A stretch of 62,822 nucleotides of DNA, filler included, from Globobulimina sp. (lineage: Eukaryota), in the NCBI GenBank assembly GCA_003354225.1. It is 37 parts of 37 records of this genome, joined end to end, with 100 filler letters (N's around TTAATTAATTAA, not from the genome) between each part and the next. Parts side by side here need not be neighbours in the genome. Positions count along the whole stretch, not along the records: positions 10,212 to 11,812 come from PIVH01014267.1; 36 more parts are not named here. One strand, 5' to 3'. The notes under the pieces are model-generated. The model searched no databases. It saw only the letters and a list, made by a program, of their open reading frames with translations, and had not been told where the DNA came from. Below, one piece after another: positions 1 to 62,822 of the stretch (its first letter is position 1; each line of letters opens with the position of its first letter). The translations under genes were made by a program, and so were the position numbers.

Positions 1-109
1 TCAGAAAATCTTAATTTCAAAGCAACCGCAATAATCTAAATTTTGAGTGTTTTTTCGTTTTTCAACCTTTAAGTTTTCGGATGTCATTAACTTTCACTAA
101 CATCAAACA

Positions 110-1602
110 ATGAGCTCTGGAAAGCAGGCACGTGCTATTAACAAGAACAATACAGAGGAAGATGAACTAGATGAAGATGATACCAGCTTCATATCAACCT
201 GTCATTCGGTAACATTCGATGCACCAATCTCACACATTTGTAATTGTGTATATCGTATGACAAACAAAAAAAAATCAGTCAACTGTCTATCAGTAGCAGG
301 TAGAGATGGTTTCATTCGCGTATTTGAAAGCGAAGCACCATTTTCATTATTATTTGCCTTTCCAATTCGATACGAACGCGTATTATCCCTCGAATTTCTA
401 CCAACAACTTCCTCCTTCATATCCGTGGAACACACACCTGATGGATCTGGTAATCATGTCGTTATTTACGAAGATTGGAATAAGTTTCCAAGTTAAACAT
501 CCTTTGCTATTATCCTTGCACAACAGCAACAATATAAATATGCTAAGATCTATTAAAAAACGTGCAAGTCGTAGAAAAGGGGGAAGATATCATATTTAAC
601 TTCGTGTCGCATTGCGGCTTAGCCTCGAATGGGTATATAGCCATAACTTCGCCCGGCAACATGCGGTTGAAATCGTTTCAAGTGGAAGGCATAAATCGCG
701 AATCTAAGTTCACGTTTGAAGTGAAAATACGCACTATCCAGGTCTCCTACGATGGCACCATCATCAGCAGCAACACCATCGTCAATGCCTCGCCATCGCC
801 GCAGCCATTTATAGACCGCGACTTGACGCAGGAAGACACCATCAACAACAGTATGGATATAAACGCTTCATTACGGAAACGGAGGTCTAAATCGGATGGG
901 AGCAGTACAACTTTATTAGTATTTGAGTTACGAACGCATAAAAACATCCATTTGGGAGCCGGAGCGTACCGATTATCCTTCCCAGTGGCCTGGAAATCGC
1001 GTTCGCGGCAACGTTTCCGCAGAGAATTATTTGCCATCGAACTGTGCAATGAGAATGGCAAAGTTATTGAAGCTGCGCAGCAGCTATGGATTATGGACAG
1101 TGATACTGCCAATGCCGCAGCTCAGGGATACACTAAACATCCTCGTTATGGACATTCGTTGAAAGTGTGTGCTGAGAACATCCGTTCGCTGCGGAAGCCG
1201 CCGTATATAAAACAAATGAGGATATTCGAATTGGGCGATATGGCCAAACAGAATAAAATTGTGCATGATGGCATCAATGAGGAGGAACGAATGGGAAATT
1301 ATACGTCGCAGTCGTGGTTTCCTTCTGATTTTACGGCGACGGGCAGCGATTTGAACGAAAGCGTGTCGTTTATGAATGTGTGTAAACAAAGTGGCAGAAT
1401 TGTGACTTGTGCAAAGTCATTGATCTCTATATGGGATTGCGATTTGTTGTTACGTACTTATAAGATTCCACACGATAATTACGTGGACGCTGTGGTTGAG
1501 GCATACGAGCGTGACCATGACGAGGATATGAAGGAAATGCAGAAAGTGTCACGCTATCGATTGGGCTCAACCACTTCATTGAAAAGACACAAACGAAAAC
1601 GC
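110..1602 (+). CDS. Probable beta-propeller/WD40-like protein, spliced, 3' truncated
   Basis: ORFs 110-496 and 562-1602 are separated by a short AT-rich intron-like stretch; WD-like segments VAGRDGFIRVFE and IVTCAKSLISIWD. Confidence 0.45.
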
Positions 1603-1702
1603 NNNNNNNNNNNNNNNNNNNNNNNNNNNNNNNNNNNNNNNNNNNNTTAATTAATTAANNNNNNNNNNNNNNNNNNNNNNNNNNNNNNNNNNNNNNNNNN
1701 NN
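1603..1702. other. Artificial contig-joining linker N44-TTAATTAATTAA-N44; first of 36 copies, one about every 1.7 kb
   Basis: Identical linker with stop codons in all six frames; flanking contigs are sorted by length (1602, 1601, 1600 bp). Confidence 0.99.
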
Positions 1703-2757
1703 GTTCTGCAGTATTTTGTTCATTTGATTTATTTTCCACATTTTCCACCGATTTATGCTCAATATTTTCTGTATTACAGTCAATATTTTCGGTATTTGAT
1801 TTGTGCTCAATATTTTGCAATGGTGTAATATTATCGTTGTTTTCCTCATTTTCAGCATTTTCCTGCTGATGTCTGGTTAATAGGGTTCGATACAATTTAT
1901 TTGCTGGTCCACTTATAATGGTAGCAATTTTGGCTAATTTCATAAATTCTTTTTTGCCCAAACCCTGCACTTTGCCGAATGTGAGTTTATTTTCAAGCAA
2001 TATTTGTTTACATTTCTCTTTATCAAATTTAACGCCTAATTTTGGATAGATTTTATCATTTGTGGTGGCTTCATTTATTAAGTGAGTTATAAATTGATTA
2101 CAATCCATTTCATCCAATTTTTTATCATCGTTGTTATTGTCACATTCATCAATTTCGTTTTCAATGCGTTTTTTAATTCGTTTCCAAATTTCCCTCGCTT
2201 TTCCCAATGGAATATTGCATTGTTTTAATAATTTGCAAAATGTCAATTGATTTTTTGGTTGATTCATTGTTGAATAAAATTTATATCCATTATAACTATC
2301 CTTTGCCAGTATCGATTTTAATACATCCTTTGTGTATGAATTGACATTCAATGATTCCAATTCAATACATATTATATTCATGAATTCATTCAGATCCATG
2401 TCTTTTATATATTTATCATTATTGTTTACAGTGAGGGCAGTATTTATATCATAATTATGATCTTTAAAGATTTGTATCATTAAATCACAAAATAATTTTA
2501 ATTGTGTAGAATCTGTGTTCAATATTTGTAATCCTTCAATAATATTGCTATCATGTTCATCTTCGATATCATCGAGTATGGCTTCTCCATTATACTCTCC
2601 TTCATCTACTAAATTATCAAATTTGTCACTTAGATCTGCCGAAAAGAGTTCAGTTAGTGCCGATAATGCACATTTTAGATCCGCATCAAACTGTTCTTCA
2701 TCAAACTGTTCCATGATCCTGAGGGTTTTTTGAGTGGCTAGTGTAGCTTTCGAATTC
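1703..2757 (-). CDS. Uncharacterised helical protein exon, 3' truncated
   Basis: Open frame of more than 340 codons preceded by a GT..AG intron with a polypyrimidine tract (about 2758-2810); NxEHKS-like repeats at the truncated end. Confidence 0.65.
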
Positions 2758-3404
2758 TAAAGAAAAAAAAAGTCAGAAGACTGTGTGTGTGTATATGTTT
2801 TTAGATTTACTCGTATGAATATGAGATGGGAACGCACAATCCTAGGATGGTCGAGTGTAAAGGGTTAATAAGAAAGCCATTATAATTCATCCAATTAATA
2901 AATCTGTTGGTTGGCATTGTTCACATAACCAACTCTGCAATTTTCTATATGCATGCACTTTACGCTCACTTGTGCAAAGTGATTTACCTCCTTTTAATTT
3001 TTTTGCATCCGCATTTACAATATTTACGGCCCAATATTTACATCCGCACTTCATATGAGTAAATCTAAAAACAGTCTCATGCAATTAGTATCATGCATAT
3101 TAACATATTATTTTATAACATGCACATTTGACTTTTGAGGCTTAAACTTCTAAACACTTCTTTTGTGATTGATTGGGATTTGAACCCAAATTATCTTTAA
3201 TCAGATATGCTTGATCTCGTTAATCATCATCACAAAAAATTAGATGGGATGACACACCAATTCTCATTTATCTATATGCGTACTGTTTTAATGTGTGGCC
3301 TGTANNNNNNNNNNNNNNNNNNNNNNNNNNNNNNNNNNNNNNNNNNNNTTAATTAATTAANNNNNNNNNNNNNNNNNNNNNNNNNNNNNNNNNNNNNNNN
3401 NNNN

Positions 3405-3855
3405 TAAAACGTTTCGGATTATAACTATTCGTAAATTGTGCTGATGTGACTTTATTAACTACAAAAAAGCGACGGCCGTCCAATATATAATTCAAAATCG
3501 ACCATTCGGAGGCACCAACAAAGGATTTATTGAAATCCACCGATTTATAATTATATGTTGTGTGTAAAAGCTTGATAAATTTGTTCCAATCTCCTTCATA
3601 ACACGCTATATGTAACGGAGTGCCATCACGGAATAAATTAGAACTCTGCCCCGCATCCCACATAATTTGCCTTCCTTTCTGTTCATGTGCATGTATTTCA
3701 TAATATGGGTCTGGATAGATTTGACGTGCTTTACTTGTGCAATTATTTCGGTATTGCATTTGCGCAAAAATTTCAATGCATCGTTGTAAAATGTGATCAA
3801 TATTCCATTCATCAATGTGTTGTAATTGATACAAATGGCTTTGCATATTTCCCAT
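3405..3855 (-). CDS. Ankyrin-repeat-containing protein, 3' truncated
   Basis: Ankyrin motif GTPLHIACYEGDWNKFIKLL; starts MGN. Confidence 0.6.
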
Positions 3856-3908
3856 ATCTTAATTCAAAATCAACTAACTAGTAAAATAAGTAAACATACA
3901 TTTTAAGC

Positions 3909-4973
3909 ATGACAGAGGATGATCTTCCATCCTACACATATGATGAATTAATGAATTTGTTTCAACAATATCCCAAATCAGAATCCCCTGTCAAAAAATC
4001 GAAACATAATTCAAATAAATCAACACCAATCACACCAACAATCATTATGTCAGCATCGCCGGCAACAAAACAAAAGGGACATTATGTTCCACCAACCAAT
4101 AAATCACAGTCTACGCCGATAACACCCACCGTTATTATGTCACCATCACCAGATCCAAAAACAAACAAAAAACGCAGATTTACACATTATTATCAACCGC
4201 AAAAAAAGAGAAAGATTTGCGAGCAATGTGATGATGATTTATTATTACCATTTTATTCCCAGAGTTCAGTGGAGAATACGGATACAAATGCAATCAATAA
4301 AAAACTTACATTTTATTCTCAAGAAAGTGATAAAAATAATAATAAACCAACCAAAAACAATAAAAAATATCAAGAATTAAATAATATGAATATATTGAAA
4401 AACATAGGAATTACAAATGTTCCATCATTGATAAACAATGCAGATTGGATTTATGTTTCTAATCCGAATACAAATAATAATGATAAAAATGATAACGTAT
4501 CCGGACAATTTATGTTATTTCCGGATAAAAATACGTTGTCAGATATTATTGATTCGGATACAATTAAACAGTTTAAATCGATACAAGATATAAATCGGAT
4601 ATGTTCGTATAATGATTATGAATATGATGATATTTCAGTGACCAATTTGGATAAACTATGGATAAAAACATTTATTTTAACAAAGAATGGTGAATTAAAT
4701 AATATTTCAGCAAAATGCAGTAATGAATCATTAATTATTTATACAAAGGATATATTTGATAGAGAGGATATTATTTTATGTGCTAAAAATATAAGAAAAT
4801 ATTTGAATATTAATACAAAGCAACTGTTTTATCAAAGTGCTATGCAACCAAATATTAATAAATTGGCAGCAAGTTTATATTGCCATGATAGAGAGGAACC
4901 AAATGAACTACAAAATGTTTGTGATGATCAACAATTGAAGTTTTTAAAACAGTTTGTTAGGAAGCAAATGTGA
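3909..4973 (+). CDS. DUF1917/Bles03 (C11orf68)-like protein with disordered N-terminus
   Basis: Motif order SGQFMLF..LDKLW..GELNNISAKCS..IIYTKDIFDREDI..IR..FY resembles the DUF1917 pattern GKW-LF..VD.AW..G.LG..AKVS..VYT.D..D; duplicated STPITPT segment. Confidence 0.6.
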   Translation: MTEDDLPSYTYDELMNLFQQYPKSESPVKKSKHNSNKSTPITPTIIMSASPATKQKGHYVPPTNKSQSTPITPTVIMSPSPDPKTNKKRRFTHYYQPQKKRKICEQCDDDLLLPFYSQSSVENTDTNAINKKLTFYSQESDKNNNKPTKNNKKYQELNNMNILKNIGITNVPSLINNADWIYVSNPNTNNNDKNDNVSGQFMLFPDKNTLSDIIDSDTIKQFKSIQDINRICSYNDYEYDDISVTNLDKLWIKTFILTKNGELNNISAKCSNESLIIYTKDIFDREDIILCAKNIRKYLNINTKQLFYQSAMQPNINKLAASLYCHDREEPNELQNVCDDQQLKFLKQFVRKQM

Positions 4974-5575
4974 CTAGTTTTTGACAGCTTTAATTCACCG
5001 CACGTTNNNNNNNNNNNNNNNNNNNNNNNNNNNNNNNNNNNNNNNNNNNNTTAATTAATTAANNNNNNNNNNNNNNNNNNNNNNNNNNNNNNNNNNNNNN
5101 NNNNNNGGGTTCTGGTTCTTGAGCCTTTTCGTCTTGCTCAGATCGATCCGATGTATCAGATGGATCTTTTGCTTCCGCCACGGTATTTTCTATTTTTCAA
5201 TTTAAATCAGATTTAATCGCAATTCGATCCTTGACACTCTAAACATTTGTTTTATGTTTCAATGTGAATATGTTACTTGTTACTATAAGTTTAAATTAAA
5301 CACACTGTATTCACAGGATCTGGTTCTTGAACTTGAACTTGAACAACTTCCGTATCCATTTTAGACTAAATGTATGATGACAAAAGATGTGGGTGTTTTC
5401 TGCTCAGGTGAAGTTTTGGAAATGGTTAACATCGGAGTCTGGTCAAGGCTGAGTGTAAAGCGTAACTCCGATTCCAATGTTAGGAGTCTAGAAATATTAA
5501 ATAAATAAAAAAGTGTAAAATGTGAATAAAAGTCCCGTTGCAATTGGCAAATTATCAAAAAAACAAGAAAACCCT

Positions 5576-6708
5576 TCACCTTCTCCTTTTTAATGCTTTT
5601 GGTCTTGCTTTAATATTTTGACATTTTGGAATATGTCTTTTCGCAGTTTCTTCAGCAAATTTTCTTCCGCAATGTGGACATTGCACTCGGCAATCAGGGA
5701 CAGAAGATGGTATATTTGGAATATCCGCTAATGATTTACCAGATTTTAATGCTTCTTCGATTGTTTTTGAATTTCGAATTGCTTCTCTTAACATTGATGA
5801 CTGTGATTTCCATCTTAGTTTTGCTGCTATTTTTTTTCTTTTTAATTCTGCCTCAATCTGATCTGAATTACTATTTTGCGCTGCTTTTAATGCTTCGTCA
5901 TCTGTCCTTTGTATATTAAATTGTTTACGTTTCTGTCCAAATACTTTTTTACATATTTTAATATGTCTTTGCAAGGCGGATTGACTAAATTTGCGCCCAC
6001 ATTGCCGACATGCGATCCGTTGCACTGAATCACTGTCCACAAAGGCACCTTCTTCCGATTCTAATTTTGCTAATAAGTCTGCCGCCGATGATGGAGGAGG
6101 CGGAGCTATCTCTTCCTCGTCTTGCTGTTGATTAAAACCATTATTGTTAGTATTCATATTATTATTTATATTTATATTCATATTCATGTTCATATTATGA
6201 TTGGTATTCATATTTGGATTGGTATTATTTTGTTTAATTTTCATATTTTGGAGATTTTGAGACATTCGCATTGAATTTCCATTGTTATTCATATTATTAC
6301 GATGTAATGGCTGTTTCTTTATTTTTTATCAACCAATAAATAATAAATGTAAACAGAGAGAAAGTAGTAACAAATAACAAACCGTATTCGTATTCGTATT
6401 ATCAAGATCAATATCCATTTTTGATGGTGGTTTTGCAAAATTATTATTATTATTATTGCTATTATCCGTATCCTTATTCATTCGCGAATTCATTTGATTT
6501 TGATTAAAATTACTATTAATATTATTAATATTTTTATTGTTCATATTACTGATATTATTGTTCTTGTTGGTATTATTATTATTGTCCATATTGTTCATAT
6601 TATTGTTGGTGTTGGTGTTGGTGTTATTATTTCGTGAATTCATTTGAATTCGATCAACATTATTATTGCCATTGTTGCTGTTCCGTAAAGAATAACATTG
6701 CTGTTGTT
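5576..6708 (-). CDS. C2HC zinc-finger protein (ZC2HC1-like), Asn-rich, 5' truncated; intron about 6317-6382
   Basis: Two fingers, CRQCGRKF..LQRHIKIC and CPHCGRKF..AKRHIPKC, with a KW..QS..LREAI linker. Confidence 0.85.
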
Positions 6709-6932
6709 NNNNNNNNNNNNNNNNNNNNNNNNNNNNNNNNNNNNNNNNNNNNTTAATTAATTAANNNNNNNNNNNNNNNNNNNNNNNNNNNNNNNNNNNN
6801 NNNNNNNNGTAGAGGCAATAGAGTGAGGACTATTTATTAATCCACGCTGCTGGCAAGCAATCCTCTTAGACATAAGTAGACTTTAAATGTAACGGTCTCA
6901 AAAAAAAACTTAGTTGGCCATAGTCTAATGCA

Positions 6933-6972
6933 AGGGGTTGTTCTTATATTGCGCAATATAAAAACAACCCCT
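6933..6972. repeat. 40-bp near-perfect palindrome
   Basis: AGGGGTTGTTCTTATATTGC followed by GCAATATAAAAACAACCCCT; 19 of 20 positions pair. Confidence 0.9.
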
Positions 6973-7259
6973 AATAGCCACTACTCGCTTAGATTTGCAC
7001 ATGTCTGTCTTAAAACATTGACACAATCATGACCATGAAAGAAAATAAAATTTAGTATTCTTGTACTTATAGTTTAAATAATCCATACTTAGGCGTTTTT
7101 ACGATAAAGCAAAAATATCTTATATCGATTTTCGTTTTTGATTACAAAACAACTTTAACAAGATTATTTCTTATAAATTAAAGCAAATACATTGAACAAA
7201 AGGAACATATATATTGCTTCACTTTGCGCTTGTAATTAAATTTTAAACGTACGGTACTT

Positions 7260-8410
7260 TTACCAATATGACCTTCTTTTCTTTTCTTCCTTTGCCTTGA
7301 CTTCCGAATCACTCATTTTATGCGCAATGCACCAACTCACATTCGGAGTAATTTCCAATGTCTTTGCATCTTGTCTAAACCCAACAAATCCAGCTAAAAA
7401 TTTCAATTGTAATTTTTTACCATAATAAATCCATTCAACCGGCGCACTTGCAATACCCGTCGGATATCTATTAATATCGCCACCCGCTTCTCTGCCCCAT
7501 CCACCACTGCCATGCAATGTAAATCCTTGCTCAACGTATGCTTTATCCATTGCATACGGAACACAGTAATGATTCCATCTTTCTTTCAAAAAAGGAAACA
7601 ATATATTAAACCAACCGCAATAATACGAATAAGCACCACTGCCGCCAGTCGACCCTCGTTTTATCATCGAATTCCAGAAAACGCAATCAATTTCTCCATC
7701 AAATGCAACTATAAACCGGTCTAATAATGGCAATAACGCGTTGCCCCATTCTTCCCCGAATTTAGGCTCGACTTTTTCCTTCAATAATTTACTGCATTTT
7801 GCCTTTAATTTCACCCAATCTTTCCGTGTCCCATCTAATGTAATCTCTGGGAAGCCACAAGCAGTCATCATACCATAACTAAAATAATTTTTACAAATAT
7901 CCTATACATAGAACAAAATACAAAAACTTAATTAAATAATTTGCAGTTATATAAAGAGTGCACATACCATAATTGTAACTTTTGTCGCAATTTGTTCAGT
8001 TAAAGTGGCAGAGGAAAAATCAGCGTTAAATAATTCAACTGTATCTTTCACCGTATTCTTGTCGATTTGTTGAGCAAATTCATTTATAACACCAACCCAA
8101 TCATTCTTAGCTGAGCCAAGAACAAAATTATCCCGTCTTATTAATAATTTCTTTTTGCCCTCATGACTCACATATTTTTTTCTTAGTTTCTCTGCATTTT
8201 GGTCAACGTGAATTGCCACGCCCTGTAACACCAATAACCATATATGTTCTGCTTTAAATCGAAAGGGGTAATGTTCACTCCATGCAGTCAACGACGACAC
8301 AATAAAAGAATGTGTGGATGCAGTTTGACAAATTTTATCTGTCGGATTTGAATATGCTTCGGCTGCATTACAATTTGCATCATTCATAACCGCAGGTCAA
8401 GGCAAGTCAG
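7260..8410 (-). CDS. DUF4419 family protein, 5' truncated; intron 7902-7967
   Basis: Motifs AWSEHYP..HIWL..QG.A.HV..NAEKLR..V.HEGKK.L, CGFPEITLDGTRKDW and GW...FP; the GT..AG intron joins the two ORFs in frame. Confidence 0.85.
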
Positions 8411-8576
8411 NNNNNNNNNNNNNNNNNNNNNNNNNNNNNNNNNNNNNNNNNNNNTTAATTAATTAANNNNNNNNNNNNNNNNNNNNNNNNNNNNNNNNNN
8501 NNNNNNNNNNTTTAAAATTTAAACTTGTTGGATCATCCCTTTTGGAAATCGGAAACTTGATTGTTGATAAAATAAA

Positions 8577-10040
8577 ATGAACTCACAAGTCTGTTCAAAT
8601 GCTATTGTAATTGATACTGGTTCTCATTCAACAAAGATTGGTTTTTCTGGAGATAATGAGCCGCAATGTATCATTCGAACAGCAACAGGAATCCTGGACA
8701 ATGCTGCTGATAAAAATAAGAATAATAATAAGAAATTTGACAAATATTTAATTGATACATCATTAAATGCATGCGATGAAAATACGATGAAACAAATCGA
8801 AATAGATTTACCATACACTGCCGGGTTTGTGCATAATATGGAATCATTGGCATCCATTTGGATGAATGCAATGAAACAAAAATTAAAACTTTCAGAGTCA
8901 GAGATAGCATCAATACCAATTTTATTATCAGAGCCATCCCATTGGAGCAATTCCTCCATTTATTGCAATTTATTTATTAAATATCGCGAGAATTATTGTA
9001 AAACAATCTTTGAAGATTTCCATGGCAGTGCGATGTATCTATGCTGCGACTCAGTGTTATCCTCTTTTTCGCATGGAAAAAAATCATCGATTGTTCTGGA
9101 TTTTGGTGGTGGATCGACGCGATGTACACCGATATATGATGGCTATGTTATAAATAATGGTTGTAAATTTAGCAAATGCGGCGGTGATTATTTTGACAAG
9201 ATATTAAGTGAGAAAATTAATATTAAGCAGGGTGTTAATGATAAGTTGCAATCATATAACCATAAGCCATCATATATGGAATTTAGTAAACATTCACTGA
9301 TTACAGATATAAAAGAGCATATTTTAAGAGTAAAAAGTGCAAAATTTGATGTTATAAATGTGAAAAATAAGACATTTGATGTTGGCGATTTAACATTTCC
9401 ATACAAAGAGAGTGATTCATATGAATTGAGTCCAGATAATAAGAAAGAAAAAGAAAATGAAATAAATGAGACTAAGGAATGTATTTATGTGTTACCCGAT
9501 GGTGAGAGCTTAGAATATGGAGATTTGCAATATTCAATCACTGAATTATTATTTATGGATTACAACAAAGATTTTGAGAATGATTTAGAGAATATTTGGA
9601 TTGATAAAATGTCAAAATTAGCCGCAAATAATAATAATAATAATGCGAATGCTTGCTATCAATTGCAAAATACACAAGAAATATGGAAAGATGTGAATTA
9701 TAAAAGGTATAAGTTCAAAGGCATTGCATCGATGGTAAACGAATCATTAAATGGATGTGATATTGACATTCGATCATTGTGCGTTGAGAATATAATAATA
9801 TGTGGTGGTCATAGTCGATATAAAGGAATTATTGAAAGAATTGGCAAGGAATTAAGTATTAACTTGCCATATTCATATAAGTATAAATTATATTTTAATG
9901 ATACACCGCGAGAAAGATTATTTGCGACATGGTTGGGTGGCTCTATATTATCGACTACTGCACATTTCCAAAATATGTGGATTACAAAAGAAGATTATAA
10001 TGAATATGGACCTACTATTGTTCATAGGAAATGTTATTAA
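8577..10040 (+). CDS. ARP4: Actin-related protein, most like nuclear ARP4/ACTL6
   Basis: IVIDTGSHSTKIGFSGDNEP, YVLPDG, CDIDIR, ICGG and ERLFATWLGGSIL..FQNMWITKEDYNEYG..IVHRKC, with large insertions typical of ARP4. Confidence 0.8.
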   Translation: MNSQVCSNAIVIDTGSHSTKIGFSGDNEPQCIIRTATGILDNAADKNKNNNKKFDKYLIDTSLNACDENTMKQIEIDLPYTAGFVHNMESLASIWMNAMKQKLKLSESEIASIPILLSEPSHWSNSSIYCNLFIKYRENYCKTIFEDFHGSAMYLCCDSVLSSFSHGKKSSIVLDFGGGSTRCTPIYDGYVINNGCKFSKCGGDYFDKILSEKINIKQGVNDKLQSYNHKPSYMEFSKHSLITDIKEHILRVKSAKFDVINVKNKTFDVGDLTFPYKESDSYELSPDNKKEKENEINETKECIYVLPDGESLEYGDLQYSITELLFMDYNKDFENDLENIWIDKMSKLAANNNNNNANACYQLQNTQEIWKDVNYKRYKFKGIASMVNESLNGCDIDIRSLCVENIIICGGHSRYKGIIERIGKELSINLPYSYKYKLYFNDTPRERLFATWLGGSILSTTAHFQNMWITKEDYNEYGPTIVHRKCY

Positions 10041-10305
10041 CCATTATTTACAAACTTTATTTACAATTTATTTATCCTTGCGCTCAAAACATCAATTGCT
10101 TGAAAACTCTCNNNNNNNNNNNNNNNNNNNNNNNNNNNNNNNNNNNNNNNNNNNNTTAATTAATTAANNNNNNNNNNNNNNNNNNNNNNNNNNNNNNNNN
10201 NNNNNNNNNNNTAAAATCATATCAGTTGCTTCTTTAATCTTCATTGTAAGTGGGCTTTTGGTCTATCTATTTTTTTTTAAAAATAGGTATGAATTACTTT
10301 TCGCT

Positions 10306-11037
10306 CTAATTTTGATTTTGTCGATTATTGTTTGGAAAGCGATTATTTGAGTGATTTGGATTATTTTGTGTTGCTCCAAATCTATTTTGAGGGAAGTTAT
10401 TGGGATTTTGGTTTGGATGAAATGAATGGGAATTTCTATTTGAGTCAATATATATATTGACTTTTTTATCTTTGTTCAAATCCTCAATGCTGAAATCTGT
10501 AAATGTGCTTAATAGGAATTGGATGACATTGTTTCGATTGGAAACTGTGTGGAATTGATCAGTATAATAATTGTTGTCCATTAATAAACTGAATGGTGTG
10601 GTGTGATCCAAATAATATCGGAATATTTCCATCACGGATTGCCAGAAATTGACTACATTAAAGTATGGTTTCTTGGTAAATGGCGCTATTTTTTGTTTAA
10701 ATAATATAACGCTGGCTTTACTGATTTGGACCCAATCTACTAATAAATTGATGATCGGATTGGATTCGTTATAGTTATTTAATGCACATAATACAAAATC
10801 CAATGTGTCCGACCATGCATCGAGAATGTAATAAAGGGAATGCTTGGATTTAAATGCGGAATGAATTTCTTTTGTTGGTGAGCTAATGTCGGATAATGTA
10901 TATGTTTCCGATAAATATTTTAAAGTGGCATGCAATAATTTGGGGACATTGATATCTTCGCTATCAGGGAATCCCGTGAAGAATTTGATAACTGTATCTC
11001 TTGTGTCTCGTTTTAATTTTGTACGCGAGGGAACTGT
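10306..11037 (-). CDS. Orphan protein with N/Q/P-rich C-terminus; no ATG near the 5' end of the open frame
   Basis: About 243 open codons after an in-frame TAA at 11038-11040; possible splice acceptor AAACAG ending at 11034. Confidence 0.55.
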   Translation of the reverse strand, partial: TVPSRTKLKRDTRDTVIKFFTGFPDSEDINVPKLLHATLKYLSETYTLSDISSPTKEIHSAFKSKHSLYYILDAWSDTLDFVLCALNNYNESNPIINLLVDWVQISKASVILFKQKIAPFTKKPYFNVVNFWQSVMEIFRYYLDHTTPFSLLMDNNYYTDQFHTVSNRNNVIQFLLSTFTDFSIEDLNKDKKVNIYIDSNRNSHSFHPNQNPNNFPQNRFGATQNNPNHSNNRFPNNNRQNQN

Positions 11038-11117
11038 TTATTTAATTATTTTATACGTTTGTATATGTTTTCACTCTGTTTTACAATCTATATTTAATAA
11101 TTTGAGGGGATAATTTA

Positions 11118-11359
11118 TACTTCGGTAAAAGTAATATAATATATTCTCGGTAAAGAAGTTTCTTGTTACTGACGTTACAGCGTCGGGCAGTTTTGGTAAA
11201 AACTTGGTGCTTAGGTAAAAGCTGTTAGTTTAAAGAGAGAATGCTTCGGTAAAAGCCTTCTAATGCAGCTTTGGTAAAAGCTAAAACGTATATACTGTGT
11301 TTTGTTCTTGTACTTAGGTAAAAGTACTGACGGATAGTAAACGTTTTTGTAGAAACGTT
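11118..11359. repeat. Array of short hairpins with conserved NGGTAA hexaloop and variable stems
   Basis: Seven stem-loops with NGGTAA loops at 11118, 11144, 11189, 11209, 11243, 11267 and 11310, plus two variant hairpins at 11171 and 11340. Confidence 0.85.
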
Positions 11360-11650
11360 ATATACAAAGAGAGGAGAAAGATGAACTATGCCACACAAAC
11401 TTGTATATGCAGTTTGTGCGACTCACGATATAAAACACCGTACTTACGGAGATAAATCCAAGAATGAGAAAGGCGGTATCATTCTATGCGTGTACAGAGA
11501 CCCAGCTGCAGTACCGTGGCATATTGTGATTTACCGACCAGACACACCTCAAAAATAAAGCAAAAGTTGGGCAGTTTTGTATAGTTAAGAATAAACGGAA
11601 GAGAGTCATTTTAATTATGTAAACACAATAATTAAAAGATTACGGGTAAG

Positions 11651-11812
11651 TTAGTGTAGAGATAGACCTTCAACTTTGGTGATTAATTCTTTATTTGAGG
11701 CAGTATTGGCCCGTTTATTTCCATTCATCTCGCGATGCGTTACATTTTCTTCATTTGCTACAGCTTTCGATAATAAAATTGTGGCTTCTTTGTCTTGGTT
11801 GCGGTCCACGGT
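11651..11812 (-). CDS. 3' end of an unknown gene
   Basis: Frame open from the contig edge: TVDRNQDKEATILSK...ELITKVEGLSLH-stop. Confidence 0.5.
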   Translation of the reverse strand, partial: TVDRNQDKEATILLSKAVANEENVTHREMNGNKRANTASNKELITKVEGLSLH

Positions 11813-11912
11813 NNNNNNNNNNNNNNNNNNNNNNNNNNNNNNNNNNNNNNNNNNNNTTAATTAATTAANNNNNNNNNNNNNNNNNNNNNNNNNNNNNNNN
11901 NNNNNNNNNNNN

Positions 11913-13513
11913 TAAAAACCATTAAATCGAATAATAAATTTGCGATCCAATAACAAAGCAGACCTAACCCGGCGATGATTTGTTGATGTTTTACTTTGGA
12001 CTCTCTTTCGCGTACAATATGCGACGCGAATGAGGTTGGGATGAAAGCATAAGACAAAGATATTAATATTATTATCATCAGAGTCACGCCAAAATCTATC
12101 ATTTCTATGTCAGAGCTCGCCAATGCAAAGGGATGCGATGAGACTGATAATGTACTCGCTGTATCGCCGCGAATCTTATTTAATATCGCCTGGTTCCATT
12201 GGTTCACCAGTGCTGGCAGCAAATGTGTGGCCTTGTCGTCGTACAAAAAAGTCAATGAATGGTCATTTGCATCCACATACAACGCAGCATAAATGGCATC
12301 GATATCATATGGCTGTTGTTTGTATGTTTTATTTGCAATCCAATGATTTAAATCATTATACAAAGAGATATCATTTACATTTATAGAGTCAATATCGTTT
12401 GAAAAGGTGCTTATGATGGAGGTGGATGTGCTGTTTATATCATTGTAGGGAATAATGAACGGTGATTGATATGCGGTGGTCGTAATATGTAAGATCGGCT
12501 GCGCTGTGCTCATAGTATTAGTACCAAAGGATTTAATCAACGACAATCCAAATAATAAGGAGATTAACGGCATGATGCATTGCGTGAGAATGCCCCGTAA
12601 ATCTCGGATTGAGACACGGAATCTCTTTTGAATCACAGTGCCAATGTGAATGCGGCAACGTCTGTTGTTACAAAAGTAAAAATATTTATATATAATGAAA
12701 AGAATATTGAAGCAATCTTAACTGATATGAGGATAAATGCGGTCGTTGGAATTTGCACAGTGAGTCAATGATAGCTCGATCAATCTTGAATTCCTCCGCT
12801 GTCAACTGCTCATTTCCATGCTCAAAGCCATGCTTTTCCTCGTTTGGTGCTGTCAATAATGTGTCACTGATATTGCTGTCATGAAATGGCTCAATTTTAG
12901 GAACAGAATATATGTCATTATCACCAGAAATCTTCAAAAATACTTCCTCCAATGTCTGACCATCACATACAACTTCATAGTTAGACAAAAATCAATAGAC
13001 AGGATATCCAAACTTAACTGTAACAGAAACCGCATAATGTTGCACTCGCAACTCAGCCAAATGACTGTCGACATAATGAAACAATGCTGGAAATTTGGAG
13101 GAATCCTGAATGGAGGTTTTGAAAATAACCTCAATCGACGATACTGCGTCCATATTGTCACTGCATTTGGCAATATCCGCATATACATTGTCTGAGTTAT
13201 ATAATACAGCATTTTTGATGAATTGCTGGATTTTATTGGTGATTTGCTCTAAATGTGCTTTGATATCATCAACATTGCAATGCAGAGTAAATATTAAATT
13301 ATACCCCACGCCACACACCGATTTCAAATACAATGCGCTTCCATATATTCGGAGCTTACCATGTGCCATAATACCGATTCTATCCGCAATCGCATCTGCT
13401 TCATTCATGTCTATTTTTTCATTGATACACAATATGCATATTTACATATAAAATATAGACAGAATACCATGTGTTGTCAGCACAATACATCTGTTCTCTT
13501 TATATTTCTCTAT
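11913..13513 (-). CDS. ABCA-family transporter, internal fragment with several introns (e.g. 12956-13018)
   Basis: MNEADAIADRIGIMAHGKL..GS..YLK...GVGYNL, spliced YAVSVT/TLEEVFLKI, and VRERESKVKHQQIIAGL...YWIAN. Confidence 0.92.
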
Positions 13514-13613
13514 NNNNNNNNNNNNNNNNNNNNNNNNNNNNNNNNNNNNNNNNNNNNTTAATTAATTAANNNNNNNNNNNNNNNNNNNNNNNNNNNNNNN
13601 NNNNNNNNNNNNN

Positions 13614-14478
13614 CGTGGAAAATATGTGGAAAAACTCGTTGTTTTGCGATGTGACCATTGAGTGTCCGGTACATGAAAGCAATGGGAATTGCAAGTTTTG
13701 CGACGATGGGAGCAAAATGATAATATTAGAGAATAATAATTATAACAACAAGAAACACAAACAATTGCGATCCAAATCCGCGGAGAATAAGGAGGATGGC
13801 AATAAAAAGGAGACACAAATAAAAGCGATGAATATGAGCATAAATGACAATGACAACGACAGTAAACAGGAAGAGGAGGAGGAGGAGGCCGATGATGAGG
13901 AGCTCGAGGAAGACAATGAAGATTCGGATATTGATGAAAACGACGAGGATAACAATAAGAAAAAGGACGCGAGTTTGCAATTGGAGACGTATTTGATATT
14001 CGGACATAAATGTATATTGTCATCGGTATCGACGGTATTTTATGCGATGCTGAATAACCATTTAAAAGAGCACGACGAAAATCATATAATTATATCGGAT
14101 TTGTGCTCGAATACAATGTATCATTTATTGAATTATGCGTATTCCAATGGCGTGCTAAGTAGATGCGACTTAAAGGCATTGTTTGCGGCCGCTGAGAAGT
14201 ATCAAATTTATGAGTTATGCCACATTTGTTTGCAAAGGATGCAGTCCAACATTAAGATTCATAATGTTTGCGATTTATTTGTGTTTGTGCAGCGGTATAA
14301 AGATATTCCTCATATTAATCATCGAATGATGACAAAATTTGAACATAATTTGTTTCAATTTATGGTGGAAAATTATCCACAAATATTGAAGTTAGATTCG
14401 TATCACAAATTAAAATCGAAAATTGAATCGAAATTAACTATGTTTATGTATCAGAAACAATTTGGCGAACACAAATAA
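13614..14478 (+). CDS. BTB/POZ domain protein with acidic insertion, 5' truncated
   Basis: FCDVTI..GHKCILSSVSTVFYAML..LLNYAYS..LFAAAEKYQI..L...C. Confidence 0.85.
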
Positions 14479-15314
14479 AAGAAAAGGAAAATATAAACTT
14501 TATATTTTAGATGACTTTGGAACGGGTTTTTGCCGTTTCATAATATGATAGTGTTTGATTGAAATTTTACATTACTTTTATTGCTTTTTTGAGACGATCT
14601 TAGATAACCAGCCACCAAATATTTTCACATAATTTATTTTCACATAATATTAAAGAGATCATGACACAAATTCTGAGTTTCATGTCCTTTGTGTAAGTGT
14701 ATACCATAATTTCAAATAACATACAAAATATGGATTACTGTACCACTAGAGAGATATCATATAATTAAAAAAGATATAATATTAATATAGGATGATTTGT
14801 GTGTTAACAAAAAAAACTCAGTTCATATGTTTTTTGAAATTATTATTTCTCTTATGTTGGTATATAATGCTTGGTTGTTATACATTTGTCTAACTACTAT
14901 AAGTACTATTTTCCCTGCTTCTATATCTTTTTTAAATATTTTAACAGTATTATTACATGTTAATTTGTATGTTATTATTGTGTTAGGTGGTGTTGGTATA
15001 TGCATGGGTTTGTTGAGTGTTGTTAGTAGGTATAGGTGTGATGCTAACTTTTTCTTAGCTTGCATGGTTGCTGCTTTTATGTGTGTTCCTAGACAGATGT
15101 GTGTTCCACCGCGCTCTACAAAATATTCACGTAATGCTCGATTAGTCGCTCCTTTCCTGTTGTTGAGGCCATGTTGTGTTATTATAATTTATTACCTGCT
15201 TTTTGTTATTGTTGNNNNNNNNNNNNNNNNNNNNNNNNNNNNNNNNNNNNNNNNNNNNTTAATTAATTAANNNNNNNNNNNNNNNNNNNNNNNNNNNNNN
15301 NNNNNNNNNNNNNN

Positions 15315-15804
15315 AAATGATTTGCAGCTGTTATTCCAGGGAATGTTCAAACATTTAGTAAATGAAAGATATACATTTGGCCAAATTTATAGTAGTGCTT
15401 GGTGTCGAAGAATGAGATATAAAGAATTACCAAACGTTGTCGAAATGAGGGACTTTTTTATGAAAGATCAAGAAGAGAAACAAAAACGTAAACAAAGAGC
15501 TATGCCAATTTGTGTAACGTACACCAAAAATATTGATCAAACATTAGATTTTCAAACAATGATTTTCAAATCCAAAGATATTATATATATTAATGGTGAT
15601 ACTCGCATTTTTTATAGACATTCACGAAAACGAAGTTATTATTCAAGAAATGGTATTGAGATCGGAATTGGTGATGTTGACACTTGCGATCTCAGAAGAA
15701 TTGCCCAAATAAAATTAGATATTAATCGTGGAAGATTGTCACATATTGTATGGAGAAAACAAACGAGCATCAAATATGACGTTGATTGTAAAATGTATTA
15801 TTAA
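15315..15804 (+). CDS. 3' portion of an uncharacterised protein
   Basis: 160-codon open frame from the contig edge in AT-rich DNA; no recognised motif. Confidence 0.45.
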
Positions 15805-17104
15805 AAATTGTATTTTTATATATATTCATCCAAAAAAGACAAAATAATAATAATAAATATTTATGTTTAACAATGTTAATTAAATAGAATTATCAATATA
15901 AACTATTATAATTACAGGCGATGGTCGGTATTTCCAATCCTAAATTCATGTATGTTTTATTTATATGCAACAGAATATAGTAATAGCGACAAGGCGGTGT
16001 TTATGCTTCATATTGAATAATGAATATACTTCATATTGAATATGCGTTTTTTGATGTCGCAGTGGTTCCTGTTTGTTTGAATATAGCAAAGGGAATAATA
16101 ATATGTATTGCTAGCTACAGATATTTTTGCCGTTGTTTGCGTGTAACAATTGCAATTTATCTGTTGTTTGTGACTATTTACTGCGAAATAAATGCTGGTA
16201 TGTAGCCATTGGTATATCTAAAGTGTATGAATAAAATGTAAATATTTTAACGTTTTGAATGCGTTTCGTTGTTTGTACGTGTATTTATTTATTTTGTTGT
16301 TTCTTTTTAGTATATGTTATATTTATAGTTGTAATATTAGTAAGAAAAAAAATATCAATATGATAATATCTCTCTCAGGGCTGTTCCAGCAATCTGTGAG
16401 CCTGGAATCAGTATACGTTATAGGATCCATGTTTGGCAAATGTGTACTGTGGTTTCTTACCAACTGATCCAAATACAAACATATGAGTGCGTGGTGTAAG
16501 TTATACCGTGTAACACAACTATACACGCGTCTATACACATAAATGATATAATCAATTAATGGTAGCGGGGAGTTATCTCCGTGGAACTCATGTTCAAGCA
16601 ATCTGTGACTCACATACTAATTAATTGTTGTGTATATATCGTCAAAATAATAAAACAGAGACCAAAGAACATGTCAACCTTAACTTCATAAACTCTGCTG
16701 CTAATAAAAGTGATTGAAATTGCTTGTAGAGCTGTCTATATTATTCAAAACAGCGAAATATATTCTTTTATTCACATAACAAACACAATATAAACTTGGG
16801 ATCAACTTTTCAAAAAAGTGAAACGTTGGTAATTTCTAACTTTGTCAAATCGAAGAATTGAAGTCTTTCCTTTTAGAATCTATCTGATTGATACAATACA
16901 CACACAATAACAAACNNNNNNNNNNNNNNNNNNNNNNNNNNNNNNNNNNNNNNNNNNNNTTAATTAATTAANNNNNNNNNNNNNNNNNNNNNNNNNNNNN
17001 NNNNNNNNNNNNNNNAATGATGTTTGCTAATGTTTTGAAGTCCAAGTGACAGAGTTGCAGACAATGGAATCGACAATTATAACCTTGCGCTGTTTGTGGT
17101 CTGA

Positions 17105-18277
17105 CTATTTATTATTGGCATTATCAGATTGTATATCATTGTTTATATTATTAATCCAAATAGCATCCACTGTTTTTATTTTCATATTTGTACATTGTTC
17201 CCACGCTCCACATCTTTCAATATTTGTACAATTAATCCAATCAAAATCCAAGCACGCACTACATTTGCAATCAAATATCCGTCTCTTTATTACTGTGGGT
17301 GAAATGATATTAAATTGATAATATTTAGTAATGTTTTTAAGATTTGAACATATTTTTTGCTGTTTAATATGATTAACAGCATCAACATCAACAGAGAAAA
17401 ATCGACGCTGCATCCATTGGTCTTTAATCAATTTATCATTTAAATATTCAATCAATGTTTTATCATATGTTTCAACTGCTGGATTATATATGATTTTACC
17501 TCCGCTTATTCCGTACCGTACGCATGTTTTTATGGTATGTCCTTCAGCATCACATTTACATTTGCCATGTTGTGGACAAGTAAAAGTCCACATTAATTTA
17601 TCCAATTTTAACCTCTGTTTAACAATTCCCAACGCGACTAAAAACCCAGTTGACCTAAATTCGCCACAATCAGAATACCCATAAAAACATTGTAACTCTC
17701 TCTTTAAATTATTTTTAAAATATAACATCAAATTTTTGATATGTTCTTCAACTATATATATAGCAGCAGGCCAATCATGTTTTGGATCACTGGACATATA
17801 ATTATATGATAATTCGCGTGTACTTAATCCGTCAGTATGATTTTCAGAAACTAGTCTTGATATTACGCTGCATAAAGCAACACCATCTCTGTTGCTCCAT
17901 TGACCAGCTGTTTTAATTTGCGATGTTGGTTGAATATTATTTATAAAATCAAAATGTGAACTGACAGCTGTTAATGGTATGTTATTTTGACTTATATCAA
18001 CAAAATCTCTGCGCGTTCTGAAATTATATATATATGTTATATGATGTCTTGAGTAGGTAACGTACTCTCTCAAATACAATTGTTTAAACCCTTCCCATGT
18101 GACATGTTTTGGAACAAATCCCGCATCCTTGTCTTGTTTATTTTTTTTATTTTTATTATTAGTTGTTGTTTTATTTACAATTCTATCATATTTTTCATAA
18201 TAATTAAATTTTAAAACAACATCTTCAGGCACCTCAAATGCAGAACAAATATCACCATCAAGCAATTGTTTCAACAC
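17105..18277 (-). mobile_element. Sola-like (probably Sola2-type) DDD transposase, 5' incomplete
   Basis: Ordered motifs HFDFINN, SSDPKHD, YSDCG.EFR and WTFTCPQHGKCKCDAEGHTIK, plus C-terminal R..DCKCSAC.....C.N, match the recalled DF.EN / SD..HD / SDG..QYK / HGK...DG.GG..K transposase pattern. Confidence 0.65.
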
Positions 18278-18725
18278 GTGTCGATTTCACGAATTTTATT
18301 CATGTATTTATTGGATATAACGTAGACGTTTCAAAGGATAGCTTTCATATTATACACAGTTGGTTATTGAACCATTATGGATGTCTGACATGAGTATCAG
18401 ACAAAGTTGTCTACAGGATTCCATTTTAGCGAAGCCATGCTTTGAGGACAGATTTTGTTGACTTTGAAAGGAAACTTTTTAGAAAACTTGGTGTAAAAGT
18501 GAAAAAATGCAACAATACAAAATTAAATATTTAAATAAAGACAATCCATTAAATATACATATAAATAGTTGCTAAATATATAATAATCTTATTTGTTTTT
18601 AAAATTTGTACTCGCGNNNNNNNNNNNNNNNNNNNNNNNNNNNNNNNNNNNNNNNNNNNNTTAATTAATTAANNNNNNNNNNNNNNNNNNNNNNNNNNNN
18701 NNNNNNNNNNNNNNNNAAATATAAT

Positions 18726-18999
18726 AGACGGTGGACAACCTTTATGGCCCACAGATAGATACTTAGACGGTGGCAACCTTTACGGCCCACAGAGAGACGG
18801 TGGCAACCTTTATGGCCCACGTACAGAGAGAGTGTGGTACCCTTTTGAGGTCCACAAAGAGAGAGAGTGGTAACCTTTATGGCCCACAGACGAGACATAA
18901 GTATTATGTCAGTTATGTGCAACATCACAGCTTGATATAGCTTGTGTTGGTTGGCATAACCATAGAGATAGAGAGTGGTGGTACCTTTGTGTGGTCCAC
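18726..18999. repeat. Minisatellite of 21-22-bp GTGG...CCAC units with GA-rich linkers
   Basis: Units like GTGGCAACCTTTATGGCCCAC at 18731, 18770, 18800, 18834, 18867 and about 18978. Confidence 0.85.
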
Positions 19000-20628
19000 A
19001 TTGATATTGAATATGTGCAGCAACGCATGCTTGAGAGGGTTATCATGAGCGTGTGTGGTTTGCCATAATTCAGATTGCCAAATTTAATAAAATCCGATGC
19101 AAATCTAACTAAATACAAATAATAAAAATGTTTACAAATAAATATATCATATCAAAAATAAATATGAGATTTAATATTTAACTCCGAATTCAGATTGCAA
19201 ACCATATATAAATCATACATTATAAATATTGTGATTGTAATATGTATATTTAAGATAATCCCATTACAGTGATTCCATCCAGATCAATATTAATATTTAC
19301 AACTATATAAAATTAATCAGTATTGATATATATATAATAAATACAATAAATGTTATTAATATTTACTACTAAATATAATAAATGTTATTAATAAACGTAA
19401 TAATAAATATAATTGATATCATGCAGCTATCCATTAAAAGATGACACAAATCGCGTACAGGTACGTACCATTAATGAATATGTAGAGGCCATACATATTC
19501 ACTTGCAAATAAACTATAAAAATAAAAAATTTATATCTTCAAAACATTGCCATAAAACATCCATTGTCCGCTCCCTTTTGTATTTATTGACATGTAACTT
19601 GAGGGCGGTATGCAATGTTAATAAAAAATCAAATCATAAATCCAATAATAACTCCATAGCGTTCTCTGAAAACGTTTTAATGGACCACAGACCCGTTGAG
19701 ACTGTGTGTATTTTATAGAAAAACGAAGATGTTTATTTATATAAACACATTTAACCTGACATTACATACCAATGTTTAAGACGGCTCGCAAAATTGCAGG
19801 AATTTGCTTGTTTGATCATATAAATCATAGCAACAATAAACAAATCATTTATGCATACAAATAATGGCAGGCACAGCTTATAATGATTTTGATTTTGACG
19901 GTGATTCTATGTCAAAAAATGAATTTAATTCTGCGTATTATTTACATCCAACCAATACCTTAATAACTACATAAAATGTAAATTTTTCTGAATATATAAT
20001 GATGAATAAAATTGATTTACATTCAAAGTATACATTTTCAATAATAATATAACAATAAACCACGCAAAAACATTTACAAATGATACAAATGTACCGTATG
20101 CAGCTGATTTTAATCCATTTAATGTACTGAATGATGGCAATGAGCGTATTATTAATAAAAATGACTTTAATTTTAATGACTATAAACAATAAAAACGATT
20201 TTAATATTTTAAAATAAATTGCGATAATTATATTAATTCACGAGATGAGAAATTAGTGACACAATGATACTGAGATTACAACATATAATTCGTCAATAAA
20301 TATAGATATAAATACAGNNNNNNNNNNNNNNNNNNNNNNNNNNNNNNNNNNNNNNNNNNNNTTAATTAATTAANNNNNNNNNNNNNNNNNNNNNNNNNNN
20401 NNNNNNNNNNNNNNNNNTTGCGCACGATCCATATGACTACAGTATTGACTGTGGATAGTATATTCTGTAGAAACACTGCTCTCGGCGCGGTTATGATGAC
20501 ATTTCAAGCAAAAGTTTTGAAGACAATATAAAATACTAAAATTAAGGTTTTGTGATATAACATTATAAAAAAAAAAATGTTATGATATTAAAAATTCTGC
20601 ATTGTCCTTTTCCATTCCGGATTCACTT

Positions 20629-22018
20629 TCATTTACTATTATTTGAGTTATTTTCCGAATCCTTTTTACAACTTACACTCCAATACACACACATTAAAAT
20701 ATTCAAAAAGGCAGATGCTGCAAATATAGCCATTGCAAACCCAAAATGCTGATTCCAAATAGCTTTAAAACTATCCACGAAACTCCTACCGCCGGTATCA
20801 TCATTCAACGTAAACGGTCCAAAGCGAGCATTATTTGTTTCAATATCGATATCCTCCGCAGGTTCATACTGAACCACCAACGATTTATATACAGATTTAC
20901 CAGTACCTGATGGAACCATTGTGGTTTGACAAATTGTGCCGAAATTTATTGTTGCAAATTGACTCAGCACATCCAACCTCAGATTCCTCTCATTTGCATG
21001 ATTTCGCCCCATCACCTTCATATTGTGTATGCCATCGGCTCTTCTCTCGTCTGTCAACGCCTCCTCTTTCCACCAATCACTATTTGTTTGAATAATAAAC
21101 CAATCCAAATCAGACGTTTCTAACTCAAACGGGTTGATCGAATCTGTAAAATTTCTCGATATAACAGCCCCTTCCGGATATTCAGTACCACCGATAATAT
21201 AGTAACATGGCGTTGCAATGGGAGTGCTTTTTAATTGCGTCAAGGCAGCTTCATAGTTATCACAATTACCCAAAGTATCTCTAATTAACCAGCTGTATGG
21301 TACATAGCCATCATTTGTTAAAACAGAAAGACAGTCCAAAATACTCGCATCTGTATATCTGGAATTAGCAGCAATGGCAAATCCATCCTTTTTAACGCCA
21401 GCTACAATACCCGAATAACCAAAAAACGAATTTCCTTCAAATAATCTGTCTTTTCCTGATCTGTATTCAATGTCAATCAAAAGACTGCGTAGTTCGTCTT
21501 GAATGTCCAGCAGCCATAAATCAAAATTCCTGCCAAAAATAATGGCATTATTCGAATCAGCACAGACAATTCCAGTACAACCCCAAAGTAAAAAAATTTC
21601 CATTAAATTTACGATAACCACACCTTTAATAACAAAAAAAAACATGCGAAATCGCTAACGTTTCTACGAAAAAACATGCGAAATGAAGTAAATCTAAAAT
21701 AACATACCTTGTAAAGGTACCTCTGTGCAATTTGCGAAATATTCAATCTCAGATTTATACGGGTCTGAAACATGTTTATTGAACCATTCCATTCCTGCAT
21801 TATAAATAATATCTGTTGCTCCGCTCGATTCAATTAAATCGTTTAAATAGTTGTAAATTACTGTATAATTTGCGGTATATTCATCACATAGCGGACCCCA
21901 ACGAGTCTCCACTGAATCTTGCATATTCATTTTATATTTCTTTGGTTTGAATAATATGTGCTCTTTATCAGGTTTTGATGGCTTGGTTTTTTTGTAATTT
22001 TTATTCCTTTCAATCACT
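20629..22018 (-). CDS. Acid ceramidase/NAAA-like Ntn hydrolase with C-terminal TM; intron 21624-21707; 5' truncated
   Basis: GCTGIV (nucleophile Cys), GRNFD, N.R, W.IR..L, L...PI..PCYYII.G....GAVISR and QTN.D.W. Confidence 0.88.
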
Positions 22019-22118
22019 NNNNNNNNNNNNNNNNNNNNNNNNNNNNNNNNNNNNNNNNNNNNTTAATTAATTAANNNNNNNNNNNNNNNNNNNNNNNNNN
22101 NNNNNNNNNNNNNNNNNN

Positions 22119-23386
22119 TGTCCATTAGACAAAACATTCAGGAATGCCAAAGACATTCTATTGTATGCTAAAATAACTGATGGAATTCAATCTATTACGC
22201 TTGTTAAGAAAAAAAATGAGGAGAAATATGAATTGTATGCTGAGAAAGCTGATGGAAATACAGTTGTCAGGCATGTTAAGAAAATAAATGAAGAAACAAA
22301 GGAGGAAACAGTTCACTCTGCGATCAAAGTACTAAAAAAGACTAATTACAGCACCTTCCATTGTGTATGTGGTGGTGAATTAGTTTTAGCCAACTGGAAT
22401 AAAAAAAAAGCGTGTACACATTGTCACAAAGCAATCAATATCCAATCTAAAGGATATTATCGATGTAATAATGGCAAAGCATCCGTACATAAATTTGGTT
22501 TTTATCTTTGTTTCGAATGCGGAGTTGAGTCTTATTTATTTCACACAGCTTACAGAAGAACAGCTTATTTCAAATTATATACTAATAGGACTGTATCAAA
22601 CAAGTCAAAAAACAATATGGGCGCTCCATTATTAATTATAAAACAACCAACAAAATAAAATCTGCAACTCATTGGGTTTGGTGTTTAGTTGGTGGCAGAT
22701 ATGGATCACAAGAAAATGATGCACCCAAAAAAAAAAGATTCAGTGATGGAATGACGCAGAATTTAGATCTCGTCGAAGAACATATTCGTTCAAACAACTT
22801 AGCGAAAGCACAAAACGGCGAACCTATTAATAATGCATTGTATTGTCGGTTATTTGAACCAGAATCATTGACTAAAAAAGAGGTGTTGAGGCATATTGAC
22901 TTGTTATTAATGCGGTGTTTTCAAGAATCATATTTTGGTTCTAATAACTTGTGTGGAGCTGTTATTTATTACACAGGACATGGACGAAACAGTGGTAATT
23001 GGTTGTTAAAAGAAGAGGATATTAGCTTTGAAGATATTTACGATATTATTGTGAATTTTCAATTTTTATGGCAACAATTACGATTAGTATTCATTATTGA
23101 CTGTTGTTATGCTGGTGTTTGGTGTAAAAAATTAGCATCAATGTATGATGTATATCCATCTACAAAACGAATTGTTATGATGGCATCGGCAGATGAAAAC
23201 AATACGACTCGGTATACCAAAAATGGTGCCTATTTTACCCGTTATGTTTTGGGAACAGATGAAAAATTACCACAGGACGCACAGATTCCATATTATTGTT
23301 GGTATGAATCAAAAGCAAATGTTTTTGTCAATCGTAAAGATGTGCTAAAATGGAAAGACGGACACGTAGCACAACAAAAAATATAA
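22119..23386 (+). CDS. Zinc-finger plus caspase-like (clan CD/C14) protease; intron 22524-22588
   Basis: Cys/His finger CTHCH..YRC..H..FYLCFEC spliced in frame to an exon carrying IYYTGHG...GNW and IIDCCYAG. Confidence 0.7.
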
Positions 23387-24047
23387 ATAAAATAAATTGT
23401 AATAATTATTAATAACACTATTCCTTTTTTATTATTTCGATTTCTGTTCGTTGTACAATATACAATATTAATAATTGAAAATATAAAATGTAACAAATGC
23501 TGCGTTTCTCACAGATCTAGAAGTGGCAGAACCTAAAGTTTGAAGATTTTAGTATTTCGTTTCGAAAACATCCTAAGTGTGTCATCATGTTTTCAGAGTG
23601 GATAGATTCCTGTAAGTCATCAATTCAAGAATCAACTGAATGGAAAACAGTCTAATTAGAATTGCATAGAATATTATCAGATAAATTATCAACAGATTTA
23701 TCAGTTGAAGATCAACTAGNNNNNNNNNNNNNNNNNNNNNNNNNNNNNNNNNNNNNNNNNNNNTTAATTAATTAANNNNNNNNNNNNNNNNNNNNNNNNN
23801 NNNNNNNNNNNNNNNNNNNGAATATAGGAAATATTATGCAAACATCGTCCATGCATATTGCAGAATATATTATACTGACATCACTCCGTTGTGTGTGTTT
23901 GCCACTGTCACCAAATATTATCCTTGTTTTTTATAAAAGTATTTAGATTTTGTTTTCGTCCGCTTACAGGAAAAGAAGATCCGAGCAATTAAAAATATTA
24001 AAATAAACAGACATCGCGACACTATTTACAAAGAAAGATATGTATAC

Positions 24048-25082
24048 TCAATAAACACCGAATTGTGTCCAATGATCCCTTTTAATAACTTTGTCACCCA
24101 CATAAACTTCCAATATTTTAATATTGACCATAATGGATTTTAATTGAGCTAAATAATAAATATTGTCCAAATGCATTGAAAAATCAGTACTCCACGCATC
24201 CGTTGGTTTGGGTATTAAATCACTTTCATTCCATACATATGTTTGAGATTTGCCATTAAAATTAGCGGCAACATTCATATTCACTTTAAATCGCGTAATT
24301 CCTTCGGCAATCCGTGCGATTCTAAGACCTAAATAGCATTTTCCGACCGTATTAATTTTATCGCGGTGCGAACCATTTGGGCGAAGTAACAAAAACCAAT
24401 TTCCATTCTCAAAGTTTGGTGAATAAAATGTTTTAAATTCGTCTTTCTTTTTATATGTTAATTTCAATTCGTTTAATAATTCCTCATTTATTTCCCATTT
24501 ATAATCAAAATCTTTTTTCATTATATTTTGATGTTCCACCCATTCAAATCTTTTTTTATTTCTTTCCAATATCTCCAAATAACAATGGAATTGCAATGAT
24601 TTGTATTGTTTCACATCATTTAATTTCAAACAATATGGTCCCCACATTTTGCCCGAATCATTATCGATTAAACAGATTCCTTTTCCTCCAGCGAATATTG
24701 ACTGCGATGTTGTTAATTTATGGTAAATTGTAAGGTTTGTATTGGATGTCGCAGTGTGCATAAATACTAAAAATCGAACATATCCTTTGTCAAAAGCTGT
24801 GCAGCCATTTGGACACAGTACACAATAAAAGGAATATTCTGTATTTTTATATTTAAAAAAATTGCTCTCTAACTCATATGAATAATGTTTTGCTTTGAAG
24901 AACTTTTTTAAAACATTTCCTTCAATGTTCCAATGAAACAGCACATAATTCTCATTGAATAATGATAAAACTATTTTGTTTATGCCAGTTGGAATTAATT
25001 TGCTTTCTTGTCTGGCATATCCAAACACTAATAACTTCTTTTCGTCTGCATTTAAACCATCAATGCCTTGCCGGTCTGACAT
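24048..25082 (-). CDS. Tandem MATH/TRAF-like domain protein
   Basis: Two repeats of W.I....L..F....S..F.....L.PNG......G, preceded by a KLLVFGYAR motif. Confidence 0.6.
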   Translation of the reverse strand: MSDRQGIDGLNADEKKLLVFGYARQESKLIPTGINKIVLSLFNENYVLFHWNIEGNVLKKFFKAKHYSYELESNFFKYKNTEYSFYCVLCPNGCTAFDKGYVRFLVFMHTATSNTNLTIYHKLTTSQSIFAGGKGICLIDNDSGKMWGPYCLKLNDVKQYKSLQFHCYLEILERNKKRFEWVEHQNIMKKDFDYKWEINEELLNELKLTYKKKDEFKTFYSPNFENGNWFLLLRPNGSHRDKINTVGKCYLGLRIARIAEGITRFKVNMNVAANFNGKSQTYVWNESDLIPKPTDAWSTDFSMHLDNIYYLAQLKSIMVNIKILEVYVGDKVIKRDHWTQFGVY

Positions 25083-25123
25083 TATACAAAAAGTGTTGGT
25101 GAAATATTAGAACTTTACAGACA

Positions 25124-25420
25124 ATGGCGTCTCGAGCGTTAACTTTGTATTTATTGTGTTTATATAGTACAAATATTTGAATTATTTGGTGTTAATATCC
25201 CACCAGCCTCAGAATATTGGTTTTACCCAAAAAAATTGGATCATTTTAACCCGCAACAACGTAAAACATTCGGTAATGCGAGTAATAGCTACACGACACC
25301 CAATTTAGTGTGGTATTGAATGCGACAAACAATTGAGGATTATGCTGTATTCATGACCCAAAAAAAGACAATATACAATGCACCAAACTCCTCAGTGGTA
25401 ACATTTGGTGGTTCATATGG
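25124..25420 (+). pseudogene. Disrupted serine carboxypeptidase S28 gene
   Basis: KLDHFNP...TF and QTIEDYA..VVTFGGSYG motifs are present, but with a frameshift after the signal-peptide-like start, an internal deletion and an in-frame TGA. Confidence 0.7.
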
Positions 25421-25776
25421 NNNNNNNNNNNNNNNNNNNNNNNNNNNNNNNNNNNNNNNNNNNNTTAATTAATTAANNNNNNNNNNNNNNNNNNNNNNNN
25501 NNNNNNNNNNNNNNNNNNNNGCGTTAATAATTAGCTCGTTGACAAAACGAGGCGCGAAAGAAGACTAATGAATAGCGTATACAAATATTGACGTTGGAAG
25601 TGACATTAATTATCGATTAGCCATTTGTATGTACGGCAACGATTCATTGACCATAAAAGATTTCACTGTCACCAGTTAAAACTGTGCCATTAATTCCCAT
25701 ATACGGTTGCTTTTCATATTTCTTGTATTTAGGTTTCACAATTTTCTTTTTCACAGATTTCTATGATATTCAATAC

Positions 25777-27042
25777 ATGGCAACGGTTACGCGTCAATTA
25801 TTTGTGGTCACGGCCTGTTTTGTTTGGCATATGTATAGCGACAACATCACCTGTGATGGAGGGACAAAGTTGCCGGATTGCACAGGACAAAAAATATCCT
25901 GCACAGCAGATGAATTGTGCGCTGTTCATTGCAAGTATGCAATATACAGTTGAATCTGCATTAATGTTTCAACGTTATGCAATTATACAGGTTGGATTTC
26001 CAAAACGCGACAGAATACAATGTTTGTGTGGACTCTGTTATTAACTGCAAGAAACACCAACAATGCGTAGTGCGCTGTGACAGCGGAATTGCTGGCTGTC
26101 GACATATCATCATAAACGCACAAAACGCCACAAAATTAGATGTAATATCTTCAAATAGTGACTCTTTTATTGACGCAAAAATATATTGTCCAACCAGTGG
26201 CACTTGTAACTTTATAGCAAATCCAGTGGATACAGACAGGGCATTTTATGGTATGAATATATTGTCGCAAGCTGGCTTTGATAGCAATGTGATTGATATC
26301 GAATGCAACAGACCCAACTGCTTAACAAATGTGAGGATAAATTGTACTTCAGACTACTCACAGTCTTGTTTCATTGATAGATGTATGAATAATAGTTGTG
26401 GAGGCTTATTATATCCAACACCGAACCCAACAATTAAACCAACAGCAAACAGTTAAGAAATACATAATTTTATTTGTATACAATATGCGATGATAACAGT
26501 ACTTAATATCAGATTCATTGCAAACAGAATCAAATCATGACAATCAGACTGACATTATATTAGTATCAACGATAATGATCATTGCATTGTGTTGCGGTGT
26601 CTCTATTTATACCATAAATAAATGCTGGCAGTATGAAAAAACAGTGGATGAAAGTGATTATATTACAAAAGCAGCAAGAACCGATCGCGAAGTTGCAGGT
26701 CAACCACAATTACACACAAAAATATCACGATTAAAGAGGTTAACATTTGATAGTATTAATATTAATATTCCATCGGTGCGAACATCAGTTGCAGCACTAC
26801 AAATTCAGAGAGATTTGGAAATGGCACAATCCAGATCACCATCTTCAGAAAAACACCAAAAAAATAATAAATCACACACACAAACGCTAACAGATGACAT
26901 CTCTATGCCGGGTTTGACCAAAACGAATACTGCTCAGCAAGAGCTTGAGTTAGATGCTATTTTTGAGGAAATGATGCAGGATTTTACGGATAAACTTGAT
27001 GATTATAGTAGCGACTCACACTATCAATCAACCAAAATATAA
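25777..27042 (+). CDS. Cys-rich single-pass surface protein, spliced
   Basis: Repeated C....C.V.C and I.CP...C motifs, PTPNPT stalk, hydrophobic IILVSTIMIIALCCGVSI; ORFs separated by intron-sized gaps. Confidence 0.6.
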
Positions 27043-27221
27043 TTTTGTGTAATGCAGTATCAACTGTTTTGTATGGATTCAGAATGATACAATGATTGAA
27101 ATTGAAAAAATGTTTGAATATNNNNNNNNNNNNNNNNNNNNNNNNNNNNNNNNNNNNNNNNNNNNTTAATTAATTAANNNNNNNNNNNNNNNNNNNNNNN
27201 NNNNNNNNNNNNNNNNNNNNN

Positions 27222-28822
27222 TATCTGCACAAAATGAAATTTTATTAAAAATACTTAAATCAACGTCAATAATTTCAACACAAAAAACACTACTTTTCCC
27301 ATTTGGGATGATTTCAACAATTCCGCTCCGACCAATTTCTTTTGATTCTAAGCAATATAAATCTATTTTTGCTCTTATTTTTGATAAATTATATGGAAAA
27401 GAATACATTTTTAAATTTATTAAAAATACTGATTGTTTTCTTGTATATTCACAGGATAAATACCATAATGCGTCGTAAATTTTGCTTGCAAAGTGATTAA
27501 TGTCTTGAATCTGTTTAACTTTTTTGATTAAATTTGTATCAAATTGCCATGTTATTAATTTATTTCTACTCCAATCATTAAACATTTTCTTTTTATAAAA
27601 TATAGCGTCCCAATTCTTCTTTAATGTGATACATTGAATATTTATACTCATTTTATATTCAAAAGTGAAATTAATGTTTTTTTTTGTTTGTGATAATAAT
27701 CGATTTACACGCTCTCGACTTGAAAATGTTAAAATATTTATTCGTTTTGTATTTGTTTGCATATTTTCTATCGTAATGGCTATTTTTATTTTATTCCATG
27801 ACGGTGGAATTGATAGTATTTTCAGTAAAACATAATAATTTGCTGTGTATTGCACAGACCATAATAATTTTGCAATATAATATGATTCAATATAACCAAT
27901 CTCTGCTTTAAATGTAAATTCTCCGTACGAATGCATAAAATAATCATAAATATATGACAAACAAACATAAAATATATTATCTAAACTTGTATATTTACGA
28001 ATAAATCCCAAAACAATTGTTTTTGTTCTGTCATCTAATTTATTTAAATCATGCATTTCATATTTATTGACTTGGAATTTATAATTTGGCTCAAGAAATT
28101 CATTCCATTCACGCTCAATTTTATATGGTGTCAAATTATGTTCCATTGTATCAAATTCGTCTAACATTAAAATATCTGCATAAATAACATTCGTATTTGT
28201 ATTATAATAGTCACTCATTATAGTTTTTAGTGGTATTAATTTGCTTTGTGTCTGAGTGTAAGTAAACTTTTCTTTAATTGCGATTGTATTTTTATCATTT
28301 CCATCACAGTAAAATCTAATTTGTACAGTGATTCGTTGAATATTTGTTGGCAAACAATTCAATTGCAATTTTAATGCAAATTCGCCAGAGTTACAAACAA
28401 CAATAATGGACCACATACGGTCAAATACACCGCTTTTCATACATTCCACGCATCCCTCTCTCATTTGGCTGTTATTTATATTTTCTAGTTTTTCTTTGTT
28501 TATTTTGAATGAAATGGTTTGTTGTCGTTTATAATTTGATAACAGTGATTGATATAATATGTAACTTGTTTGGTCGACATATAATTCATCGATAAAATCG
28601 ACTTCTTGATCGCATTGGATCCATTTAGCATTTTTTTTGGAAACGGCAATTCGCAATAGATTGATATTGAATGTTAATGATAATTGGTGTGTTGACTCTG
28701 TTGCAATTGGATTGATATTTATTTCACCGCAATATTCAGATATCCAGTTGGTATTAACCATTGCAATAATAAATGGGTCATATATCAAATGCTTTGACAC
28801 AATTTCGATTGAAACAACAACA
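27222..28822 (-). CDS. Multi-MATH-like domain protein fragment
   Basis: Open frame across the contig; repeats S..F...W.....L.L..LP......V; DDRTKTIVLGFIR motif resembles the gene at 24048-25082. Confidence 0.55.
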
Positions 28823-28922
28823 NNNNNNNNNNNNNNNNNNNNNNNNNNNNNNNNNNNNNNNNNNNNTTAATTAATTAANNNNNNNNNNNNNNNNNNNNNN
28901 NNNNNNNNNNNNNNNNNNNNNN

Positions 28923-29274
28923 GGTATATGTCGCCCTGCATCTGGAACAGGTTACTCTCCGCCCGGTGGCTCTCCTCCCGCACGTTGACCGCGAGGGTAC
29001 GCAAATCCGCGCCGACCGTGATCGATTCGTTCAGGTAGGGATCGAAGCCCTCACCGGGATCCTTGCCGAGGTCGTCACCCGCAAGCTCCATCGGAACGAT
29101 GAACTGGCTAGCATAGGTGCTGCGCATTCCGCCCCCGGTGGGATTGGTGTGACAGAGCAGGCACTTCTGCCCGTACTGAGCCGAGTAGCGCGGAATCGCT
29201 TCTGCCGCGCTAACGCCAATGAAGAGCAGCAGGACTCCGGCGACGGCAAAGGTGCAGAACTTGCGGTGCGACAT
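28923..29274 (-). CDS. Bacterial exported monoheme c-type cytochrome, probably a cytochrome-porin fusion (Cyc2-like architecture); 3' truncated
   Basis: GC-rich; signal peptide ending AEA; IPRYSAQYGQKCLLCHTNPTGGG directly after the cleavage site; then beta-strand-like ITVGADLR..FQMQGDIY. Confidence 0.65.
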
Positions 29275-29279
29275 CATGA

Positions 29280-29284
29280 CCTCC
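29280..29284 (-). promoter_or_regulatory. Shine-Dalgarno GGAGG
   Basis: GGAGG lies 5 nt upstream of the ATG at 29274. Confidence 0.7.
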
Positions 29285-29409
29285 AGTTTCAAACCGCCAA
29301 ATCCCGACGGCCGGCGCCTTCACGCGGACTCCGGGAACGTGAAGACGCCTCGGTGGCCGTCGAGAAACCGGTTACATGAGATCACCCGCAAGGGCTCAAT
29401 GCCGGTCGA

Positions 29410-30522
29410 TATATTGGATTAATACGTAAACGTAAATATAAATATCGTCAAATTTGGTGTACGGATGAAATTATTGATAGAAGCATAGCTCTCAGGCACT
29501 TGAAACGTGATTGGCTTAACTGTACGAATACAAATCGTGAGCTAAAACTATGTAAATATAATATATACAAACAACATAGAAATGCGTTAACGAGATTATG
29601 TACCCAAGCAAAGAAAAGCAAACTACGCCAAAATATTAGCTTAACAGTCTCGGGACATCGCGATATCTACAAATCCATGCGGTATTTACGTAAAATTGGC
29701 AAAACAAATGCACGTAAACAGCGAATCCCTTATCTTATTCATACAGATACTTATAATAATAATATATCATTCATCCATACTGACCATATCAAAGCCAATT
29801 TATTTGCAACAAAATTCTGTCACAGACATATACAGAATGATAAATATGATGATTTGCCTCGTTTGCGTTTTAAAAACATTCCCTTAAATGATGCTATTTA
29901 TCCGTGCACTCAGATAATGCACAACATCTCTACTGATATTTTAATGGCCAATCAATTTAATAATCCGCGTTTGATTCAGGATGATTCGCATTATTTACAC
30001 GCAGTGCGAACGATTAATTCATCCATAAGTGCACATTTGATACAATTTGTGCTGAAAATTGTAAATAAAAAATGTAACCACGGTGTTGGTATACATATTA
30101 AATTATTATTGTATTTAGATCCGTTTATTACTGAATTTTTAGAAACGTATTTGAATTTGTTTTATAATATGAGATATTTTCCACGCATACATAAAATTAC
30201 ATACATTACAGCCATTTCTAAGCCAAAACGGGACCCGCATTTAGTTGATAATTATCGAGAGATATCTCTTAATGGATCGATCAAGAAAATCTATGAAATG
30301 TGTCTGTTATACAAAGGCATTGAGTTTGTAGCAGTGTGCGATTCGATCCATCCTAATAATACTACTAATATGAAGGGAAAAAGTACGCGGGATATTGTTA
30401 CATTGCTTATCAATGATATTCATACCGGATGGAACAAACAAATCCCGACTTATGCGATATTTTCGGATATTTCGCAGGATTATCCATCAGTTTGTTATGA
30501 TATTCTTATTCAGCGATTGCAT
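29410..30522 (+). mobile_element. Non-LTR retrotransposon reverse-transcriptase ORF fragment, divergent
   Basis: W.TDEI, KANLFA..F, P...K...I..I.KP......NYREISL....KIYE, GKSTRD and AIFSDISQDYPSV....L...L (RT domains 0-3). Confidence 0.8.
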
Positions 30523-30975
30523 NNNNNNNNNNNNNNNNNNNNNNNNNNNNNNNNNNNNNNNNNNNNTTAATTAATTAANNNNNNNNNNNNNNNNNNNNNN
30601 NNNNNNNNNNNNNNNNNNNNNNGGTGCCTTTCATTTTAAAAACATATACAAACCACTCACAGATTAGCTAACTAATTAGGTAACTAATTAACTAACTAAT
30701 TAGGTTTGCTTTCGTTTCAAAAGTTCATGGTGCTTGATTTGTAACTCAAATACTAATTTAATGGTTTTTGTTGATAAATTAGATGTTGCAAAAATGTTGC
30801 GATTTAAGTTTTCAAAGTATAAAATAAGTTTTTAAACTCCTAAAAAAACAGCTTAGTAGCAAACCCTCAACTCAACCCCTTCCAAAAAACCATTAGTTAT
30901 TGTATTATTTTCTTGACGGCAAATTAATTAATAAATAAATAACAAAACATAGACTTTTCATTTTTCATTAATTAA

Positions 30976-32222
<1,247 letters not shown>

Positions 32223-32322
32223 NNNNNNNNNNNNNNNNNNNNNNNNNNNNNNNNNNNNNNNNNNNNTTAATTAATTAANNNNNNNNNNNNNNNNNNNNNN
32301 NNNNNNNNNNNNNNNNNNNNNN

Positions 32323-32854
32323 TGATGATTCGGTGTTGAATGGTATCACTTGTACAGCATATGACGTGGGCGGACATTATTCAATGCGAAGAGTCTGGAG
32401 GTTATGTTTTTATTTCCTTTAAACAACACATCATTTACATACAAAATATTAAACACTACACAGGGATCATTGTGTTGATATTGATGGCATTGTATTTTTA
32501 GTGGATGCTGCTGAACCGGAGAGATTTGATGAAGTTAAAAAAGAATTAAATATATTGCTACAAGCAAATGAATTAAAGGATGTACCATTTTTAATTTTGG
32601 GAAATAAAATCGATAAAAATGTTTAGTGATTCATTAATGTGTTTAATTATAATTAACGCATTGTAATGTGTTATATTTAGGGTGCTGTCAATGAAGAAAT
32701 GTTAAAAAAGTATTTAGGAATTACGGTAACAACAGGAAAAAATCCGAAAAAGCAAAATAATGGCATACGAAGTATGGAGGTCTTTATGTGTTCATTGAAA
32801 AAGAGGACGGGATTCCCAAAAGCTTTTGTGTGGCTAAGCAAATTAGTCAGGTAA
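32323..32854 (+). CDS. SAR1: Sar1 GTPase, 5' truncated; introns 32401-32463 and 32621-32680
   Basis: Not in the ORF track. Spliced translation reads [31 protein letters not shown]...[24 protein letters not shown]...AF.WL. Confidence 0.9.
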
Positions 32855-32989
32855 TTTAATATGAAATTATTGTCTTTTATTTATTGTTTTTTCAATTGTT
32901 TTTCATAGCGAAACACATAAAACACAAACACGATTTGATTAGTCATCAAAACATTTTAAGTATAGCTAGTGAAAACCTTGAAACTCTAA

Positions 32990-33769
32990 ATGCTTCCAAC
33001 AGCTGTAATACTTGGAGCGTCTTCCGGCATTGGTCGCGGTATCGCCATTTATTTAGCTGGTACTCAAAAATATAAACTTGCGTTGTTATCACGAAATATT
33101 GAAAAATTAAAAGAGACTGAAAAGCTATGCAGAATCAAAAATCCTTCGATTAAAACATTGATATTAAAATGTGATGCTTCAGATTCAGTGAATGTAAAAT
33201 CATGTATGGATTCAATACATTATACTTTCAGTCCATTAGCAATATTAATTAACAGTGCTGGAACATTTTATTATTCGCCAATTGATTCAAAAGATATTGA
33301 TATCAGCAAAGTAAACGAACAAATCGATGTTGATATAAAAGGATTAATGTTTTCATGCATTTATAGTATCGATCATATTAAAAACACAAAGAAATTATAT
33401 CCCAATATACCCTGTTCAATAATATCAATTTCTGGAAGAAGTGCGACACTGCGGGGCTTACCCTCTGGTTTCGCAATGTATGTTTCCGCATTATGCGCAA
33501 AAAGAGGATTTATGGATGTTGTATATAAAGATTTACATAAATATGGCATTAAAACATGTTTAATAATGCCGGGGGTTGTTAATACTCCAATGTCTGAGTT
33601 TTATTATAAAGAGAAACAACAAGCAATTCAAACAAATGATATTGGCTATGTTGTTGAAGCAATATTAAATTCCCCGCATACTATAGTACCGTTTGAACTT
33701 GTCTTAGAACCACAATACGATCAAGATCAACCAAGTCAAGTTTATAATGCAGTTCATTCAAAATTGTAA
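32990..33769 (+). CDS. Short-chain dehydrogenase/reductase with PTS1 signal
   Basis: GASSGIG, LINSAG, PG.VNT; ends in SKL. Confidence 0.9.
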   Translation: MLPTAVILGASSGIGRGIAIYLAGTQKYKLALLSRNIEKLKETEKLCRIKNPSIKTLILKCDASDSVNVKSCMDSIHYTFSPLAILINSAGTFYYSPIDSKDIDISKVNEQIDVDIKGLMFSCIYSIDHIKNTKKLYPNIPCSIISISGRSATLRGLPSGFAMYVSALCAKRGFMDVVYKDLHKYGIKTCLIMPGVVNTPMSEFYYKEKQQAIQTNDIGYVVEAILNSPHTIVPFELVLEPQYDQDQPSQVYNAVHSKL

Positions 33770-34064
33770 ACAAGAATTATTAAACAAGAAACTTTTAAGA
33801 CAGTAAATAATTGACATTCGTTTTGTGTTTGTAAGGAACTGACCTTTTATCCTAAATCCTCTTGATTTATTGTATCTAACTTATTAGGTACTCCTTACTT
33901 TAAAACTTTACTTAAAAACCCTNNNNNNNNNNNNNNNNNNNNNNNNNNNNNNNNNNNNNNNNNNNNTTAATTAATTAANNNNNNNNNNNNNNNNNNNNNN
34001 NNNNNNNNNNNNNNNNNNNNNNATTTTATGTCATTTTTATATAATATAAATACAAATATATACA

Positions 34065-35622
34065 GCAGAAGAAAATACTGTTTGTGGTGGTGTACGTAGT
34101 AAAGCATACAAACAGTCTGCAATTAGTTTTTATTTACATACACATTATCAATGTTCCATCACATTTGATGCGTCAGCTTCTGATTTTAGCATTGGTTCAA
34201 TCACCGCAATTGCAAAAGGCGATTATTATCATAATTCCACAGTGATTGCAAACACGACTGCAAATAAATTAACATTAGTGAACCAGCCGCGTGGCACATA
34301 TTTTTTTATTTTAGAAGCAGCCAATCCAGACACAATTGGCACGTATCATTGTAGCATTAGTTGTGGATACGAAATATTTAATAGACACATTAGACAAAGG
34401 CCTGATTACGAGACCGAAAGATATTTCATATCGCAACATGGCGTTGTAAATGATTCTATTTTTGTGAACCAATATATCCAACAACGGATAGTCTCAAATG
34501 ACATTTTGCTGCAAAATACAATTAAAGAATATACCTCCTTACAAATGACAGATAGAATGAAGAACATCTATCAATTGAGCACATCTTATGAAAATTTAAC
34601 TAATTACGATATTTTATCCACTTTACACTTAAACGATATTCCACCGTTTATTCAAGGCGGTATGGTACGAGATCTGTTATTAGGCATTGACGCAAATGAT
34701 ATGGACGTGGTGGTTTACTGCAATATGTCCGCATTAAACCAAACTGTAAACAAATTAGGTTGGAGTCATTACTGTGGCGGTGGGGATCCGCCGTTTATTT
34801 TATTCCTGGACACGATGGGCATAGATATTTCTATCGCCGATGGACAATTAGGTACCGAGTACGATGTAAACGACGCGCGTTGGAACTATGTAAATAACAG
34901 TTTGCTAATCTCAAATAGCACTTTGTATGCCATTAATAACCGATTAATTTCTGCCAAGTCATATGAGCCATTGTTTCATGAATGGTGTTTCCTGAAACGT
35001 CACGTGCGTGATTTTGCCGGTGAGATTTGTTTGTGGAAAATATTACGAGCGTGGAAACTGAGAATTGCTCCAAAATTCTTCAAATGGGACTATTCTTTGT
35101 GGAGCTGGATAAAATCTACAATAATTACAGAATTTGTGTATCAGACAAATGCAACATTAGCTGCGTCATACAAAAAAGTGCTGTTGACATTCTTTAACAG
35201 CGAACATTGGTCTTTCAGAAGCCCGTTGATTTTGTACCAAATGAAATTAGATTTAGGGGAGAAACTATTCAAATTATTTATACCTGAAACAGTTTTAGAG
35301 TCTCAACAACGGACTGTAGACAAATTGGAGAAGTACGATCCTTATAAATGGGCAATGAAATGCGATGACGAGTTATTAATCTGTGATATTGAAAAGGTGG
35401 ACACAGAAACAACTGGCAATATATTGTTTGATCGCGATGTAGATCCGAGTAAAATTAATGGCTTAGAATTAAATAATTTTATATTAATTTGTGTTGCTGC
35501 GTTTATGATAGGAAGTGTTTTTGTTATAAGTTTAATGCATTCACATAAATGTTGTAGTTGTTGCGGAAGAAGGCAGCAATATGAAGTAAATGAGACAGCG
35601 GGTGGTATGAATGAAGGCCTCG
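34065..35622 (+). CDS. Single-pass membrane protein containing a class II (CCA/poly(A) polymerase-like) nucleotidyltransferase domain; truncated at both ends
   Basis: FIQGGMVRDLLLGIDANDMDVVV signature; N-terminal Cys-bounded beta domain; TM FILICVAAFMIGSVFVISLM near the end. Confidence 0.7.
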
Positions 35623-35822
35623 NNNNNNNNNNNNNNNNNNNNNNNNNNNNNNNNNNNNNNNNNNNNTTAATTAATTAANNNNNNNNNNNNNNNNNNNNNN
35701 NNNNNNNNNNNNNNNNNNNNNNAGTTGTGTGTTTCAGTTTCAAACGGAACGAAAAAATTCAAATTTATGAGTTTGAAGTGATTTGGATATTAGTTTGAAA
35801 CTGAAAATCATGCACTAAAATA

Positions 35823-36965
35823 CTGAGGTAATTGGAGGGAATCGCGAGATTATCATCGATGTGCAATGTGACGGATGGCATCAAAAAGAGAGGAAATGTT
35901 GGTTTGAAGTCGATGTAAATCCATCAGAACCGACATTGGAATTTCTACAAAATGAAATCTATAAAAAAAGAAAGAAAAAAAAAGATAGAAAAAAAAAGAT
36001 ATTATCGCCGCGCATAGGTGTAATACCTGCGCATTTAAGGAAAAAATCAATGGCCACAATGAAGAGATTACAAAGTGCTCGTTCTCGTGGCACATTTAGT
36101 ACGGTGTTGTACAAAATTGATTTGTCAGCAATCACTGCAATCGATGAGGACACGAAAACGGATAATGTGCCATTTGCGTTTGGTGCGCAGGAAAATGATG
36201 AAGACGAAATACCTGCATATAAAAGAAAAAAAAGATATCACTCTCTACCAATCATAATATCGCCTTTAGGTACCATTCTTTTTTGGAAATTTCAGTTTCA
36301 AACTGAAAGTGTATTGACCTATTTTTTTTTGTCAATTTGAAACTCAAAAAAAATAAAAATTTGAGCTTGAAATTAATTTTTTGATTGGTTGCTTTGCAAA
36401 AAAAATATGTATGTAGTGAATGGTGAAGAGTATGTGGTGCGAGTTCAGGCGAGGAATTACACTGAGATTAAATGTACGGAACCGTCCCCTTTTGTGACCC
36501 CATTGGGCGTTCCACCGAAACCAAGCATATCCTCCGTGTATTCGCGTGATGGCGAAGTAAAAATATTATTTGAATGCGATGATTATTCGAGCTTAGAATA
36601 TCGGGCTGTTTATGAAGTAATATCGCAACCAAAAACCACCAAAACAAAAACCAGAAGATTTAATATGAAATTCAGGAATTTAGATAATGGAAATGCGTAT
36701 TCCTTCCGTGTCCGCGGTGTAAACAGTATCGGTAAAGGCGAATGGAGTGAGAATTCGCAACCAATCAAACCATTGTCATTGCCATTAAATATACAAGAAT
36801 TGCGAATGGTGCCTGGCAACCAAGAAATTTCACTTTATTGGGTGTCGGATGATGTAAATAAAAAAAAATATGATGGCTGGTTCGAGATTACTAGCAAGCC
36901 CATCACTTATACAATAATTACAAAACGACAACAATGCACATTTAAAAATTTAGTCAATGATCAAG
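35823..36965 (+). CDS. Fibronectin type III repeat protein, spliced fragment
   Basis: NGEEYVVRVQARN, PPKPSI, LDNGNAYSFRVRGVNSIGKGEWS and FKNLVN. Confidence 0.8.
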
Positions 36966-37474
36966 GTTTGTTTGCTTTTTTCATGCACGCAAACGTGTGC
37001 ATTTAGCTAGTGACTTTGAAAAAAAACTTTAAAGTGATGAGCATGGCTGCAAAATGCTGAATGAGTGTTAGCAGCACGTAAATCAATAAAGAGTTGAAAT
37101 TTGTTTTGTGATATAAACCTTTGCGTTGGTATCTTTTGCACAAAACCAGATCACTAAAACAATAGTTTATTGGTCGAATTTTGTTGCATGAGAACCAACG
37201 AAAAGATTTATTTATTTTTTTTCATAAGAATATAAATTTAAAATCTATGGAATGAATGTGATTGGTCGGAGTAACAAACACGAGACTCATTCGATTAAAC
37301 CAAAGGCAAATGTTAAAATTGCNNNNNNNNNNNNNNNNNNNNNNNNNNNNNNNNNNNNNNNNNNNNTTAATTAATTAANNNNNNNNNNNNNNNNNNNNNN
37401 NNNNNNNNNNNNNNNNNNNNNNTTCTATATATAAAACTTAAAAAAAACGAAGCAAAAAAAAAAGACTTACCTCG

Positions 37475-39022
37475 ATGAGGCAAGCATTGGTAAACCAAAC
37501 AGACTGCACAGAGAATGCACCTGATCTCTCCATTGTGTATAATGAAACCTCAGTGAGTAAGATTAGAGGTGGCAGATATAAGAAGTCCATTACTGTTCAA
37601 CAACCATACGACGAACTGACCACAACAACTGCACAACAAGAGGAACTAACTATGGATACATCCCGTTTACTCTCACAAACCGACGCATTTATAAATCTTT
37701 GCAAATGTTTTTCAGGCGCTTCTTTATTTGCGATGCCATGGGCCTTTGCACAATCTGGTGCCTTATCCGGCGCGCTGTCAATATTGTTTTTAGCATTTCT
37801 GACCTATAATACGCTATTTTGGCTGGGCAAATGTAGTCATTTGGTATGCTCTCACCCATTTTTATTAAATTCTCACATAAAACATTGCTTTAAACCAAGC
37901 ATCCAACCATTTCCAAGCCCACTTATGCAGATATTGGCGCTTTAGCATTCGGGAAATTCGGTTTTTACCTGGTATGGCTGGCAACAATTTGCATGACAGT
38001 CGGAGTATGCGGTTCGTATTTAATATTTATCGGCTCTCAGTTATCGGATTTGATTAAAGTAAAATGGTTAAAACAAACGGTGGTAACTGCAGCCATTGCT
38101 ATTCCAATGATTTCTTTATCATTATTCCGTAGCTATTCCTTCTTAGTCCCCTTCACCATCTTAGGTTTGGTGTCGTTGTTTGCCGCTGTTGTTATTGTTG
38201 GGATTGAAGCTGTGGACCATATTGATTTAACCGACAGTAATTCCAATAATGTCGATTTTGTGGCGAATGAGAATGTTGGTTTATACCCGTTGTTCTTTGG
38301 AAATGCAGCATTTGCGTTTTTAATCCACTCCGTCATTTTGCCGATTGAGCAAAGTATGCGCGATCGGAAACGGTATGAAATGTCGAGTGATTATAAGAAC
38401 GCTTTGCGATTATCCATGGTTGCTGTCACTGCGATGTTGTTATTATTTTCTGGTTTCTCATATGTGGCATTTGGAGATGCTGTTTGTGGCAATATTATGA
38501 ATAACTTAAATGAGAATAAATGGTATACGAAAGCAGTAGTTATTGCTTTGTGCGTTAATGTGTTTTTTACCTATCCTTTGTTTTTATTTCCTATGACTGA
38601 GACATTAGAAATTGCGCTGTTTAATATTGATATTGACGATAAACATCAAAGTACAAATGACTGGAAGATTGAGATTAAGCGCAACATTTTAAGAGTCTGT
38701 TTAGGTACAAATACACAAAAACGAATTCAATGTACATTTCAATTGCGATATTACGCATTTTTTTTAAGACAAGTTTATCTCCGTTGAAATGTACATAATT
38801 ATATTTTTTTTAGTGTTGATAACTGGAGGTATTGCTGTTGGTGTTCCTGATTTTGAATTAATATGTGGGTTAACCGGGGCGTTGGGAAATAATGTGTTAG
38901 GGATCATATTGCCGCCAATTATGTATTTTAGACTGAGTAAACTCAATGGAAACGATGATGAGATATCAATATTTGATAAAATAGTCGGATATTTTACCAG
39001 TTCTCTTGGTGTTATTGTGTTG
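37475..39022 (+). CDS. Amino-acid/auxin permease (Aa_trans, SLC36-like), spliced, 3' truncated
   Basis: AFINLCKCFSGASLFAMPWAFAQSG, G.CGSYLIFI, FGNAAFAF, LPIEQSM, TYPL, LTGA..G.ILP. Confidence 0.92.
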
Positions 39023-39440
39023 NNNNNNNNNNNNNNNNNNNNNNNNNNNNNNNNNNNNNNNNNNNNTTAATTAATTAANNNNNNNNNNNNNNNNNNNNNN
39101 NNNNNNNNNNNNNNNNNNNNNNCATCAAAATTGATGCGATAACGATTGTTTGCAATGCTTGAGTGGTTATATTGGATAATTATAGACCTATATTTTATAA
39201 TTGTGTTTTGGTGGAGAGTTTATTTTTTAGCTTTAAGTTATTGTTGAATAAGTTTGCAATTCAATTTATATCTTCTTGCTGCTCATTAATTTAATTCCAT
39301 AGTGTTTCTCATTTATGGCTTAGTTTTAGTTCCTTGCCATGGCCTAAACCTAAGCGCGAATTCTCCTTTTTTTTTTTGACGAAAATTCGGTGCTTGAAAA
39401 CAAAAAAAGTGAAAGGAAAAAGAAACAAGAAACAATTAAT

Positions 39441-39590
39441 CTAAATTAACTCAGTTAAGTCAGAATAAACAGAAGAACCACGAAATGTAAACCAAACACA
39501 ACACGCAGCTGTCTACCTACCACAACTCAGTTAAGTCCGATAGAATAACAGAAGATCCATCAAATGTAAACCAACCACATTCAGAAGTGC
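39441..39590 (-). repeat. Diverged tandem duplication of the last ~20 codons of the phosphatase gene
   Basis: CGWFTFDGSSVILSDLTELW* is followed by CVWFTFRGSSVYSDLTELI*. Confidence 0.8.
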
Positions 39591-40284
39591 TAATATCACG
39601 GTCAAGTCCGGATGTTAATTTGTACATTTCATTCAATACCATTCCATGAGATACTATCAATATATCATTTGTCTCAGTCGCCAATTTTATTTTATATTCA
39701 TCCACAAACGTTTCATACATTCTTTTTTCATCTGTAATGACTGTCTGAGCCGGCCATCTGAGATTGAATGATCCAACAGAAAATCCAGAAACCTCACTGA
39801 AAATTGCTTGTATCTCTGGTAATGGCAAAGGACAATATTTTGTACCATTCAGACACCGACGGAGATCATTTTGTGTTTCACGAATTCTGTCATCAATCTC
39901 AATGTCTGTAATGTGTAAACATTTTGCAACGACTGCAGCGGTTTGGACACATCTCCGAAAAGGCGAAGATACAATTTTCTGAATGTTTAAATGTTGAATT
40001 CCACGCTGCATTGCCATAGCTTGCTCCGCTGGTAATATGAAATCAACAATTGGTGGATCATAGGGGCGAGTTGCTTTATCAGTCCACTTGGTACTCCCAA
40101 CCAAATCTGAATGGTCATCATATCTTCTTGAATGTCTCATAAATATTACTCTGGGATTTGATGCTCTAACTTGTGGAGTAATTCGTGGTTGTTTCGTAAA
40201 TGCATCACATTTATAACAGATGAGCAAAAAGCTGATGATGGAACTAATGATGGCAACAGGAATAAAAATTCTTTTGTTGACCAT
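39517..40284 (-). CDS. Histidine phosphatase (phosphoglycerate-mutase family) with N-terminal signal/anchor
   Basis: FMRHSRR.D, DPP, SSPFRRCVQTA and LIVSHG. Confidence 0.9.
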   Translation of the reverse strand: MVNKRIFIPVAIISSIISFLLICYKCDAFTKQPRITPQVRASNPRVIFMRHSRRYDDHSDLVGSTKWTDKATRPYDPPIVDFILPAEQAMAMQRGIQHLNIQKIVSSPFRRCVQTAAVVAKCLHITDIEIDDRIRETQNDLRRCLNGTKYCPLPLPEIQAIFSEVSGFSVGSFNLRWPAQTVITDEKRMYETFVDEYKIKLATETNDILIVSHGMVLNEMYKLTSGLDRDISTSECGWFTFDGSSVILSDLTELW

Positions 40285-42087
40285 TCTTTGTAATGTTTAT
40301 TACTTTATATTATCGATTTGCTAAATGCGGAGGTTTGCAATTTTCGGACTTTGCTAAATGCGAATTGCCGACAATTTTGTTAAATCAATGTATAAAGCCA
40401 GCTGCGTTATTTTTTAATTATTACCAGACTTTCTTGCTATGTCAGCAAGAGTGAGCAAAGCAGATTTGAATTTGGTTTCATAATATTCAAATGTTCTGTT
40501 TTTTGCTTTGTATTATCCTGAAACAGAATTTTGTAGTGTAAAGCAATTCCGAAATTTTATTTCAGCTAGTGGCACAATTTAAAAACAGAAACGTTTGATT
40601 GAATTTTTGTACATATTGATTATTAGTATATTATTCATATGCAACTTTTTCGTTGTCGAGGCAGAGTAACGTTTCCGAAAACACAGTTTTTGGCCGAGGG
40701 GGCTCCGGGGGGTGGTGGGTGGNNNNNNNNNNNNNNNNNNNNNNNNNNNNNNNNNNNNNNNNNNNNTTAATTAATTAANNNNNNNNNNNNNNNNNNNNNN
40801 NNNNNNNNNNNNNNNNNNNNNNTCAATGCAATCAAGCAAAATAATCAAATGTTAAAATATTTCAACCTCATCAACATACAACAAATATTAACATAATTGT
40901 TTTACTTTTGTTTGAATCGTTATTTAATTATATTATAAGTCCGCTAATCAAGACAACATACAATTAATTATTCAGTAATTTTTATCTCTTCCACTTTTCA
41001 ATCTGTTCAATTAACAGTGAAGTCAGTGAACTCTACAAATAGTACACTTATGTTAAAGGTTTTTCAAAAAGTGTAAAAACAGTATGTAAAAAGTGTAAAG
41101 GTTTTTCAACCAATTAATAACATCAAAAGTATTACAATATGTTCTAACCGTTGCACATAAATGCACATTATTAGAGCAGCAAACTCAAAAAAAACCTTAC
41201 TTAAACTTCTTCAAATCATCTTCTTTTCTAAGCATATACGACTCGCGCTGTGATTAGAGGTATATTGACTTGCGCTGTGATTAGAAATTGTGAATGTGGC
41301 ATATTCAATGAACAAAGACCCTTTCTACCATTTAAATACACAAAATATAACATCAAACTAGAATTTTCTTCGACTGCATGCCTCGCGAATATGCGTGGTA
41401 TAAAATAAAAATACGGCATGGCATCAAATCCATTTAAATGTCACGGGAGAGAAGCGATGTACACCCGGTCATTACACACTGCCTTAGCTATGAATATGAG
41501 TGATGATTATAAATTATTTCTGTGGATGCCGATTCTCCTCGAAAATGAATGAAGAACAAGCAATGTGGCAACATCTATGCATCCAATCTCTCGTTCAATA
41601 ATCCAGCACAAATCAACAACAATCAGTTTACCACAATTACAAGAATAAAGCGATAGACTTTGGCTCCCCGACAATGTAAAAAAACACACTCATATCATAC
41701 ATAAGCATCGTACGTGGCCACTGACGCCGTTTGACGGTTAAATTGTAGCTATTACATATTACTCCGCAGTCCCTCGAGCTACACAAATATCAAAATCATA
41801 ATCATTATAGTTTGAAACTGAAAAACAAGGCACCATCTTATTGAGAACCTGCAAATAGTAATAGCTGCGATAATTATTACAATGCAACATTCACAATTTC
41901 CAATCACAGCACATCACAGCCGTAGAATATGAGTGTATATGCTTAGAAAACACAATTAAATTTAATTAAGATATACAAATTTGTTTAAAACTTTTTTTTT
42001 AGCGAACTAGTCTTAAAGCGTAAGCATAGGCGGTTGCTGCATTGCGATCTATTTCAATCACAACAAACCAACACAAACAAGAAAAAC

Positions 42088-42422
42088 ATGGGACAATGCC
42101 ACACAAAACAAGAAAAATCAGGAACAACAAAACAATCCATATCCACTGATGAACAGACACAAGAAAACAAAGCAAATTCAGGACAAACAACACAATCAAA
42201 CGATGATACCTCCAAACCATTAATCGATTTTGATATTTTTTTAGAGAATAAAGCAGATGAAACGGATAATGAGAGTGATAAATGCATGCATAAAGTCAAT
42301 GAATGCCAACCAATAAAACGAGTGATTGCGGCGTTGATATATTATGAAATATTAAATGAGCGACAAACTGCGGATAGCAGCGGACAGAGAATATTTAGCG
42401 AGTTTTTGTGTGAAATGTATGC
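42088..42422 (+). CDS. Possibly acylated uncharacterised protein, 5' part
   Basis: Starts MGQC; C..IKR...AL.YY motif; frame open to the contig end. Confidence 0.55.
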
Positions 42423-42620
42423 NNNNNNNNNNNNNNNNNNNNNNNNNNNNNNNNNNNNNNNNNNNNTTAATTAATTAANNNNNNNNNNNNNNNNNNNNNN
42501 NNNNNNNNNNNNNNNNNNNNNNCCTGGTTTTGTATTTTTCTTCTTCGTTTGCGGTTTCTTCGTTGCTTTTGGTGGATTGATCTTTGTTTTGAATATTTTC
42601 TACTTCTTTGGCTGGGCGAA

Positions 42621-43538
42621 TTATTTTCTAAACCTAGTATCATCGGCTATCATGCCATCAATCCATATTTGAATGTTCCATATTTCACAATCCAAAACAA
42701 TACGAACGTTGTCATAAAATGTATCCCTGTCATAAAATGTATCATTACCATATACGCGTGCAATCACTCCATCCCCTCTCCATTTGGAACCACGATGAAA
42801 CATATAATCATTGACATTTGTAACCACCCCGAAATAGATAGATGTTTGCATCCCATACTTTGACTGCGGAATGATCCATTCATGAACACCTTTGTTAAAA
42901 CCCTGAGTTGAACCAAGTTGTGTTTCATAACAATCTCTGTCAAGTACATTTCTTGTATGTACATGTCCATTTTTTCTTTTTTCTGACCAAAATTGACGGT
43001 CATATCCTCCATACTTTATCAAATCAAATAAAATTTTGAAATGTTTCTCAATAATATATGTGGAGAACACAGATATCAAATTGACGACATCTGTGCTCAT
43101 ATTGCATGACAACAATGTTGCAACATTTTTTAACCAGTGTTCAATGATAATAACATTGTTTTTATGTTCCAAGTTGTTCTGAAATAATTTGTGATGAATT
43201 TGTTTTTCAATTCCCAATGTCCAATAATCTGAATGTGAATAATCTGTTTTCTTCTGTTGTTTGGGTAATATACGTTTTTCAATCAACTCATCGGGAGATG
43301 GTCTATGACCAATTTTGTATTCTAAGCTCCTAAGTCTCGATGCTTGTATTTTATCATCGCTGTCTTCTGGCTCTGTAGCACTGTCAGTTGAATAACATGA
43401 AGAGGATTTGGATGAATTATTGGATGCAAATGAATGATCAGATGATGAATGATCTTCATGTGATGCTGATGGATTGCGTTTGTTATCATTGCTGTCAATA
43501 TGAAACATTTTCTCAATTATTGACTCTGATTCCGACAT
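42621..43538 (-). CDS. RPEL-motif protein with SPRY-like C-terminus
   Basis: LEYKIGHRPSPDELIEKRILP (RPEL) and GFNKGVHEW..IYFGVVTN (SPRY-like). Confidence 0.6.
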   Translation of the reverse strand: MSESESIIEKMFHIDSNDNKRNPSASHEDHSSSDHSFASNNSSKSSSCYSTDSATEPEDSDDKIQASRLRSLEYKIGHRPSPDELIEKRILPKQQKKTDYSHSDYWTLGIEKQIHHKLFQNNLEHKNNVIIIEHWLKNVATLLSCNMSTDVVNLISVFSTYIIEKHFKILFDLIKYGGYDRQFWSEKRKNGHVHTRNVLDRDCYETQLGSTQGFNKGVHEWIIPQSKYGMQTSIYFGVVTNVNDYMFHRGSKWRGDGVIARVYGNDTFYDRDTFYDNVRIVLDCEIWNIQIWIDGMIADDTRFRK

Positions 43539-43614
43539 TCTAGAGTTTACTAACTAATAAAAAAAAATGACTTTTAATAGGTTTTTTAGTACAGTTCATC
43601 TTTAGTCATCAATT

Positions 43615-44122
43615 ATGGGAAACAAAGCTAGCAACCGAACTATCGAATCCTGGACAGATGACAAGATGACTGGTGTCGATGCACCCAAAGCACCACATAT
43701 TAACATCGAGAAACAGTTCAAATGGAGCAAATCAAACACAAAATTAGAAACAGTGCACAGAACAGAATCTAAAATCAGCGCCTGTGATTCTCGACGAATC
43801 ATTGACGATGAAAAAAATAATGCAATAATGTTTGCCACTGCAGATCAAAGTGGATATATAATCGTAACCAAAATGACAATATCCGAAAATAAAAAAGGAA
43901 AAAAACACACTCAATACTCCATATTGGACACTATCCAGTTACGCACTGCCTGGGTTATGGCAGTAGCAATATCCCCATCATGTAAATATATCGCATCGGG
44001 TGGATTGGACAACACTGTAACGATATTTTTGAAAAATAATCGCAATAAATATCAGCAATCGCAAATATTACAACACCATCAGGGCTACATAGCAAATATT
44101 AAATTCATTGACCATGGCTATG
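43615..44122 (+). CDS. Divergent G-protein beta subunit-like WD40 protein, 3' truncated
   Basis: IQLRTAWVMAVAISPS...ASGGLDN..TIF and L..H.GYI...KF match G-beta WD repeats 2-3. Confidence 0.8.
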
Positions 44123-44222
44123 NNNNNNNNNNNNNNNNNNNNNNNNNNNNNNNNNNNNNNNNNNNNTTAATTAATTAANNNNNNNNNNNNNNNNNNNNNN
44201 NNNNNNNNNNNNNNNNNNNNNN

Positions 44223-45602
44223 ACTCTGCTCATTTCCGGCAGTAAATCCCTTAGTTCCATTCATATTTCCCTCTGTTGGATGTTCATGATCATCGCTGTA
44301 TAAATCATCACCAGATTCATCATCATCGTAATTATATATACCAGCACCTCCAATGTTTTCTACTTCCACCATTTCAATATCATTTATTTTATCATCATTA
44401 TTCATATTCGAATTCGGTGTCACCATTTGATTAACATTTGAATCATGACCAATACTAACAATATCTTGATTTCTTTTATTATTTCTTTGCTTTCGATAAT
44501 AAATCACCAAAAACACAGAAACAATGATGATAAACATCGATATTATAAAACAGCAACAAATTATAATAAGCAGCATCATCCAATCATCATTATCATTGTT
44601 TTTATGTTGATTTGCAATCGATGCTTCCACTGTGCTTGAAATAACAACCGGAGCTTCTTTTTGTTGCCAACTCGATGGCTCTTTAGTTGGTGCATTGGAT
44701 GGCGATGGTGTTGGGGTCATAGTTGGGCTCGATGTTGGCGCATCGGATGGTGCTGTTGTTGGTGTATGAAATGGTACATTGCTCGGAGAAGATGTTGGTG
44801 CATTGCTTGGTGGGATTGAAGGAGAAATGGATGGAGGATCAGATGGGAAATCTGTGGGAAATTGAGATGGGACATTACTTGGATTAGATGTCGGTGATGG
44901 AGTAAATGGGAAATCAGATTCTTTCAATATTTCAATGGAATCCAAATCAATGGAATCCAAGTCGCGGCCTCCCATTATGATGACAGCATCGTTGGATGTG
45001 ATGGAAGTATGCCATGCTTTTGGTTCATTCAAAGCAATGTTCCAATTTAATATGGACTCAGTGTATGGATCGAATACCTCAATAATTGATAATGGTAAGA
45101 TAGCATCAGAAAGGCCACCAAAACAGAAAATATAAGACAAAAAATAACGACATTCAAGATTTTCAATGGCTCTGCTTAATGTTTCATCGATTTTAATCCA
45201 TAAATCATTGGATATGCTGTATTTCTCAATAGAATCCAAAATATTTAATGCTGGACCATCCCATCCGCCAAATACATAAATGAACTCTGCTGTATTTTCA
45301 TCCATAGCACAACCATGATGCGATCGTTTTTGTTGTAATAATGTTTTTTGTGCCCATTCATCTTTCGAGATGTTATAAATTTGTGTTGTTGCTAACCATT
45401 GTCCGCCCACATTATCTCTGCCAGCAATCACAAACAAAATACCATCCACAATCATAAGGCATGAACCCTGAGCACGTTGAGGTAACAATGCATTGTATGA
45501 TGCTGTATTTTGGAAAGATTGTTGCTGTAAATCGAATATAATTAGATATACACCATAATGCCAAAATGCTCCAACATATATTCGAGGAACAGAATACAGC
45601 AA
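44223..45602 (-). CDS. Kelch-repeat type I membrane protein with PT/PS-rich stalk
   Basis: Kelch repeats IYVFGG, IFCFGG and IIMGG; PTxxP stalk; long hydrophobic helix followed by RKQR. Confidence 0.85.
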
Positions 45603-46006
45603 ATAAGATCCAATTGTTTGTGTACATTGTTGGCCATCATAATAAATTTGTTCTGCATTGAAAGGATTGTTAATATTTATATGTTGAATCCAAGTCTTCC
45701 ATCGATCATTGCTTGTGTATGAGCTGCTGAATCGAGTCGAGCTTTGGTAATTCTTTACATGGAGTACGCTATATGTTCGATTTTGGAAAGCAGAGTAAAA
45801 GGTTACTACTCCTTTATGTATTNNNNNNNNNNNNNNNNNNNNNNNNNNNNNNNNNNNNNNNNNNNNTTAATTAATTAANNNNNNNNNNNNNNNNNNNNNN
45901 NNNNNNNNNNNNNNNNNNNNNNACAGCAAAAAAAAAACCTTGCTATAAAATTAATAACGAAGTAAATGCTAGAATTATTAACAATGGAAATGGACTCATA
46001 GTATCT

Positions 46007-46477
46007 GTGCATATTTATATTTATAATACCGGCATAAAACAAAAGAATTATAATACCGTATATTTGTATAATGTGAATAATAATAAATGGAGTGACATTG
46101 GAAAAGATAGTTTGGGTGAATATGGTCGGACAAATATTGGAATAGTTTGTGATAAATTGCATACAGAGAAAGTTTATTTTATTGGCGGGAATAAGGCAGT
46201 CGACGAAGACCGTTATTGTAATTATTATAATTTGATAAAACAACAATGGATTCATCAACCTTTTACAAATTATGCATTTAATTCATATCGAAACAAATGT
46301 TGGATGGATGATTTTAATCAAATAATTTACGCCACAACAAATGCACAAACTGAGTCACCTCAATATGTAGAAATGCTTGATTTGCGGGATAATGCAAGCA
46401 AATGGATACTTTCTCAAACTACAATAAAACTTGAATTCCTGTTGGATGAAAAATGTTGTCTTGAATTCCTTTTGTAA
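46007..46477 (+). CDS. Kelch-like protein, C-terminal portion
   Basis: VYFIGG, YN....KW and VEMLDLR...KW. Confidence 0.6.
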   Translation: MHIYIYNTGIKQKNYNTVYLYNVNNNKWSDIGKDSLGEYGRTNIGIVCDKLHTEKVYFIGGNKAVDEDRYCNYYNLIKQQWIHQPFTNYAFNSYRNKCWMDDFNQIIYATTNAQTESPQYVEMLDLRDNASKWILSQTTIKLEFLLDEKCCLEFLL

Positions 46478-46485
46478 TTAAAGTA

Positions 46486-47205
46486 ATGGCACAGCCAGCA
46501 AATCCTAAAGCTAAAACGTTGATTGTTGTGGGAGGCACTGGTTTTGTTGGTACGATAATGTGTAGGGAAGGAATTTTGAATGGATTAAAGGTGATAAGCA
46601 TATCAAGAGGCGGTAAAAAGCCGCATTGGTTATTGGATTATGAATGGGCAAATAATGTCTTATGGTCGAAAGGTGATTGTTTAGCACCGCAATCTTTGGA
46701 AGCATATTTTGCAAATAAAGATTATAATATTATTGGTGTCATATCTTGTGTTGGCGGATTCCATTATTCTCAAACTGTAATGGAACAAAAATGTGGTGAC
46801 TGCAATGTGAATGTGTGTAAATTATCGAAACAATATGGAGTACGAAGATTTGTTCATATTTCTAGAGATAAAAGTAATTTGAACGATTGGTGGTATCCGT
46901 TTCCATATATAATGCCTGGTTATTACAGAGGAAAAGTAAAAACTGAAAGATATGTAAAACAATGTTATGACGATGGGAATGGTGTTTGTTTATTATCCGG
47001 ATTTGTCTGTGGCAAAAGATATGCATTCGGATTAAAATATATTCCCATTCCATTGGATTTATTATGTTCATGTATGAAATATATCTGTCCCGTAATTCAT
47101 ATTGATCAGCTTTGTAAAGCAGCTCTGCGATTTATAATATCGGAGCAGCCTTCAAAATGTGTTCTTGTGCCAAATAAAGACATCAGCGGATTTTGTAGAA
47201 ATTAA
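46486..47205 (+). CDS. Atypical SDR/NAD-binding epimerase (COQ11/NDUFA9-like)
   Basis: VVGGTGFVG..CR...V.SISR.G, W..GD, VISCVGGF and GYY.GK...E. Confidence 0.8.
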   Translation: MAQPANPKAKTLIVVGGTGFVGTIMCREGILNGLKVISISRGGKKPHWLLDYEWANNVLWSKGDCLAPQSLEAYFANKDYNIIGVISCVGGFHYSQTVMEQKCGDCNVNVCKLSKQYGVRRFVHISRDKSNLNDWWYPFPYIMPGYYRGKVKTERYVKQCYDDGNGVCLLSGFVCGKRYAFGLKYIPIPLDLLCSCMKYICPVIHIDQLCKAALRFIISEQPSKCVLVPNKDISGFCRN

Positions 47206-47622
47206 GCAAATTTCGATCAAGATAAAAATATTAGAAAATACATAGAACAAATCCAGACTCCATACCAAACAACAAAAAATATGATGATTTAATAATTAAC
47301 AAGCAATATATTTACATTTTTTGTATTAATAAAGTCCGTTTACTTTGAAATCCTCTTTCTTTATTTTCATATTCAATTTGCTTTACAAACCATCCTTTCT
47401 CTGTGAATTTTTGTTTATTCTTTGCAATAAATTCATTGATGGAACCCTTTGGTTGTACGATTTGAAATGCTTTAAATACAGATGCTGGTTTTTTATTTAT
47501 TAATTCTATACATTTAAATATCNNNNNNNNNNNNNNNNNNNNNNNNNNNNNNNNNNNNNNNNNNNNTTAATTAATTAANNNNNNNNNNNNNNNNNNNNNN
47601 NNNNNNNNNNNNNNNNNNNNNN

Positions 47623-49151
47623 ATAATATTGGAGAAGTTATCCCATTGTTTTAATACTTTGGTATATATACATATTTTGTACATATTATCGGCTCTTTGT
47701 TTTGTTTGTTTACAATATGTATACTCTCTCCATTTGCGAATAAAACAAGATAACATATGTTGCTGTTGCACGTCATGCAAAGTGTGAATCGCTGTTTTTC
47801 TATTTTTGATTCGTAAAAATTCTGATTTCCACATTGATATTGCTTTGATTATGGCAAATCTTTCATGCATTTTGCTTATTTTACATGCGATATCTCTTTG
47901 TTGTATAATATATTGATTGCAATCAAACCATTTATTAAAATAATGTTTTATGCATTTATATTTATGAATTATTAACAGTTCATTGTATTGTCTGTGATCA
48001 GTTAATGCGGACCTCCATTTTTCAAAATATTTGCATATTTGTTTTTGTTTAATTTGATGATAACAACTATTGAGGAAATCATATTTATCGTTCTTTGTAA
48101 TAACTGCGGTTTTCCAATTCGAAATCAATGATTTTATGGTATTTATTCTTTTATTGGTTGCAATTAATTGTTGTTTTTGATATAATTCGTTTTTCCGATA
48201 TATTGCATCCATCCATTTATTCATAAAATATACAATCTGAAAATGATTTAATTGCATTGAACATTTCGAACAAATCGCTCGATAATTTATATTTTCATAC
48301 GTCATTTCTCTCCAAACACTAAAACTCGATCGAATATATTTAATATCTCTCTGTATTCCAAATTGATAAATTTTAGATTTTAAATCTATATTTTTTTCAT
48401 ATGATTTAATCCAAACACTCAAACAATATTTTTTTGTTTCATTTTGTTTAATTAAACCATATTTCGCTCGAAACGATTCAACTTTTAATTTATTTGTTTG
48501 CTTTTCAAATTCTGTACCAATTCTCCATCCAAACATAAGTGTTTTTAATGTTTTATTTTTATAATATTCATCAATATATTCATACATTTGTATTTGTTGA
48601 TAACTTTGTTGCCAATTTACAAATGTTTTAAGTATTAACTTTCTCTCCAAATATATCTCATATTTTATACTTAATTGCAACGTATTTTGTCGAATAAATA
48701 TGCTTTGTTGCCAACATTTATACGCTTGTTTTTTGATTAAAATCTGATGAAATACCACCGCATTCATTTCACGCTCTCTTCTTTTCTTTTTATTTACAAC
48801 ATAATATCTCCAAAAACTCACACTTTGGCTCAACATTTGCACCCTATGATACCATTCAGATATTTCCAAATCATCGCGCAATTTCTTTCTAAATACATAC
48901 AACTTATACCAAATTCTAAATGATTTTATCATTTTTTTATTTTCATTTCGAATAACTATGTTATGATATTTTATTCTAATTTCATCCATATTTTGTTTTG
49001 ATGTTTTCCATTGCTTCAATGTCTTTGACAATAAATGACAATTACGAAATAACATTGCATTCAACGAATGTCTTCTTTTTACTTTTTCTAATCGCAAATA
49101 TGATTTCCATCCATTCAGTCCTTCAAATAATAAAACTATCTTTTGCTTCAC
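47623..49151 (-). CDS. Sfi1-like centrin-binding repeat protein fragment
   Basis: Regularly spaced L...F..W(K/R) repeats across more than 500 aa. Confidence 0.75.
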
Positions 49152-49322
49152 AGCTAAGCAATGGAAAGAGCTTATTCCCTCGAAAGACAGGACAAAGGAT
49201 TACATTTTATTTATAACAAAAANNNNNNNNNNNNNNNNNNNNNNNNNNNNNNNNNNNNNNNNNNNNTTAATTAATTAANNNNNNNNNNNNNNNNNNNNNN
49301 NNNNNNNNNNNNNNNNNNNNNN

Positions 49323-50922
49323 CCCGGCCGTGGATACACTATCCGTGGCACTCAAATTGGGTTTATTCGCAGATCCGTTGCCAGAAAAGGACGTAAACGG
49401 TCCCTGCGAGTCGATTGGCTGCAATATCTGTCTGTTATCGTTCACTAAGGTTTGCCGTGGCGATTTCTTGAAAACAACTTGAAAATGCTGATGCTTTAAG
49501 ATCTGCACAGCTTTGGAGGCCGTCGCATTGTCCTCGAAAATAGCCTCAACCTTTTTATTATCGCCTTGCAACTCATGATTCATCACCAAGTGTGGTATTA
49601 TTTTGATTGGTGAAAATGGACCAAAACACAGTTTTGTTTGCTCATTGCTCATGTTTGTGGGTACATAAAATTCAATGATTCTGGAATAGAGACAACGAGG
49701 CGACATTAACTCGCCAGCACCGCCGGGTTCATCCATCAATGACTCATCCTCGACAATCAGATTATGGCTGATATCAATCTCTGAGTCGATGGATAGCGTC
49801 GAAAAGCGGGGCTTATTGTGTCCATTTGAAATTATATTATTATTATTTCCAAATTTGCTCACAGTTAATATCATATCCGCCGCTTCGAACTCATCCGTGG
49901 TAGTCTCGTCCGGCGCAGCTTCCATCCCCACGATGATCTCATTGTCGCTCTCAGCGGATCGCATATTCAATAATTGCAATTTACGCTCATTTATATCCAC
50001 ACTGTTGGTATGCGCCGCATTTTTAGCATAGGCATCGTGGCCATGACGCCGTCTCTCTTTCGGTTCAGGCGATTCTTCCTCGGTTTGCGTGACGGCATTG
50101 TTGTATACTTCATAGTCGTCCAATACTTCCATATCTTCATCGTCAGAATAACTGCGTTTTTTATTTTTGTTTAGTTTGTTCCTTCGCCTCTGCCGATTGT
50201 GGGTATTGGGTGAGGGCAAATCGACGGTTTTATGCGTCGTTTGTAGGGCATTTGAAGACAATGTGTCCTGGTCCTTTAACAATAATTTATCGGTGTATTT
50301 ATTATTGTTATTCTTGTTTTTATTATTATTAATAGTGAGGGAAAGCGGTGATGGCTGCTGATACTTGTCAAGATTTATGATGTTTGAGGCAGAGATTGTG
50401 GTGGAAAGCGAGGCTGCCGTCGGTGTGCCAATATTAATATAGCTGCGATATTCGTGCTTGCGGATTTGCTTAGAAGTCAAAGGCGGTGAGTTTTGGAAAT
50501 TGCTGGGTGGCGAAGTGCGGATTTGCTTCATTTGCAAGCCTTTTTTATTCTTTTTCTTCTTCTTCTTGTTATTTTCATCGATAATGGCCTGGGAATGGTG
50601 CGCTTTGTTGCTATGATTGTGGTTGTGGTGGTTTTGATGCTCGCGATATGTATTTGGATATTCACCATTCGAGTCTGGCGAATCTAAATCGTCATTCTGA
50701 TTGGCGGAATATTTGCGTTTTCTTTTTGTGATGGGGCTGGAATGCGAATGCACGGAATTCGATGGAGAATACCATTGGTCGCGATGTTGATGTCCGCCAT
50801 GATGATGGTTCTGGTTATTGCCATTCTTGCGATTTTTTTTATGTTTATTTTTGCCTTTCTTTGGTTTATGCGAGTGATGATTGCCTGCTTTATCTGCTCC
50901 GGAATCGCCAGAATACGCAGCA
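49323..50922 (-). CDS. Low-complexity protein with a possible RRM-like domain, fragment
   Basis: Long open frame; RIIEFYVP.....E.....F.PF..I..VEAIFED...A..AV..L has an RRM-like beta-alpha pattern. Confidence 0.55.
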
Positions 50923-51232
50923 NNNNNNNNNNNNNNNNNNNNNNNNNNNNNNNNNNNNNNNNNNNNTTAATTAATTAANNNNNNNNNNNNNNNNNNNNNN
51001 NNNNNNNNNNNNNNNNNNNNNNCGACATACATACTTTATTTTTCTTGCTTTGAAATAATAAATGAAATTAGGAAATCTATATTGATGATTTTTAAATTGC
51101 TAAATAAATAAAACTAGAAAACGTTGCGGTTTTTGGATGACCAGCTTACTTCGTGAAGCAGTGATTCTCGGGGTTGTTCAATATACATTTATACGGACAA
51201 ACAGCCAGCCCACAATAAGTTTCTTTATACTT

Positions 51233-52060
51233 TTACCATCCTTCATGTGAATACACTTGGAATACAATAAACAATGCATCACATTTTGCAATTAATCCGC
51301 TGTGCATGATATCTTGATCAATTTCTGCAAATATTGCCCAATATGTGTCCCATTCTCGATATTTATCACGAAAAGTCCTGTTAACATCCATTATGTACCA
51401 TTTTTTTATCATGTTTTGCATACATAACATATCATTCACAGCCATAATTTTTGCACCATCTTCATCAAAATCTTTATCGTAATATTTTTCTTTTTTAGTC
51501 TCGATATGGAATAAATTACAAATTCTTTGTTTATTTTGGTTAAATACTCTCGAAGAGCACTCAAATAAATCATCGATACCATTCCAATCAAAGTATTGCA
51601 CACTGATTGAACCCACATCCATCCGTTCGCCAGTTTTCCTATGCATTTTAAAATCATTTCCCTCACATTTACCTGGTTCATGGATTTCGCATATTTTTAA
51701 TTCATTAAATTCATAATCAATCCGATCAAATGTATCCTCATCAATCGATAGACATAATTTCGGAATAAATTCCTTTGGATCTGAAGAATATTTAAAATTA
51801 ACAGGAATTAATGTATATTTTGTATATGAATTGCCCTCTCCTTGTAAAATTACAAAGTTTTCTTCCACTGCCGTTTCATTGAAACCATACAAATTTTGTC
51901 TTGTTTTCCAGTCTTGCAAGTATGGCAAAAATAAATGTTTTGCTGTGATTTTATCTACTTGTGATATATCACTTTTATAAAATGCTACAATCGTTCCAAA
52001 ATCCAAATATTGCAATAACTTGAAACACAGCCCATGGGTTGAAAAAAAAGAAGTTGCCAT
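51233..52060 (-). CDS. Uncharacterised protein
   Basis: 275-codon ORF from the first ATG (MATSFF). Confidence 0.65.
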   Translation of the reverse strand: MATSFFSTHGLCFKLLQYLDFGTIVAFYKSDISQVDKITAKHLFLPYLQDWKTRQNLYGFNETAVEENFVILQGEGNSYTKYTLIPVNFKYSSDPKEFIPKLCLSIDEDTFDRIDYEFNELKICEIHEPGKCEGNDFKMHRKTGERMDVGSISVQYFDWNGIDDLFECSSRVFNQNKQRICNLFHIETKKEKYYDKDFDEDGAKIMAVNDMLCMQNMIKKWYIMDVNRTFRDKYREWDTYWAIFAEIDQDIMHSGLIAKCDALFIVFQVYSHEGW

Positions 52061-52101
52061 GTTTTTGAACTTAATTTGGAAAATAACAAATAATAACAAC
52101 A

Positions 52102-52622
52102 ATGTCAGCATTTAACAAATTATATAGCTGTTTACTATTATCTTTATCAATAATATCAACCATATGCCACGTTTGCATGTCTATTGTTTATTATGAAGAT
52201 GATGATGAATACATATTTGGCATACTATCATTCTGCATTATTGCTATTTATTATGTTTTATGCACTATTGCATATTACCAATGGTTTGAGGTTCATCATT
52301 TCGCAATATTATTATTAATATCACTGCCAATAATATCACCGATATATGCGTACATTCAACACAAATATATACATTACAAGAAAATAAGAGTAATAATCTC
52401 TGACAACTTAATGAAATACAGATTGAACACAATGTTCGAATGTACTGGTTTTATCATTCAATGTCTTTCGCAAACACTGCCTCATTGTATTCTAATTGTA
52501 ATCAAAATTAATATTTCTAATCATTTCTCAGTCCAAGAACTTATGTTAATAATAACATATATTTTATATTTCTGTTTTATAATAATACCGGTTTTGTATT
52601 CTATCAATACAACTTGTTGTTT
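52102..52622 (+). CDS. Multi-pass membrane protein, weakly XK-like; 3' truncated
   Basis: Several hydrophobic helices; QTLPHCIL resembles the XK E..PQ..L segment. Confidence 0.5.
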
Positions 52623-52722
52623 NNNNNNNNNNNNNNNNNNNNNNNNNNNNNNNNNNNNNNNNNNNNTTAATTAATTAANNNNNNNNNNNNNNNNNNNNNN
52701 NNNNNNNNNNNNNNNNNNNNNN

Positions 52723-54322
52723 GTAATGGTATCTATATTACGCCCATTAACTAATATTTCACCATTTTGTGCATCGTAAAACCTATACAACAACTTCAAA
52801 ATAGTTGATTTTCCAGAACCAGAACCGCCAACAATTGCAATTTTACTCCCTTCCTCAATATAAAATGAACATTCATTTAAAATATTTCTGCCATCATATA
52901 CCTCCAAATCATCATTGAGATCATATCCAAATGAAACATTTCTGAATGCAATGCTCGGCCCATTGTCAAATATTAAAGGCTGTGGATTCTTGGCTGGATT
53001 GTCAATGACATTAGATTTTGTGTGGGTTATTTTCATCATAGTTTCCAAATCAGTCAATGCTAATTATACTTCACGGTACACAGAACCAATGAAATTCAAA
53101 GGGACACTCAACTGAAACAACAATGTATTCACTAACACCAAGTCACCGACACTCATCGTACCACATGTGATGCCCTGACATGCCAAATATAGCATAAATG
53201 CCAAGCCCGTGGTAAATATTATATTTTGCCCAGTATTTAATAGACTCAATGTAGTCTGCACTTTAATGGCGGACTGCGAATATTTATTTTGAATCTTTCC
53301 ATATTTTGATAACTCAAACTCTTCGTTGTTGAAATATTTGATTGTTTCATAGTTTATCAATGAATCAATAACATGTGCTGCCGATTCATTGTCCAGTTTA
53401 TTCATATTTTGTCTGTAAAATAATATCATGTTTTCAATGTATAAACATTGTGTGAATGATAAAAAGTAAACGTGCCTTAATTTTGTACGATACTGCGTTA
53501 TGCTGACACTCCATAACACGTATAATCCGACAGTGGTTACGGTGCAGGCTAAGAATGATTTGTCCTCAAAGTGATAGCCTAAGATACCACAAACTAACGC
53601 TACTTCAACAATGGTGGGGACCACGTTAATAAGTGTGGTGTTGCAGATGTATGTAATAGCTCTAACGCCACGATCCATTGCCTGTGAGTTTGTGACATGC
53701 AATCATTGACAGTGTATTTGCTGGCAGATAGGAGACAGTTTGGCTTCAATTGGAAACATTTAAAAACAATTGAATCTGACAAGCACTGTTCATAATATAT
53801 TATGTTCAAACATACCTTGGATAACAATCCAGTTTGTCGATTGATATGAAATTCCAAATCCAAAGAATGCAAATGCGCGAACAACTGCTGTGCCATTGTT
53901 TTAGTTCCATTCAGTGTAACATGCGAGAACACTGCACCTTGCGCTTCACGAAAAACAGAGGCCAATCCACGAGAAACGCCATAGCCACAAACTAAGTATA
54001 TCGGAATGGCTGTGCTTGCATCCATAGTTGACATGGTATCAATGATTGCTTTGTACCAAAATGGAATAGAAACCACCACCACTTTTGAACTGACCATTAA
54101 ACCAATTGCTAATAAAGAACGTCTGCGCAACTCACTGGTGTTTGGCCATGCATGTTTGACTAAAATACGTAGTATGTCAGCATGGGATATTGCATTGTTA
54201 TGCAGCTTTGATAGAGTTGATATCGATGCTGTATTCGATGAGTGTACATGTGACTGTTGTTTGTTGTTTCCATTTGGATCGTTTCCATTCGTGTCTGTTA
54301 TATCACGGTTTGGGTGACAGGG
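52723..54322 (-). CDS. ATM1: Mitochondrial ABC half-transporter ATM1/ABCB7 with one in-frame TAA; introns 53682-53815 and 53413-53475
   Basis: [55 protein letters not shown] and Walker [10 protein letters not shown]. Confidence 0.92.
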
Positions 54323-54422
54323 NNNNNNNNNNNNNNNNNNNNNNNNNNNNNNNNNNNNNNNNNNNNTTAATTAATTAANNNNNNNNNNNNNNNNNNNNNN
54401 NNNNNNNNNNNNNNNNNNNNNN

Positions 54423-56022
54423 TTCTATTTGATTCAGGCTGTCATCGCTGTTACATTGCTGAAAAAACGGCCAAAAGATTGAAACTCAAAATGGGAAAAA
54501 TCAGCACAATTTCGGTGCTCACTTTTGGCACTGACAAACCACAGATCATTCAAGCACCAGAAACTTCCTTGATCATCGAATTGCAAGGTAACACAACAAT
54601 GCAAATTACTGCACATGTCGTACCAACAATTTCGGGTAAAATCCATCGTTTCCCAGTCAAATTTGAACTGGAAAAATCGTTCAAAATCCCCCCGGCACAG
54701 TGGGCTGATTTACCCCCAACCGAATGTGAAACATCTGATATAGATCTACTTATTGGCAGTGATTATTACCTTGATTTCTTGTTAAATTGTGAAAGGAAGG
54801 TATATGGTCAACCTGGTTTGTATCTTATGAACACCAAACTGGGTTATATTTTGGCCGGTCGTGTAAAGGATGACACAATATGTAAAGAAGATACCGAGCC
54901 ACCTGTGGAAGGAGTTTTTCTACACACAAGCGAGGATCCACAAAGGTACTTCAATCGAGATTTCACACGCGACGTCAAGTATGGAAATCAGAGAAATAAA
55001 GAAGCTGATTTACGGCGAGAATTGTCTGAGAGTAATACATCTATTCATGAAAATCAACTTCTCGCTGTGGAGGGTCCTGTTGCACAGGAATCACTAAAGA
55101 AGACAACAGGACATGATTATGTTTCCCCCCTCGATCTGACACTGGAGAATCATACGGAACAGAGAACAGAAGAGAATTTCAATACCGGCGGTTCCTTGTT
55201 ATTCCACAACAAGAGCAATTTTGATGCATCAATTGCTCACAATTATTTCTCTGTACAAAGGATTCGACCCAGTTATGGATTGGTGGAAAGAAATATTATT
55301 TTGTTCTGTGCTCTTTTATTATGGTCTATTCAACCTGCATTTGGTTTACCAATTATTATTATTTCTGGAATTATTTTGCCATTATTCACTGATTCTGTCG
55401 TGTATTCCCACAATACTGATCATTCTGGCTGTGCAATTAAACATTCTGCTCAATTTCCGGATGAAAATTGCAATTATTCTGGTGGGACACAAGATTAGTA
55501 AGTTTGGTGTTTAGATAAATTTAATTCACTTTTTTTGGTTCATATATGGCAACTCACACATTTACATTATTACAATACTGTACATACCATACATTAACAT
55601 TCATTTTCTTTCAGCAATTAGGTAGTTATTGATGTTATTATTATTTTGCATTTGTATTTACTTTTTCTGTCGGGAGTGTCGCGATTAGCGCGAATTATAT
55701 TATTATTTGTTAGACAATATTGAGTTATTAATATTTAATTTAGTTAGAATGCATAAATAGGAACATTTTGTATATTTACTTTGCTTATTTTAGTAGTATT
55801 TGAGCTATTATTTAGTTATTTCAATGCATTTATTATTTTGTCAATTAGAATTTATTTTCAATTCCACAGTAATCTGTTTAGCTTATATTTGTAGCAATTT
55901 GTAATGATTATTTAGTATTTCTTGCGTTATGGCGTGTATTTTGGCCGTCTTTTAGGTTAATTTCCTCAGTATCCGGCGTTTCCTGAGTTCCTGCCATTAT
56001 TTATAGGTCTGGAAACACATAT
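54423..56022 (+). mobile_element. Bel/Pao LTR retrotransposon remnant (post-protease region) with putative PPT and 3' LTR start
   Basis: ISVLTFG, VP.I, IDLLIGSDYY and TKLGYILAG (DUF1758-type region); GGGAG at 55672-55676 immediately before TGTCGCG. Confidence 0.7.
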
Positions 56023-56427
56023 NNNNNNNNNNNNNNNNNNNNNNNNNNNNNNNNNNNNNNNNNNNNTTAATTAATTAANNNNNNNNNNNNNNNNNNNNNN
56101 NNNNNNNNNNNNNNNNNNNNNNCTGCTCTCTGTAATTAGGAGTAATGCACGCATTAAATGCGAAATGATGAGCAGAAATGAGTTTGGCCTGCTTGACAAA
56201 TGGAGCTAACGCGCAGAGTGTTTTAATGGTTTGCGTTGTTGCTCATGTCATCGTCATCCCATGCTCAACTCCTCCTTACAATTAAATCTGTTGTTTTGAT
56301 AGAGTTTTATTTATTTAATCAGCGCCCGCAGTTCTCAGCAGTTTCATTCACCACATTTAAATATAATATGTCACCACATGTGCCAGAGAGTGTGCATGAT
56401 AAATCAGTTCACCATATAGTTTGTTTA

Positions 56428-57033
56428 TAAGGTTTTACTGGCTTATATGGATTTATTTAATGTGAAAAAGTATGCTCTTTGCAGCTCATTGTTGCTCATC
56501 AGTGCTCATAAAATGGGCGCATTCACTCCTAACCTAATTACAAGCAAACAAATATTTAATCGGCGCACATATGCTATACTACAGATCATTCAAAGAACAT
56601 TACAGCGATGGTGTACATGATCTTAAGGCAGCATGCCTTAAGGCTTACTCAAAAGTTCTCCTGCTGCGGAAAACCCCTATAGCCTTGTTATATGGTTTTA
56701 CTGGTTTATATGGATTAATTTAATGAGAAAAAGTATGCTCATTGCTGCTCATCAGTGCTCATAAAATGAGCACATTCACTCCTAATTACAAACAAACAAA
56801 TATTGAATCGGCGCACATATGCTATACTACAGATCATTCAAAGAACATTACAACGATGGTGTACATGATCTTAAGGCTGCATGCCTTAAGGCTTACTCAA
56901 AAGTTTTCCAGCTGCGGAAAATCCCTATAGCATTGTTATAAGGTTTTACTGGTTTATATGTATTAATTTAATGAGAAAAAGTATGCTCATTGCCACTCAT
57001 TATTGCTCACATTCAATGTGCGCATTCACTCCT
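56428..57033. repeat. Tandem repeat of ~250-260-bp units (about 2.4 copies)
   Basis: Units begin TA(A/T)GGTTTTACTGG at about 56428, 56691 and 56939; the first two are nearly identical. Confidence 0.92.
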
Positions 57034-57822
57034 GAATGATAACTACACTTATGAATACAAATCCTCAATCAGCGCCCAGGGCGCAAGTGGATTGGAAGAA
57101 AATGACTGTTGCAGTGCAGTGACTCCGCTCCGCCTAAAAATATGTATGTAAAAGTTATACTTTAATCTATGTTCATTGGTTAGTCTGTTCTCAGCTGTCT
57201 GTCTCTCATGTATCATGACAACTTAAAACTGTGGATAATTTGAGGTTTTTATACTTTTATTTCATTTTTTTTTGATTAATTGCATTTTAATAATACACAT
57301 ACAGTACAGTACTAATAAACATACAAGAATACGAAATTACAACAATTGTGCTCTTGTTACTGTACAAACAGTGCTTGATGTTATATAGGGATTATGTGCA
57401 CGAATATAAGATGTACAATGCGCTACATGTGAACAATATAATGTGATGTGAAGGTTAGATAACTAATAAATAAATGGAGATATACATGATTAACAGTACA
57501 TATGAAGGTGAGATAGCGATTGCATAATTGTAAAGTTAAGTATCATCTTTATTAAGATGTTTTTCAATAGCATCTGTATGTTCTGAAAGCATGCCTTTAA
57601 TTGCAACAATGCGCTGTGTCCACGCTTTCTTGAATGCTTCATCTTTGGTGTAACCTTCACCAGAATTGATGTACTTTTCAGCCGTTTGTTGTATTTTATC
57701 GCAAAGTTCGTTTTCATGCTCCNNNNNNNNNNNNNNNNNNNNNNNNNNNNNNNNNNNNNNNNNNNNTTAATTAATTAANNNNNNNNNNNNNNNNNNNNNN
57801 NNNNNNNNNNNNNNNNNNNNNN

Positions 57823-59395
57823 CATAGCCAAGGAATGCAAACACACTTTCAACCATAATTTCATGTCCATTATGGATATGAGTGTCTAATATATGATGGT
57901 AATCTTTGTCCACAATGTCAATATCCACAGTCAAACATTCACCAAATTCTTGTCTCTGAGCATGTCGCTTCAATTCATTCATTATCATTCGATGTAATTT
58001 CGCACCGAAAGCTGGTTTGATTTTGGTGTGTTTCTCCACTAATTTTGCCCATTCAGCACGTGGTAATTGCACAAACTTTTGCATATTATTTATATCCGCA
58101 TTGCCATCCACCATTTGAGCCAATAATTGCACAGCATTTTGGTCAATGTATTTTGCCGATTTTGCAGACTCAATAACTACGCGTTTGAGAACATCATTAT
58201 TCACAAATGTTGCCATATCAACTTTTGCTGTGTTGCCGCTAGTTTGCCGGCCTACATTCTGTAGCCATCGTTTATAAATTATCAAATATTTCGCCAATCT
58301 CAATATGGACGGACATGGTTTGTTGTCCTTACTGTCAATATTTGCACATTTTAAATCGAAGGAGACATTTTTTTGTGCAATCGCAGTTTGAATAAATTGG
58401 TCAATGTCCTTGGCCTCATTTTCGTGAATTGATTGCATTGCAACATTATTAGGCATAGCCATAGTATACGTATCGCGTCCTTTGAGCTGAAGAATGATGG
58501 AATCCATTTGTTGAATGCCACATAAGCTGCAAATGGAGACTTTTGTAGTCATTCTGCTCCCAATCATTTGAATATGATTAAAGTTTCCACACTGACTACA
58601 CACCCAATTTCTATGCTTATTCACTGGACTTAGTCTCGAATACGTATACGTTGATGATAATATATTATATTTTGTGTCGTAATAATCATTGTGCTTCGCC
58701 ATGAAACACTGTGCGATCGATTCATAGATCTTTTCTTTATTTTGGACAATTAAGTCATGCACCAAATTGACGATTGTGTCGCTAAAATGTGCGACAGTTT
58801 GCCCATTTTTTATTTTATAGTGTAATTCTTCAACGTCAAATTGAGGAATAATCTGATTTTTAAAATCAGGAATGAATAAGGCCAATGATTTAATATTTGC
58901 TATATTTTGTATAATTTGCTGTTGTGTAAATGTGTTGTTTCTAAATAAAACAGAATGAATTTGATAAATATCTTCTTTATCCCAACCGGTAACCTTTTCC
59001 ATCCAACGTTTATTTTGTTGGTAATATTGAATATATTTCTGGCCATTTATAGTATCATTACTGTCATTGATCCGATTTAAGAGACTATTTAAAGGATAAT
59101 TATATAAAATGTAAGCAATTTCTTCTGCGGTTTTGGTTTCGAGACTTTTATTATTTTTCCATTTATGCAAATCATGAAACATAATATTGAATGTCTTATA
59201 TGTCATAAATGTCAATAATTCGGTTTCTAACATACGTTTTACATTTTTTAATGGCTGTTCGCTAATTAATTTGCCAGATAATGAATGCTGAGATAATATT
59301 TGTATTGTTTTTGAAAGATATTTTTTATACTTTATATCATTATAAACCCACAATTTTATCGTATTGCAAATATCATTATTACTAAATTGATGCAA
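57823..59395 (-). CDS. Large uncharacterised protein with RanBP2-like zinc finger, fragment
   Basis: WVCSQCGNFN...CSLCG; CPSILRL...L..Y and DYHHIL..H motifs. Confidence 0.7.
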
Positions 59396-59610
59396 TGGTA
59401 AACATTTTATTTTGTTGATTTTNNNNNNNNNNNNNNNNNNNNNNNNNNNNNNNNNNNNNNNNNNNNTTAATTAATTAANNNNNNNNNNNNNNNNNNNNNN
59501 NNNNNNNNNNNNNNNNNNNNNNAAGCAAACATCAAATTTAATTTATTTTGTTCTGTACGTCTTGACAAGTCGAAATTTTTTGGTAATACATATAAAGAGT
59601 ACTTGTGAAC

Positions 59611-60524
59611 ATGGCAGATGATAACAAAGTGAATGACAACAAAGCCAATGACATGCAACATGATACAGAATGGATATTAGCATTTCGTCAAACGTTCTGT
59701 ACCAAATCATCACACAACAAAGGATGGACAAAAGGTGTACTATCATTAAATACAGACGATCCATCAGCAGCAAATTATTCCATATTATATAAACTAGAAA
59801 AATTTCGCAATGCATATGACAATAAATTTGAATTTAAATTATTTTGGCCCAATAATGCAGACAAAGCATGTCAACATTGGAAGCAAACATCAAATCCAGC
59901 TGATAAATCAATAAAAGGTGTAACCGGTTATGAAGCAGTCAAAATCAATCATACTGCAAATGCATGGGGAGGATTAGAATGGACTGCTAATAAAGGAACT
60001 AATGCCTGTCTGATTAGTGGAAGCGCCAATCATCCGTCTTATTGGTATTATGCTTTGGGAACGTATAATGTGTGGGGTGCTAATGGTGGAATGCCTGGGC
60101 CTGATTGTGAAGTGGATAAGGTAGTGATATATATGGATTATATGCATATATACTGATATCATTACTTTTGAAGGTTCATAATATATATAAGGTTGAATTA
60201 TGGGTAAAAGCAATGGTTCTGTCAAGTAAATCTGTAAAGGCATTGGAAGAGAAATATGATAAATTACGTAAAAATAATATTGATGAGAGCAAATATATGA
60301 AATGGGGATATGAAGAAATTACAGATTGGATTGTTAGTTTAGATGGTGCATATCGAGGATTTGAAGATGTTTTGAAACAGAATTTGAAATCAGAAGATGT
60401 AAAAGGCAGTCATTTGGAAGAATTGGACAAAGGGGATTTACACAGATTTGGTGTGCTTTTGATGAAGGATAAATTGGCCATATTACATCATATAAAGAGA
60501 TTGGGCTCATATACCAGCATATGA
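59611..60524 (+). CDS. Fibrinogen-C-like domain plus SAM domain protein; intron 60121-60191
   Basis: W...FRQ, YSIL..LE.FR, WKQTSNP, WGGL, spliced VDK/VELWVK, then SAM-like W..EEI.DWI..V.G..L..L...DL...GV....D...IL..I. Confidence 0.65.
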
Positions 60525-60828
60525 GGATAGAAAACCTAAAATAACTTCACAATCCTCAAAAACTTTTTTTTTTAATTACCCATCACAATCCTCCGGCAAT
60601 TAACAGCAGCAAAAGCATTGCCTCGCAGTAAACACGATGACTCATCGTCTATTCAGTTAAAACAGCAGACACTTATTTAAGTGCATGAAGCAAAGCAAAC
60701 ATACCTCATCATACAAACATACAATTCAATCATACACAGTCCCATTACTATGGTTCTTATCAATCCATATGCCAACAATCAATGGTACCTACATTCGCAC
60801 CCAAAAAAAAATAATTCGCAACATATAA

Positions 60829-61122
60829 ATGAAAACAGGTAATTATAAAACTTGCGCAGAGATTCCAGATCATACAATCGGAGCATGTCACGTCCAGGCC
60901 GACGGTGGCATATGTTGTGGTTGTGTACCTCGAGTAGACTCAGCAGAGTGTGAAGGTAGTTGTTTCTCGGTTTCATGCGTTACGTGGGGTCCTACATCAT
61001 TTGAACCAACAGTAACACCAACATCAAATACAAATAACCCATCTACAAATCCCACAAAGATACCCACCGCAACCCCGACACAGATACCGACCACAAATCC
61101 ATCCACAAATCCAACCCAATCT
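60829..61122 (+). CDS. Cys-rich surface protein with PT-repeat stalk, fragment
   Basis: Cys cluster followed by PTxxPT repeats to the contig end. Confidence 0.65.
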
Positions 61123-62017
61123 NNNNNNNNNNNNNNNNNNNNNNNNNNNNNNNNNNNNNNNNNNNNTTAATTAATTAANNNNNNNNNNNNNNNNNNNNNN
61201 NNNNNNNNNNNNNNNNNNNNNNGCTTCAAAGAGTTCAATATGTTTTAAAGTGACGCGCTCGAAATATATTTTAAATGAATAAATAAATAAGCTCCTAAAA
61301 TTTGAGTACATTTGACCAAATGACTATATCATATAATGATAACTGAATGGGTCTGAGCATCTGACTAAATGCAAAAAGCCCAGAAAAGTTTTGTTTTTGT
61401 TATTTTGTATATTATTTTATTTTTTTTATTTTGTTATATAATTGTTATCTCAACAATTATTAATATACAAACAATGCATTGCTTTTTAAATCGACAAGCC
61501 CTATATTTTTTGCATATTTTCTTTCTTACATTCTATTCTTTTTTTTATTTATTTAATAACGACAACCAAGAGAGGAAGGATGTGAATTGTTTTCTATTTA
61601 TTGTATTTAGAAACAAAACATATTATATTTATTTAGTTTTTTTTTATTATTATTATTTTTTTTGATTTGTTGCGACTGTGAATATATATTTTTTTTACAA
61701 TTTTATTGGTTTTTTGTTATATGTCTTTTGTTTTATATTTTGCAAGAGTTTCTGCACCAATTAAAATAATTTGTGTTAAGGAAACATTCTTCAATTAAAA
61801 ACGATATTACAACATATTTATTCGGGTTTGATGGGTTGTCGCTTATTTTTCCATGCAAGTAATTGCCATAAATGCTTAGAATTTGATGCTGAAGTATTGC
61901 CTCTTAGAAAATAGTTAGTTAGCGCTAGTCAAATCAAAAAAGTGTTTATAGTCAACAATGAGCAAGAGGAGATTTTCAAGATTTATTTAAATGTCATTGT
62001 GATGGTTTGTCCTTTGA

Positions 62018-62734
62018 TCAATTGTTCCAAAAAATACCAAATGTTTGCAGCACTTTAGCAAAGCTATAATTGAATTCATAACATGTGACCATGAAAGGAA
62101 AAGTTACGCTTACTACCCACCAAAAGTTATTGTTGAGTTTCTGTAACGACAGTTTCCCACAAAAGTGAAGACTCGCTTGAAACATTATCAAATTAAAAAT
62201 GACCATTGTCCAATAAGTAAAATATAAATTAAATTGACGGAACCCTTCGTCCTCCAATAACCCAATAGTATGGTTTTGCTTAAAATTTAATAATGCACTC
62301 ATATACAGTACAGACAGTAATACGGCAATGGTCGGTACAATCATACTTGTAAATGTCACTGGTGCTGGACATTCCATTTCTGAGTGTTGATTTTTGAATA
62401 TATCTTTGAAAAAATTCACAGATGTATCACGTATTTTGAGTGACTCTTCATACTCTTTTCTCGACAGGATTCTAAATGATCTGAGGCCCAAATAAATGCT
62501 ACATCTGTCAAATAACTGTCTACCAGAATAAATAAGATTATAGATACACCAAATAAATACATATGTAGTCAAAATGTATTTTTCTAAGTTGCCACTGTAC
62601 TTTTCTCTGTTGTAAAATAATCCCAATCTTGCTGTTGCCAATGTTGCGAGTTGTATGTGTGTTGTAGCAAAAAACACACTTCTGTAGTTCATTTTTGCAG
62701 GAACTTTGTAAATCATTGGAATACCACTAAGCAT
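62018..62734 (-). CDS. Multi-pass membrane protein of unknown family
   Basis: 238-codon ORF with about five hydrophobic segments. Confidence 0.55.
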   Translation of the reverse strand: MLSGIPMIYKVPAKMNYRSVFFATTHIQLATLATARLGLFYNREKYSGNLEKYILTTYVFIWCIYNLIYSGRQLFDRCSIYLGLRSFRILSRKEYEESLKIRDTSVNFFKDIFKNQHSEMECPAPVTFTSMIVPTIAVLLSVLYMSALLNFKQNHTIGLLEDEGFRQFNLYFTYWTMVIFNLIMFQASLHFCGKLSLQKLNNNFWWVVSVTFPFMVTCYEFNYSFAKVLQTFGIFWNN

Positions 62735-62822
62735 ATTGATCGCACAAATGATACACCACCCATTGAATAACGTGTCATGTTGTTTGCTTAATTCATAGTC
62801 TTTTTCAAATATTTGAAATTTT

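Follow-up and report, generated by a model that had tools for sequence, protein, structure and literature searches.

An Array of Seven Hairpins with a Fixed NGGTAA Loop and Covarying Stems: A Candidate RNA Platform from Globobulimina sp.

Introduction

In a non-coding stretch of a Globobulimina sp. assembly seven small hairpins follow one another within 210 nt, and all of them present the same loop on stems that differ from unit to unit. What kind of element is this, does it exceed what chance produces in such DNA, and on which strand would it act? An earlier note on this DNA had proposed selection on structure and a multivalent protein-binding platform, with the origin of a mobile element or virus as one of several possible roles. 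Here we report a computational analysis of the locus.

The DNA that was analysed, called the window from here on, is 62,822 nt long and consists of 37 pieces of about 1,600 nt each, joined by 100-nt spacers of N runs around TTAATTAATTAA. Because the window is made of joined pieces, the true context of the array is confined to the piece at positions 10212-11812 (1.6 kb). The base composition of the pieces is AT-rich, with about 30% GC.

Results and Discussion

Seven Hairpins Share One Loop

Direct reading of the letters and a scan of the window recovered all seven NGGTAA hairpins of the earlier note, each at its position and with its letters. The hairpins are perfect, lie on one strand between 11118 and 11327 (210 nt) and combine a stem of 4-6 bp with the loop NGGTAA. 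In the following they are given for the plus strand together with their folding energies as RNA. H1 (TACTT-cggtaa-AAGTA, TACTTcggtaaAAGTA) at 11118-11133 has a 5 bp stem and an energy of -1.6 kcal/mol. H2 (TTCT-cggtaa-AGAA, TTCTcggtaaAGAA) at 11144-11157 has a 4 bp stem in which two inner pairs are swapped relative to the CTT/AAG core (-0.5 kcal/mol). The 5 bp stem of H3 (AGTTT-tggtaa-AAACT, AGTTTtggtaaAAACT) at 11189-11204 has an energy of -3.0 kcal/mol, and closure to a GGTA tetraloop is possible in this unit. H4 (GCTT-aggtaa-AAGC, GCTTaggtaaAAGC) at 11209-11222 and H5 (GCTT-cggtaa-AAGC, GCTTcggtaaAAGC) at 11243-11256 reach -2.7 and -3.3 kcal/mol, respectively. H6 (AGCTT-tggtaa-AAGCT, AGCTTtggtaaAAGCT) at 11267-11282 has an energy of -5.6 kcal/mol. 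H7 (GTACTT-aggtaa-AAGTAC, GTACTTaggtaaAAGTAC) at 11310-11327 has a 6 bp stem (-5.0 kcal/mol).

Two variant hairpins had been added to these seven, GACG-ttacag-CGTC (GACGttacagCGTC) at 11171-11184 and AACGTTT-ttgtag-AAACGTT (AACGTTTttgtagAAACGTT) at 11340-11359. Both are present as described, and their membership is doubtful. According to our own arithmetic from the shuffle counts, about 1.5 hairpins with a 6-nt loop are expected per strand in 242 nt, a background rate that allows both by chance. Consequently, they were not counted as members. A possible eighth unit in inverted orientation (TGGT-cggtaa-ATCA, one G-T wobble) is found on the minus strand at 11527-11540, 170 nt further to the right. 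When the window is searched for stems of at least 4 bp with wobble pairs allowed, only two hairpins with an exact NGGTAA loop occur elsewhere than in the array, and this unit is one of them.

The spacings from H1 to H7 are irregular (25, 46, 19, 34, 25 and 44 nt), and calculated from the coordinates the motif falls in the reading frames 0, 1, 2, 0, 1, 2 and 1. TRF with a minimum score of 30 detected no tandem repeat in the array; its sole report, at 11052-11070, lies outside. No ORF spans the array on either strand, and the ORFs of the plus strand cover at most one or two units. These results agree with the earlier note, which had excluded a tandem repeat as well as a coding repeat.

The Cluster Exceeds Chance Expectation

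The hexamer GGTAAA as such shows no overall enrichment, since 38 copies were counted on both strands of the window compared to 34.9 ± 5.7 in shuffled sequences. Seven of these 38 copies are crowded into 200 nt of a single strand. When NGGTAA loops on stems of at least 3 Watson-Crick pairs were sought, eight hairpins were obtained on the plus strand, namely the seven of the array and one with a 3-bp stem at 45477, and none on the minus strand. With perfect pairing and stems of at least 4 bp the seven units of the array are the only such hairpins in the window. Dinucleotide shuffling of the 37 pieces (200 shuffles) gave a mean of 0.65 and a maximum of 3 for the same count.

A cluster statistic that corrects for looking everywhere was applied, in which any common 5-letter loop core within 250 nt was accepted. 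The largest same-loop cluster of the window had seven members. In the shuffled sequences (n = 200) the largest cluster had one member in 25 cases, two in 174 cases and three in one case. The total number of hairpins with a 6-nt loop was not raised (716 versus 761 ± 42 in shuffles), and no comparable cluster with loops of 3-8 nt was found in the other pieces of the window. Dinucleotide shuffling, which the earlier note had named as a check, thus does not produce clusters of this kind.

Stems Covary While the Loop Is Constant

The seven units were aligned without gaps and scored against a six-pair helix. The rows of this alignment are seven duplication-related units of a single locus, with no orthologous or paralogous arrays among them. 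The four inner pairs are formed in 28/28 cells, with six double changes and zero single-sided changes. Pair 5-18 is GC in four units, AU in two and UA in one; pair 6-17 is CG in five units and UA in two; pair 7-16 is UA in six units and CG in one. Pair 8-15 is invariant (UA in 7/7). The covariation score was 0.556 versus 0.268 ± 0.077, and none of 500 shuffles scored as high. The nine double-change cells were attained by one of 500 shuffles. When the 3' partner was slid by 1-3 columns, the proportion of paired cells dropped from 81% to 31-67% and the scores were 0.016-0.341. Compensatory changes therefore stand above both the shuffled and the slid controls, which is the generic mark of a structured RNA, observed here within one locus. 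The claim that the loop is kept while the stems change on both arms is borne out by these values. Since the stems covary within a single locus, the array can be recognised from its sequence alone.

The sequence GGTAAA is invariant in 7/7 units, with all 35/35 letters of GGTAA intact. Variation is almost absent from the two pairs next to the loop (UA in 7/7 and 6/7 units), and part of the "stem" may therefore be a plain sequence motif.

The linkers had been described as unique and irregular. The irregular spacing holds; some relation between the linkers is nevertheless seen. Blocks of about 124 nt at 11117-11240 and 11241-11364 (together 11117-11364) align in register and place H1 opposite H5, H2 opposite H6 and H3 opposite H7. 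In this alignment 64 of 138 columns are identical, and the identities are concentrated on the motifs. The counterpart of H4 is a decayed AGTAAA site. Between the motifs the two blocks have diverged almost to randomness. Thus, the array is an old twofold duplication with decayed linkers. A clean compensatory difference is seen between H3 (AGTTT/AAACT) and H6 (AGCTT/AAGCT). Loop and pairing were kept while the linkers decayed, and this is the pattern expected from selection on the loop plus pairing.

The Array Lies between Two ORF Fragments

In the piece 10212-11812 the array occupies a 614-nt gap with a minus-strand ORF fragment on either side. The first fragment, here called gene B, extends over 10306-11037 on the minus strand and comprises 243 codons from stop to stop. 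The first 130 or so codons of its translation lack an ATG. Homologues are P0002 (46% identity), P0003 (38% identity) and P0004 (residues 584-798 of 886), and the homology spans nearly the whole length of gene B. P0005 was rejected as a relative, as its match is a low-complexity chance match. The family has a helical domain and an Asn-rich linker; the homologues add a Cys/His-rich C-terminus that is not reached by the gene B ORF. Gene B matched no Pfam family and no PDB relative, and its AlphaFold model (pLDDT 43) is too poor for use. Protein matches in the Atlas were all below 0.9. None of 80 pattern matches for gene B relatives in viral contigs was confirmed. The second fragment, gene A, at 11651-11812 on the minus strand, enters from the end of the piece and stops at 11651. 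This fragment has no homologue and no likeness to P0004.

Because the homology of gene B begins before any start codon, gene B probably has a further exon upstream, which would place the array in an intron or in a leader on the minus strand. A minus-strand splice with a start at 11482 and a GTAAGT donor at 11447 was rejected, because joining it to the AG at 11035-11034 would break the phase and because the X5 relative described below does not preserve this donor. An alternative minus-strand donor at 11667 is in phase and weak. On the plus strand a 56-codon ORF at 11388-11558 was considered as a gene. It has no homologue, matches no Pfam family, and its alignment with the X5 relative contains a 1-nt gap; consequently, it was treated as non-coding.

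Folding and the Proposed Function of the Array

On the plus strand the loop reads NGGUAA and is followed by A. On the minus strand, which is the strand of both incomplete ORF fragments, it reads UUACCN preceded by U, in agreement with the earlier note. Folded as single units, the hairpins reached -0.5 to -5.6 kcal/mol as RNA (z -0.04 to -2.53) and -0.5 to -4.4 kcal/mol as DNA. Since each hairpin alone is weak, a bound protein would probably stabilise it. The fold of the minus strand over 11100-11375 kept the mini-hairpins and was better than its shuffles (z -2.88; 3/200 as good). The fold of the whole region on the plus strand was no better than shuffles (z -0.45), which is explained by its G+U-rich shuffles folding well anyway. 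All stems of the array are Watson-Crick paired, so that wobble pairs are uninformative on the strand. As both flanking ORF fragments sit on the minus strand, we lean slightly towards this strand, rather than the plus strand, as the working strand. In favour of the plus strand there is a concrete biochemical parallel, since its loop is identical to an RNA motif known to be bound by protein, the ZRANB2 site described below.

From a fixed asymmetric centre between varying, complementary flanks we infer recognition in a folded single strand rather than in a symmetric double-stranded site. In our judgement there is about an even chance that the array is an RNA platform which shows one loop seven times to a loop-specific protein, on either strand. 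It would be a cis-acting, non-coding element that acts as a single strand, most likely as RNA. In each short stem-loop the same six letters would be raised from the strand as a loop, to be recognised, together with the two U-A pairs nearest to the loop, by one protein or by several copies of it; seven such sites in 210 nt could provide high avidity. On the minus strand the array would sit in an intron or in an untranslated part of the transcript of the flanking ORFs. Hints of repetitive or mobile DNA nearby leave room for a role at the DNA level.

Search for Relatives of the Array

A search of the whole window against Rfam 15 gave 0 matches at the gathering threshold. For the region 10800-11700 at E<=10 two chance-level matches were obtained, mir-7177 with 14.9 bits (threshold 86) and Six3os1_3 with 11.4 bits (threshold 40). 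Neither is a real match, and the array thus has no match among described RNA families. Positions 10000-13000 were without match in the phage and plasmid collections. Searching for pairs of the motif separated by 8-38 nt retrieved 91 metagenome and 7 viral stretches, which gives 98 loci. At least one NGGTAA hairpin with a stem of at least 4 bp was present in 57/98 loci. Ten of the 98 loci contained at least three NGGTAA hairpins within 300 nt, and each of these ten uses one stem sequence. On reading, the 98 loci proved to be tandem arrays of 18-36 nt, in-frame F-G-K repeats or, in four cases, Tol2/Tgf2-like transposon ends. A homologous array with different stems and a fixed loop was not found among these metagenome and viral loci. 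In the literature searched, neither an array of splice-site mimics displayed on hairpins nor an equivalent element was found. The array is a real orphan element with a putative function.

A Mobile Element as the Main Alternative

The main rival explanation, to which we assign a rather low probability, regards the units as subterminal repeats belonging to a small mobile element, probably a non-autonomous one, that inserted between the ORF fragments. The motif would then be the site of the transposase or replication protein of this element, bound either as duplex DNA or as hairpins formed transiently in a single strand. A weak candidate for such an element spans 11101-11553, with the 7-bp inverted ends TTTGAGG/CCTCAAA and AATAA on both sides. 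This pair at 11101/11553 (TIR 7, TSD 5) is the best in the flanks, and its ends bracket exactly the array and the inverted unit at 11527-11540. A pair of this quality was also obtained in 17/300 shuffles and is not significant. The array itself shows a very lopsided orientation, with seven units one way and one possible inverted unit; the piece ends at 11812, and a distant second end of an element would lie beyond it. Nine-bp direct repeats around the array (TTGTATATG and TTTAATTAT) were rejected as evidence, because they occur at the chance rate with about 0.4 expected by our own estimate.

The comparison of the region 10200-11850 with the runs X5-X8 bears on the same explanation. Runs X7 and X8 gave no matches, and from X6 the minus-strand ORF was matched by two short pieces at about 86-90% likeness. 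No contig of X5-X8 covers 11118-11359, and among the sequencing runs listed for the sequence none is on record as RNA. A 70-nt island at 11454-11523 is near-identical to an X5 contig of 685 nt (1 gap and 2 differing letters), which carries another organism label. The word depth of this contig is 63, compared to 6-8 for three other X5 contigs on the same piece. Weaker likeness continues on both sides of the island, including the CTCAAA end, so that the loose ends of the contig resemble the flanks. Positions 11763-11812 are overlapped by two different X5 contigs in opposite orientation; thus, this stretch too has more than one copy in X5. From the depths and the overlapping contigs, part of the piece is probably multi-copy in the relative. 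On the other side, the X5 contig extends about 540 nt past the proposed end of the element, the inverted unit is not kept in its loose end, and none of the other 36 pieces of the window contains a second copy of any part of the piece. The mobile element that had been considered among the possible roles hence gains some weak support from the X5 depth, the inverted unit and the inverted ends with their duplication, while these ends themselves are matched by shuffled sequence.

A further point in favour of a mobile element is the organisation of hAT transposons. They carry many short subterminal repeats near each end, with 17 and 18 copies in Tgf2, according to PMC4890040. The array resembles the repeats described there in having many copies of a short motif within about 200 nt and in the letters TACTT/AAGTA of H1 and H7. 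Tol2/Tgf2-like ends were found in four of the metagenome loci (L013, L019, L033 and L053). Three of them (L013, L019 and L053) contain TACTT-NGGTAA-AAGTA, the same 16-mer as in the array apart from N, plus ACTT-tggtaa-AAGT about 200 nt from the transposon end. The fourth, L033, contains only the related ACTTGggtaaAAGG and AACTTGggtaaAAGTT. In contrast to hAT elements of the Tol2/Tgf2 type, the seven units of the array share one orientation, and no hAT-type inverted ends with an 8-bp target-site duplication were found in its flanks. The AAGTA/TACTT letters of the Tol2 family occur in only 2/7 units and AAGTA is absent from the other five. Compensatory stem changes are a feature of the array and not of hAT subterminal repeats; a sequence-specific double-stranded site leaves them unexplained. 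Transient hairpins meet a different difficulty, as stems of 4-6 bp with DNA energies of -0.5 to -4.4 kcal/mol are too weak for extrusion unaided. As the end of a transposon the array would be unusual in carrying its binding sites as covarying hairpins, which would hint at single-strand recognition in transposition.

Further Alternatives

It is unlikely that the array is a sponge or decoy RNA whose seven 5' splice-site-like GGUAA loops, or U1-like UUACC loops on the other strand, serve at one locus to titrate away or to attract a factor for splicing or RNA processing. This explanation takes GGUAA as the consensus of RanBP2-type zinc-finger splicing factors and as the complement of the U1 snRNA 5' end. 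Feedback with the adjacent gene, whose homologues have the Cys/His-rich C-terminus, would possibly be part of it. According to PMC11789483, single-stranded 5'-AGGUAA-3', a 5' splice-site-like sequence with a GGU core, is recognised by each of the two zinc fingers of human ZRANB2, and arrays of ZRANB2-type fingers read several GGU sites. Judged by letters only, the plus strand of the array resembles these sites, with AGGUAA in 2/7 loops (H4 and H7) and GGUAA in 7/7. The ZRANB2 sites known from PMC11789483 are linear and 2-5 nt apart, whereas the array consists of hairpin loops 19-46 nt apart. Two short introns in the window (n = 2) have the 5' end GTATGT or GTATGC and the 3' end TAG. From these introns, the GGTAA motif is not the typical splice donor of this organism.

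Distinctly unlikely is a homotypic cluster of double-stranded GGTAAA sites for a transcription or termination factor, promoter-borne or intergenic, in which the palindromic flanks are incidental or an aid to DNA shape. Homotypic site clusters are common in eukaryotic promoters, and such a cluster would suit seven invariant GGTAAA copies that share one orientation, lie within 210 non-coding nucleotides and have a minus-strand ORF downstream. The downstream ORF has no start codon, and a promoter at the array is therefore not established. This explanation does not account for the constant complementarity of four flanking positions with differing letters, and the spacings of 19-46 nt show no helical phasing.

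A functionless, decayed duplication of a small palindromic unit appears more improbable still. A mutational process, for example template switching within quasi-palindromes, would have kept the stems perfect. The old twofold duplication, the single locus and the barely stable hairpins agree with such a history. Neutral decay should reach linkers and motifs alike, yet the linkers are near-random while 35/35 GGTAA letters and 28/28 inner pairs are intact. In addition, hairpins as weak as these would be poor substrates for template switching.

A relic of a coding repeat, in which the motif reads Phe/Leu-Gly-Lys in one frame, is extremely improbable: in-frame F-G-K tandem repeats do exist at the metagenome loci L030, L079, L081, L095 and L050 (own translation), but in the array the motif occupies all three frames, stops are frequent, the plus-strand ORFs do not reach beyond two units, and complementarity of flanks is not a coding feature.

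Comparison with Known Hairpin Arrays

The RNA platform that we prefer has counterparts among well-studied elements. Iron-responsive elements are clustered in the 3' UTR of the transferrin receptor mRNA, where five copies are present. They are defined by an IRE-type hexaloop and a bulged C five pairs below. The array resembles these clusters in that several short hairpins in one non-coding stretch present the same hexaloop on differing stems with irregular linkers. It differs in its loops (NGGUAA or UUACCN), the absence of a bulged C and the uninterrupted stems of 4-6 bp; no IRE match was obtained with Rfam. Repeated loops are also found in sponge and scaffold RNAs, such as bacterial RNAs of the CsrB/RsmZ type, the A-repeat of Xist and the dispersed packaging signals of ssRNA viruses. 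By analogy with these RNAs, many weak hairpins with one loop motif would provide avidity for one protein. Their loop motifs and hosts are other ones, and no sequence relation to the array was found. Elements with one loop repeated on variable stems are known as a kind, though not with this loop, this size or this host.

Arrays of weak hairpins form high-avidity, switchable contacts between protein and RNA, as in iron control, CsrA sponges, Xist silencing and virus packaging. To our knowledge, few such hairpin arrays are known in eukaryotic microbes. If the array is an RNA platform, it would point to a protein specific for this loop and to a circuit of regulation in an AT-rich eukaryote that has been little studied, and it would in addition represent a compact natural tethering module with seven sites.

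Other Features of the Window

ARAGORN detected no tRNA in the whole window. Pfam matches in the window comprise actin, alpha-tubulin, BTB, kelch, RPEL, Sfi1 and an amino-acid transporter. An apparent "repeat" each 1,701 nt in the window is a product of the joining of the pieces with their spacers.

Repeats and Small Hairpins in the Window

A 14-mer resembling part of the hairpin array (seven hairpins with an NGGTAA loop and varying stems, 11118-11327, plus strand) was found at 11566-11579. Apart from one change, this sequence, GTTGGGCAGTTTTG, is the same as 11182-11195, which holds the 5' arm of the third array hairpin together with its left flank. The two form family D8 of a repeat scan separate from that of the whole window. 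The copy at 11566-11579 is without the loop. It may represent a decayed further unit of the array.

A second cluster of small hairpins is located at 40368-40675, where three hairpins with a common CCGA tetraloop (AATTGccgaCAATT, AATTccgaAATT and GTTTccgaAAAC) lie within 310 nt. The shuffle control, in which a cluster of three was obtained in 1 of 200 shuffles, covered 6-nt loops only, and the CCGA cluster has 4-nt loops.

In the repeat scan of the whole window, one piece was seen to open with five units of the GAGACGGTGGCAACCTTTATGGCCCAC type (18720-18887, family D9), each approximately 33 nt long, which are 64-88% alike and spaced by 30-38 nt. The scan also revealed a tandem repeat with three copies of a unit of about 250 nt, 84-94% alike (56412-57009, families D4, D6 and D20). 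Long ATT/GTT-rich near-trinucleotide repeats (6130-6620, families D2, D3, D5 and D8) adjoin a zinc-finger ORF on the minus strand (5576-6292) with zf-C2HC_2 and C2H2 matches. If coding, these repeats would correspond to Asn-rich tracts on the minus strand.

The window comprises 37 pieces, each some 1,600 nt long, which are linked by 100-nt spacers consisting of N runs around TTAATTAATTAA; those beside the piece carrying the array are located at 10112-10211 and 11813-11912. ORFs, repeats and inverted repeats touching a spacer are artefacts. Among them are repeat family D1 and the 25 inverted pairs listed (I1-I25) of the whole-window scan, and "ORFs" such as that at 11857-12636.

Metagenome Loci with the Same Mini-Hairpin

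Among the metagenome loci from the pattern scan for two motif copies 8-38 nt apart, L072, L028, L021 and L087 carry tandem arrays of 18-22 nt units, each unit containing a CTT-NGGTAA-AAG hairpin. The GC content is 65% for L072 and L028 and 37-41% for L021 and L087. These arrays look like iteron-type repeats; by context, they have no relation to the window.

Genes and Introns Elsewhere in the Window

An ORF on the plus strand (54479-55498) matches DUF1758, a putative retrotransposon-type peptidase, with an E value of 5.4e-9. Therefore, mobile-element genes are present among the pieces. One short intron each was found in a DUF4419 gene (7260-8387, minus strand) and in an alpha-tubulin gene (30991-32278, plus strand). 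Both introns possess the donor GTATGT or GTATGC and the acceptor TAG, boundaries which are helpful to gene models for Globobulimina sp.

Follow-up and report, generated by a model that had tools for sequence, protein, structure and literature searches.

What is the catalytic signature of a class II nucleotidyltransferase (NTase), an enzyme class described to our knowledge only as soluble intracellular RNA enzymes, doing in the predicted ectodomain of a membrane protein? The question is raised by one contig of Globobulimina sp. (assembly GCA_003354225.1), for which a preliminary description proposed an RNA-tailing fold repurposed for the secretory pathway or the cell surface. The window, that is, the whole stretch of DNA analysed (62,822 nucleotides), consists of 37 unrelated contigs of ~1600 bases each, chained by N...TTAATTAATTAA...N linkers. 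The contig with the NTase-like gene occupies 34023-35622, and the rest of the window provides no genomic neighbours for it. A tblastn search of the other 36 contigs found no paralogue (best E 1.4). All features described below lie on the + strand.

The gene itself is real, spliced and non-chimeric, and the contig carries an internal exon of an AT-rich protist gene. Positions 34023-34064 are the 3' end of an AT-rich intron, with an in-frame stop at 34047-34049 and an AG acceptor at 34064-34065, the exon border being ambiguous by one base (34065/34066). In contigs of the sequencing runs X1, X5 and X6, matching begins at 34065, and the three share the same different, in-frame sequence upstream of it. 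Position 34065 is thus a real exon start produced by splicing, and the splice-like break suggests that the run contigs were derived from cDNA. The single uninterrupted coding exon (34065-35622, from the translation and the run contigs) has 519 codons and runs off the 3' end of the contig. Its translation from 34065-35621 is the 519-residue protein P0001; the reading frame is open over 524 codons from 34050 to 35622, the last base of the contig, and the gene continues beyond. Contigs from runs of four studies cover the exon. The X1 contig is unbroken over 34065-35362, from the N-terminal module to the neck, and the X7 contig over 35018-35622, from the neck through the transmembrane (TM) helix to the tail, continuing for another 635 letters; the X6 contig extends 526 letters past 35622. 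Positions 35363-35372 are unbridged in the X1 and X5 contigs and bridged in those of X6 and X7. Every border between domains is spanned by contigs from other runs, and chimerism, which the preliminary description had named as a possible refutation, is ruled out. Upstream of the exon, the X5 and X1 contigs hold ~1160-1258 more transcript letters. Among the 40 listed of 108 base differences, 20 are synonymous and 21 fall at third codon places, an excess of synonymous change that, as a sequence pattern, supports a real gene. The 5' exons of the P0001 gene lie outside the window, and nothing more than ~36 % identical over the NTase part was found in an exhaustive search, so there is no orthologue to supply the missing N-terminus.

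The NTase-like head domain (residues 183-300, 34611-34964) was delimited by Pfam, a PDB profile and hhalign. The exhaustive search returned three NTase-like relatives, P0007, P0012 and P0013, and P0007 as a word-index query added P0023 and P0024, giving a family of six members that are 24-26 % identical to P0001. The PolyA_pol profile search proposed as a check in the preliminary description had a divided outcome. P0001 scores 22.0 bits against Pfam PolyA_pol (PF01743; E 2.1e-4), below the gathering score of 23, with a match limited to profile positions 2-36 of 126 (35 positions), while all three relatives from the exhaustive search pass the cut-off (P0007 25.6, P0012 26.7 and P0013 29.3 bits), the P0012 match covering positions 3-125 of 126. 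The single P0001 sequence gives E values of only 0.12-0.25 against the PDB, and family profiles lengthen the match to 134-169 columns. With the four-member family profile, class II NTases account for 16 of the 16 PDB matches at E ≤ 1, the best being 6ibp (E 2.3e-7). An hhalign comparison of the six members with 60 Cca heads plus PcnB gives a probability of 96.8 % and E 2.4e-10 over 169 columns that reach into the neck. The phage family phrog_1614, annotated 'nucleotidyltransferase', matches P0001 at E 2e-5 and all five members tested at E 2e-5 to 0.01. Judged by these profiles, the NTase-like domain is truly related to the head and neck of class II NTases, though very divergent, in line with the relation to RNA-tailing enzymes first read from the motif.

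In all, only six family members were found. A word-index protein search with P0001 ('near' setting) gave no matches, and the same type of search with profile A2 returned P0007 as the sole match. A metagenome scan with profile A3 yielded 68 pattern matches and no relatives, and one with A5 a single locus, L004; viral contigs yielded 314 pattern matches and no relatives, and PADLOC assigned no family among five members. In the ESM Atlas the whole of P0001 had no usable match. Residues 161-430 had look-alikes at 0.92, which we treat as leads and not as evidence because just 143-153 features are shared.

Structure models were considered together with the alignments behind them. AlphaFold with the four-member family-only alignment reached a pLDDT of 31. 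Model m8e52d137db06 reached 79, but 58 of its 63 alignment rows are bacterial Cca, so that its NTase fold is no independent test. With this Cca-heavy alignment, the model gave a Foldseek E of 4e-7, a VIA superposition on 3h39 with Z 14.2 and rmsd 3.8 over 209 residues, and VIA Z values of 13-14 over 205-222 residues against class II enzymes. Comparison of the same model with FAM46 (6jyj, 6w38, 8exe) gave Z 13.3-14.0 over 219-226 residues with rmsd 3.4-4.1, so the two-lobed shape of the FAM46/TENT5 poly(A) polymerases, an NTase domain plus a helical domain, ties with class II. No FAM46 sequence match was found in P0001 (Pfam, E ≤ 10), and FAM46 proteins handle RNA in the cytosol or the nucleus, unlike the proposed extracytoplasmic P0001. 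FAM46 resembles bacterial class II enzymes, and the structural tie may only reflect this likeness.

The motifs divide into those that are kept and those that are lost. Motif A (GGMVRDLLLGIDANDMD, residues 198-214, 34656-34706) stands where GGMVRDLLLG....DMD had been taken as the class II signature. None of the six family members deviates at G198, G199, R202, D203, D212 or D214, and G198, G199, R202, D203 and D214 are also invariant across 63 rows including Cca. The string QGGMVRDLLLGIDANDMDVVV matches the motif A pattern hG[GS]x9-13Dh[DE]h, with its two carboxylates, as defined in a passage of bioRxiv 10.1101/2023.12.02.569716. D249 (34809-34811), on the strand after the DxD helix, is a candidate third carboxylate; its column reads D/E/E/E/E/D in the six members, with an alignment register against Cca that is ambiguous and a model pLDDT of 51-62. 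In alignments to 6ibp and Cca, a motif B remnant, E265-Y-D-V-N269 (34857-34871), replaces RRD-F-T-I-N. G-T-E265 stands at the place of RRD, and of the motif only the acid and the Asn further along persist, in six of six members; E265, Y266 and N269 are invariant in the family, N269 across the 63 rows as well. The absence of RRD and the placing of EYDVN at the D.T.N position had both been anticipated from the sequence, as had the likeness of KILRAW to R.LRA, which the alignment sets on R-x-L-R-x-A of the EDxxR helix. This first neck helix (K325-ILRAWKLRIAPKFF-339, 35037-35081) bears a family signature at the EDxxR..LR..RF position. According to hhalign, K325 falls on the Arg of EDxxR, and R328/K331/R333 fall on R137/R140/R144 of Cca. 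The ED pair is absent, and the K325 column holds Lys in five of the six members and Ser in P0012; R328 is invariant in the six members and across the 63 rows.

Aligned with Cca, P0001 shows a deletion or replacement of the segment with BxA and the flexible loop, and D214 and E265 are 51 residues apart, compared with 69 for D23 and D92 of E. coli Cca. A DPTG.GV.D stretch (motif C region) is missing in P0001 and kept in the five relatives, and for this reason P0001 may be the least enzyme-like member. Neither PolyA_pol_RNAbd nor another RNA-binding body or tail was found in P0001 (Pfam, E ≤ 10), and no body/tail Pfam families in P0007, P0012 and P0013 (E ≤ 0.01); only ~270 residues separate motif A from the TM helix in P0001. 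Passages in PMC2910056 and PMC7014341 assign RRD to ribose recognition and EDxxR to an amino-acid template for the base, and passages in PMC2910056 describe the roles of BxA and the flexible loop, with BxA positioning the primer. Beyond the neck helix, residues 340-427 (35082-35345) form a helical region in the model (pLDDT 81-91, mixed alignment). K371, M393 and D396-L-G398 (M393-x-x-D-L-G398) are invariant there in the four-sequence alignment A1, and only L397 in the six members. Two model strands then form a membrane-proximal beta hairpin (35346-35399) with Cys433 and Cys440, a pair also present in P0007 and P0023.

P0001 can be set beside two groups of known proteins. With class II tRNA nucleotidyltransferases and bacterial poly(A) polymerase (6ibp, 3h39, 1miv, 3aql; E. 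coli Cca, PcnB) it shares motif A (GGxVRDxLLG...DxD), the motif B Asn, the LR..R...R ladder of the neck helix and the head-plus-neck arrangement. Those enzymes have RRD, EDxxR, BxA and the flexible loop, whereas P0001 has x-x-E for the first and Lys for the Arg of the second, with the rest absent; their known members are soluble and intracellular, whereas the P0001 unit is flanked by a surface module and a TM helix. The stand-alone PolyA_pol-head proteins of bacteria and phages (phrog_1614; clusters of Gad2, PF26128) have a similar NTase unit of ~230-320 aa, head and neck only, and the look-alikes at 0.92 noted above are leads to this group. They are prokaryotic or viral and cytoplasmic, in contrast to the P0001 family with its introns, signal-like starts, sequons and TM anchors; Pfam Gad2 and PADLOC gave no match in P0001.

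The surroundings of the NTase-like domain bear on where it acts. The order given in the preliminary description, a Cys-bounded module, the NTase, one TM helix and a Cys cluster, was located in full in P0001. The beta-rich module (residues 5-101, 34077-34367), delimited as a shared module in the exhaustive search, belongs to the first ~100 residues, which are bounded by Cys 7/30 and 96/100, and it matches no Pfam family. In the exhaustive search, 17 of the 20 matches cover this module only. It recurs as a surface module in other protist proteins, P0002 having eight matched stretches, and of 11 module proteins checked seven are EukProt entries of Nonionella stella. Eleven of the 17 module proteins carry it ahead of a single TM helix, on the outer side of the membrane in these foraminiferal type I proteins; VWD, LRR, PAN and lectin domains occur on the module's side of the membrane, and five of these 11 have a SAM domain after the TM helix. 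As a separate observation, comparison of the module with the PDB showed a likeness to antibody V domains at E 0.8-1.4; we claim neither this relation nor one to pre-peptidase C-terminal domains. A linker with an N-terminal helical extension (residues 102-182, 34368-34610) joins the module to the head and has an alignable counterpart ahead of the head in P0007, P0012 and P0013. It contains the sequons NDS and NLT, an S158 that is invariant in A1, and helices in the model.

The single TM helix (residues 471-491, 35475-35537) has a Kyte-Doolittle 19-residue mean of up to 2.77, and no segment elsewhere in P0001 exceeds 1.2. It is followed directly by HSHKCCSCCGRRQQ, and the presumed cytoplasmic tail begins with HSHKCCSCCGRRQQYEVNETAGGMNEGL (35538-35621), which is basic, has a CCxCC and is ended by the contig. 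The flank before the helix, DRDVDPSKINGLELNN, is acidic and the one after it, HKCCSCCGRR, is rich in K/R, so that the basic flank is the C-terminal one. The many sequons noted earlier before the TM helix number nine (NST, NTT, NDS, NLT, NMS, NQT, NNS, NST, NAT), a modest excess over the 4.3 ± 1.9 of composition-preserving shuffles, 35 of 2000 of which reach nine or more. Six Cys also fall in the stretch from the module to the TM helix of P0001. A signal-like hydrophobic start is present in four of the five NTase-like relatives, with peaks of 1.77-3.12, the maximum N-terminal peak among 77 bacterial Cca controls being 1.71. P0007 has a C-terminal TM helix and hence the same NTase-then-TM order as P0001. 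An outside-facing or luminal NTase-like domain would be the most economical topology, with indirect support from the relatives and from sequence rules. The secretory or surface placement put forward at the outset is borne out to this extent by the position of the module, the starts of the relatives, the TM helix of P0007 and the basic, Cys-rich flank. Both halves of the 'repurposed RNA-tailing fold' hold as far as they are testable, and the sequence evidence suggests that such a repurposing may have taken place.

We propose, with a confidence slightly above even, that this locus encodes a luminal or ecto-facing metal-dependent transferase on a type I membrane glycoprotein and not a tRNA- or RNA-tailing enzyme, its catalysis, donor and acceptor being conjecture. 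The gene product would be a type I membrane glycoprotein whose ectodomain passes through the secretory lumen to the cell surface. In this ectodomain, one or more Cys-bounded beta modules would precede a class II core reduced to head and neck. The core retains the parts that hold metal and nucleotide (GG..RD, DxD, the family-conserved acid on the next strand, the motif B Asn and the basic ladder of the neck helix), and has lost those through which CCA-adding enzymes and poly(A) polymerases act on RNA (both Arg of RRD, the ED of EDxxR, BxA, the flexible loop and any detectable body/tail). Such a transferase would use an NTP or an NDP-linked group as its nucleotide donor, attack it at the alpha-phosphate and hand on the nucleotidyl or phospho-linked moiety to an acceptor other than tRNA, whether in the secretory lumen or on the cell surface.

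In function, this protein would be an analogue of the fukutin/FKRP/LicD-type luminal enzymes, reached by independent descent. The analogy that we propose consists of a pol-beta-type DxD NTase fold, membrane anchoring in the secretory lumen, a nucleotide-activated donor and a non-nucleic-acid acceptor. Neither LicD nor any Pfam family besides PolyA_pol was found in P0001 at E ≤ 10. Fukutin and FKRP are type II Golgi proteins, whereas P0001 is predicted to be type I, and its descent appears to be from the class II RNA-tailing branch. The assignment of fukutin and FKRP to the NTase-fold proteins is given in passages of Kuchta et al. 2009 (PMC2794190). A wider reading, which we advance tentatively and as less probable than not, is that a small protist family took the class II core into the secretory pathway as a new luminal or surface nucleotidyl- or phosphotransferase on glycans, proteins or extracellular or surface-bound RNA, parallel to fukutin/FKRP/LicD and here fused to foraminiferal surface modules.

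The same division between kept and lost residues could also describe an outward-facing pseudoenzyme that performs no transfer chemistry and binds nucleotides or another ligand within a surface receptor or an adhesion protein, e.g. as a sensor of extracellular nucleotides. The loss of RRD, of the ED of EDxxR and of BxA with the loop, the loss of DPTG.GV.D in P0001 alone and the uncertain placement of the third carboxylate would all fit such a protein. So would an architecture that resembles receptor-type foraminiferal module proteins (signal, modules, TM helix, cytoplasmic SAM) and a transcript running at least 526 letters past the contig, enough to accommodate a signalling tail. Against this stands the retention of GG, RD, DxD, the acidic column of D249, N269 and R328 in six members at the low identity to P0001 given above. 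The kept metal- and phosphate-binding residues form the pattern expected if selection has maintained catalysis or, at a minimum, the binding of metal and nucleotide, and we regard the pseudoenzyme as doubtful, though with an appreciable chance of being correct.

The NTase-like domain could also face the cytosol, as an RNA-tailing enzyme tethered to the membrane by the C-proximal helix. All characterised class II NTases and FAM46/TENT5 proteins known to us have RNA as their substrate, either in the cytosol or inside organelles, no signal peptide is seen in P0001, whose 5' exons lie beyond the window, and the model ties with FAM46 (Z 14.0) and CCA enzymes alike, all of which speaks for this arrangement. 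The topological evidence points the other way: the adjoining module is non-cytoplasmic in 11 of its 17 relatives, signal-like starts occur in four of the five NTase-like relatives, acidic residues precede the TM helix and K/R plus CCxCC follow it, nine sequons precede the helix, and six Cys separate it from the module. An RNA-tailing enzyme is further disfavoured by the lack of an RNA-binding body/tail, BxA, the loop, RRD and ED, and we consider it improbable. That a chance GGxVRD..DxD-like string lies in an unrelated fold, or that the frame belongs to no real gene, is largely refuted and very improbable: the sub-threshold Pfam score of P0001 over 35 residues, its single-sequence PDB E values and the family-only pLDDT of 31 would allow it, but family profiles match class II NTases exclusively over 134-169 columns (E 2.3e-7 and 2.4e-10), relatives exceed the Pfam cut-off, and the 524-codon open frame is covered by contigs of four studies with an excess of synonymous change.

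In the open literature we found no secreted or membrane-anchored class II NTase, the only return being an unrelated Pandoravirus preprint. If the proposed ecto-facing transferase is active outside the cytosol, it would represent a second, independent lineage of NTase-fold enzymes in the secretory pathway. It would hint at a new modification of the surface or of the test-forming matrix in foraminifera-like protists, and would reveal the class II core residues that nucleotide chemistry requires once RNA recognition is gone. If the domain is instead a pseudoenzyme, it would still clearly exemplify the recruitment of an RNA-enzyme fold into a surface receptor as one of its modules.

All features listed in the preliminary description were found in P0001, the 519-residue translation of 34065-35621, whose frame follows a stop codon at 34047-34049 and is open from 34050 to the last base of the contig. 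The first ~100 residues make up a Cys-bounded part (Cys7/Cys30 and Cys96/Cys100). Further along lie motif A, GGMVRDLLLGIDANDMD (residues 198-214), EYDVN (residues 265-269), KILRAW (residues 325-330) and a single hydrophobic helix (residues 471-491, Kyte-Doolittle mean up to 2.77), followed by the tail HSHKCCSCCGRRQQ. No second hydrophobic segment above 1.2 on the Kyte-Doolittle scale was found in the 519 residues. Nine N-x-S/T sequons lie ahead of the helix, a modest excess over shuffled sequences (4.3 ± 1.9, with nine reached in 35 of 2000).

Four studies have public runs with contigs that cover the stretch, and four runs (X1, X5, X6 and X7) were aligned to 34065-35622. The match begins at 34065 in the contigs of X1, X5 and X6, which carry identical foreign sequence before it (loose ends of 255, 255 and 102 letters), and on the genomic side there is an AT-rich tract with an AG end at 34064-34065. 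The break at 34065 looks like that of a spliced transcript, X1, X5 and X6 not being on record as RNA. The 30 letters shown upstream of 34065 in the run contigs, read by hand, give LAPTRNPEYN in frame with no stop, a Pro/Thr-type linker similar to those ahead of each module of the relative P0002. Since 1258 (X1) and 1160 (X5) further upstream letters are present in the run contigs, about 400 codons of the protein sit 5' of the window. The contig, for which a chimeric origin had been considered, is not chimeric: a single X1 contig joins the module to the neck (34065-35362), and a single X7 contig joins neck, transmembrane (TM) helix and tail (35018-35622) and goes on for 635 letters, so that the domain borders are bridged. 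The X6 and X7 copies are ~5-6 % diverged from the stretch (39 differences in 680 letters and 36 in 605, respectively), and one of the two runs shares its organism code with the near-identical copy; the diverged copy comes from a second allele, a paralogue or a close relative. Forty of the 108 differences are listed; half of these (20) are synonymous and 21 fall at third codon places, as expected under purifying selection. Only synonymous changes occur in the conserved head among these 40, and four non-synonymous ones cluster at residues 314-318, where P0001 has extra residues compared to most relatives.

The window is made up of 37 contigs, unrelated to one another and 1600-1602 bases long (GC ~30-37 %), with 36 N...TTAATTAATTAA...N linkers between them. 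It thus derives from an AT-rich eukaryote whose assembly is fragmented. The P0001 gene is confined to one of these (34023-35622), and the other contigs are therefore not its genomic neighbours. Their long frames contain actin, tubulin, kelch, BTB, RPEL, Sfi1 and ABC-transporter domains (Pfam). An uninterrupted actin-like frame of 489 aa at 8571-10037 on the plus strand matches Pfam Actin with E 2.3e-84 (profile positions 5-409 over residues 10-488); being ~80 residues longer than the profile, the protein must contain insertions. Three contigs are open throughout their 1600 bases on the minus strand (27223-28821, 49323-50921 and 57824-59422; 533 codons each), have no Pfam family at E ≤ 1e-5, and look like parts of large unknown proteins. 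The contig preceding that of P0001 in the window (32323-33922) carries a short-chain dehydrogenase gene without introns at 32990-33766 (adh_short, E 3.8e-23), upstream of which small GTPase exon-like pieces with short AT-rich introns between them were seen by eye.

A word-index protein search with P0001 gave no match. A phmmer search run exhaustively against 1.84 billion representatives (E ≤ 1e-3) returned 20 proteins, of which three cover the nucleotidyltransferase (NTase)-like part: P0007 (449 aa, E 4e-9, matching P0001 residues 183-433), P0012 (378 aa) and P0013 (340 aa). P0023 and P0024 were added by a P0007 query, and further scans of metagenome and viral contigs yielded no additional members of the family. 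None of the five has a name in the records looked up. The P0024-type member lies at 124-1259 of the metagenome contig L004. The protein called there terminates in a TLTLTL-type stretch, and a second frame at 999-1259 resumes with RIPPKSF...IDLG, so that the gene caller overlooked an intron or frameshift near 960-1000. Read in this way, the sequence shows that the gene model of P0024 stops too early and that the RIPPKSF...DLG part of the family follows the unrecognised intron or frameshift.

P0001 alone scores 22.0 bits against Pfam PolyA_pol, just below the cut-off of 23 (E 2.1e-4, 35 of 126 positions), and its best single-sequence matches in the PDB have E 0.12-0.25. However, P0007, P0012 and P0013 exceed the Pfam cut-off, with P0012 spanning profile positions 3-125. 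The 16 distinct PDB sequences that a four-member profile finds at E ≤ 1 are without exception CCA-adding enzymes, A-adding enzymes or poly(A) polymerases (best match 6ibp, E 2.3e-7, 134 profile positions). With hhalign, the six members align to a set of 60 gammaproteobacterial Cca heads and E. coli PcnB at a probability of 96.8 % and E 2.4e-10 over 169 columns, corresponding to P0001 residues 183-375 and extending through the first neck helix. The profile phrog_1614 'nucleotidyltransferase' matches all five members tested. The family-level evidence settles class II NTase membership, and P0001 belongs to this superfamily as judged by homology.

AlphaFold with the four-member family alignment failed (pLDDT 31). 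A second alignment of five family rows and 58 Cca rows, with two rows left out, gave a model with pLDDT 79 and pTM 0.78, which Foldseek places closest to A-adding and CCA-adding enzymes (E 4e-7). In VIA, Z is 14.2 to 3h39 (rmsd 3.8, 209 residues), tied with 1miv, 3aql and FAM46B/C (Z 13.7-14.0); next below the tie is Cid1 (Z 5.2). Because the alignment is mostly Cca, the model indicates compatibility of the sequence with the head-neck fold and is no independent proof. It adds a helical extension at 340-425 and a membrane-proximal hairpin with Cys433 and Cys440, a pair also present in P0007 and P0023.

The other NTase-like members are only 24-26 % identical to P0001, and G198, G199, R202, D203, L206, D212, D214, C219, G240, E265, Y266, N269, W307, R328 and L397 are invariant in all six. 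D249 of P0001 falls in an acidic column (E, E, E, E and D in the relatives), with a hydrophobic residue just before it on the strand that comes after the DxD helix. By its place in the fold this column is a candidate third carboxylate, its register relative to Cca being ambiguous and the model pLDDT there 51-62. Motif B of Cca, RRD-F-T-I-N, is replaced by x-x-E-Y-x-x-N with both Arg gone, in agreement with the earlier reading that RRD is absent and that EYDVN could occupy the D.T.N position. The ED of the Cca EDxxR motif is missing and K325 occupies the Arg position; R328, K331 and R333 align with Cca R137, R140 and R144. The BxA motif and flexible loop are deleted relative to Cca. In the passages cited, RRD is assigned to ribose recognition, EDxxR to the base template, BxA to tRNA 3' end positioning and the loop to the CTP/ATP specificity switch (PMC2910056, PMC7014341). 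Pfam detected no RNA-binding body/tail families in P0001, P0007, P0012 or P0013, and the distance from motif A to the TM helix is only ~270 residues. A DPTG.GV.D stretch found in the five relatives is absent from P0001, which has the sequons NNS and NST in its place. P0001 does not qualify as a CCA-adding enzyme or poly(A) polymerase by RRD, EDxxR, BxA with the loop, or body/tail. This pattern implies that the metal-nucleotide-holding core persists and that all known adaptations to tRNA/RNA and CTP/ATP are gone.

The remaining 17 phmmer matches are confined to residues ~5-110, the N-terminal module (34077-34367), which has no Pfam family. It is repeated in P0002, with at least 8 matched stretches and Pro/Thr linkers between them. 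Other parts of the module proteins include LRR, VWD, PAN, lectin, ILEI and PT-repeat regions. In 11 of the 17, the module is followed towards the C-terminus by a single TM-like segment, and five of these 11 have a SAM domain after that segment. In line with the earlier suggestion of relatives in Rhizaria, seven of 11 module proteins looked up are EukProt entries from the foraminifer Nonionella stella, in which many type I membrane proteins with cytoplasmic SAM domains carry the module. It is apparently a surface-protein module, as yet uncharacterised, of foraminifera-like protists.

Several consistent lines from the relatives and the sequence point indirectly to an outward-facing NTase-like domain, the N-terminus of P0001 itself lying outside the window. 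The adjoining module is non-cytoplasmic in its relatives, and since no hydrophobic segment intervenes, module and NTase-like domain would be on the same side of the membrane. K/R and CCxCC follow the TM helix and acidic residues precede it. A hydrophobic N-terminal peak of 1.77-3.12 is present in four of the five NTase-like relatives, compared to a maximum of 1.71 in 77 bacterial Cca controls; it is 2.98 in the P0024-type gene, counted from the upstream start in L004. P0013 is without such a peak, and its start may be wrongly placed. The NTase-then-TM order is repeated in P0007, and the sequon excess of P0001 is a further line.

We propose that P0001 would be a type I membrane glycoprotein, with a class II NTase core reduced to a minimum in its ectodomain. 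Through GG/RD, the DxD pair and the third acid, this core would hold a metal-nucleotide donor, whose α-phosphate would be attacked by an acceptor hydroxyl in the catalysed reaction. With the ribose, base and primer readers lost, donor and acceptor need not match those of CCA/poly(A) enzymes. Fukutin, FKRP and LicD, classed as NTase-fold proteins in the part of Kuchta et al. 2009 cited (PMC2794190), may offer the nearest working analogy as luminal NTase-fold phosphotransferases; Pfam detected no sequence relation of P0001 to them. We somewhat favour an NTase-like domain predicted to be both outward-facing and catalytically competent. An outward-facing pseudoenzyme or binding module, compatible with the lost motifs and disfavoured by the invariant DxD pair, is a possible though less probable reading. 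A cytosol-facing RNA enzyme, as the PolyA_pol likeness might suggest, is improbable in view of the topology lines and the missing RNA readers. A chance match, for which the sub-threshold score of P0001 alone would speak, is very improbable given the family profiles.

In the open literature searched, no account of a class II NTase that is secreted or membrane-anchored was found; a paper that came up there concerns cytoplasmic Pandoravirus proteins. The architecture of P0001 is new for the class II NTase superfamily, as is its probable compartment.
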